From NCBI GenBank assembly GCA_964016885.1, contig OZ024741.1:295368001-295432000 (forward strand): DNA of 64,000 nt, given 5' to 3'. Below are positions 1 to 64,000 of this stretch, piece after piece (positions within the stretch are counted from its first letter, which is position 1; each line of letters opens with the position of its first letter). The notes beneath the pieces were generated by a model that was given only the letters and a program-made list of their open reading frames with translations, was not told the DNA's origin and searched no databases. The translations under genes and the position numbers were made by a program. The stretch comes from Eledone cirrhosa (taxonomy: Eukaryota).

Positions 1-969
1 TTAATTTCTGAACAACCTGATAGTTAAAGTTTGAAATTAGTCAAAATATATTGCAGATAATTACAAAGATAAATTTTAATTAATTCTTCTTTTTGACAAT
101 TTCTCTTAAAAACAAACTGCTTAAAGTTTCTGAAACATAGCAAATACGGTTTCAGTTGTTATTAGAGACTCAACAGCAATGCTATAAATAATTTTGATTT
201 TCTTTCCTACTAGTACAGTTTGGTGGTAATTAAAATTGCTTTGTTAATTATTTCTGATTCTTAACAACTAATTTGTATTGTTGTTACTAAAATTGTTAAG
301 TAGCTGATTGTCATTTTTTAAAATCCCTTAGTCACAAGAAAGTGCAGTGCTCATGAAACTTTTCAAGGCCTAGCGTGGAAGGTCTCCTTAAATTGGAGAC
401 ATGGCCCAAATACTTGCAACAGAGTGGATTCCACGAAAGATATTCTAGGGTTAGGAGGTAGTGTTAAATCTGGCAACAGATTAAATCTAATACTCAAATA
501 CGTCACTGCAAGATTTGAAAACAGCATCCAAAGGCTGGAAAAAAATACTGTAAGGCATCCCATCCAATGCTCTAACACTTCCATCAGTTCATCACACTAG
601 ACTGTTATTTTATTGACCCTGAAAGGATTGGATTTGAACAGTGATTGCCAAAGTAGGTGTTACCACTCCTCTGGGGTACTGAAAGACAAGGAGTGGTATG
701 GGGCATTGAGAGTCAAGGAAGGGTGATGGAGAAAAGGAGCGAAGAATACAAATTAGTAGTTTCTCATAGAACTCCTCTTTAATTATTCAGTAAATGCTTT
801 GAGATTTTTTAAAAAATTAGATTTAATTTTCAATACATAATGTTTATCAACCTTACAGTGTAGAGTGGGGTGGTGATGAAGCATATTCTCTAAACAAAGT
901 TAAAAAATTCTGGTCAAACACTTCTGCCTGCTCACTATCTCCACAATACCAGTCAAAATACGATACTAG

Positions 970-1243
970 GTCTTCTTCTTCTTCGCCCAATTATTCCTGG
1001 GAGTGTCATGGGAGCAGAGTCCTCAAAAACTCCTTTCAGCGGATCCTGTCAAAAGCAACCATCCCCGATCGATTTAGCTGTATCCCCATGCAAGACCAAC
1101 CAAACCTTTAGATGTTATCCAACCATCTTGATCGGGGTCTCCTGCCAGTTGGTTTTGCCTGTAAAATCCACCCCTAAGACATTCTGACCTTATGCCCATA
1201 ATATTGGAGCTGTGATCTCTCACTTTGGAGAAGTAGCTCTAGG
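970..1243 (-). mobile_element. RTE-like LINE 3' fragment with (GAA)n tail
   Basis: Minus strand reads ...RSQLQYYGHKVRM..ILQAKPTGRRPRSRWLDNI; tcttcttcttcttc tail; homologous copies at about 20880-20970, 32230-32467 (+) and 33975-34130. Confidence 0.75.
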
Positions 1244-2799
1244 AGTGTGTATTGGCTTGTTAACATATATTTGTTGATTCAATTGTGCTATGGGAATGTG
1301 TCTAATGATGAATAATAACTTTAGAATTAGTGAATAACCTAAGTTTTTATAACTTTGTATAAGTTCAGTGTTTCTATTGATGATCACACCAAAATTGAGA
1401 ACATGCTGCAGATGGTTACTTGTGATTGACAGAAGAACAGTGGCTTCTGGGCCTTTGATAACAAATTTGACAGAAAAAAGTTTGCTTTTATTGGTTAAAA
1501 CTTTTCATGTTGATACACAAAACTGAATAGCTTATTCTTGTCTCTAATGAATGTTAAACCTTGTACTAGTGACAGATTTTTCAACTAATGACTAAATCTA
1601 TATCAACTCTTTGTGTGAAAGTGCTATTGTTTACACTTTACTACTCCAATCTTAGATTACACACTACTGTTTGCAGTATTCAATACGTTCTTTAAAAAAC
1701 AATAGGAATATCTTGATCATCTTTGCTTTATTTACTTTGTCAGGTCATGTGCTTCACAAAGTAAACTAAAGTGTACTAGCACATTTTTTGGCAAATAAAA
1801 GAAGGGAGGTAAAAGATATCAAGTATATTTCTGGTACTCAGAGAGTTAAAAATAAAAATGAGAAAACCTGTATTTCTATTTTATTATATTTTCTAAAGTA
1901 CTTATAGTGTTAGAGCTAAAATAGTGTACATACATGGAATATAAATATACACTCATTCTCACAGATGATAATTATTTCTGTTCTACTTCGATACATGCAA
2001 CATAACTTAACGTCACACAGAACAATTATTTTTCTTCTACTTGCCATCTTCCTTTCTTACTCTTTCATTATATTATTTTCTGTGTAAGCTGGTAGTTTTT
2101 CATATCTCTGTTATTCTACCTAACAGCTTTCGATTGATTTACATAAATTATGGAAATTAATGTGTTCCTCAATAAATAATTGGCCTAGCCCTTCTTTCTA
2201 ACAAAACCCTTTTCATTGCCTCCCCACTATCTCATTAGCTTTCTTCTTAGGACCTCCATCAGATTTAAATAATGAACGTTCCAGTCATTTGACCAACGCA
2301 CTGTTATACTAATGAAATTAGAATGAAAGTGGCTGAATATTCCACAGATATGTGTATTCTTAACACAACACTCAGAGAGATTTAGCTTGACATAGTGATA
2401 AATCCAACCCTTTGAATTAGAGGTACAATCAATTTGACAAGCCCCTTCCCAATTTCATTCACAAGGTTTTGGTCGACCCAAAGCTCTAGCAAAGACACAT
2501 GCCCAAGATGCTATTCAGTTGGATCGAGTCTGGAACATCAGGATTGTGAAGCGAATTTCTTAACCATTTAGACATGTTTGTTATTAGCCTACTCCCTTAC
2601 TTTCATATCTTTTAGGATCTTTGCTAAGTAGAGTATCACTTGAATATCTCCTATCTATATAATTCTGTGTTAATATGGCAGTAATTTGTTATTTTTCCCT
2701 ATGTACAGTATCATTTGAGGGCATCTTATCTGTTTTATTTAGTACTGTCATTCAATGCATTAACATTGCAGAAATTTGGTAAATTTTCTGTTAAAACAG

Positions 2800-2946
2800 A
2801 TTGTTCATATACTATGCATAAACGGTACAACAAAGAATCTGGTATATCTGGAAGATTTATTTTTGCTGTTTTCTGTATCACACAGACACCACAGACTCGC
2901 CTCATACTGTAATCAGACAAACATCCAATACAGTCATTTTCTCTTT
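2800..2946 (+). repeat. 147-bp segment duplicated exactly at 5502-5648
   Basis: attgttcatatactatgc...cagtcattttctcttt is identical at both sites on direct comparison. Confidence 0.95.
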
Positions 2947-4673
2947 ATATTTCATTCTGTTGTCATTTTCTCTTTATATTTCATTCTGTTGTCATATCAA
3001 CAAGCTGAATAATACAACACTATTCCCTTATTGAAGGCAGCATCTGAACATTGATATAATGTTAAATTGATTTATGGGACACACTCACATGCATACACAT
3101 AGATGTATGTACATCAACCTCAGTACTTCGCTGCTATTTTGTTTTAACAATCCCAGAACGATGAAAAGTAAAGTTAACCTCAATAAGAGTTGATCCCAGA
3201 AAATAAAGAGCTGGTACAAAAATTATAAATCATTCATTTTGTCTGTTTTACCAATTCTGTCCATCCATCATTTCTTAGGTTTGTATAAGAAATTGCAATT
3301 CATTTTCATTAGCATTAGAACATTTTAAATTAAATAACACTTGTATATCTTTCACTAAAAATATCTATGAAAATATGGTGTAAAAACCACCAAACTTATC
3401 TGTTGGACCTACAAAACTTCAATTGAAATAAAGTATTGAGCCAAAAATGTTGCTTGTAAAATAGAAATATGAACTTATCTATCAGTCGAATATATACAGG
3501 AGTTTATACATCATCATCATCGTTATCATCATCATCAGGTCTGTTTTTCTATGCTTATATGGGTTGGACGGGTGTTTTTCAGCACAGCATTTCTCCACTC
3601 GTTGTGTTCTTTCATCATCTCTTTTATGAGTCTCAGCAATATGAGATCAGCTCTCACCACCTCCACCCAGTACTTCATTATACAGTGTATAATATAATGT
3701 TATAATGTTCACTTTGTAGAATTTGATGCTATCATTTTATTTTCTTTATTTAGCTAACAGTTTTAATAGTCCTCTTCTTTAATCTCATTAACAAACTTAG
3801 CTGTTAATGTTATCACTTACTATACAATGAAATTTTTAAATCTCTTTTTACTCTGCTTATATACAAAATGATAACATACATGATCAAAGACATTTTTGAA
3901 GAAAAAAGTTTTCTATTACAGTAACATACTGTATATATTATAAATTCATTAAGGGCTTATTTATAAGACTAAGCTAATTTACATTTATTTACATGGAGTA
4001 GAAGAGTTTGATTGTGCTCAGGTTGTGATTTCTAGGTTCAATTCCTATTGGCAACTTAGTTTAATTACTCTGTTTAGTTACAAGCTAATAACAACAGAGT
4101 TGTGTTTTCAAAATGTGAAATTGCTGTTACAAGATATTTTCCTACCCTGAAAACAAAAGTAATGGTAGTATTTTGTACTAACAGTATAGCTAGTTCTGTT
4201 CTTGTTGTTCCTGGTTTTTTTGTCAGATCCTCCCACACAAACAACAGGAGCTTTGAAACACAGTTGTGTTACTCTTTTTACCCTTTTACCTGTTCCAGTC
4301 ATCCAGCTTAGGTACTGCCCTAGTGTATATATATATATCATCATTATAATTTAATGTCTATTTTCCCACGCTTGCATGGGTTACATAGGTTGCCATGTTA
4401 TGAGACAATTCAGATCCAGAGGCCACGTCTTGCTTCTATGAATCTGTATTTTAGCTTGATTTCTATAGCTGGACGCCCTACCTACCACCAACAATGTTTC
4501 AATATGGACAGGGTCTTTTAGATCATGGCACTGAAACAAACACAGTACTGGGTGAACTAGGCGCTTTTTGTCTTGTCACCAACACGACCACTTTACAGGA
4601 TGGACTAGGTGCTTTTTGTCACAAACATAATCAACACACATACACACACACACGCACACGCACACACACACAC

Positions 4674-4767
<94 letters not shown>

Positions 4768-5343
4768 CAATTCAGACAACATTTGCTAAAAGAATGGTGT
4801 ATTGAAAAGTTTTTTAGAATTAATAGTAATTATTTCATTTATTAATAATCTATATATTAATTTGAACAACGTCAGTATTCCGTGTGTCATAATTCTTGAT
4901 TACCATTGGTTCATAAGTTTCAAACGACTCCGCCCACCTCAACGAAGCCAAACTGAAATTACTATGCATAATGCCAATGAGGGAGTGAGAGGGGAGAGTA
5001 TGAACACTATATGTGTCAGTGTAGAGACGTGTGTGTGGAAATAAGAGGTGAAGGAAAGCAATAACTATTAACATGCATGCGTGTGTATGAACGTGCGTGT
5101 ATGTTTATGTGTGTGTGTGTGCAGCGTTCCACAGAAAGTAAAAACTATCAACATGTGTGAGTGTGTGCGTGTGTAAGTTTGCGTGTGTGTGCGCGATTCC
5201 ATGCATGTATGTGTGTGGCGTTCCACAATCTCCACACTGTTTATCTGTCTGTGTGCCTGTCTGTCAGTCTAACATACACAGAGTTGAGAAGGGAGTAAAT
5301 AGGGACCTTTTTTTACATAGACGGACATCTTTTATATTAATTA

Positions 5344-5703
5344 TCTATATCTATATCTACATATAATATAAAAGATTGGAACTTCCATCATCCTTTTGAG
5401 AAACGTGGAACAACCACATCTATGCAATGATACACGTTTTACAGTCAGGCAGAAGATGAACCATCTCCTAGAGGTCACTATTCTAGCTGGGAGCACCTAG
5501 AATTGTTCATATACTATGCATAAACGGTACAACAAAGAATCTGGTATATCTGGAAGATTTATTTTTGCTGTTTTCTGTATCACACAGACACCACAGACTC
5601 GCCTCATACTGTAATCAGACAAACATCCAATACAGTCATTTTCTCTTTTACCTGTCTTCTCTTATCATCTGTTTACCCGGGCGAAGCTGGGTACGTCAGC
5701 TAG
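5344..5703 (+). mobile_element. Non-autonomous Helitron-like element (360 bp) with captured local DNA
   Basis: Lies between A and T; 5' TCTATATCTATATCTACATATAATATAAAA; 3' GC hairpin acccgg-gcgaag-ctgggt then CTAG|T; a similar end motif occurs at about 58959-58983. Confidence 0.72.
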
Positions 5704-5835
5704 TTATTAATAAAGCAAATATTGATTATCATATATATATGTATATATAAATATGTATATATATATATATATATATAATATATGTATATATATAATATAT
5801 ATATATATGTAATATATGTATATATACATATATAA

Positions 5836-5946
<111 letters not shown>

Positions 5947-6472
5947 GGAATAGGCAGACCTAGAAAAACCTGGGACGAGCTGATAAACTCCGACATCACA
6001 CACTTACACCTCTCCAAGACAATGTCACTGGACCGAGACCTTTGGCGGTACTCAGTAACAGAGAAGACCCGCCTTACCTAAATATATAGTAAAACCTACT
6101 CCAGCCAGTAGGCATCTCTAACAAATACACCCCGTCCCACCACCCCCACCCGATCCACACCCCCCCGTTCTATGTAAAGTTATGTTGGTGCCGCGCCATC
6201 GAGGCCGAAACAAATGAGATCGTGTAGGTGTCACGACAAAAAAACACACAGTCCACGCTGTAATGTGGCCGTGTAGGCAACACGGTAAAAACCTCCCAGA
6301 CCCACACTGTAAATGTGGTTGGTGTTAGGAAGGGCATCCAACTGTAGAAAACCTGCCAGACAGTCCTATGCGAGCAAGACAATCACTCTTGCCTCAAGTG
6401 GGACTACCCCCGTCCAAACCCATGCAAGCGTGGAACACGGACGTTAAACGCTGATGATGATGATGATGATGA
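5947..6472 (+). mobile_element. RTE-clade LINE 3' end with (GAT)n tail
   Basis: [35 protein letters not shown], then 3' UTR ending cggacgttaaacgctgatgatgatgat; same family as 62917-64000. Confidence 0.85.
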
Positions 6473-6955
6473 AAAGACGTAAAATAAGAAAATATTTTTT
6501 TTTAAATTTTTTAAAAATTTTTTACTTACTTACTTAAATTTTCACTCCAACTAATTAGTTTCTGCAATGGGATAAAGACAGTTACATAATCCAACTGTCG
6601 AGAATTCATTGCGTCATCAGGGAGTCTATTCTCAGCTGAGCCTCCAGGCAATGCGCGGACACTAGCGGCTCATATAAAAATAATAATTCGGTAGAAAGAA
6701 CAGCTAGGCGAGGACTGGATTCTATGTACTGAAATTCTCACTGCTTCCAGTCAAATGTCCGATTCTAAAGAATCAATCACGTGACATAGAGGCTAGTTAG
6801 AAGGAATGGGATGGTAAGATGACTGACGCCTACTAACACCCCAAAAAAAATTTTGAAGTGGTTTTGTCAGGTTTGCTCGACAAATCAGTGATTTGGAGAT
6901 AAATATAGATAATTTAATATATCAACTAACATAGGCGCACAGATGCACGTCCATG

Positions 6956-7024
<69 letters not shown>

Positions 7025-7514
7025 AACAACAAACAGCGGAGGACGCGTTTCGCACTTGTCCGACAGACAACCTTTCCCCCACCCCGGAAAAACCCCAGTT
7101 GATGGATGTGAATCCGAAATATATAGGGACTATTAAATCTCTCCCAAGGTAACTCTCTCTCATGTTGTTATTTTATTTTATCCTTTATACTCTTTCCTTC
7201 ATTCTTCTACACATCTCATACACACCACGCATCTCAACGTACACCCACTTACATCTCTCTCTCCCCCACCGGATCTTGTTACCCGGAGATTTACCCATTT
7301 GCATTGTCGAGGCTTCCAAACGACTTAAAGATATTTACTTATTATTCCACAATGCTTCAAGCAAACTTCAATACTCTCATATATATATATATATGAATAT
7401 GTGTATATATGTATATGTGTATATGTGTATATATATATATTTATGTGTATTATATATGTATATATATATATATATGTGTTTGTGTGTGTGCATGTATATA
7501 CATATATATATATG

Positions 7515-7545
<31 letters not shown>

Positions 7546-7862
7546 GCATATACATATTTTTTTGACAGATCCTGCTGTCAATAAAACATACACAATACTT
7601 GTTTCACTTCAATTTTATTATTAGTCCTATGCGCTACCATAGGTGGGCCATTGTTTTGGCTGAGAGGGTGAACTGACAGCGAATTTCGTTGAAATCTGTG
7701 GTGGCTAATGGTCAACTTTCTTCGGACATGCGCTTACGCAGACCGGTGGGGGTGAATTGGTACTCACAAGGGAACGGATGAAAAACCCAAAAGCACGAAC
7801 TTCATCCGTTCCCATGTCGATTCAATTTGGATTGCCTCGGAAACAACCTTATTATGTAACAA

Positions 7863-7936
7863 GCTGTCTGATGATGACACGACACTCACACACAGAACAG
7901 TGTGGCCAGTGTCGTCATTGAAATATATATCACAGC
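7863..7936 (+). ncRNA. Minimal type I hammerhead ribozyme motif
   Basis: GCUGU-CUGAUGA-[stem II ACGACACU...AGUGUCGU]-GAAA-UAUAUA-UC-ACAGC; stem I GCUGU/ACAGC; palindromic stem III; AUC cleavage triplet. Confidence 0.72.
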
Positions 7937-7983
7937 ATTATTATTAAAGGACTTGAACATCTGAAACTACTTCGCTTTTCCTT

Positions 7984-8023
<40 letters not shown>

Positions 8024-11000
8024 AACTTGCTTGTATTTTCGTTATTGTAGTGGTTTCTGTGGCTTTATCCCCTTAACCACAGTTTTCAGTTTGTCACGCC
8101 TTTAATGTATGTTTATTACTCTGAGATGTAACTTATCGAGTTATCAATATCTTCTTATTGAGTGCCTTATGCAAAGCTTCCAAATATTGTTTTTTTCAAG
8201 GGATACGGGCTGATTGCTGCAACTTCGATTTTACTCACTTTCATTCTTATTATGTATATCTATATATATCTATATCTATCTATCTATCTATCTATATATA
8301 GGTTTTACTACAATGTATATATATATATATATATATATATACATTGTAGTAAAACCTTGGTATAGAATATCCAAAAGTTTAGAGCACTCAGTCCATGAGA
8401 CGACTTATGTACAATCAATTCTACAACAATGGCATCAGACAAATACTTGAGTTTCGTTGGCCTTATTACTATTTCAGGGCAGACTGAATGATTTGGTATA
8501 AAGACCAATGAAACTCAATTATTTGTCCAATGCCATCTATATAGAACTGATTGTATCTGTGTATGTGTATATGTACATATATATATATATATATATACAC
8601 ACTCCTGCGAGTGCACAGTTGAAAGTCCAGAATAACAAGACTCACTATTTAACCATAATAAATGAATGTATGTGACTGTATGTGTGTGTGTCTATATAAG
8701 GAAAAAAGCCTATGGTTATATAGTTGAAAATGTTTGTTATGGAATAAAATAATATATATATGGCTTGAATGTATTTCCTTGAATAATATTAGATTTTTAG
8801 AAGATAGTAAGATGATAAACCATAATCCAACCTGAAATATATGATATACAGTATATTTTTTAACGTCATCATCATATTCCTCCTATAAAACCTATATCTT
8901 CTTCTTCAGTTGTTCTTCAGCTTTTCCTTTGTTGTTCATTTTATTATTATTAGCTGGATCGACATTAGAAAAGATACAATTTTTTCTTTCCTGGAACCAC
9001 TATATTGAAACAACTACTTAAAACATTCTTTTAAATTCAACCAACTTAAGTAAATATTGTTCCTTAATTTTTCCATATATTTTTTTTTTTTACTTTCATT
9101 GTTTCAGAGTATTGCTGGTCGCACAATGGTGACGTATTATTTTTTTGCATTGTCTCATTACTGTTGTTTATAGATTGTCCCTGCTCAGTTTTTTTATATC
9201 TCTCTGTCTATATATATGTATCTATCTATATCTCTATATATCTATCTCTTTCTATGTCTGTAACTAAAACAAAAAAGGGGAATATGAAATTACTTCTAAC
9301 ATCTATCTATCATCATTTCCATCATCATTTAAATTTACAAAACAAAAAAACAAAAGAAAAACATCTTCACAAACTTGTTTATTATATTTGATTCAAATAG
9401 AATCTTGTAAAAATTAATGATGTTAATTAACCAATGTGAGAGAACAACATTGATAACAATACTATTTTCTATGTCTTCGTCTAGCTAAGTTATCTGCATG
9501 TTTTATTTATAAATTTTTTTTTTTTTTTCAAGGATTAAAATTCTCTATAAAACTCTCTATCAATGTTGAAACTAATGTTTAAAAATGTTATTTCCATAAT
9601 CCTAATTCAAATTAGGATTTAAAATACTACTTAAAATAATCGGAATTTGAATGTATTTCAAAGTATTCTTTTTTTAATTACCATTAATACATGATAAATA
9701 CTTGAAAAGAAAATCCTTTGAAGAAATAAAACAAAGAATTATATTCTTTTTCTTTCTACTGTATTTATATAAACATTATCAAACCATTCTCTATTAGTTG
9801 GTTGGCCTGGCACCACAAATTCAATAGCTTTGCTCGCCAATATAACAGCTACACTTTGAAGACATGTTAAAATCTTTTGATGTAGCAACTGATATTCTGC
9901 AAAGTTTTTCCATTCTCTAAGTAAATCAAATTCAGAAATTAGAATTCCTAAACACTTCTCCACATCTACAGACTCGTTTCTATCATTCTTGAGTTCTGAC
10001 TTGATCAAAGTATTCTAGAATATCATTTGCTCTAAACCTTTGTCCTAAAAATAGAAACGCATATCTCTTTTAACTATATTATTGTTATTTTATATAATAT
10101 AATGTAATATGTTACTGTATTTAGCTTATAGAATTGCTGCAATTATAATACTTCAAAGATAAATGTTCAGTCTTTTTAAAGTTTTGTTAGTAAAATGATA
10201 ATAGTAATTATAATAATGATAATAATAAAACCACTTATAAATCAATATTCAGAACTACATACAAACTATACATTACTTTCTGTAAATAATGTGCTTTTGT
10301 AGCACCTCCTACCCAAGTAGTTGAAAGTAATTAAATCATTCACCTTCTCTTGCTCCAAATTGTAGAACTTGATTCTGCAAGTATGAAATAGCTAATGAAG
10401 GAATATTAATAATCAGGGTTTCTAATTTAGGCAGAAGAGCAGCATATTTTGGGAAGGAAAAGTCGATTAAATGGACCCCAGTTTTTAACTGGTACTTTAT
10501 TTTGTCAATTCTAGAAGGATAAAAGACAAAGTTGACCTCAGTTTGGATTTGAACTCAGAACATAAAAGATCATAACTAAATGCAGCAAAGTATTTTTTTC
10601 TGATACCCTAACAATTCTTCCCCCTTAGAAATAATTATAATAATAAAAATAATGGTTTCTGATTTAGGCATAAGGCCAAAAATGTTAGGGGGGAAGGTAC
10701 AAGTTGATTAAATCTACTCCAGTGTGTTACTGGTGTTTTATTTCATCAACCTTATAAAGATGAAAGGAAAGCTAACCTCAGCGGGATTTGAACTCTAACA
10801 ATTCTGCTAATCTGCCACTCTTATAAATAATAATAATGATAAGATGCATGGCTTGAGAAGTTAGGAATTACCATCAGGTTAGGATTATTGCAGAAAAAAG
10901 CCTTGCTAGGACCAGCAAGGGCTCTAAGGAGAGTGTTAGAAAATTGAAAGAGAAGGAATGATCCAAAGAACCTTTAGCCATTGGATTTGGCTTGCTCTTT

Positions 11001-12522
11001 TGGTATAACATATGCCAAAGAAAAAACATTATGAATGATAATAAGGATAAAAATAATAACAATAACTTCTCAGTCATTCAGTCATTAATATTAAATTATG
11101 AAGATTAAAATTATAGAGATTATTGTTTTTCAATAGAGAAGCTAAAGATATGTTTCCATGTTAACTGTATTGAATTAACATGTTTATTTTCTACTTGGGT
11201 GTTACTTTTTATTTCATTATTAACATTCTTAGAAGCAAAATGGTTGTTGATTCACATCATTATTAGTTGAATAGATAATTGAATCGATTCAGATTTAACC
11301 CTTTTGATCCCAATCTGCCAGTAGTAAAGAAAACAAATAAAATATCATTTTATAAGGTACATTGAACTTTCCATCACAAGGTTATGGAAGAATATTTGTG
11401 CTTATTTTATGTTTAAAACATCATCTTAATAAGGAGAAAGTTAATCATTTAAATAAATTCCATCAAAGTTAAGGACCAAAACACTCGCTTGAGGAAGGTT
11501 TCTTCACTGAAGACCTGCTCTTCACTAAATTCCACCAAATTCTCGATTGTTTTAAAAATTAATTAAAATACATAGGTTGTGTATATTTTAATAGAAATAA
11601 GGTCATGAAAGGGTTGAATAATATGAGATTATTGGTGAACTATGCAAACTTAAAACAAAGATTTCGACCAAATGTTTCAAAATATTTAATAATTATATTT
11701 CAAAAATATGATATTCTTATTAAATAGAGAATACAGTAAAAGTCTGTTGTTCTCATAACAAAATAACATTTTAAAACCAACATTTAAGCCTTTTAGTATC
11801 TCACTAATCTCTTATTTTATAACATCAAACTATGTTTCAACATTATAATATATTTATTTATTATTCATTAAAACAAATAGTTTGTTTAGCTCAAGGAGAT
11901 ACACGTATTCCCTTTTTGTGTCTGCATCTATATATAACTGACAACATTTCTATCAATACGACACAACTGCTCAGAAGCTTTAGTGTCACATTGACTTTGT
12001 TTTTTTTTTCTTGCTGCATGAAATTTTTTTATCATCTTCAACAAATTTGTAACAAAAAAAATAAACTAAAAAAACATAAATTAAATTAAACAAGTTCTTT
12101 TTTTTTTATTAATATTTTCTAATGTTTTATATGTATTTTTTTTAAATATACATTAACTGTTTATTTTGCCATGCTGCTCTGCTGCTTTTTTTTACCATCT
12201 TTGCCTTTTCTGCATGGCAATAGAACAATTATGTTTAATAGTTTCATTTACTTTTAATAACTTTCTGCATGATTTTTTCTTTGCCTTATTAACAGCTGTA
12301 TTGTTTTTTTTCCTACATATATATGTGTGTTTGTATGTATATATATATATGTGTGTGTGTGTGTATATATATATATGTGCGTGTTTGTGTGTATGTGTAT
12401 ATACACACACACACACACACACTTTATATACCTTATATACTGAAAGATAAATTGCAGTTTTATTAAAAGCTCCATGCAACTTATCAACCAAAGTTTTCTC
12501 TGGGATCGAAAGATTAAATAAT

Positions 12523-12710
12523 TGTTTCTACTTTTGGCACAAGGCCCGCAATTATCCCAGTGCATTACTGGTACTTATTTTATCGACCCCGTAAGGAGGA
12601 AAAGCAAAGTTAACCTTGCCGGGATTTGAATTCAGACCACAAAGGGACGTAACTCTATGCGAGAAAGCATGGCGTCCGACCCTCTACTGATACTGTAAAT
12701 CCACCGCCCT
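12523..12710 (-). mobile_element. tRNA-derived SINE, family A, with 15-bp target site duplication
   Basis: Core ttaactttgc..ttcatccttacggggtcgataaaata.gtaccagtaatgcactggg; TSD gaaagattaaataat at 12508-12522 and 12711-12725. Confidence 0.88.
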
Positions 12711-12910
12711 GAAAGATTAAATAATGAAATTAAAATATAAACACTAACAAAGTGTGATCTCTACATAAGTATATACTGTATTATCTTCATCATCAGCATT
12801 ATACATATATTGTATGTATGATGTATGTATATGTCTACATATATGTGTGTTTATATACATATGTATTCATATATATATATGTGTGTGTGTGTACACATAC
12901 ACACACACAC

Positions 12911-12946
<36 letters not shown>

Positions 12947-14467
12947 GTGTGTGTATATATATATATAAGTATATGAAGCCTGTCAAAGAAAATTGACACA
13001 GCCTATATATATTTATTTTCTATTACCACAGATTAAAAATTTAAGCAAACAATTAGTTGTATGTATGTATTTGTGTTCCAAGTAAAAAGTGATGTTTTAT
13101 TCTCTAAACTATTGTTGTTTTCATTCTTCTGCTGTTGCATTTTGATTTTTAATTAGTTTTACTGCAAAATCATTAGACATTTTAAATTCTTTCAACTAAT
13201 TTTTTATTTTTCTGAACCCAATACTTTCTTGTAAACTTAGCATGCCTTCTTTATATTTCTGCCAGATTAAAATATCTTCAAGGATGCTTTATGAAAACTG
13301 TTCATGTTTTATATTAAAGTTTCTTCAGATTGCAATTTATTTAATGTCATTTATTTTGTTTTGATTATTTTGCTGTACATACATACACACACACACATAC
13401 ATACACACACACATACACACACACATACATACACACATACATACACACATACATACACTCATACATACACTCATACATTACCACATACATACACACATAC
13501 ATACGGAATGGGCCTTAACTAGCTTACTGGTTTCAAAGAATCATAATAATTATATGCTTGCATATGAGCAGCATTTTGAACATTTAATGTAACCGACATG
13601 AATTTCCTATATATTACTTTTGGAATATAGTTCAATATCACTAGTATGTCCTTCTATTTTGGCATATCCTAATGGTTAGTCAGTAAGCTAATTATAATCC
13701 ACCTTCTGTGTATGTGTGTATATGTGTGTGTGAGTGTGTGTGTGTGTATTTATGTATATATATGTATGTATATGTATGTATATATATATATATGTATGTA
13801 TATATGTATGTATATATATATATATGTATGTATATATGTATGTATATATATATATGTATGTATATATGCATGCATATATATATATATATGTATGTATATA
13901 TACATACATATATACACACATACACACATGAATATATATATATATATATTGCTATATTGTTCAAACTTGGAGACATTTTCAGTTTTCTAAATTTGTATTT
14001 AAATGTTATGTTTTGAAAAATATTCAATAAAACACATTTATTAAAATAAATGAACAAGCCAGTTAGTTTTATGCATAATGTCACATTTAAGCTGTCTTCA
14101 TCTTTATTTTACAAAAAAACAATTTTATTATATCATGGTAAATCATTCAAATGTTACATCTTCCAGCAAGCAAAATAGCAAATATATTATCTCCTAAAAT
14201 AACAAATACATACCTCCATGGTGTGGGAGATATTTTGAAAGAACCATTACATTCAGTGGTGGAAACTGGTTTTAGAAACTAGAGGTATGCAAAGATCCAT
14301 GAAGCTGAAGTTGAGAAAGACACTGGTCTGCTAACCTAGGATTTCAGGTATTTCAAGGTCCCCTCAGGCACTTCAATCAGCTGACAGCAACTGAGCAAAA
14401 AAAAATTGCCAAACCCTTTATCCCTGTTGGGTCCTTTGGCTTCAGCCTAGTCAGCCTTATGAATAAT

Positions 14468-14630
14468 TGTTTCTACTTTTGGTACAAGGCCAGCACTTAT
14501 CCCAGTACATTCGTGGTGCTTTATTTTATCGACCCTGTAAGAATGAAAGGCAAAGTTGACCATAAAGGGTCGTAACTTTATGTAGCAAAGCATAGTGTCC
14601 GACCCTCTACCGATACAGCCAATACACTGC
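14468..14630 (-). mobile_element. SINE family A copy with TSD ccttatgaataat
   Basis: Same core; direct repeat at 14455-14467 and 14631-14643. Further copies at about 10410-10820 (two, degenerate), 28341-28480, 29981-30165, 38070-38200, 50530-50720, 56810-56990 and 58038-58212. Confidence 0.85.
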
Positions 14631-15196
14631 CCTTATGAATAATATGATCTTAGGAGAATGGGGGTAGACACTATAATTGCCATTATGTAAGAAAATGAAA
14701 TTCTAGTTTCCATCATGGATTCCACCTCACAGTGGCTCAGTCTTACAAATTACTCTGTCTCATTTGAACTGAGGTTGTCTGGTGGAACAGCACACTGGAT
14801 GTTTGCACTGCTTTAGGTTCAAAAACAAACCTGCCAAATAATGGCAGGTATTTTGTCATCTTGTAACTTTCTATCAGTTGACTAAGTATGGGTTTGATAC
14901 TAATTTCATCAGGTTTCTAAACCTATCAGAGAGCAACAGGTACTTCATCAGCTTGTAACTTTCTATCAGAGGATGAAGCTTGGGTTTGATACTGATTTCA
15001 TTAGGTTTCCACTAGAGAAACAATCATTGTTAGTCACATTCCAGACAAGAGACTTACCATGTCAGAGCAGAAAGATTGTGAGGCCATCTTGACTTCTGTG
15101 ATTAAACAATTATTGTTGGCAAGAAATAGTTCCTATTTATATTTAAATACTTTTGAGATGAAAGATAACTGAAATGATCTCCACAGTGAACTAAAG

Positions 15197-15470
15197 TAAA
15201 GACCCCCTTTTGTCAAGAATGACTGGGATTTGCGCCTAGAAAGTTCCCCTCCGAGGCACAAATCTAGGCAAGGTTTTTGTGGAAAACCAGCAGATGCCCA
15301 TACATAATGGTCTCACCTCTCCACGCCACTGATGTTGTCCAAGGGAAAGGCAATAGCCAATTCAGCTTGGCATCAATGATGCTGCAACAGTTTACTACAG
15401 CTGAGTAAACTGGAGCAATGTGAAATGAAGTGTCTTGCTCAAGAACACAATGCATCACCCAGTCTGGGAA
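15197..15470 (-). mobile_element. tRNA-derived SINE, family B (tail type 1)
   Basis: Core gtgttcttgagcaagacacttcatttcacattgctccagtttactcagctg; homologous to about 24775-25025 (+) and 55912-56240 (+). Confidence 0.8.
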
Positions 15471-15900
15471 TATTTCAAGCTCCAAATATTCCAGTTGCTG
15501 GAGTATTCCTCTTTAGACAGATGAATTGGTTGTTACCTGTAGATAAAAAATGTGCATTAAAAAACAACTTGGGAGCCCTAAGTAAAGGTGTGGAGAGAAT
15601 TCACAGACACTACAGCGTTAGAAATCAATCGAAAGATCAGTGGCTTTATTGACAAAACATTGCTGTCTGTGAAGTTATGTAACCATGACTCACTTATCTT
15701 GCTTTTATGAAGCTTAACAAAGAAAATCTGCATTTTCCACTCTGACAATTGTTATAGTGAACAGGTCTTCTCATATGTGGCACACATTGTTTATGCAGGA
15801 CAGAAACAAATGCCACTAATGCCCAAAGTACTATACAGCCATGAATACTCCTATAGTATGTTATAGTAATATATATATACATACATACATATATATATAT

Positions 15901-18900
15901 ATATTGTTATGCTTTAGGAGGGTCATGTTACCAATAAGAAACATGTGCACCAGTTGCTTTCACTTAAATTTATTATAAATTAAATTAATAAATTTAAGAA
16001 TTTATAAATTTTCGGTTGGTTGGTTCTACAACCAGACGGTTGTTCATATATTGTCAAAGTTCTTTCGTCACACATTCTGTGACCTTTTCAGTGACTGGGG
16101 ATTCTTTTCTTTGTTTTTATGCCTCTCCTTTATTCTGTCCTACGCCATCTTGTTTTTGTGTGTGTTGTGTGCTTAGTTTGTGCATATGTTACATCCGGGT
16201 GTCTGTGTGTGTTTATATTTGTTTATTTATTTGTTTATTTACATGTTACTGGTTGGTTGTTTGTTCTATGTGTGTGTTTTCATTTTGTCCTTAATTGTAA
16301 GTTGTGATGTTGCTATTTCATTCATGTTTTCTATTTAATTTTGGTTGGAATTCATTTATGTTTATTGCCTCTGTGATTTGTCTAAACATTGCGTCTTTTC
16401 TGTGTGTAGATTCTATTTTTATGTTCTCTAATTTACCCTTATTTTCTAATTTAGCATGCTGGTGGAGTACAGATGATTCTTTTCTATCTTGAAGCTCTTG
16501 CCAGTGTTCATTTATCCGTTCTCCTATACTACGAGCTGTCTCACCTATGTACACTATATTCTTATCTCTACATTCTCCTTCAGTACATCTTATGCTATAT
16601 ACTACATTTCTAGTTTTACAGTTAATATGTGGGCTTAGTTTACAGATTATACATTTCTTATCTATACAGGGAGGTCTTTGAAAAGGGTATGTATTGCTAA
16701 TAAGTGTTTTTATGGAGGTACCTGGTCTTTCTACTATCTTAATATTGAGTGTACGTTTATCTAGGGCCCTTCTAAATTTGTAAGCTAATTCACCTCTAAG
16801 GGTTGTATTGATGAATATTACACTCTGGTATTTATTGCTATCATACCATGAGTTTATTCTATTAACCTTATTCCTTGTTCTTTCTATTCTATTCCAAACT
16901 TTGCTCCTATACGAGGGGCAGGTCCCATTTGTATCATTATTTACCATTTTTTTCCATTTGGTTCTGGCTCCTCTATATACTCTGATTTTATCTCTCTGAT
17001 TGCAACCAGAGAACTGCATACGGGGATGAAGTGTTGTATGTGTCTCTCTAGTTCTTTGGGGTTACACATGCGGGGCACGTTTCTCATCACTCGTACCAAA
17101 TCCGCAATCAGTATGTTGATTTTGGTGCAGTCCGAAACAGCTGAGTTTCAGTGGATCAGATATTTGGAAGTCATAGGTTTGGCATAATGGGAATGGAGGA
17201 TTTGTTTTTTGTTATTAATGGTTTCTAACCAGAGCTCTGTGTCTAGTACAGGTAATCGATGGTTGGGGTGTTTTCTTGGGTAGTCTATAGAAACTCTAAT
17301 ACTCTGATGGATGGAGTTAGCTATTTGCTGTATGCTTTCCATGGTGTTTTTCTCTAATTCCTGACTGTTCTCTAGTGGGGCTGTTTTTACTACGATGTTT
17401 ATATCATCAACGTAGCGGGAGTACATTATCAGGGTTAAGAGGTTGCTGTCTTCTAATTGTTCTTTAAGTTTAAGTCTATTGTCCCACCATACCATGAATA
17501 GGTTAGCTATGTCACCTGCAATGCTAACACCAATGGCTGCTCCCTCCTCTTGGGCATATGTTTTTCCATTAAATTTGAACTATGTTCCTTAAGGGTTAAT
17601 TTTATACTGGCCCCCACCGCATGTGCAATCATTTTCTTTAGTTTATCGTGGTTTTCGGGGGTCTGTATGGCTCTGGTACACCCGTTCCATCTATCTGTGT
17701 AGGTTTTCTTGGCCATTGAGGTAATGGTAGGTGGTCTGCCTCTTACTGGTCTTGTAGGTCACAGGTTGCTAAGGTCATACATATCTAGATAATCATTACT
17801 ATAGGTAAGTTTAAGTAGGAGTCCCAGCTTACTGGTATCAATCCCACGGAATTCAACATTGCTCTCACTGATCATTTTTACGCATTTCTCCACAGCAAAA
17901 TCCACGTCAATGGATGGATATAGAGACACAACATCCATACTACCTATTATACAGTTTGTTAGGTCCCTAGATCGGTTACTTTCACTATTTCTGCTGAGGA
18001 GGTCCTCTGTGCTGTCACATATATCTGGGAACATTTCAATGATGAGGCGTATGATCAGGGACAGGAAGTAGGAAAGTCTGTAGTTACTAGCAATGTTAGC
18101 TCCACAGACTGGCCGTGTTGGTGGTCCTGTGACAGGGTCACTGCTCGTTTTATGGTCTTTTCGAAGCCCATACAACTCTGTAGAGGAGCAAATTTTGGAA
18201 TAGATTAGAAAGAACTAGGAATATGGTTAATAGAATAAACTCATGGTATGATAGCAATAAATACCAGAGTGTAATATTCATCAATACAACCCCTAGAGGT
18301 GAATTACCTTACAAATTTAGAAGGGCCCAAGATAAACATAAACTCAATATTAAGATAGTAGAAAGACAAGGTACCTCCATAAAAACACTTATTAGCAATA
18401 CATACCCTTTTCAAAGACCTCCCTGTATAGATAAGAAATGTATAATCTGTAAACTAAGCCCCCATATTAACTGTAAAACTAGAAATGTAGTATATAGCAT
18501 AAGATGTACTGAAGGACAATGTAGAGATAAGAATATAGTGTACATAGGTGAGACAGCTAGTAGTATAGGAGAACGGATAAATGAACACTGGCGAGAGCTT
18601 CAAGATAGAAAAGAATCATCTGTACTCCACCAACATGCTAAAATAGAACATAAGGGTAAATAAGAGAACATAGAAATAAAAATAGAATCTACACACAGAA
18701 AAGACGCAATGTTTAGACAAATCACAGAGGCAATAAACATAAATGAACTCCAACCAAAATTAAATAGAAAACATGAATGGAATAGCAACATCACAACTTA
18801 CAATTAAGGACAAAATGAAAACACACACACACGCATAGAACAAACAACCAACCAGTAACATGTAAATAAACAAATAAATAAACAAATATAAACACACACA

Positions 18901-19207
18901 GACACCCGGATGTAACATATGCGCAAACTAAGCACACAACACACACAAAAACAAGATGGCGTAGGACAAAACAAAGGAGAGGCACAAAAACAAAGAAAAG
19001 AATCTCCAGTCACTGAAGAGGTCACAGAATGTGTGACGAAAGAACTTTGACAATATATGAACAACTGTCCGGTTGTTGAACCAACCAACCAACCGGAAAT
19101 TTATAAATTCTTAAATTTATAAATTTAATTTATAATAAATTTGAGTGAAAGCAACTGGTGCGTGTGTTTCTTATTGGCAACATGACCCTCCCAAAGCATA
19201 ACAATAT
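15901..19207 (-). mobile_element. Penelope-like retroelement (RT + GIY-YIG), 5'-truncated and frameshifted, with ~1 kb inverted terminal arms
   Basis: Minus-strand RT motifs IIGSMDVVSLYPSID and YSRYVDD; GIY-YIG NVVYSIRC..VYIGETARSIGERINEH; 15901-16908 is the reverse complement of 18184-19207; flanked by (TA)n. Confidence 0.93.
19009..19051 (+). ncRNA. Minimal hammerhead motif in the Penelope-like element 3' UTR
   Basis: GUCA-CUGAAGA-G-GUCACA..UGUGAC-GAAA-GAAC-UU-UGAC; the mirror copy at 16053-16095 (-) has a mutated core, CUGAAAA. Confidence 0.62.
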
Positions 19208-20109
19208 CGGTTTCAACACACGTTTTCAGATAAAGAATCTTGCTAAACAAATTCAGAAACGATATATATGTATATATATATATATATATAATAGATATAT
19301 GTCACTGGAAAAGTAAATAGGTTGATATACTTCTGGAATCTAATTATGGAACATTGTTAGGTGAAAAGCTGCCAGAATAATTGTACAAACATTTTATTTG
19401 AAAGGGGACAAATAATATAGCAGATTAATAAGTCAGCTATTTGGTCCCTAACACAAATAGAGTACAAAGGATGAGCTAAAATAAGATACAGCTAATATAA
19501 ATGGAGAAATTTTTTTAGTAAAGCTTTCATGTTAGACAGACGCACATATTTAACAAATACAATATCTCTATACTGATATATTTACTACTCTTTTCTTTCT
19601 TTTTTTTTTCTTTCTCTCTTCTGTTTGATATTGGTGTATTTTGTTTTTTAATTGTTTTTAAGTTTTTACATATTTGTCGATAGTATTTTTCATTGTTGCT
19701 GTTGTTGCTGTTGTTTTATTCTCCACACATTCATTCATACACAAACAGATATAACACTCGTTCTATACCGCTTGAGTTCATCTTTTAATACACAAGAGTT
19801 TTATTCATGTTAACTCTTATTAAGTCTAAGTTCAAGACACATTCTCCTAATTATATTTTCTTCTGTAAATTTAAAATGAAATCAAATATTCACAACATCA
19901 TACGTGAGTGAGAACAGGAATTGTATAAATACCAAACTGCCTGAAACTGCTCCTGATACAAAGCTGTTTATTTTAAAGTATTTATATTTATCTAAAAACA
20001 TTCTATTATAATTTTATGTAAGAACCTTTGTTACATTCTAAAAACTAGATTAAAAATGAGAGATTTAGATATGTAAATAATGGGCAGTGTATTTTCATTA
20101 GAAATACGG

Positions 20110-20480
20110 TTTAAAGAATACAGAATTATGCAGACTTTAAAGAATACAAAGTTTTGTAAAGTTTAGATAATATAGAGTTTTGTAGAGTTTAAATAATATA
20201 GTCATGTAAACTTTAAAGAATACAAAATTGTATAGAGTTGTGTAGAGGTTAATGAATATAGAGTTTTGTAGAGTTTAAAGAATGTAGAATAGTTTGTGTA
20301 GAAGTTAAAGAATATAAAGTTGTGTAGAGATTAAAGAATACAGAGTTTTGTAGAGTTCAAAGAATATAGAGTTTTGTAGAGTTTAAAGAATATGGTCATG
20401 TAGAGTTTAACGAATATAGTCATGTAAAGTTTAAAGAATACAAAATTGTGTAGTGAATAGAGTTGTGTAGCTTTTAAAAA
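20110..20480. repeat. Degenerate ~26-bp minisatellite (agagttttgtagagtttaaagaatat)
   Basis: About a dozen imperfect tandem copies visible. Confidence 0.85.
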
Positions 20481-22307
20481 ATATAGTTATTTTATGGATT
20501 CCAAGATTTAAAACTAAAAAATATTTTACTGCTATGTATAATTTGATATATCATTATGTATTGATGTATTGATACACACAACATGATATTCTTCTGGCTT
20601 TGTTAAATTACTTTGCTGATATTTAGAAGTGACCCTAAAAATATTCTCCCTTGAGTGGAACTAATCTGATTGGTAAGGTTGGTAAATAATGCCTAAGGTA
20701 AAATAAATATACATTTGGAATGAAATAAATAGAATAGTTTGGAAAGAATTAAGGGAACTAATTTAATAAGCTTCATAAACTATTCTTCTTGTGCATGTCA
20801 ACAAAGAAGGAAGTTTTAATTGGCTGCCTCAAGCAATATTCTCAGATGCCATGTATAGTGGAGGCTATATTACCTCCTACGTTTTGTAGTCATGGGAGCA
20901 TAGGCCTCAAACACACATTCCAATGGGTTCTGTCAGAAGTGACTGACCTCAATTGATCTGGCTGTATTGAAGGTCCATCAATGACTTGTTATTATGGAGT
21001 TTCTTCTCTGTGTTTTAGGGACTAGAGACAACACTGTCTGAAGTTCCTATGACACACATTCTTGAGTACTCATTCTAGCATTCGTCAATAATAGCTTTGA
21101 TTTATACATTTTATATAATTTGTTTCTTTATGAACAAAATCCATGTGAAAAGAATATTTTTTGCTTCACTATTCAGTTTCTCTGCCTATTAACTTCAATT
21201 CTCAAATCTTAGAAATAGAAGTATACTGTTGTAAAATTTACTCTGCCAAATTATTTTGGGATTGGTTGCAGAATATTAAATAAATCTTCTTCTTGGAGAA
21301 ACGTAACTCAAATTAAATAAATGATTATATAAAATAATTAATGCTTCTGATACCAAATAATCTGGAACTGGTACTAAGACACAAAACTTTTTATTTTAAA
21401 ATGTTTATATTCAAAAACCTTCAGTGATTAATTTTATGTAAGAACCTTTGTTAAGTTATGTTCCAAACACCAGCTTAATAATGAGTATGTTAGTTATATT
21501 ACTAAATCCATCTAAATTCTTAATTATTTTCAAAATAGTTTTAAAATCATAGGCAGTGTCTAACTGAAAATGTAAAATCATAATTAAACACTGAAATGTA
21601 GTTAGTGTGATTCTCCCTTCTTTCTGTCAATTCACATGTTACACCCCATAATACTTAGGAAAGTTTAAAATATTTATCATTTTTGTAGACAACTTATTGC
21701 CCATAATCTTTGCATCCACCTCACTCTAAGACAACAAACTCACTTCGTTGTTATTAATTTATACATATTTCTACTAAAATTCTCCTTTCCTGAAATACAT
21801 ATTTTATTTTAGGCTTCTAATAATGAATACTTGTCATGTTTCCCACATATAATTGCTCAGTTTCCACAAACTGGATATTGAAAAAGCAATTAACAATAAC
21901 ACAATGTGATTTTTTCTCTCTTTTATTTCTAAGTAAAATTTCCAATGTATTGCTGATTTATAAACCATCTTTCAGACAAAACCATCAACCTTGAAGATAT
22001 GTCTACAAAACACATTTTCTGTCATATTACTCTTTCTTTAACATATTATTATTTTTTATATATATATTATTATTTTGGAGGGGTGGCAAGGGTTAAACCA
22101 GACTTCATATAACCGCAATTACACAGAACACCTGAAAGAAAATTATCAATTCGAACCCACCATAATGATTGGTTAATGATGAGAAAGATACAGTTTAGTC
22201 TTTTTACAGTGAAAAGGACACCAGTATAGCTGTCAGAAGTAGCTAACTGTTTCACAGGCAATTTCAAATCACTTTTATGTATTTAATCATACAGATTGTT
22301 TAAAGAC

Positions 22308-22345
<38 letters not shown>

Positions 22346-22539
22346 ATGTTTAACCCTGATGGCAGAGCTCAAAATGATTTTGACGGCTATTTCTGGACTG
22401 TCCAGAAATAGCCATCGAAACGGCTTGACCTATAACCCACTCTACTACCCTAAGTATTGAGTACTCTGGTGCGTTATGGTCCATCTGGTTCCTTACCACA
22501 CCTCCTTCATTATATATATATACATATATGTGTGTGTGT

Positions 22540-22589
22540 TCTTGTCTGATGACTCTGCAATAAACAGGCGAGACTCTAGAGTAACAAGA
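22540..22589 (+). ncRNA. Minimal hammerhead motif with GAAA>GAGA core mutation
   Basis: UCUUGU-CUGAUGA-...-GAGA-CUCUAGAG-UA-ACAAGA; 6-bp stem I, palindromic stem III; related remnant at about 8600-8660. Confidence 0.6.
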
Positions 22590-22617
22590 CTCACTATTTA
22601 GCTTAATAAAATGAATG

Positions 22618-22666
<49 letters not shown>

Positions 22667-22809
22667 TATACATATATATATACATATATATACATATATA
22701 TATCATATATATATATATGTAGAAGTTATATTTAATTTGTTGGGATACAACAAGCAAATATTTTTATAACTGATATAAAGCACTCAACAAATTATTGGAG
22801 TAAAAATAC

Positions 22810-22914
22810 AATATATTAACAAATGGAAACTATATTTATAAAACCATATTTATTTCATATGTATAATGAAATAAATATGGTTTTATAAATATAGTTTCCA
22901 TTTGTTAATATATT
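22810..22914. repeat. Perfect 49-bp inverted repeat with 7-nt spacer
   Basis: 22810-22858 is the exact reverse complement of 22866-22914. Confidence 0.97.
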
Positions 22915-23009
22915 ATTTATATATATATATGTGTGTGTGTGTATATATATGTATGTATACATATATGTATGTATGTATGTATATATGCATGTATGTATAT
23001 ATATATATC

Positions 23010-23041
<32 letters not shown>

Positions 23042-23643
23042 ACACTCATCTTTTCACCCCTTGATAATTTGTGTGTGAGACACGTTGGCTGAGAGCTTAT
23101 GACAGGAACTAAAAGATTGATTCTTTTTAGCTTCCCGTCCCCACGTAAAATTTGTAAATCAGTGACTAGTTGAGAGATAGAGTCCTATCGGTTGCCAGTT
23201 AATCACTTTACCTTGTCGGTTGTCACAAACAGTCATGACCGGCACGGGCCGGTGTTTGGATTATGTCGATCGATTGGTTATTGATTAGGCGATACCCGCT
23301 GATGAAGCCGCATAAGCCGATTGTGCATTGTTGCATAATATATGCAGACAGATGGTGCAGTGTACCTTACTGCTGCAGTAAGGTGTCCGGGAACCTTATA
23401 GGCACCCGTTTTACGTGTGTTGTGTTGAGGCAAATAACTATGTGTATACTCTGGTAATGTATCTTACATTGCCCTTTGAGTGCGCTGAGATACAACCAGT
23501 ACTGGCATTAATAAATATGCTGGGTCTGTCAACCCTTATTATTATTATATATATATATATATATATATGTTCGGATCTAGCTATCAAAATGGCCGGAGCG
23601 CAACCGTCAGGGTCCTAAATTATTTCATATACATATAAATATA

Positions 23644-23850
23644 TTAACCTTTTTGATACCAACTGATTCTAAACTATCTCTGGTTCCATGAAACAAATTT
23701 TCAAAGGTTTCTATTTAACTTAAAGTTCTTTCAACCTTTTATTACGTTACCAATATCATGTTAATAATGAAATAATTAATACTTTTTAATAAACCTCTCC
23801 AAATTCTTCAGTAATTAATTTCATTAGAAATATGGTAACAAAAGGGTTAA
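23644..23850. mobile_element. TTAA-flanked MITE (piggyBac-like ends)
   Basis: ttaaccttttt...aaaagggttaa termini; related copies at about 11295-11617, 24168-24457, 39748 onward and 57449-57676. Confidence 0.65.
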
Positions 23851-23984
23851 AGACTATTAATATATATATATAAATATATAATATTAATGCAATTTTAAGT
23901 ATCTTTTATGAATTTATATGTATTGCCTAAAGAATTTTTATGATCAGCTATTCATTAAATACATTTTCTTTCTTTTCCCCACAG

Positions 23985-24054
23985 GAATGTCCAACAGGTA
24001 TAGTGAATGAAGATACATTTAAGGACATTTATGCTCAATTTTTTCCTCAAGGAG
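23985..24054 (+). CDS. KCNIP: KChIP/KCNIP-like neuronal calcium sensor, internal exon (EF-hand 1 region), 70 nt
   Basis: Acceptor ttttctttcttttccccacag, donor GGAG|gtaaga. Translates [23 protein letters not shown](D), with the NCS-family Cys-Pro in EF-1; closely matches vertebrate KChIP [23 protein letters not shown]. Phase 0 to 1. Confidence 0.96.
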
Positions 24055-26068
24055 GTAAGACTGGTTAAAGGATTTCTTTACATAAATATTATTTATTAAA
24101 ACCAAATGTATTGAAATTAATATTATTTATAACAAAAATAAACAAAATGTATGCAAATAGATAATATTTAAACCTTTTGATACCAATCATCTATTTTAAA
24201 GGGTTCCTATTTAAATTAAAGTCTTTTCCATAATTATGTTCCAAATACCATTTCATAATATAGTTAATAATTTTAGGAAAGCATTCCAATATTTTCATCA
24301 ATTAATTGAACTACAGTGCCTTGATAAAAGGCACCCAGTTCACACTGTAAAGTGGTCATGTAGGTGTCATGACAAAAAGATCCAAGCACACACTGTAAAT
24401 GATGATGATGATAATGATGTGTGTGTTTTTATTAGAAATATGGTCATTAAAGGTTTATTGAAACAATACAGTAAAACAATAACAATTTTTTAAAGGTTAT
24501 TTCCCCGACAAATGCAACGGTTTGCCTTGCAGGCCACATAATTGGTTTCATACTTAACATGAACTCCTTTCTGAAGCAATGTTTTACAGCTGGAGGTCTT
24601 TCTTGACAATAATCCTTTTAGTCACCTCTTACAATATGCAGGGATAAAGCATAGAAATTTACTAAAAAAAATAGGGTTTAAAAAACTGCAAAGTATATAT
24701 AAAGTGTATGAAATTACACTGGAATGTGACACCATTGCATATGTAACACTTACCCATAACTAGCACTGTTACCTATAGTTTAGTGGTTTAAGTCTCGAAT
24801 TCACAATTGTAATGTTGTGAATTTGAGTCCCAGACTGGGCAATGAATTGTGTTCTTGAGCAAAGCACTTTAGTTCATGTTGCTCCAGTTTACTCATTTGT
24901 AGAAATGAGTTGTGATGTCACTGGTGCTAAGCTGTATCAACCTTTGCCTTTCTCTAGGACAACATCGGTGACATGGAGAGGGGGGATTTGTATGTATGGA
25001 TGACTGCTGGTATTTGACAAAAATACCTTGCTTGGACTTTACCCTTTTGATCTACGTAACATATTAATAAGGTTTACAATGCTGATTTAGCAGTGGAGAA
25101 ATGGCCCTATGATGTGTATGTAGCTGGTTTATTTTGACTAGACTAGGGGCTGTCCTGACATTGGCTGAACTTTAGCTGACTTGGCTTTGGATCCATTGGC
25201 CTAACGTCTGAGCTGCACTTGAAGGATCTAGCCAGGCATTAGCTCACTGGCTGGCTGAGGACACAGGTTGCCTATCCTTCACTGAGCTGGCCTGACTTTA
25301 GCCAACTCGCTGGCTGAGAAAATGGGCTATCTATCCTTAGTTGACCTGGATAGGTGTTCCTTTTTGTGTTGGTTTAATCTGGCCAGGCTTTGGTTCAACT
25401 GGCCCTTACTATGCAGGATTGAATCAATGTACTAACATGAGTGAAAGTTTTCTATTTAGTTGGATAGTTTTTGTATAATTAATACAAAGGAAGAAGTGTT
25501 GAAGTCAAGGTATCTTAAATCTATTTAACTTCTTCAATTTAAATAGTAACAGATTTTATTGGAATCTATAGTCTGGTTTTCAATTCTATTCTCATGTATC
25601 AGTTGCTATTTGTAAAAGATATATAAATAAAAAGGTGTAGTTATCATAATCTCTATTTATTTTTCACTACAATTCCCTGAACTAATACAAGAAATATTTG
25701 ATGAGGGTGGTGGGTGGTGCTGGGTTTTTCCTAATCAATAAAAGTAGCCACTTTCCAATGATTTCTCTTGATGTTCTTTTGTGAATAAAAGAAACATGAG
25801 ATGTTTAAATTATATCAACATTACTGTATAACTGTATATATAATTGAGTGTAACATGATGATAATGAGAACATGTTTAAATTCTATCAACATTATTGTGA
25901 GTGTAACATAATGATGATGATAATGATACATGTTTAAATTATGTCAACATTATTCTGTAATTATATATAGAATTGTCAATGAAACAAGGTTATACCATCC
26001 TAAAAATATCTTGACAGTTTTTCTCAAAAGTTCTAATGATTTCTACTTTTTAAAAATCTTTTTTCCAG

Positions 26069-26139
26069 ATTCCAGCAATTATGCTCATTACGTTTTCAAT
26101 GCATTTGACCATGATCACAGTGGCTCAGTTAATTTTGAG
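26069..26139 (+). CDS. KCNIP: KChIP exon (EF-hand 2), 71 nt
   Basis: Acceptor ctttttttccag, donor GAG|gtgaga. (D)SSNYAHYVFNAFDHDHSGSVNFE; phase 1 start is compatible with the preceding exon. Confidence 0.96.
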
Positions 26140-26224
26140 GTGAGATTTACATCTTCTAAACACAATCAATGTTTAAATATAACTAATCTCTCAGACTTTT
26201 ACAAAGCGCTGAGGAAATAAAGTC

Positions 26225-26444
26225 AATATAAAGAGTGGTGTGCTCATGTGAAGAGATGCTATTAAATAGCTTATAAAATAGGGCGAAGACTCTTAAAGAT
26301 GGAAAACGAAGTTGCTATCAGTTGCTACAAGGAATCGAATCCCATAGTGATCAATAGCAACTTTTTCAGTTTTTAAGGATCTTTACCCTATTTTAAACAT
26401 TATTTTTTAGCATCTCCATTTGTGGGTACACCACTCTTTATATT
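26225..26444. repeat. Diverged fold-back element (~92-bp inverted arms)
   Basis: aatataaagagtggtgt...aagttgctat (26225-26318) versus atagcaactt...acaccactctttatatt (26354-26444). Confidence 0.85.
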
Positions 26445-26790
26445 AAGAGTCAATATATTTTATATTTTTTCTTTAACCTCCACCCCCATATCAGAATGTA
26501 GCAAATAAAAGTTGTGTGTGAATTTAAGAGAAATAAATACTACATCTTATTTTCTTCTGTGAAATCTGATGTCATGATATGTGAGCAAAAGAAAAGCTTC
26601 GATTCCCATACCTTGCGTTATATCCTTGAGCAAGACACTTTATTTCACATTGCTCCTTTTCCCTGGATTTGCAACCGCTAGATAGTATTAGCAACTACTA
26701 AAGACCACTATAAACATTGTTTATTCAATCCATTTTGATGAACTCCACTTCACTCATTAAGTGAATGTAGTCTGGGATATTGTCGATTGA

Positions 26791-26841
<51 letters not shown>

Positions 26842-26879
26842 GGTATCCAGAGTAAGTTGTGGGGTCTATTCTGCATGAA

Positions 26880-27713
26880 GAACACGATGTAATCCATATG
26901 TTGAAAATGTTGTAGGTTAAGATAAATCCCGGAAAACAGTAAAACATTAAAAGGAAAACAGAGTCATAATATAAGTTAAAACAATGAAATAAAAAATCAA
27001 GTCATTAGAAATATACTTCACTGTTTTACGATCGTTTCTAGGTGATGATAATACATTGTAGCTATACTCCGTTATTGATCTATGTAAGGTTAGTTACAAA
27101 ATATCAGATAAAGAGAATATTTACTTACATGCATATCACCAGCTGTTTTCAAGAGCAATAATAATTTTATTCAGAATTAGTAGTATGTTAGTATCATGTC
27201 CTTATTTGGGGGTAGTTGAAGAACTAACCAATCAAATTGTTTTTTACATATGGTGTTAAGATGAAAAGTAATTCACTTTAGTTGAGGTCATGACCCTTTG
27301 AAAGGAATGGTTGAATGGTGTTAATAGTAGAATTGGCATACAAATCTATTAGGAGGAAAGGGATTGTCAAACTGATAGTTGAATGTATCTGGTATAGTGA
27401 AGTTTAAAAGGAATGTAAAAATAAATGTAAAAATAAATGGTGATTAGTGTTGTATTGAGTTTTTAGGTGAATATAAATTAAGGTTATGGCTAGGAAAGAT
27501 AGTATATTAAAAGATGAAAATTATAATAAGATGATGAAATACAGTAATGCGATAATATACAACATAACCAACACAATATAGTACAGTGTGGTAAATTGCA
27601 CTTAGTATAATACAGCATATGATACGCTCTAAAATACTATCAAGTATGTTTATGTATAAATAATCAAACTCAGATAAATACATGTTGGCATAGTTAAAAC
27701 ACATAAATTTCAT
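26880..27713 (-). mobile_element. Degenerate Penelope-like RT fragment
   Basis: Minus-strand [13 protein letters not shown] resembles the PLE RT 'YANLFM..FE' motif; heavily decayed. Confidence 0.45.
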
Positions 27714-27893
27714 AGATTACAAAGTGCATATATCCACACTATATATAGAGAGAGGTACAGTTATATAGATATCCAACCAAAAATATACATATGCACAAAT
27801 AGATGCAAACCTAAATACACATTTACACATGTGCACATAATTATATACACACATATCCATACATATCTATATCAACACATACACACCTATAAC

Positions 27894-28137
<244 letters not shown>

Positions 28138-28299
28138 CATATATATATATGTGTGTATATACACACCTCATACATGTACACACACTCATATATAAACACT
28201 CATACACATATACTCACATATATATATATACACACATACACAAAGCAGTGAAGTATATCTCTAATGACTTGATTTTTTATTTCATTGTTTTAACTTATA

Positions 28300-29045
28300 T
28301 ATATATATAGAATATGGAAATATTAGTGTTGTGGTATATAAATAATTGTTTCTACTTTTGGCACAAGGCCATCAATTACCCAGTGCATTACTGGTACTTT
28401 ATTTTATCGACCCCGTAAGGATGAAAGGCAAAGTTAACCTCGGTGGGATTTGAACTCAGACCGCAAAGGGACGTAACTATGTGGTATATAAATAATAGAA
28501 CGTGGAATTATTAATGTTGTAGTATATATATAATAGAATATTATATATACTACAGCACTAATAATTCCATGTTCCATTATATATATACTATGAGCACAAC
28601 AAACGATGATGATGATGATGATACAGCACTAATATTTTCCCATCTTCTATTGTGTATATACCACAGCACTAATACATCCCCATGTTCTATTATATATATA
28701 TATAGAGAGAGAGAGAATATGGAAATATTAGTGTCGTGGTATATATACAATAGAACATAGGGAAATATTAGTGTTGTGGTATATATAATCCTGCAGTGGG
28801 ATGGGCTCCGCCAAGCTTTAACTGCCCAAGAAAAGCTGCACGAGTATGTCAATACGGTGCTCCTATGACTCCCCCAGGAGTTACAGTGTCATACCATATA
28901 TATAATAGAACATCGGGAAATATTAGTGCTGTAGTATATATATAATAGAATATGTGTTGTGGTATATATATAATAGAATATGGGGAGATATTAGTGGTGT
29001 AGTTCACATATTATACTGCAATAGAACATGGGAAAATATTAATGC
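28300..29045. repeat. ~38-bp minisatellite (tatataatagaatatggaaatattagtgttgtggta) with an internally inverted block and a SINE insertion
   Basis: Forward units flank reverse-complement units at about 28545-28700; SINE A at 28341-28480. Confidence 0.8.
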
Positions 29046-29800
29046 AGCAAATAAATTGCTCATTAGTTGAGTATTCATTAGATTACAAGATAAAAGTGTC
29101 AAACTTATCTTTAAAACAGAGAGAATGGTAGTGTGGATAATAAATTTATACTTTAATTTCTACAAAAATCAATAAGCTGAAACAATATGCCGACTTTTGT
29201 TTTCGATGAAAATGTGGTGGTGGTGTTGGTGATGGTGGTGGTAGTGATGGTGGTGTTGTGAGGTGGTGTTGGTGATGGTGGTGGTAGTGGTGGTAGCATT
29301 GTGGGGGTGAGGTGGGTAGAGTGTAGCATTGGTCATGGTGGTGGTGGTGGTGGGAGGGAGGGGGTGTATCACTATTCTCCTCTACAGGATTACAGACATA
29401 TCACAGGTCAATTCATATAGACACTATTTAAAAGAGCAGTTATTGCTGAAACTCATAAATGAATAAGATATTGTTTGAAAATATCAAATGCCAGTTTTAA
29501 ATAGTTTAAGCATGTTTATTAATAATCCAATAGAAGCCATCTACACTCCATTGTCCTTGTTAAAAGTTATTCATCATAATTAATACTGATGCAGTCACTG
29601 CTTGTGATAGTAGTTGTCTTCATAATAGACAAGTAAAGAAATTGTAAAGACTGGAATGCAATGAGAACAATATGTAAAAGAGGTAAACTTAAAGGTTGGT
29701 TTATGATCGAGAATGGAAAATATCAATATTTATTAACAAATGAAAGAAAAACTGTGATATAGCATTTATATATGGTATAAATTATATATATATTCATTTA

Positions 29801-29900
29801 CAAGGTGTTGTAAAAAATGTATACACACTTCAACAGCATTCTAATAAATATTACCTGTAAAGGTAATCAAAGTGTGTATACATTTTTCGGGGACACCATG
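29801..29900. mobile_element. Tc1/mariner-like MITE, 100 bp
   Basis: TA|caaggtgttgtaaaaaatgtatacacactt ... aagtgtgtatacatttttcggggacaccatg|TA; ~30-bp imperfect TIRs and TA target site. Confidence 0.75.
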
Positions 29901-29931
<31 letters not shown>

Positions 29932-30599
29932 ACTTGTATATAAGTTTCACCCTCTCTGTCTTTATAATATTTTGATTTCAGGTAGTATCGGTAGAGGGTC
30001 GGATGCCATGCTTAGCAGAACAGAGTTACGGTCCTTTACAGTCTAAGTTCAAACCCCACCAAGGTTAACTTTGCCTTTTATCCTTACGGGGTCGATAAAA
30101 TAAAGTACCAGTAATGCACTAGGGTAATTGCTGGCTTTGTGCCAAAAGTAGAAATCATTATTTATTATTTCAAGTCCAGAACAAGGCTTGGCAGATAAGT
30201 CAAGTGTGGCTTTTCATGGAATTTGTTTCATTTCTTTAGTAAAACATATTGTGACACACACATATATGCGCGCACGCACACACATTTCCCACAATACAGC
30301 AGGTTTATGTATATATGCAACACCTACTCTCATACTAGAGGAGCTTCTCAGCAATGGGGGAGACAATGATATATTCTGTATTCTGCAGCAGAGAGTGAAA
30401 TCCGATGTTTATGCTGCTATATATATATATATTATTTTCCATGCTTGCATGGGTCAGATGGGTTGAGTCATCCACATTATGCAGCAAGTCTGGCCAGTTA
30501 GCTGTGCTGAAACTTGTTCAAATGGAACTGCATTTTTTTTACTGGATACCCTTCCTAACACCAACCACAATATATATATATATAAAAGTCTAAAGTCTG

Positions 30600-30865
30600 T
30601 CTTAAGCCGGAAGGCTCATTTGGCCGGTGCTTATCCCAGTTTCATAGCGTGAAGCGACTGAGAGTACAAGACTCCACCCTGGACATGACGCCAGTCCATT
30701 GCAGGGTTAAACTCCCAGCTATTGCTGGTACTTATTTTCAGCTGAATATACTGGAGCAACGTGAAATGAAGTGTTTTGCTCAAGAACACAAAACGCAACC
30801 CAGGAATCGAATCCATGACATTATGATCGTAAGTCCAACACCCTTACCACTAGGCCACGTGCCTC

Positions 30866-30866
<1 letters not shown>
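30600..30866 (-). mobile_element. tRNA-derived SINE, family B (tail type 2)
   Basis: Head GGAGGCACGTGGCCTAGTGGTAAGG (A box) and GGATTCGATTCC (B box); homologous copy at about 45675-45915 (+). Confidence 0.85.
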
Positions 30867-30945
<79 letters not shown>

Positions 30946-31073
30946 TATAAGTATGTATACCTTCCTGCCAGATGATTGAATGTCTGAAAGTATATACTTT
31001 CCTTATGCATATTAACGGCTGAGAAGCCTAATTTGCATATCGAGTGAGTTAATCGGCCGGGGTACCGTAAACG

Positions 31074-31566
31074 ATAAATGGAAAAAATGAAACGAAATTT
31101 CATTTCTCACTCTTAGTACGGCTGTTACTTAAATATAAGTATGTATACGTACATACATATATGTATACAGACATACAGTAGTATGTATATATATATATAT
31201 ATATACATGCACACATATATACATGTACGTATGGATTTACCGAACATTTATTATAATGCTCGGTGCTGATGATAGCTAATAAGCTTGAAACTAGTACATC
31301 GTTCCTTTGTCAGTGTTGAACAAAAGGGCAACGATTGTTGCTAAACACTGTACGGCTTAATCCGGGATGTTTGTTTACAATCAAACCGAGCATTATAATA
31401 AATGTTAGGTAAATCCATACGTACATGTGTATATGTGTGAATGTATGTATATATATACATACTACTGTACGTCTGTATACATATATGTATGTACGTATAC
31501 ATACTTATATTTAAGTAACAGCCGTACTAAGAGTGAGAAATGAAATTTCGTTTCATTTTTTCCATT

Positions 31567-31569
<3 letters not shown>
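31074..31569. repeat. Fold-back element with ~190-bp near-identical inverted arms
   Basis: 31074-31264 versus 31385-31569; differences are mostly within the internal microsatellite. Confidence 0.95.
31261..31301 (+). ncRNA. Minimal type I hammerhead ribozyme motif in the fold-back loop
   Basis: CGGUG-CUGAUGA-U-AGCU-AAUA-AGCU-U-GAAA-CUAG-UA-CAUCG; intact core, palindromic CUAG stem III, GUA triplet. Confidence 0.75.
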
Positions 31570-31647
<78 letters not shown>

Positions 31648-31891
31648 TTGCATACATGTATCCTCTATTAATGTGATAACTTGAATTGAATTGAAGAAAA
31701 CCAAAGCACAGCATAGAACAAATATCATTAAAAATATTAGAGTAAGAAAGATTAATAAATGCAAAAACCACCTGACTCTCTTCCATTAATGTAAAAGTAA
31801 AGTAAAGTAGTAAATATATCTAAATTTTCATGAAGAATTAAACGTATCATTGTACATACTAATACTAATTTCTTTATTTTATAATTAACAG

Positions 31892-32104
31892 GAATTTGTC
31901 ATGGGTCTGTCAGTATTATCTCGAGGTACATTGCAAGAAAGACTTCAATGGGCGTTTAATCTCTATGACATCAATGGAGATGGGATAATTACAAAAGACG
32001 AAATGATGGATATAGTATCTGCAATATATGAAATGATGGGCCGTTTTACTGAGCCTTCTGTGGATGAAAATACAGCAAGAGAACATGTGGACCGGGTTTT
32101 TTCA
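31892..32104 (+). CDS. KCNIP: KChIP exon (EF-hand 3 and following helices), 213 nt
   Basis: Acceptor tttataattaacag, donor TCA|gtgagt. EFVMGLSVLSRGTLQERLQWAFNLYDINGDGIITKDEMMDIVSAIYEMMGRFTEPSVDENTAREHVDRVFS with canonical EF loop DINGDGIITKDE. Confidence 0.97.
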
Positions 32105-32145
32105 GTGAGTACCTATTTACTGTTGAATATAGTGTGATTTGAAGA

Positions 32146-32232
<87 letters not shown>

Positions 32233-33115
32233 AATTGACAGATCACGGCTTGTAGTTAGAAGAATGTCTCAGGAAAGAATCGCTGGACAGATTTTATGGG
32301 CAAAACCAACCGGCAAGATGGTTGGATAACATCCAGGAGCTTGGTTGGTCATGCTTGGGAATCCAGCTGGATCAATTAGAGACGGTTGCTTCTGACAGGA
32401 TCTGCTGGAAGGTGTGTTTGAGGACTCTGCCCCCATGACCCTTTCAGGAATAAGTGGACGAAGAAGATTATTTCAATTCTGGATTATCCAGGAATTAAAG
32501 AAGCATCTCAAAACCAGATGTACCACTGCTCACTGTCTTTTTGAAAGTAGATTGAAATGATTCAAAGAAACGTTATTCCAATACACCAAGATACATAATT
32601 TAACAGAAACTAAGGGGTGCTTCACTCTCTGTGGTCTGACAGCATGATGGACACTATGTCCATGTACAGTGTAACTGTGAAGAGGGTCCTAGGCTCAGAA
32701 GGCTTGGCTGGCAGCCAGACTAGGGGATGGTTAACACCAAGTATAAACCCTCACTATCTGTGGAAATGTGATGACTAAAAGAGTCAATCCCAACGGTAAA
32801 TCAAGTCAAAGGAGAACTTGGGTGTACTAACCCTATTCATTCCATAGAGAGCATGGAAACACGAATGAATGGTTAGAAGAATGATGGTTGTGTCTACGCC
32901 CTATCCCGACCTTCAGAAATGAGAATGGGATTTCTTCATCTATTTACAAAAGATATTTGGAACTGTAAATAAAATAATGATTTAACATAACAAAAATAAT
33001 AACTACACCAGATATGGAGGGAACCTGTGGCCTTAAGGCTGCATGGAGGCCTTGTGAAAGTATCAAAAATTTCCAACAAATTTTTACTTTTTTTTTATGT
33101 TTTTGCCTATTGCTT

Positions 33116-33470
33116 ACTGCAGCCTACAATGCAGAGGAATGGAAGACAAACAAATACCAGGGATTATCCATCCACTTCCTCTTCGCACCGGTCGCCATTG
33201 AAACCTCAGGTGTATTCAGACCCCATGCAGCCAAGCTCCTCTGCAAGATCGGATTGTAAGCAGCCCAACTGAGGAAGGAGCTTTGTTAGGTGGAGCGGGG
33301 TGCTGTTGCAGCGGGTGTTACTGGCCATTGTCCATGGAAATGCCTCTGCAGTCTTGTCCATGGGGCACAGCCCCAACACCGCCATGGGCTAGGCCCAGAA
33401 CGCAGAATCCTCCCCTCCCCTTCTTCTCTGACCCTAGAGCCCTTGCCTTTCTCTTCCTTTTTCGTTTTTA
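33116..33470 (+). mobile_element. CRE-like non-LTR retrotransposon C-terminal (restriction-like endonuclease) fragment
   Basis: AAYNAEEWKTNKYQGLSIHFLFAPVAIETSGVF, then in another frame LLQRVLLAIVHGNASAVL; matches the K..KY..L...F.P.A.ET.G and QRGNA motifs. Confidence 0.7.
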
Positions 33471-33781
33471 AATATTTGTAGTGATTTGAGTATATATAAA
33501 TTTCTATTAACTATACTCCCCTCTTCTTGTATGTAGTTAAATAAATATTTTGTAAATGAATGTATTTTAAATACCAAGGAGTAAAACAAAATTCAACAAA
33601 ATAATACACACTGACAGACAACCAGAATTTTAAAATGAGTAGATCATATATAATTTTAGTTTCTTGAATGTGAATGCGGTCTTATTAAATTACAAGTAAC
33701 TTACTGCAGCCTTTCAGCATGAAAAAGTTCCCACCTCTGAACTATACTATCTTAATGCTACAGTATGTGGTCAAGTTAAAC

Positions 33782-33814
<33 letters not shown>

Positions 33815-34331
33815 TTTAATTAGTCAATAGCATACTATAAGAAACCCTTTATAATGATTGATAAATGGAGAAAAAGATTTGTTTAATCAGGTAGGTAAAA
33901 ACAGTACTCAGGACCTTTGAAACTGAAGAAAGAAGATATCCTCAAACTAGAAATTTGGTCTGAATGTTTATAGCAGTATCCAACCATCTTGCTTGGGGTC
34001 TACACCTGTTTCTTCTGCTGGCTGGTTTTACCCATAAAATCTGTCCAGTGATTCCTTCTTTAGACATTCTAACTACATGCCAATAGTATCGGAGCTGTGA
34101 TCTCTCATTTTGGAGAAGTAGCAGCTCTACCTTGAATAACTCTCTGATCTCTATCGAGTAACATTACTTGAAAAACCCTTCGGATAGACCCGATTCCAGC
34201 GGCTTCTATTTGTGATATAAAAATAAAAGTAGGAAATGACATCGACTATTTCAACCACAATGATGATGATGTTTTTGTTTTTATTTTTTATTGTTCTCTA
34301 TGTGATTTTTTTTTTATTTTTAACTTTTCAG

Positions 34332-34394
34332 AAAATGGATCTAAATAAAGATGGTGTCATATCACTTGAAGAATTTATGGATACATGCCGGACA
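34332..34394 (+). CDS. KCNIP: KChIP exon (EF-hand 4), 63 nt
   Basis: Long T-rich tract then taacttttcag acceptor; donor ACA|gtaagt. KMDLNKDGVISLEEFMDTCRT. Confidence 0.96.
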
Positions 34395-36026
34395 GTAAGT
34401 AACAGAAAGTTTCAGCTGTCAACTTACTTCTAGTTTATGTTATTACTTTCTTTTTATTTATTACTTTCATTTATTTTGTTTTCTAACCTGTGGATAGAGA
34501 GAATATTAAGTCAATCACAATTTGCATCTTCTTCTTGAATACAGACACAGTTAGGACAGTTTATCATTGATAGAGCCCTCAGCCCTGCCCACCATGTATC
34601 TGGAGGGTGTTAAAGTGTGTTGGAGATTATGTTATTAAGACTAGCTATAGAGGAGGAGTGGAGATGAGAGGAGGATTAAGTACAGACAAATCCAATGAGA
34701 TTCTATTCCTAATTACACAGGCAATGTGATTGATGAGAGATAGATAGGTTGATAGCACATTCATAATAGATAAGAGAGTTACAAAGAGATGAGGAATGTG
34801 GTATAATGAGACTTTATATAAACATAATGGCCTGGAGATATTATACATTCAAAACTCCACCAACATCATTTTGGGGGGTTTATTTTTCCATTCTTGCATG
34901 AGTTGGGTGGAATCTCTCCAGCACAGTTCTTCACCAAAAGTCATAGTCCTTTACTATCTACTTTAAGATATTCAGCCTCTTGCAATCAGTCTTCACAACT
35001 TCATCCCATATTTTCCCAAATGTCCAGCCACTTGCAACATTTCTTTAAACAAATGATATCACCCATATACTAATAATTATTTCTACTTTTGGCACAAGGC
35101 CACCATACTAATAATGTGGTCAGCCTGGTAATAAAAGATATCAACAATTTCTAAGGGGTCTTTTGAGTATCTAAAGGAATTTATCTTATGCATATTTGTA
35201 CTGGTAACTGTATACCTAAGCACATTCTGTAAATATCACTAAGTATCCCACCTTAGTCCTCCCCCTCTCACTTCCTCCATCCCCATCCCACCTTACACAT
35301 CCAATAACTCATGCCAGCAGGGAAAGCCAATTCTTCCCGCTGTCTCCTGTCTGACCTAATCTCAGAGCATAACAGCCCATCTGGCCCAAAAAATAGAGGT
35401 TTAACATGCATGGAGAGCTGGACATGCTCCACACCTGCTCTCCCTCAGTGCTGGTACCACAACAAAAAGCATCCAGTCCACCCTGTAAGGTGATCATACT
35501 GGTACCATGACAAAAATCACACAATCTACTTTGTTAGGTGATTGTTCTGGTGTCATGATGAAAACCACGCAGTCCACCCTGAAAGTGGTAATGGTGGTAC
35601 CACATAAACAGCTTTCAGTATGCACTGTGATTTGGTTGGTATTAGGAAGGGCATCCAACTATAAACACCAAGCTCAAAAAAGATCTTTATGAACAAGATG
35701 TGGTGGTCACCTGACCTGGCAAGCCTCAATGTAACAACCCATACAATCATAGCAAATAAAAGTTAAGTGGTGATGATGATGAATCATATGAGGTATTTAT
35801 GGAAAAATATACATATATATACATGCTTGTACGTACACACAAATATATGTATGTGTGTAGGTACATGGAGCTGACCTTGGCAATATAATATATGTATTGG
35901 AATAGGGGGTCTTGTGTGGAGTAAGGATCTTGCATATCTATATATGGGAGTAGGGATATTGTGAGGGAATCTCAGATTGAATCATGAGAGATTTTATAGG
36001 ATCTGATGATAGAGACAGTAGGGCCC

Positions 36027-36442
36027 GTCTGTCACCTCAGCTAGTACCACAGGCTCCATTGAAGGGGCTGTCTGTCACCTCTGCTTGTAGCCCAGGCTCC
36101 ATAGAAGGGGCTGTCTGTCACCTCAGTTAGTACCACAGGCTCCAAAGAAGGGGCTGTATATCACCTCAGATAATACACAGGCTCCATAGAAGGGGCTGTT
36201 TGTCAGTTCAGTTAGTACCACAGGCTCAATAAAAGAGGTTGTATATCACCCCAGTTAGTACCACAGGCTCCATAGAAGGGGCTGTATATCACCTTAGCTA
36301 GTAACACAGGTTTGATAGAAGGGCCTGTCCCCTCAGCTAGTAACAATGGCTCCATAGAAGGGGCTGTCTGTCACCTCAGCTAGTAGAACAGGCTCCATAG
36401 AAGGGGCTGTCACCTCATCTAGTCACCACATGCTCTATAGAA
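36027..36442. repeat. 43-bp minisatellite, about 10 copies
   Basis: Unit gtctgtcacctcagctagtaccacaggctccatagaaggggct, head to tail with no spacers. Confidence 0.95.
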
Positions 36443-36882
36443 TGATAAGGATGGAAGGGATTGTTACCTCAAGCCACAGAATGTATGAAGCTAATGTCAA
36501 AAGCTAGGGTAGGTTTATGTGTGTTTGCTGGTATTCAAGACTACCTACACTGATTGTTAATGATAGTAATAATAGAAAGGACTCTACTTTGGGATAACAT
36601 TTATCTAAAAACAATTCTTAAGTAATTAATTAATAACTAATAATTGCGTATGTATTGGAATAGGGGTTATGTATATGTACATGTGTGTGTATATATGAGT
36701 AGGGTTTCTGTGCATGTGTTTATGTATGTAGTTATCCTGTGGAGACAGTCAAATAATGAGAATAGCAGTAGAGGAAAAAGGAGGGCTTCAAAAATTTTAA
36801 TTTTCAGGTTAGGAATCACTTTCTTTGTTTTTTATTTTTGTTTAAATATTATATGGTTTTTCTTTTGATTTATTTTTGCCAG

Positions 36883-36936
36883 GACCCTGTTGTAGTTCAG
36901 TCTCTAGCAGTTCTTGATACTGAAATTATGATCTGA
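36883..36936 (+). CDS. KCNIP: KChIP alternative last coding exon A (DPVVVQSLAVLDTEIMI*)
   Basis: Acceptor tttcttttgatttatttttgccag, phase 0, in frame with EF-4 exon; peptide aligns with the NCS-family C-terminal helix; TGA at 36934-36936; AATAAA at 36946-36951. Confidence 0.78.
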   Translation, partial: DPVVVQSLAVLDTEIMI

Positions 36937-36945
36937 CCTCAACAA

Positions 36946-36951
36946 AATAAA
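36946..36951 (+). terminator. Candidate polyadenylation signal just after exon A stop
   Basis: AATAAA 10 nt after the TGA; the motif is common in AT-rich DNA, so weak on its own. Confidence 0.3.
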
Positions 36952-37139
36952 TGGTATTTTAAACAGCACAACCTGAAATTAGTTGAACTAGATATTATCT
37001 TTGCCCTCATATAAACCTATTTTTTTAAACACAACTTTAAGCAATTCTAAACCTTTCTTTAACCCTTTAAATACCAACCTATGCATGTGTGTACATCCCT
37101 TTTGCAGATAGAGACTTTCCTACTCATAAAAATAAATTC

Positions 37140-37420
37140 TTCTACACAGGTGAGAGGTGCCGGATACTGTTTTCATTGTTCCATTTTGATTTAAGCTTGT
37201 GTTTTCCATTTTGTCTGAGTTAACATGAGGACCAATACCTTTGGCTGAATATTCAAGACTATGGAGAAGGGTTTCCGCTTGGCTTATTAGATCGGAAAGT
37301 AGTACTAAATCATCTGTGTAATCTGCAACTGTGATTTTTGTGGCAGGATATCTATTACTTCTTTGTGGATGTAGTGTGAATTCATTATCTTTAACATTGC
37401 TCTCAGCTTGAAATATCAAT
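37140..37420 (-). mobile_element. LINE reverse transcriptase fragment
   Basis: ITVADYTDDLVLLSDLISQAETLLHSLEYSAKGIGPHVNSDK (YADD-type motif). Confidence 0.8.
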
Positions 37421-40237
37421 CAATGAAGTGGAAGAAAGTTGAAATATTATAAACATAAATGGAGTGTAACTTATCTATGAGTATATACAGTATAACTTTG
37501 TAAAATCATAATCTTCAATTCTTAAAGAACACTTCTGATATTTTGCATCACAAATTTTGACAAGTGAAATTAAAATAACAGCTCAAGTTTTTATGATCAA
37601 CATTTTTCTGAAAAAGGAGAAATCCCATCAAACAGTATTGCTAATGAATCAGTTTTATGAAGAGTAGAGTGGGTGATCATAGCCATTACTACCATATTTT
37701 GTAGGGAAATTTCTGCTGAAATTGATTTTATTTAGAATTATTTATCATGAAAAATGAATGGAACATTTGAATAATACCTCATTGTCAAGTGTTCCTAACT
37801 GGAAGAATGAATACTCAGAGCAAATTAACATCTAGTGAAAGTTTAAAATACCATCTTACCCTATTTGCATATAAAATTTTTTGGTTCAGAAAACAGAAAC
37901 AGCATACTTAATTCAATTCAGTCTAAATTATAACTATATATAATGTTTTGAAAGGTTACTTTATCCATCCATTCATGTAACTATATATAATGTTTTGAAA
38001 AGTTACTTTGTCAATTCATTTATCAATTCATTCCCTGAAATAAAAGTTGATTTAAATTCTTTCTTCTAATGGTGGCAGATTGGCAGAGCAAAGAACAAAA
38101 TGCCTTGCCATATTTGTTTTTGCTTTCTGCGCTCCGAGTCCAAATCCCACTGAGGTCAATTTTGCTTTTCATCCTTTTGGGATTGATAAAATAAAGTACC
38201 AATCTGAAGTTAGAATGTCGAACAAGATGCCTTGTTCAAATTCCAGTGAGGCCTCCTTTGGTGGTATATTTAATCTGTCACCCAATTGAACACTAGTGCC
38301 TGGTTCTCAGATGCATTTTGTGGCCTCCATTTTGTGACAAACATTCAGATCAGATCTCAAACTTAAGGATATCTCCCTCCTTCTTTCTCTCCTTCCCAGT
38401 TTCATAGGCCCTGAAAAGGGTCACAAGCACTCCCTATCTTTCCTTCACTAAACAGTGACAAAAAGAATTATATTCAACCTAATAGTTCATCTTCACATCA
38501 CTACTCTTAAGGTTAAATCAATTTCAACATTTCTATTTTTCATTTCATTGTATGTATGTTAAGAGTTTATACATACTTTTAATTGTATTTCCCATGAAAT
38601 GTTTAAAAAATAGAAACACAATACTCTATATCCACCTCTACAATTTAATGTCTATATTGATATTTATGCTTTTCAAATCATATCTCTATACATGCTAGAC
38701 ACTATATTTATAATTTTATGCTTCTTTTACTCATGTGAGACAGAAGATGTAACTACATAGAATCTTAACCACAAAAACATAGCCTTAAATATATAAATCC
38801 TACTGCAATCAACTTTGCCTGTGATCCTTTTTGGGGTTGATAAATAAAGTAACAGTGTAGTGCATTGGTAAAATTGTTATAGGATTAGGGTGAAGTCTCT
38901 TTTAGCTCTTTGCGTTCTGTGTTTATCTGAAATATCAATGGTTACACACAGTATTGGCCCTTGAATTTCATTTGGACGTTAGTGGCATGGAGATGGGAAG
39001 TTTGCATGCATTAATGTTGGTGTCACAACAAAATGCACCCAGTAAACTATGTAAAGTGATAAGGATGTTTGGAAGAGCATTCAGCTATAGAAACCATGCC
39101 AAAATATAAAATGTAAGAGTCAAGACATTGTCCTCTGACTTGTTTATTAATGGCCCATGACAACCCATCCAACCCATACCAGTATAAAAAGCTGACATAA
39201 TAGAATGATGACTGCTGGCCTTCCACAAAGTACTTTGCCCAGGTGTGCATCAGAAAAACTCCCCAGGGGAAGATCCATGGTGTCACAAGACTTAAAGAGG
39301 CCCTAGGTAGCACAGAGAACACAATAAAAAGATATCCTTAGCACAGTCGTTATTAGGATTAAAGTTAGGATGAGCTGATATGTTGATAATTACAATAATT
39401 ATCAGCTATGTTAAATACTACCAGTTGGTAGATACAAAATAAAAATAAAAATACTCCAAAAACTGACTTTTTAATTATTTAGAATAATTATAGGTGAGAT
39501 TCATAATTAATCATTTCAAGAACAAGAAAAGGTTGCAACTATTTACAATTACAGAATCTGAATTGTTTTAAATTATGAAACAGCACTCTTGAAACTATTG
39601 AATATATCTGCTATAGGCTTTCAACAAATTTTTAAAGTTGTAAAACTGAAACTTTAAATATATCTATATATAATAAATTCAACACAAATCATCAAAAATG
39701 TAATTATAACAAGCTCACAAATGTTTTATCAAACATTTACAATTATTTTAACCCTTTTGATAACTATCCACCTGAAACTGCCCCTAGTTTTACAATGAGA
39801 AATTTATTTTACTAGACCTTTCCAAATTCTTGAGTGGTGTCTTTCATTAGATATATATTAATGAAAGGATTACGTCTATTATAATAGAAGTAACTATAAA
39901 ACATTCTTAATCCTTTCGTTACTGTATTTATAAGGAAATATACTATCTTTCAATTAATTAATGCAGCATTTTGAAAGATTTATTCAAATGATTAATTATT
40001 TCGTTTCTAATATATTAACTTAAAATATTGTTCTTGTATAATATCATGCTGGAAGATATAGATTTATTGAGGAATTGTTTGTAATGGGTGGTTTCTTTAT
40101 AGAACCAAGGTTGATTCGATTCATAATAATTTGCTTATATTTACAGTGATATTAAGGTAGCATTAAATTATTAAAATCTGCGTCTACATGTCTATATATA
40201 AAAACAATGAAAATTTTCAACATCTCTTCTTCAACAG

Positions 40238-40285
40238 GATGAAAACATCACCAAAGGCATGGCCATATTCGATACAGTTCTTTGA
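40238..40285 (+). CDS. KCNIP: KChIP alternative last coding exon B (DENITKGMAIFDTVL*), canonical KChIP-type C-terminus
   Basis: Acceptor catctcttcttcaacag, phase 0; resembles vertebrate KChIP DENIMRSMQLFENVI*; TGA at 40283-40285. Confidence 0.92.
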   Translation, partial: DENITKGMAIFDTVL

Positions 40286-41152
40286 CAGATTCCAGCATCA
40301 AATGTACATAAAATGAAACACCGATTATGAAAATCTCATGTTGCAGTCTCTTTTCTTTTTAAATTATTTGGACTTGTAAATACATTTTATTAAATGTTCT
40401 CAAAATATTTTTGGGGAATAATAATATGCACAGAACATTATAATAATGAAACTAGGAAATACGTTCCTACAGATTGAAGTGGTGAAATATAAAAGAATTA
40501 TTCAAAGAAAAGCATAAGGTATATGCAAAACAAGTGAGAAAGAGAGAGAGAGAGATGGAAGACTTGAGAAAGAAGAAACTAAAATGACATGAGCTGGCAA
40601 AAAAGAGTTTCATGAAATCCTATATACATCACTATTTATCACAGCAAAACAACTCTATTCTAAATTTCATATCACAAAGTGACTACAACAGAAAGATGAA
40701 AAAAAAGAAAAAGAACAAAAAAAAAACGGAAATAATATTCGTTCTTTTTAATTTTTTGCAATATTTATTTTGTCCTCTTCTAAGAGAAAGAATCATTTAT
40801 TAAAGAAGAATTTAGTGTCTGGGTGCACATATTAGTGTGTGTGGCATATATATGTATATATATAATAAATATATATATATATAATGTAATACATATGTAT
40901 ATATAAATAAATATATATATATATATAAAATTATATATATACATATCTATATAATTATATATATATATAAAATATAAGTAAATATATAATTTATATATAT
41001 ATAATATATATATATATGTATAATATACATATATATATAGTTTATATGTATAATATATATATAATATATATATATGTATAATATATATATAATATACAAC
41101 ATACATATATATATATATATATAATATGATATATATATATATAGTTTATATG

Positions 41153-41208
<56 letters not shown>

Positions 41209-41525
41209 AATATATATATATATGTATAATATATATATAATATGTATAATATATATATGTATAATATATATATAATATAATATACATATATATATATATA
41301 ATATATATATGTATAATATATATATAATATAATATACATATATATATATAATATGATATATGATATATATATGTATATATATAATATAATATACATAATA
41401 TAAATAAGCTCACGGTGAAGATGATGAAGGACCGTGACGAGTGGAGAGATGCTGTGCTGAATAAGACCCGTCCCACCCTTGCGAGCAGGGAAGAGCGGAC
41501 GTAAAATGATGATGATGATAATATG

Positions 41526-41576
<51 letters not shown>

Positions 41577-41679
41577 AGGGAGAGAGAGAGAGCGACATAT
41601 AGCGGAAGTCATTAAAATTAGTTTCAATATGGTGTAATTTTGCTGTAAACAAGGGGTGGGATGCGCACCTGTGTGTGTG

Positions 41680-41782
<103 letters not shown>

Positions 41783-41826
41783 CCATTGAAAAATGGATGC
41801 TAAACTGTGAAGATAATGATGATATA

Positions 41827-41884
<58 letters not shown>

Positions 41885-41908
41885 TGTATATACATGTATG
41901 TACATGTG

Positions 41909-41939
<31 letters not shown>

Positions 41940-42011
41940 ATGTATATATATATATATATATGTATTTATGTATGTATGTGACTCTCTCTATATATATATG
42001 TGTGTGTGTTG

Positions 42012-42386
42012 TTATATTTGGGGATGGTCATGTTGCCAGTATTGCCAATAAAAAGAAACATACACACTATATCATTTTCACTTCATCTTTATTACGAGTT
42101 ATTTATTAGTTTGTCAAAGTTCTTTCGTCACACATTCTGGACCCCTTCAATGGCTATCTGTTCTCTTTTTATCCCTCCTCTTACTGATCTTAATCTGCTA
42201 CTCCATCTTCTTCAAGAAGTAGATTAAGATTAGTAAGAAGAGAAGGCACAAAAGAGAACTGATAGTCTGGCGAAAGAACTTTGATGAACTATTGAAAAAC
42301 TAGTAATAAAGATACATTGAAAAATATATGGTGCATATGTTTCTTTTTATGGGCAATGCTTGCAACATGATCTTCCCCCAAATATG
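42012..42386. mobile_element. Short palindromic derivative of the Penelope-like family at 15.9-19.2 kb
   Basis: Both ends share ggtcatgttgcc..aataa..agaaac termini; contains gtcaaagttctttcgtcacacattctg (degenerate hammerhead) and its mirror gcgaaagaactttga. Confidence 0.78.
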
Positions 42387-42576
42387 ATAATGTCAGTTTC
42401 AACATGCGATTTCACATCAAGAATCATGCAAAGTAAGCACATAAACACACACACACACACACATTTATATATATGTTTGTATATGAATATATTTATAGAA
42501 TATATGTATATATATATATATGTATATATGTATACATATATACATATATATACATATATATACATATATATGTATA

Positions 42577-42618
<42 letters not shown>

Positions 42619-42921
42619 CATATATATGTGTGTGCCTATATATATATATATGTGTGTGTGTGTCTATATATATATGTGTGTGTGTATATATATACATATG
42701 TGTGTGTGTATATATATATATATATATACACACATACATATGTATATGTACATATTTATATATTCATATATGTAAAATTTTACAATGTAAAAGATAAACA
42801 CAGACATTTTAACAATTTCTTTAAAATCCGAACTACAAAAACAATCTCTAAGTGAAATAGTCACAGTAGAGACAACAAAAATGATATATACAGATATACA
42901 CACACAAACGCACACAGACAC

Positions 42922-42956
<35 letters not shown>

Positions 42957-44629
42957 CGTGTGTGCATTTATATATGTGTGTGTGTGTGTGTATATATATA
43001 TATACACACCCAAGGAGTGTGTGTATATATATATACCCAGGGAGTTATTATATATATATATATATATATATGGAGGACTTCAAAGATTACACACACACAC
43101 CCAGCTCTGTCTTCTATAATGCTACTGAAATGATTTAATTCTTTGTAATTATTTACTTTCGCTGCTCATGTTTTTGTTTTTCATTTTTTTTTAATCATCC
43201 AAAAATTCTTTTTATATCCAAAAAATGCTTTATATGATGTCTCATGGATTTACTACAATTTTCTGAAAAAATTACAATGTTTTTTTGTTTTTTTTAAACT
43301 TAAACCAGCTTACTTATTATATATATATATATTTAAAAAAAAAAACATTTACTACTGCAACAAACTATTTGAAAAAAAAATCAAAATTTCTGTAAGATTA
43401 TATTATCATTAATATTTATTACATTTCCCCTTAAATCTCTGAAATATTATAAAAAAAAAACAAGATCAAATTAGTTGTATAATGCATGCATTATTAGTTT
43501 CTATTTACAGATATATTTTAAAAGAACATTTTCTCAAAATGGCTTACTGTCTCAAGACAAATGGATTCCGTCTGAGTTGTCAGAATGTTTTTTAAATTTT
43601 TTATTTCAACAAAAATTTTTAACAGTTACTTTCAGTTTACTAATTAAAATTTTATTTTTGAAGCCATGGTTCAGAGATTTCACTAATTAAAATATATTCA
43701 CTAATTAAAATATATTAGTCCATTTTTTAATGAATTGGGGTAAAAATAATATGTGAGTTGAAAAAGGATTTTTTTCTCCCCCTTCCTTCTTACAATGAGC
43801 ATGGCAGATCATTTTATTGGAATACTACAACGAAAAATAACTAACTTGGCTGATTATCTAATTATAGCAAGCTTTAAAATCTATTAACATATTCAGCTTC
43901 ACTCACTTATTGTTTTGATTCCGCAGCTTATTAATAGTAATAGTAGTTGTACATATTTTGTGGATTCGTACTAATTATTAACTGATGGAATTTCTAAATC
44001 TATGGAAAGCTTCACTGTTTTTGATTTGATAGTTTCTTGTTTATAAATTACTGCTGCTGTTGTTTGAAATATACATATTAAGAGGATGTTTCAAGAACTC
44101 ATACAGTATTAGACAGTATCAACAAAATAACCATAACTAAATAGACTATGATTGCATATACACATAAAGTCATCATCATTTAACACCTATTTTCCCTGCT
44201 AGGAAGAGCTGGAATATTATATATATATATATGTGTGTGTGTATGTGTGAATGCACAGACACACACACACACATAGACATATCCTTTTTACCATCAATAT
44301 GATAAAGATTTCAGTGTATTCAAATCAGAATCACTCCCTCCAGTGCACCAGGGATTGTATGACAACAGATAGTAAAATACAAGAGTGAGTTTTTTTTACC
44401 AACTTCACATTAAAACAATTTACAATGTGCATGCAACCCAAGGTGCTTCAAACTGAAAACAAAACACAATGATAATGAGATAGAAAGGGCAACAGTTTAG
44501 CCAAGAGGAATTGAAGAAAGAAAAATATATTTTCAGGTGTTAGTCCTATGAAGACAAAGCAAAATGCCAAGTAGACATATATTTGTGTATGTGTATTAAG
44601 TTTGATAATCTCACATTACCTTAGATTTC

Positions 44630-44667
<38 letters not shown>

Positions 44668-46109
44668 ATGTGTGTGTGAAACATAAAGTATTGCATGACT
44701 AAATCAAGCTGGTAATATATATCTTTGAATCCTAAACTATTTGTTGATTGCTTCTTCATACATTTACACAAGGAAAGAACAACATGAAAGCAAAGATAAA
44801 CAAATGCATTTATTTGGTTGACACATTACGAAGTTCTTCAATGTTTTAAGCTTAAATTCTTTAAAAATATAGAGAAAAGAATAGAAAAAACAGGGAATGC
44901 CACAAGTAGAGCAGAAACAGTATCACACGTTAGGTCAAATTCCACTATGAATAAATATAGTATCTCATTTCTAATTGACTTACAATATACCTACATTTCA
45001 GCTATATATATTATAACATTATTCTGTTAGAGAATTATGAAGAAAGTTAAAAATATAGGAATTGTTGCCATAGATCTAATCTGTCACCCAGTTTAACACA
45101 ACCACTTGCCTCTTGGGTGCCTTTAGCAGAGTCCAATTTGTTGCAGGCATTCAGACCAGAACTCTTGGTTAAGGATACCTTACCACCAGTTTGGGAAGAC
45201 CTGAAATGTGTCACAGTATTGCCCTTCCTCCCCTGACTACACGGTAAAAATAATAATAATAATGGTTTCATTTATTGGCCACGAGGGCCGATATATAGGT
45301 GACAACACAATGGACAGAGACAGTGGGGGTTTTAGACAAAAATCGAGTAAAAAATAGGAAAACGATAACAATAAATAATAATAAATAATAATAATAATAA
45401 TTATAAACAGAATTCAATTATTATGAAATTTTCAATTCAAATGATTAATAATTCTGTTACGGAAAAGTAACACACAGCTATTTAGGAGTTGTTGTACTGG
45501 AAAACTGTCCTTTGAGGGGACATGCTGCCTAAAATAGGGATCTGTTGTTTTATTTCTATAGTATTTTGTCTGCCTAATCTACTCCAATGTACACAAGTCA
45601 AATTTTGTGTGACATAACCTTTTAGTTTTTCAGTTTGAGATGAAATTTCTAATATCATGTCTAAAAAATGTGATGGCATATGGCCTAGTGGTTAGGGTGT
45701 TAATCTCATGATCGTAAGGTTATAGGTTTGATCTCAGAACTGGGTAGCGCGTTATGTTTTTAAGCAAAGCACTTCATTTCATATCCCCCAGTTCACTCAG
45801 CCGAAAATGAATAGCATCAGTTGAGTTCAACCTTGTAATGGACTGGCATTCCATCAGAGTGGAAGTCTCATATTCTCAGTTGCTTGATACAACATGAAAT
45901 GGTGATAAGCTCTGACTTTGGCACAACCCATGCCAGCATGGAAAAACAGGCATAAAACCATGGTGGAAAAGAAAGAATTTGTTAATGTCTTTAGAACTTG
46001 TGAAAATTATAATATTATCTACACATGTGTCAGAATCTTTTCAGAAAAATGGATTAATGTCAATAATTCACCTCAGAATGTGTGTATGTATTATACACAC
46101 ACACATATT

Positions 46110-46157
<48 letters not shown>

Positions 46158-46862
46158 GTAACAACTTTTTCAGAAACAAATGAACATTTTCTTAGTTTTA
46201 ACAAATCTAAATTTAGGCAAGATGGCTATCATGTAACTACTATGTCTGCTGAAAACAAACTTTATCAGTAAAACAGAGAAGCTGAAATAGGAGAATCGTA
46301 ATTTATTGAACTTCCCCCACTCTCATCACAAAAATAACTTATGCTGTTCAAGGAAAAATAAATTATTTATGAACTTTTTTTATGTTTTATTTGAAAATGT
46401 CCAATATTCAAGACATGTGTGACTCTCTGAACCAATGTTTCATTTGTGTATATGTGACTAACCAAGAGTGCTTCAAGAAAATCTATTTTTATTCAACCTA
46501 GACTAATATCTATTTATCTCAGACATTAAGTGCCATATCACCATTTCTATATGTCTATTGTAATGTAATATTTTTGCATCATTGGCAAACTCATGAATTC
46601 TTCACATTTCTCCAAATCTTTTTTGCATGATGTGTGTTATTTGATAATTTTTAATCAATTTCTTTAAAAATATAACATCTAACACTACAGTCAAAATTAA
46701 AATAATTACAATAATAATAATAATAATGATAATATGTAATTAAAACAACACTAAGGGCCATGACTTTACTTAAGGGCTCATTAACTATTTTCAAAGGTTC
46801 ACACAGGTTTTATCACTCCCTCCTTGTAGAGATATTTATCAGACACTGCAAAGTAGACTGTC

Positions 46863-47727
<865 letters not shown>

Positions 47728-50719
47728 GGATTATATTGTTTTTAGTAATAAATTTAAATTATTCTAAACAAAAGTAATTTGTTATTAGCTTTCAATAGGA
47801 TGTATGTCAGAAATGTTTATTTTCTTTATTCCATACAGCTTTAACTTATATCATAATCAAAATTGCAGAAACCTCTTACACTGTTCACTTATATACATTG
47901 CAAATTCCAAATTCCATATTGATATAAATAAGATTCCTCTCTGACATACCTGTAAATCATAAATAGAATATATATTTCTATGTATATATGTATACATATA
48001 TATATATATATATATATTATATTATATTATATATTTTATATATATATATATATATAGTGCCAAGAGTTTCCAAAGAGTAGATTAAGGGGAAAAAGCACTC
48101 TATTTAATGTATGTGTGTGTGTTTGTTAAAAAAGAAGATTCAATTGGTAAATAAAATATTTGGAGTGTCCTTAGAGATATCTGCTATTGAATTATTAATT
48201 GACACACCAATAAAAATGAGAACGATGATATGCAAGTTAGCTTTCTAAAGATGGCTGGGTGGGTGGCAGAAATAAAACCATTTACTCTGCACATAGTTGT
48301 AACTTTTGGACACAACAACAATACTAAATATTTAGAAAGTTTGTTGGACATTCATAATGTTTTGGATTCAATTCCTCTTCATGGCATCTTGGATCGAAGT
48401 CACACTCATTCAGGTTGGCCCTAGCCTTTTGAGTGAAATTGGGTAGATGGAAATTGCTTAGAAGCCTGTTGGATGGGCACTACTTGTAATTCAGAGGGTT
48501 AACTTTGTCACACATTTTGTCATGCCAAATCTTCCCTTTAAAGTACACATGTTTGTGCAATACTCAGACACTTACAAGCTACTCCAGCGATTGAACAACT
48601 GGAACACTCATTGGTGAAACTATATTTATTAACCTAAAACCTATTTTGCTTAAAAAGTCTAAGATTAAATAATGATGTCTTTTATACAGATTTAATAATG
48701 TCATCTATTTTATTGACTAATTCCAAACAGAATACTGAACATAAATATTTCATCAATCATTGTTTTTAATCAGCTATTTGCATTATTAAAATTAATTTGT
48801 TATTTAGATACTGAATAACATTGTTAATATTTGTTTCTTTTGATTAACTTCAAAACCTCATGGTTTTCAACATTCAGCAAAGTGTATACATTGCTGAATG
48901 TTTTTCAGACACTCTAAACATATGTATGTCTATAGCTATAGTGTATTTGTATAATTAATACTAAAACTTCTACCAATTAATTGTATATATACCATTTGTC
49001 AGATTATTTCTGGTTTATGCAATACCAGGTTTTGCCATTAATATGCAAATAACTTAAACTTGAAGATATTAACAGAAATAATATTGAAAATCTAAACAGC
49101 AGTGCTCCAGCATGGCCATAGTGACTGAAACCAATAAAAAAATAATAATAATACAATGAAAATTTCTTTTTTTTTTTGATAATTTAAACTAACAAAATGA
49201 TCTTGATCTAGTGACATATATTAGAAATATTTCACTAATTAGTTCACTGTTCAATAAATTACCATTGAAATTGATTAACATCAACCCTACTTCAGTAATT
49301 TTTTTTTTTTTATATATATATCCCCCAGCCTGCACCTTTCTTAGCAGCTCCCAGCCCCTAAACAATTCCACACTTCCTCCATTTTAGAAGGATATTATTC
49401 ATCCCAGAGAAACATTGTATGAAATCCATCCTTTGGCGCTCTGCTGACAGATTTTCAGTGAAGACATTTTACTTACATTGGAGAAATTTAATGATCTTGT
49501 GGGATAGGGTGGAAACAATAGTCAAGTTTATAACACTATTTCCTGTTAAAGAGAAGTGTAAAACAAGTACATTATTGTGGTAACTGTACAGATTATAATC
49601 AGCTTCTATAAGTTTGGGGTTGTTTAACAGAGTGGGAGGATGGCAACAGTTTCATGCTTTCAACCTTTTTTTAGTTTACTAATTGAAGTTGAAGTGTTAT
49701 AGCTTCAGCCCACCTATCTTTGTATTTCTTGTGTCTTTCTCTGATTCAAGGTTACTATATGTGATGCCAAATGGCATCATATGTATGATATAATCAGTCT
49801 TTGTGTAAAACCCTAAATAATAGTGCAATAAATACACAGTGTTCTCCAATAGATTTAAACCCTATTTCATGTATTGAGTGTCCTCTCTCTCTCTCTTTCT
49901 CTTTTCAGCACACCTTTCTCTGACACAAGGTTGTTCATTCTCTACATTGACAAGCAGTACAATAATGTTACTGTAAATTGTAATTTACCAACAGTTTAAA
50001 AAGTTTACCAGTGAAAATGAAATTTTGATTTTGCCATCGAAAAACTCAAATTTGTTATGAAACTGAGGATAAAGTAAACTTTTAAATCTCCAAGCTAAAT
50101 CATTGTTCTTACTATATGATTTTCTAACTCATAAAAAGAAGGAAATATGTTGTAAACCTCATAAATCACCTTAATAAGAGCCATGTATATTTAGCTAAAT
50201 AGAATAATGACAAAAAGGTTACTTAAATATATAAATTTGAAATTGAAACTCTAAAAATATACACTGATAGTTTGTATATGGTAGGAAAATACAATTGTTA
50301 TCTGGTCAGTAGTACAGAAATAATTCATATTATTTATACATATTATATGTAGGTATTCAATTGAAGAAAGTTGGTTGATTGAAAATCTGCCGACTTTTTC
50401 TTAACAGATGTAAAGCACTCCACGGTTTTTCTTTGTCCGAGTTTTATTATAATAATATACAAAAAAAACGGTTTCAAAATAAATAGGGATGTACAAATGA
50501 AACCGTCTTTCTTGTTTATTATTATTATTATGGATTGGCAGTATCGGTAGAGGGTCGGACGCCATGCTTTCCAGCATAGTTACGTCCCTTTACGATCTGA
50601 GTTCAAATCCCGCCGAGGTTGACTTTGCCTTTCATCCTTACGGGGTCGATAAAATAAAGTACCAGTAATGCACTGGGTAATTGCTGGCCTTGTGCCTAAA
50701 GTAGAAACAATTATTATTA

Positions 50720-50789
<70 letters not shown>

Positions 50790-50915
50790 CAAGCATGGCC
50801 TCAACCAGATAACTGGAACAGGTAAAAGAGTATATGGGAAAATGATAATAGTAGTAAAAGGATTAAACATAAAAATGTATAAGTATATATATATAGAGAG
50901 AGAGATAGAGAGATT

Positions 50916-50952
<37 letters not shown>

Positions 50953-51598
50953 GTATATGTATTTATATATATATATTTATGTATATATAAATATTAGGCC
51001 CCCAAACTCTTTAATAAGTTGCCAAGAAACTTGTGGATGTGGATATTTTCAAACAATCACTGCTATCCAGGATCCCATATGAACCGACAGTACAGAATAA
51101 AGTTAAACTAAGGGCAGCCACAACGAACTCCCTCTTACATCAACTGCAAGCCAACGCAGGCTGGATGTAAAGCAACAAGGGCGGTGCCCAGCATGGCCTC
51201 AGCTGGTTAGCTGGAACAGATAAAAGAGTATATATCTATGAGTGTGTGTGTATATATATATATATATATAAGGAAAAGAAATTGAAAATGCAACTTGAGT
51301 CTTTTCAGAATATTTATTTATTTACTTTACTGGTTTCACAGTTCTTATGATTTTCAACATTAAAATTGATATGGAGGGTTTGTATTTGTGTTATATAATT
51401 AAAGTTTAACTAGAACTTCAAATATAGATACCTTTTAAAATGATTAATCTCCTTTGCAGTTTTACGGATTAATTGGTGAAATATATTTCTTACTTAAAGA
51501 AATATATACAAAGGAGATTAATCATTTTACCCCTACCTAGCTATGTGTGCTTACATTCTTTACAAATTATTCCCTGTGATCGTTTCATATGTTTATTT

Positions 51599-54340
<2,742 letters not shown>

Positions 54341-55876
54341 ATTAGTATATGGTGATATACAAATGTTGACTGATAATATGATGATAATCATTAGAGGGAA
54401 GAACGATGTGCCAGAGAAAGATCCAGATAAAGAGAATTGAAGAGAAAGGAAGAGAGACTTTTATTCTACAACTCTAAATATTTTATCCCTTGTAAAATAT
54501 GTAATGTTCTACAAAAAGATTTCAAGGTAAGAAGTAAATAGTGAAATGTTAGAAGTTATTTTCAAATTTAGAGGGGAAACAACGTTTTTTTTTTTTTTCT
54601 GAACAAGCAATATAGTTGTGCCTCTGTTATTAAGTGAAACATTGTCTTATCAACTAGCATCAGTGTTTATCTAGAAGCTACTAAGGAGTGTGTCATTGCA
54701 TTTTCATTACTTGATTGCCTTGACCTCAGTGGTAACCTTGGAACTTGGCCCTGAAACATTTTTCTTTACTAAAGAGAATAAATTCTGTGTGAAGGCCTGC
54801 TACTCTTTGCTTGTTTTCACAATTCCTGTAGAGTCTTCCATTCTTTATCGACTGCATGTAGAGTGTATTGTGTGGAGCACATATAATATAAACACGCACA
54901 TGCATATAAACACACACACGTGTGTGTGGTGTGTGTATGTGTGTGTATTATATATATATAAATAAACAGAAATTCTAATAGTATATGACTGAGTTTTGTT
55001 TTATTTTTTACCATTTCTTTTCAATGGTTTAATGTAAAATATTGATGTAATATTCTTTTCAGCAGTTGATACTAACAGAGCTGGTATAGTTCTCATACAG
55101 ATTGCAGTTTCTTATTAACACATTTTCCCTTTATATATGTTTTGACAAAATCTGATAAAGTAGAAGATAAAGTGATCTGTGGCTTGTGACAACTATATAC
55201 TTACTCCTGGGATGGGATTTTTTGCCATAGATGTTTACTTCTTTGGATGAAAGCCATGGCTCTATAAATTGACAAAAGGCCAATGTGTGTTTGGTCCAAG
55301 ACTGTTTATTCTTAGTGTATTCACAGCAAATCATCATATCTGAAGGCCAACTTCTATCAGCTTATCAGGCACAAAAAGTATTATAGCAATAGAAGAGATT
55401 TATTAAAAGAATGTGAAAATACTTTTAAACAGCAAATAAAAAGTGGATACTAATCCATATATTCTTGGACTTAAAAGCAAAATGCAATATCCCACTCCCT
55501 CAATGCCTATTAGAATGCACTTTTCATTTGTCAACTTAAACAAGAAGAGAAATGAGAAGTGAGTAGCAATTATTTTAATGCCAATTTGTCCACACTTTTA
55601 CTGACAGCTGTATTTCAGTTCTAGTCCAATTTAACTAACGTTACTGCATTCTCTCCCAATAGCATGAGAGTCATTATATGTTGCCTTTTAACTTCAGCTC
55701 TTCATCAACTCAAACATACTTCCTCTTTCAGAAAGATTAATGTATTTAGTCATCTTTCTAATGACTGTTCACTTTCTTTATTTACATATCCAAAAGCAAT
55801 GTTATTGTTGTTGATATGTACATATATATACAGTACATAGTATATATGTACAGCAACAAGCAAAAATATATCATCT

Positions 55877-55911
<35 letters not shown>

Positions 55912-56289
55912 CATGGCTTAGTGGTTAGAGCATTGGGCTTGCAATCGGAAGGTTGTGTGTTCGAATTTGTGATGTGTTGTGTCCTTGAGCAAGACACTTT
56001 ATTTTCACGTTAATCCAATTTTCTCAGCTGTTGAAATGAGTTGTAATGGCACAGACGTCAACTGTATTGGCCATTGCCTTGGATATATATCAGTGGCATG
56101 GAGAGGGGAAATTGGTATGCATGGGCGACTGCTGGTTTTCCACAAACAACCTTGCCCAGACTTCTGCCTCAGAGGGGAACATTCTATGTACAAATCTCAT
56201 GGTCATTCATGACCTAAGGGGAGTCTTTACCCTTTACCCCATATATATCATCACCATTTAATGTTCCATGCTAGCACTGGTTAGACAGG

Positions 56290-56580
56290 TTGTCCCGTTT
56301 GAGGAAGGTTGGATCAGGTGTTTCTGTGAGAGGTCATCTCGCCATCTTGTCTTTGGACGTCCTTTTGATCTTGTCCATTTTCTTGGTGTCCACTCTGTCA
56401 TTCTGATCGTCCATCTTTTGTCACTGAGTCATGAGATGTGGCCAGCCCATCTGTATTTGTTCATTTTGATGGTTGTTATTATGTCGCTGACTCCAGTTTA
56501 TTGTCGGATCTAAATGTTTTTCTTCTCAGACAGCGTGATACCCAACATGATGCACTCCATCTTTCACTGGGCAATACTGA
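56290..56580 (-). mobile_element. RTE-like LINE C-terminal fragment (distinct family)
   Basis: Minus strand KYRWAGHIS*LSDKRWTIRMTEWTPRKWTRSKGRPKTRWRDDL. Confidence 0.8.
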
Positions 56581-58242
56581 GTATGTTTCTGGGCTATTGC
56601 TCTACATCAAGACTGTATATCTCTTTCTGCCACTCACTTGAACTGTTGAAAATATATATTTTCTAAAGTATAGATCGACTGATTAGCCTTATTCGCATAC
56701 TGGCTGGCTTTGCTGAAAATTAGAAACAAAACGAGAATTTGGTTTCTTGCTCTCACATAGCTGGTTACATAAATGTATTTATGAGCTTTTTATCAAATAA
56801 TAATAATAAAAATAATTTCTACTTTTGGCACAAGGCCAGCAATTACCCAGTGCATTACTGGTGCTTTATTTTATCGACCCTGTAAGGATGAAAGGTAAAG
56901 TTAACCTCAGCGGGATTTGAACTGAGACCATAAAGGGCTGTAACTCTTTGCTGCAAAGCATGGTGTCCGACCCTCTACCAATACTGCTTAATAATAATAA
57001 TCAATTTGTTAGCAAGCAAACAGCCTCATTACACTGTTTTTTCCTCAAAGAAATCCCTAATAAACTTCCTACACTCAGATATGTCTCTGTAAATAATAAC
57101 TTTCTACTTGAGTGGGCAATGCTGTACAAATGCTGATTTGATAGACTTTGCTAGGTGGCGATATTAAGTTAGACATGGTCAGGGACAATACTTGCTTTAA
57201 CTTAACAAAGTTATATATGTATCTACACACAAGTACTAGCTATCTTCAAGCTATTGATAGATTCCGTACCCAAATTGGCAAAATTATATTGGGATATCTA
57301 AGACCTACTCCCAAGAAAGCGATTTTTCATGAAACAGGGTTTCCCCAACTCACTTGTTGATAGAATAGTCCATGAAACTGCTCTGTTTAAATGCAAAAGA
57401 AAACAGCATGATATTTGGCTTCGTCCATGAGTAGAACAATTAAATCATTTAATCCTTTAATGTTCAAACCAGCCAAAACCAGCCAGAATTCTCTACCTCT
57501 TTCTGTTGAAACTGGCTATAACTGGTCATTCAAACTGATGTTAACATATTGTTCTCAAAATAAATACTTTCAAAATCTCATAGATTCGATATTATGTGAG
57601 ATAATTATGTGAGGTAAAGCCTTTACCATGAAAATATGATAGTATATATTAGAGTAATGTGAATGCTAAAGGGTTAAAATAATGATTCAAAACGCAAAAG
57701 AACTCCATAACACTATCGCACAGTCAATCTCTTTTAACAGTTGGGTCTGCTACACCGAAGGGGCACATTCAGACAAGGGAGTGGGTTGAGGAGCTACTTG
57801 CTATTTCAAAAATAATTATAGAAATATAAACTTCAGATTACATTGGGATTACACTATATTTGATGCAGAATGGTGGGAAATTACATTATTCATAGATTCA
57901 GCTAAGGAATTGCCCCAGAAAAATGGTTTTCTATTTACTGATAGTCTATTGAACCTAGAACTGCTTCAGTCAAGAAAAAGGGGTTGGGCCAGAGATATTG
58001 AGAATGCTCTGCTAAAAATAGATAATTACCTACCAGAAAATAATTGTTTCTACTTTTGGCACAAGGCCAGCAATTACCGAGTACATTACTGGTACTTTAT
58101 TTTATCGACCCCGTAAGGATGAGAGGCAAAGTTAACCTCAGCGGGATTTGAACTCAGTTCGTAAAGGGACGTAATTATGCTGGAAAGCATGTCCGAGCCT
58201 CTACCGATACCAAATAAAGAAATAACGGTGCTTTGGATATCA

Positions 58243-58680
58243 GTCCATACAGATGGTGTAGGATAAAACAAAGAAGAGACACAAAAAAATCTCAGCCACT
58301 AAGAAGGTCACACAATGTGTGATGAAAGAGCTTTGACAATATATAAACAGCCATCCAGTTATTGAACCAACCAACCAACCAGAAATTGATGATAAATTGA
58401 AGTGAAAACCAACAGGTGCATGTGTTTTTATTGGCAACATGACACTCCCTTGGGTAGTCTATGGTAACTTTAATAATCTGATGGATGGATGCAGCTATTT
58501 GCTGGATGCTTTCCACAGTGTTCCTCTCTAATTCCTGACCATTCTCCTGTGGAGGTGTTTACACTACGATGTTGATGTCATCTACATAGTGGGAATACAT
58601 ACCCATCTATCAACGTTGGTTTTGCTGTGGTAAACTGTGTAGAGATGATCAGTGAGAGTGATGTATAATTCTGTGGGATG
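58243..58680. mobile_element. Rearranged fragments of the 15.9-19.2 kb Penelope-like family
   Basis: 58243-58450 matches the 3' UTR (+); 58450-58600 matches the RT YVDD region (-); about 58605-58680 matches the RT SIDVDFAV region (+). Confidence 0.8.
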
Positions 58681-59034
58681 TTGCTTCTGTAATCTGTCAG
58701 ATCATTGTGTCTTTTCTATGTGTGGATATGAACATGGAAATAAAAATCGCCTGTTTTCAAGTTCCAGCAGAAAGCAATATCCCAATGAGAACCATTAAAT
58801 TTCAAATACTATAGGCAGTTATCCCACTCTGCTTCTGCTGGAATTCGCTAGATGGTGCTTGCTGGCCGTAGCCTTTCAAATTTCAAAGAAATCTAGGTTA
58901 TACACATCTATAATCATATCGAAATATATTGAGAGACACATAGATTTATATACACAAAGGGTTAAGCCGGGGATATCAGCTGTCATAGCCTTATCACTAG
59001 CATTGGTCATAACACCAACATTGTTATTTTTTAT

Positions 59035-60060
59035 TTTTCCGAGCCTACCATGAAAATAACGAGAACCTATCATATATTAACTATCAATCTAACCATCCTA
59101 AGTCTATAATTAACTCTATAGTTAGTAACGTATCACTTAGAATATCCCACCTATCATCCTCTCTAGAAAATGTTAACAAACACACAGAATACTATAACAA
59201 TGCATTGCGAAAGGCAGGGCATTTGAATAGGCTAAAATACATAGATAAAAGTGAGAGATGTAAATACACTGCAAACCATCGCAGGAGAAGTAACTTATAC
59301 TCTAAAAATAATTATAAACACTCCTGTCACAGGCAAAATACCAACAATAGTGAACAGCAAAAAGGTAAGAGTTCTCTTAATCCCCAGGAAACACCCACAA
59401 AAGATAACATCACCAAGAAAACTAGAAACAGGATATACCTCTGGTATAATCAAGTATTCAACACTGCAGTTATGTCTAGACTACCCTCCTTATTCTTTAA
59501 CCTGATCGATAAACATTTCCCATGGTCACATAAGTACCATAAGATATTAAACAGAAATACCATTAGGTTATCTTATTCTACATCCATGAACCTGGATGGT
59601 TACATAAACAAACTGAATATGAGACGCTTAGGTAACTATGATACTGAACAGAACTGTGATGTTAACAAGAACCCCATGGGATACTCTCAACCAACACGGA
59701 TTAATGAACCTAAGGCCGTGAAAACTAGAGGTAAATCTATCACACCTATTTTCACACATACCACATCAAATATCAACAACAATAATAGTAGTGAACCATC
59801 CCATAGAAAAGAAATAAGATGCAATTGCCCACGACCTGAGAACTGTCCCATATAGAATATGTGTATGTGCAATAACATGGTATACCAATGTGTAATCAAT
59901 ACAAACAAACAAAAAGTAAAATATGCAAGGGCTACTTCAAATGTATTTAAAAAAACAATGGTATGCCCATGTACATTCTTTTAAAATTGATAAACTTAGA
60001 TATTCTACAACTTTAGCCAACAAAATATGGGAACTGGAAGAAAGAGGAAGTTAATACGAG
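59035..60060 (+). mobile_element. Penelope-like element fragment (second family): RT thumb, linker and GIY-YIG start
   Basis: YINYQSNHPKSII..RISHLSS..YYNNALRKAG; RIYLWYN..LIDKHFP..HKILNRNTIRLSYS; CNCPRPENCP..MVYQC; contains stops. Confidence 0.85.
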
Positions 60061-60069
60061 ATTTCCTAG

Positions 60070-60920
60070 TCAGTCCTAGGATTCGCTGACCAGTATAAAC
60101 ATATACTCATCCTCACATGCTCCAGGGAGAATGCAAGCAGGATTTTCAAAATTTTCAGCATAGAATATCCCGCCGACTTCAGACTGGATATCTCTGAAAG
60201 TGGTAAATCCATGCCAAATTCTACTGCAAAGGGGCCAGCAGGGACCTGTTTGTCCACTAAAAGTTTGCCCTCCCCAACAGCTAAAAGTGGGTTCAACTTT
60301 AACAAAATGGCTCTCATATGCATCTGATGTGGCAGCGTTACAAATAGAGCCATCCATATCAGACGGTTCCATCCAAAAATGAAACCCCATACCTAGAGAC
60401 AGGACCAATACAAACAATAGTTGCTTCCTCAAGATCCCACGCCTCAGCGAAGAAACCACCAACACCATATGCAAAACCATCACGTGAGAGGGCCTAAATA
60501 TCAGACTAGCTCACTTGGGACCTTCTCTGCGGAGATGCCTATCTACAAGACAACCCCCCCACCCCCACCCCCACCCCAGTGAAGATAACGGATGCATCCT
60601 AGCCAACTAATTGCCCTATCTGCAACACTAATTGTTGCCTATGTGGCTATGTGGCATACAAGTTAGAATGTGACAAGTGCAACCAATTCTACATAGGCAC
60701 CACTATTTGACAATTACATTTCCGAATTAAAGAACACATTAACACCAACTTCTCTTCCTTCCACAAACATATCATCAAATGTGGAAACCGGGACAATAAA
60801 ATAACCACCACCATCTTGGCTACCGAATGCAGCATAGGCACACTTAGAATCAAGGAGCCCCTCTTGATCAAGTGACTAGAGCCTGCCATCAATAATAGAA
60901 TGGAAAGTAGTGTGCCAGAA
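60070..60920 (+). mobile_element. Penelope-like GIY-YIG fragment (third family)
   Basis: VAYKLECDKCNQFYIGTTI*QLHFRIKEHINT...LRIKEPLLIK*LEPAINNR. Confidence 0.8.
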
Positions 60921-61809
60921 TCGCTAATTTCACTTATCCAAACTAATTACCCCATTGTTCCAACATCCCAGCTGCCCACTCTAATGAACGTCCGATCTTT
61001 GGCCTGAGTCGACACAACTAATGCTAACAATATGACAATCCCTTAATAGCTGCGAATAGCCATCCAGTTTGCCATAGCCAATGCTAGCAGCAGGCACATT
61101 CCTTACTAAATTCAAGTGATCATCTAGCAGACAAATAAACAAGGAAATGTTACAGAACGACTACACACAACACTCACCTTTTACTCCCTTGCCCTGAAAT
61201 CAGCGTTCCTCACTACACATACACACACCCATGCCCACATGCACATATATCATACACATACATTAAACTCTAACATTTTTTTTTTTTGCCTTTTTCATTC
61301 ATTCAAATTAAATCTGCATTCCTCACTACGTATACACATTTGCACTCACGCACGTACATATATCATACACATATTCACATACGTTTTTCCCTACACCCAT
61401 GCGCAAAACATTAAACTTTAACGTTTTTTTCATTCATTCAAATTAAATCAACCAGCTCCCATTGGCTTCCCTTGATAAATCTGAAAGTATTTGGGATCAT
61501 TAAAATTCTAACATTCTGACTTTTCTCAGTTCTTTTATCCTATTTTCTCTAATTCCTATTACCTTGGCACTTATAATTCAATCCCACATGCATTGTTGGG
61601 CTTCCAAATAATTAAACTTATTTCCTAGTTAAATTGTATAAATATATTTCCTAGTTAAACTTATTTCCTAGTTGTCATATATATATATATGACAAAAGCG
61701 CCCAATCCACACTGTAATGTGGTCGTGTAGGAGTCACAACAAAAAGCACCCAGCACACTGAAAATGTGGTTGGCATTAGAAAGGGCATCCAGATGTAGAA
61801 ACCATTTAC

Positions 61810-62235
61810 ATGTAGAATGCACTGCACAGGTTTTCTTGAGAGGACGAGCGTCTCAGTTTTCATTCCAGCCATGCAGCACTTGGCATCAAATGCAAGTCGA
61901 AGATTAGCTTCCATTGAGTTAAGTTACACCATGTCATCTGCAAATTCCAGCTGAATGATTTTATACCCACTAGCCATGATACCATTTCCAACCTGTGTGC
62001 ACATGTCAATCCTGTTCATGTAAATAGGAGAGGTGACAGTATGCACCCTTGGTGGAATGCGACTCGTACATTGAAGGCTTTCGACTTAGCATCATTTATC
62101 CAAACACAAGTGCTTGGGCATTCATATGGAAACATCGGGGTGGCAAGGAACTGACCATCGATCCCCTACTCTTGCAGAACCTTCCACAGCAGGTCCTTAG
62201 GAACCTGGTCATATACCTTTTCATGGTCCCATAAG
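61810..62235 (-). mobile_element. RTE-like RT fragment
   Basis: DHEKVYDQVPKDLLWKVLQE, QGCILSPLLF and LEFADDMV motifs on the minus strand. Confidence 0.8.
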
Positions 62236-62318
62236 GGAGTAATTAACAAATTTACTGAGGACATATATATACACACATATATATATATATATATTAGTAT
62301 TGATGCTCTGAAATAGCG

Positions 62319-62750
62319 ATATATACATGAATGTATGTATAGTATATTTAGCAATATACTGTATGTTTAAAAACATTTTGAAGACCATTCGACATGAGTT
62401 TTAAAGTAGTAACTATGTCACTTACTTATTTTCGTCAAAAACTAAGAGAGAGTGATCGACAATCTGTTTCTCGCTGGTTAGCGTTTATCAAGACCACACA
62501 CTCCCCTGTCTTTGCCGAAAATTATAGAAGCTGGATTCTTATAGAATTCCAGTAATATTTAAGAGCTGATTAAACAGAGCAATTGCCAGCGCATCAAAAA
62601 TTAGGTATTAGTATTGGTGCTGCTTTTTGCCGAAAATAAGTTAGTAATATAGTCACTAATTTAAAACTCATAGTGAATGGTTTTCAAAATGTTTTTAATA
62701 AACATACAGTATATTAGCAAATATACTATATATACATTCATATATATATA
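62319..62750. repeat. Fold-back element (~125-bp arms) with a degenerate hammerhead in the loop
   Basis: 62319-62441 versus 62624-62750; minus strand 62497-62452 reads GUGGUC-UUGAUAA-ACGCU AACC AGCGA-GAAA-CAGAUUG-UC-GAUCAC. Confidence 0.85.
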
Positions 62751-62916
62751 TGAGGGAGTCCAACCATTACTCAATGAAGGAATTAATAAGAATCAATGAG
62801 TCATAATCCACTTACCACCACCCTTCTATTAACGGCATATATGTATATATTTATATGCATATATATATATACATATATACATGTATATACATACATATAT
62901 ACAATATATATATACA

Positions 62917-64000
62917 TCATCATCATCATCATCAATTAATGGCTATCTTCCACGCTAACATGGGTTAGATGGGTTTGTCCCATTTAGAGGCAAGCTGAGT
63001 CAGGTGACCATGTCTCGCTCATATAGGTGTGTTTCTGACTGGTTTTTTATGGCTGAATGCCCTTCCTAACACCAACCATATTGACAATGTGTGCTGGGTG
63101 CTTTTTGTCGTGCCTTTTACATGACCACTTTACAGTGTGGGTTGGGTGCATTTTGTTGTGTCACCTACACAACCACTTTACAGAGTGATCTGGATATTTT
63201 GTGGTACCGGCATAATATCATCATCATCATCATCATCACCGTTTTACGTCCGTTCTTCCACGCTAGCATGGGTTAGACGGGTTGTCCTGTTGTGTGCAGT
63301 GTCTGGTCGGCTGACCATGTCTTGCTCATACAGGAACTGATCTGGCTTGATTTCTACAGCTGGATGCCCTTCCTAACACCAACCTCATTTACAGTGAGTG
63401 CTGGGTGCTTTTTCGTGGCGCCTACACGTCCACTTTACAGTGTGGGCTGGGTGCTTTTTTGCCGTGGCACCTCCACGACCACCTTGCGGTGGGGGGTGTG
63501 GGGGCATATTGTTTATATGCTTCAGCATGTACCCATGGGAGGTCAGGTACTCTGTATTACTGCGTGACGCCAGAAGTCACGGTCGTGTGTCATTGTCTTT
63601 GAGAGGTGTAATTGGGTAAGGTCGGCTTTTATCACCTCATTCCAGGTCATCTTGGGTCTCCCCACTCCGCGGTTTCCATCAACTACTAGTGCTCTGCACC
63701 TTTTTATGCAGCTGTCATCCTTCATACGCATCACATGTCCATACCAGCGCAACCGCCTCTCCTGCACACAGCATTTGATTCCTCTTATGCTCAGTCTCTC
63801 TCTCAATTCATTTATGCTTTGTTGTTCACGTATATTACTGTTACACATCCATCGGAGCATTCAGGCTTCGTTTCTCTCTAATCTACGTAAGTCTTCCACC
63901 TTCAGCGCCCAGGTCTCACTACCATGCAACATCGCTGTTCGGATACACGCATCATACAGTCTGCCTTTCATTCTGAGGGAGAAGCCTTTTGCAGCTAGCA
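62917..64000 (-). mobile_element. RTE-clade LINE 3' end (runs off the window) with two tandem 3' UTR/tail segments
   Basis: KGRLYDACIRTAMLHGSETWALKVEDLRRLERNEA*MLRWMC...RRLRWYGHVMRM...GRPKMTWNEVIKADL; (GAT)n tails at about 63218-63240 and 62917-62933. Confidence 0.9.

Follow-up and report, generated by a model that had tools for sequence, protein, structure and literature searches.

KChIPs are calcium sensors that modulate A-type potassium channels. Mammalian KChIPs (KChIP1-4, KCNIP1-4) have four EF-hands and the C-terminal helix H10, as does the octopus protein described here, and they occur with many alternative N-termini. Two human splice forms with an altered C-terminus, KChIP2e and KChIP2f (credited to Decher et al. 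2004), reportedly change the inactivation and recovery of Kv4.3. These forms are not known to be paralogous copies of the H10 exon, unlike the two octopus exons, A and B, analyzed below. Among the papers covered as passages (PMC3343377, PMC13031570, and PMC5906734), one review cites Decher et al. 2004 for opposite effects of isoforms of one gene. In passages of another review (PMC3973911), KChIPs are described as having variable N-termini and a common C-terminal core from seven exons, and the diversity presented there for mammals is N-terminal, whereas that of the octopus gene lies at the C-terminal H10.

In solved KChIP structures, H10 lies along a hydrophobic groove, out of which it moves by ~40 degrees on binding of the Kv4 N-terminus (passages in PMC6104694 and PMC7866805), which documents the earlier claim that this helix gates the groove. 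KChIP also holds a C-terminal segment of Kv4, described in passages of PMC8566240 in which H10 is unnamed, and in NCS-1 the H10 helix is reported to compete from within against certain targets while assisting with others (passages in PMC10732572). While KChIP diversity is usually seen as N-terminal variation on a fixed core, in the octopus gene it is the groove-gating helix itself that varies, exchanged as one clean module of 15–17 residues that is apparently kept across coleoids.

Octopus RefSeq isoforms (XP_036365582.1/XP_036365583.1 and XP_052830173.1/XP_052830174.1) carry the same two tails on the same core as the Eledone gene, the RefSeq isoforms of Octopus sinensis and O. bimaculoides being automatic gene models. 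Both KChIP isoforms are already annotated in RefSeq. A search of literature that included few subscription papers turned up, among the matches listed, neither a duplicated H10 exon nor a study of cephalopod KChIP, and among those listed for KChIP and mollusc none was on a mollusc KChIP by title. The pair of last exons of this gene is real, conserved, and already annotated; the swap towards NCS-1 that the original prediction attached to it is overstated. The surprise is limited, given that splicing of this kind is widespread and databases already contain the two forms.

The KChIP locus of Eledone cirrhosa

The window, that is, the whole 64,000-nt stretch of DNA analyzed, corresponds to positions 295,368,001 to 295,432,000 of contig OZ024741.1 in a host genome of 3.0 Gb. 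The exons of the KChIP gene stretch over >100 kb in this genome, with the first core exon located ~65 kb upstream of the window. The coding features within the window are as follows:

9108..9128, + strand: optional 21-nt microexon SIAGRTM with AG/GT ends, located after the first core exon and before that of EF-1
23985..24054, + strand: KChIP core exon ECPTG...FFPQG, second half of EF-1
26069..26139, + strand: KChIP core exon DSSNY...VNFE, first half of EF-2
31892..32104, + strand: KChIP core exon EFVMG...DRVFS, EF-2 exit helix, EF-3, and EF-4 entry helix
34332..34394, + strand: EF-4 exon KMDLNKDGVISLEEFMDTCRT, with the phase-0 donor (GTAAGT) common to A and B
36883..36936, + strand: coding part of exon A, derived H10 helix DPVVVQSLAVLDTEIMI and TGA, phase-0 acceptor
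40238..40285, + strand: coding part of exon B, ancestral mollusc H10 helix DENITKGMAIFDTVL and TGA

The exons of the window are exact matches to the KChIP proteins of O. sinensis and O. bimaculoides. The microexon is present in some Octopus RefSeq isoforms and absent from others, and reads SIAGRTT in cuttlefish-type proteins. The exon at 31892..32104, which is 100% identical to Octopus KChIP, found KChIP1 as its best PDB matches (E 7e-27). A phmmer search of the PDB with the A-ending Octopus protein placed 12 KChIP sequences (E 8e-82 to 7e-74, with a KChIP4 match at 8e-82) ahead of NCS-1 (3e-57), an order repeated with the window's own exon as the query. AlphaFold models of the two isoforms (pLDDT 82.7 and 84.4) show a four EF-hand fold in which H10 is predicted to be helical in both, spanning 193-206 and 193-205, and their best Foldseek matches were 7UKH and 1S1E. 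Judged by its sequence and predicted fold, the locus encodes a KChIP and not NCS-1; the original prediction of a KChIP gene is thus borne out by the phmmer order, the predicted fold, and the exon match to Octopus KChIP. The Eledone genome also contains a Kv4 gene in which the N-terminal helix is conserved, with the N-terminal motif PF11601 above its cut-off (G000:C12:45209629).

The EF-4 exon ends in a phase-0 donor reading ACA/GTAAGT after position 34394. Acceptor A (TTTTTGCCAG/GAC at 36883) opens the frame DPVVVQSLAVLDTEIMI, which closes with its stop at 36936, and acceptor B (CTTCAACAG/GAT at 40238) opens DENITKGMAIFDTVL, which closes at 40285; the sequence is therefore as it had been described, with a shared phase-0 donor, two good acceptors, and two TGA-ended frames. 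When the 1567 YAG sites of the window are ranked by pyrimidine tract, acceptors A and B stand at the 98.9th and 96.5th percentiles, respectively; the five other acceptors of the KChIP gene span percentiles 86-99.7, a range that includes both. Exons A and B are tandem, homologous, and of the same phase, with one donor in common and a stop codon each.

Their standing against chance was assessed with a profile built from 104 distinct KChIP tails, with exon A left out of the build. Across 1416 open 13-codon frames preceded by AG on the + strand of the window, B ranked first (40.0 bits) and A second (22.3 bits), while the third-best frame scored -3.4 bits, and no third H10-like exon was seen among these frames in the 64-kb window. 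The observation of two last exons is confirmed, beyond chance. Between them, A and B are identical at just 4/15 residues and 17/45 bases, which indicates that the duplication is old and detectable in protein alone.

Three sequencing runs from one sample, which behave like genomic DNA and may be the assembly's own source rather than independent of it, covered 30/30 bins of 36450-40800 with one substitution and one one-base insertion, both outside the coding frames. Contigs from these runs were continuous across introns, with no joint at acceptor A or B; their joints lay in repeats. No RNA run was among those listed for 36883-40800, which has no bearing on whether the exons are expressed.

Both endings on octopod and cuttlefish-type cores

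The octopod core is found in 23 proteins, of which 18 have the A tail and 5 the B tail, a ratio that follows from the way in which gene models are enumerated and is no measure of expression. Both endings occur in O. sinensis (P0005/P0123) and in O. bimaculoides (P0136/P0135) on one identical core, and P0150 and P0146 first differ at residue 193. It is likely from these sequences that the octopus gene makes two proteins differing solely in H10.

A counterpart of exon A is present on the cuttlefish-type core. Among the matches listed, 10 of 11 proteins with this core have the B tail, while the tail of the remaining protein, P0152, reads DPNVVESLAALDTELLI; at the contig level, one A tail stands against 28 B tails among the matches listed, numbers that cannot rank expression. 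P0152 is a complete protein of 222 aa on a 1078-nt contig, with a core identical at 173/173 residues to that of the named Acanthosepion pharaonis protein P0147 (167/173 to the octopod core) and a tail of equal length to A, identical to it at 12/17 residues. Given that a whole protein lies on 1078 nt where the Eledone exons spread over >100 kb, P0152 most likely represents spliced RNA. An orthologue of A on a cuttlefish-identical core makes it likely that A is older than the octopus-cuttlefish split, and exon A has thus likely been kept since then. A is conserved in relatives, as an identical peptide in two Octopus species and as this in-frame 12/17 orthologue. Exon B is more constant still: its peptide is the exact ending of 110 stored proteins, including those of oyster, scallop, and abalone, and this identity across octopods, cuttlefish, oysters, scallops, and abalones identifies B as the ancestral mollusc exon.

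These same records bear on whether exon A is a dead duplicate or an artefact of gene prediction. The RefSeq XP models are indeed predictions; however, the peptide is intact and identical in O. sinensis, O. bimaculoides, and Eledone, and an intron-free contig carries a diverged orthologue that is still in frame, such that we find this explanation hardly credible.

The region between and beyond the two exons contains several candidate features of mRNA processing:

36946..37136, + strand: two candidate AATAAA signals (36946, 37131) for an A-terminated mRNA
37147..37155, + strand: consensus donor CAG/GTGAGA in the putative 3' UTR of A, which could join A to B
40389..40394, + strand: candidate ATTAAA signal 3' of exon B

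As the interval between A and B holds 9 AATAAA against 5.4 expected, the candidate poly(A) signals of A are weak evidence. The difference between the two peptides could also be near neutral, with the effect lying at the mRNA level, where A would either provide a different 3' UTR or act as an internal cassette with a stop, joined to B by splicing from 37149. The consensus donor at 37149/37150 fits such a cassette, whose stop would lie 213 nt ahead of the junction and could trigger decay, and A has changed at 5/17 residues between the octopod and cuttlefish types where B has changed at none. However, this donor is part of a dispersed repeat (15 further places in the genome match 37077-37160 at 76-87%) and may be incidental, and the length of A, Pro2, Leu8, Leu11, and L-D-T-E are all kept in the cuttlefish-type copy, which points to selection on the peptide. 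We regard this reading, in which the peptides hardly matter, as very unlikely; from the pattern of kept residues, exon A looks selected as a peptide.

Helix H10, the C-terminal end, and Kv4

Relative to B, exon A replaces Met8 and Phe11 with Leu, has a more hydrophobic and proline-capped helix start, and ends two residues later. Leu202 of the A isoform (position 11) aligns with Phe252 of KChIP3 (offset 50), which faces the groove and is described as a pocket residue needed for stability, with aggregation of the Ala mutant (passages in PMC7866805). Phe occupies position 11 in 84/104 KChIP tails; Leu is found at position 8 in 20/104 and at position 11 in 14/104, for example in tick and crab, and the change in A may thus be mild. 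With one model for each isoform, unequal aligned lengths, and lower confidence at the end of A (pLDDT blocks of 74 and 49 vs 85 and 65 in B), the A model was nearer than B to structures with H10 inserted (rmsd 2.1 vs 2.6 for 1S1E, 2.8 vs 3.6 for 2JUL, and 2.7 vs 3.2 for 5AAN) and farther than B from full-channel complexes (2.4 vs 1.7 for 7UKH, 2.1 vs 1.5 for 7W6S, and 2.6 vs 1.8 for 7E83). This comparison of predicted models gives a weak hint that A may close the groove more readily than B.

We lean towards the reading that the two splice isoforms, with one body and different H10 helices, tune Kv4 (Shal) gating or delivery differently, and consider it somewhat probable. In such a mechanism, the EF-4 exon would be spliced to either A or B, producing two calcium sensors with the same body and a different H10; A would result where the proximal acceptor is used together with a poly(A) site nearby, and skipping of that acceptor would give B, the default mollusc form. 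Because binding of the Kv4 N-terminus requires H10 to vacate the groove, A would be expected to shift the affinity or calcium dependence of this binding, and the altered step might in turn affect how the A-type current inactivates or recovers, or its delivery to the surface. The pair would then serve as a natural experiment on the role of H10 in Kv4 gating and localization, and may be one source of the diversity of firing among cephalopod neurons.

The two exons also differ at their very end. A class I PDZ ligand is a free C-terminal [ST]-x-hydrophobic motif. Exon B, ending in D-T-V-L, matches this pattern, whereas A does not, running two residues further than B to E-I-M-I (E-L-L-I in the cuttlefish type). 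The switch might therefore mainly toggle a C-terminal scaffold-binding PDZ motif, with the two forms anchoring Kv4 complexes at different sites, which we view as rather unlikely. In support, of 74 tails of 15 residues that depart from the vertebrate pattern, 64 end in [ST]-x-[LIVF] (1/16 of vertebrate-pattern tails), Ser and Thr exchange at -2 in those tails while the -1 position is free, and the second KChIP tail of Lineus longissimus, along with two similar tails, runs beyond T-V-L. Against this, the Thr is retained in A even though the extension has moved it away from -2, and the vertebrate residue at this place is Asn; with Ser, Thr, and Asn all being helix-capping residues, the [ST]-x-[LIVF] pattern may be structural. 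Extensions are also seen on tick and crustacean KChIPs, and in the passages of the review PMC3973911, the PDZ-binding motif is that of Kv4.2 and not of KChIP.

Origin and distribution of the paired tails

The original prediction read A as resembling the C-terminus of NCS-1 and B that of KChIP, with the two derived by exon duplication. B tops the KChIP-tail profile. The resemblance of A stands for its first six residues, which lean towards NCS-1, and fails for the tail as a whole, which favors KChIP over NCS-1 by +14.1 to +15.4 bits (leave-one-out medians were +37 for KChIP tails and -31 for NCS tails). One NCS-1 class, of 28 tails, had been selected by a motif at columns 7-8, which made the comparison circular; a repeat with classes defined by search origin (32 tails) gave the same result (+14.1), and with those classes, the A tail still scored +9.6 towards KChIP when columns 7-8 were omitted.

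The split within the helix is marked. Columns 1-6 of the octopod A score -7.7 bits, on the NCS-1 side, and columns 7-13 score +21.8 on the KChIP side. The NCS-1/frequenin H10 is the homologous helix, and Pro2, Val5, Gln6, and Leu8, the only NCS-like residues of A, are common to A and most NCS-1 tails; Pro2, Val5, and Gln6 occur in 22, 23, and 22 of 28 NCS-1 tails, respectively, vs 3, 8, and 5 of 104 KChIP tails. In contrast, the second half of A and its intron position are of the KChIP type: Ser7, Leu11, and Thr13 are KChIP-type residues each found in 0/28 NCS-1 tails. After its own orthologue, the tails nearest to A are from two tick KChIPs (38 BLOSUM points), and those of NCS-1 follow at a short distance (36).

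That A might be an NCS-1-type helix, through which its isoform would gain NCS-1-like targets, derives its appeal from columns 1-6, where A falls below any of the 104 KChIP tails (the lowest of which scores -5.4), from the rarity of Pro2, Val5, and Gln6 among KChIPs, and from the role of H10 in shaping the target choice of NCS-1 (passages in PMC10732572). We consider it quite unlikely, however, given the whole-tail score and that of columns 7-13, and as the cuttlefish-type copy, in which Gln6 is Glu, scores just -2.0 in columns 1-6. The DNA of A is also no nearer to octopus frequenin than that of B (20/45 vs 23/45 identical bases), the NCS-1 genes lack the intron in question, and the remaining groove is of the KChIP type.

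As for where A came from, a single exon codes for EF-4 together with H10 in both octopus NCS-1 genes (2/2), which lie on C5 near 95.47 Mb and on C1 near 407.09 Mb. A, in contrast, follows a phase-0 acceptor of its own, at the intron position specific to KChIP. Capture of A from NCS-1 is rejected on this intron position together with the tail score. With the octopus NCS-1 genes intron-less here, A most likely arose by tandem duplication, as a diverged copy of the KChIP last exon, and duplication as first proposed is the likely origin.

We surveyed the tails of 192 distinct EF-4-bearing cores, with up to 15 members listed per cluster (e.g., 15 of 50 or 15 of 47). Among the members listed, 17/192 cores had more than one tail, and three had two homologous and clearly diverged helix tails: the octopod core, the cuttlefish-type core, and that of Lineus longissimus. 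In the remaining 14 multi-tail cores, the tails apparently differed by point changes from one species to another or in length, or stemmed from read-through or unrelated sequence. No second helix tail was seen in gastropod, bivalve, or chiton proteins among the members listed in this protein set, nor was a duplicated H10 exon seen on vertebrate-type cores among them. In arthropods, no identical core carried two paralogous helix tails, the differing insect tails being on different cores and in different species. In L. longissimus, the isoforms X4 (XP_064630264.1) and X7/X8 (XP_064630267.1, XP_064630271.1) share one core and bear two helix-type tails, DKSITESMAMFDTVL and DEALRDSLETLDTVLCSS, much like octopus. 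The second Lineus tail, known from proteins alone, has Leu8, Leu11, and a C-terminal extension as in A, but lacks Pro2.

The H10 switch could accordingly be conceived as an ancient lophotrochozoan feature, kept in coleoids as well as nemerteans but missing, or merely unannotated, in shelled molluscs through loss or incomplete gene models, that resets both the groove gate and the PDZ ligand, although we judge this to be fairly unlikely. If true, it would mean a second, differently anchored and gated A-type channel complex in coleoid neurons from one KChIP gene. Two hints point this way: A has the non-mollusc Ser7 where mollusc B tails have Gly, with a Ser7 codon (TCT) that differs from the AGY to which GGC would revert in a single step, and the second Lineus tail shows the same changes as A.

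Optional microexon and alternative ends of the KChIP protein

The protein isoforms of octopods and of the cuttlefish-type group indicate an optional microexon in the KChIP gene:

Window 9108-9128, + strand: optional KChIP microexon, 21 nt

This microexon adds seven residues to the EF-1 region in the N-lobe, between YRGFKQ and ECPTG, the inserted peptide being SIAGRTM in octopod proteins and SIAGRTT in the cuttlefish-type ones; given its presence in both, the microexon is conserved across coleoids. Among the octopod and cuttlefish-type KChIP proteins P0005-P0152, at least eight distinct N-termini are joined to the first core exon, and several of them have counterparts on the cuttlefish-type side. 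One N-terminus starts with Met-Gly and could carry a myristoyl group.

Many KChIP isoforms of the nemertean Lineus longissimus (P0027, P0223-P0232) carry 14 extra residues, NILENEKINQEANP, at the EF-4/H10 junction. This insertion, additional to the second tail in this species, is a third means of varying the EF-4/H10 hinge.

Repeats in the KChIP gene and an exon copy elsewhere

Window 16318-18663: retroelement-like fragments within a KChIP intron, two copies in opposite orientation
Window 36020-36442: minisatellite, 43-bp unit, 10 copies, ~440 bases upstream of acceptor A
G000:C5:74619615-74619765, - strand: large KChIP exon, copied together with its acceptor and frameshifted (loci L017/L037)

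On visual inspection of the listed ORFs, the translations of the fragments in the KChIP intron resemble a Penelope-like retroelement with a GIY-YIG-type endonuclease. The copy on contig C5 of the Eledone cirrhosa genome (G000) shares 74% DNA identity with the large KChIP exon across 236 bases and is likely an orphan pseudo-exon, as a search of 30 kb at this locus revealed no further KChIP exon.

NCS-1-like genes

The genome holds two NCS-1-like genes:

G000:C1:406998691-407086480, + strand: NCS-1-like gene
G000:C5:95467345-95519679, - strand: NCS-1-like gene

Their tails differ, one being of the frequenin type and the other of the D-[PS]-W-I-V-Q-A-L-S type, which is common to further molluscs, a brachiopod, and amphioxus.
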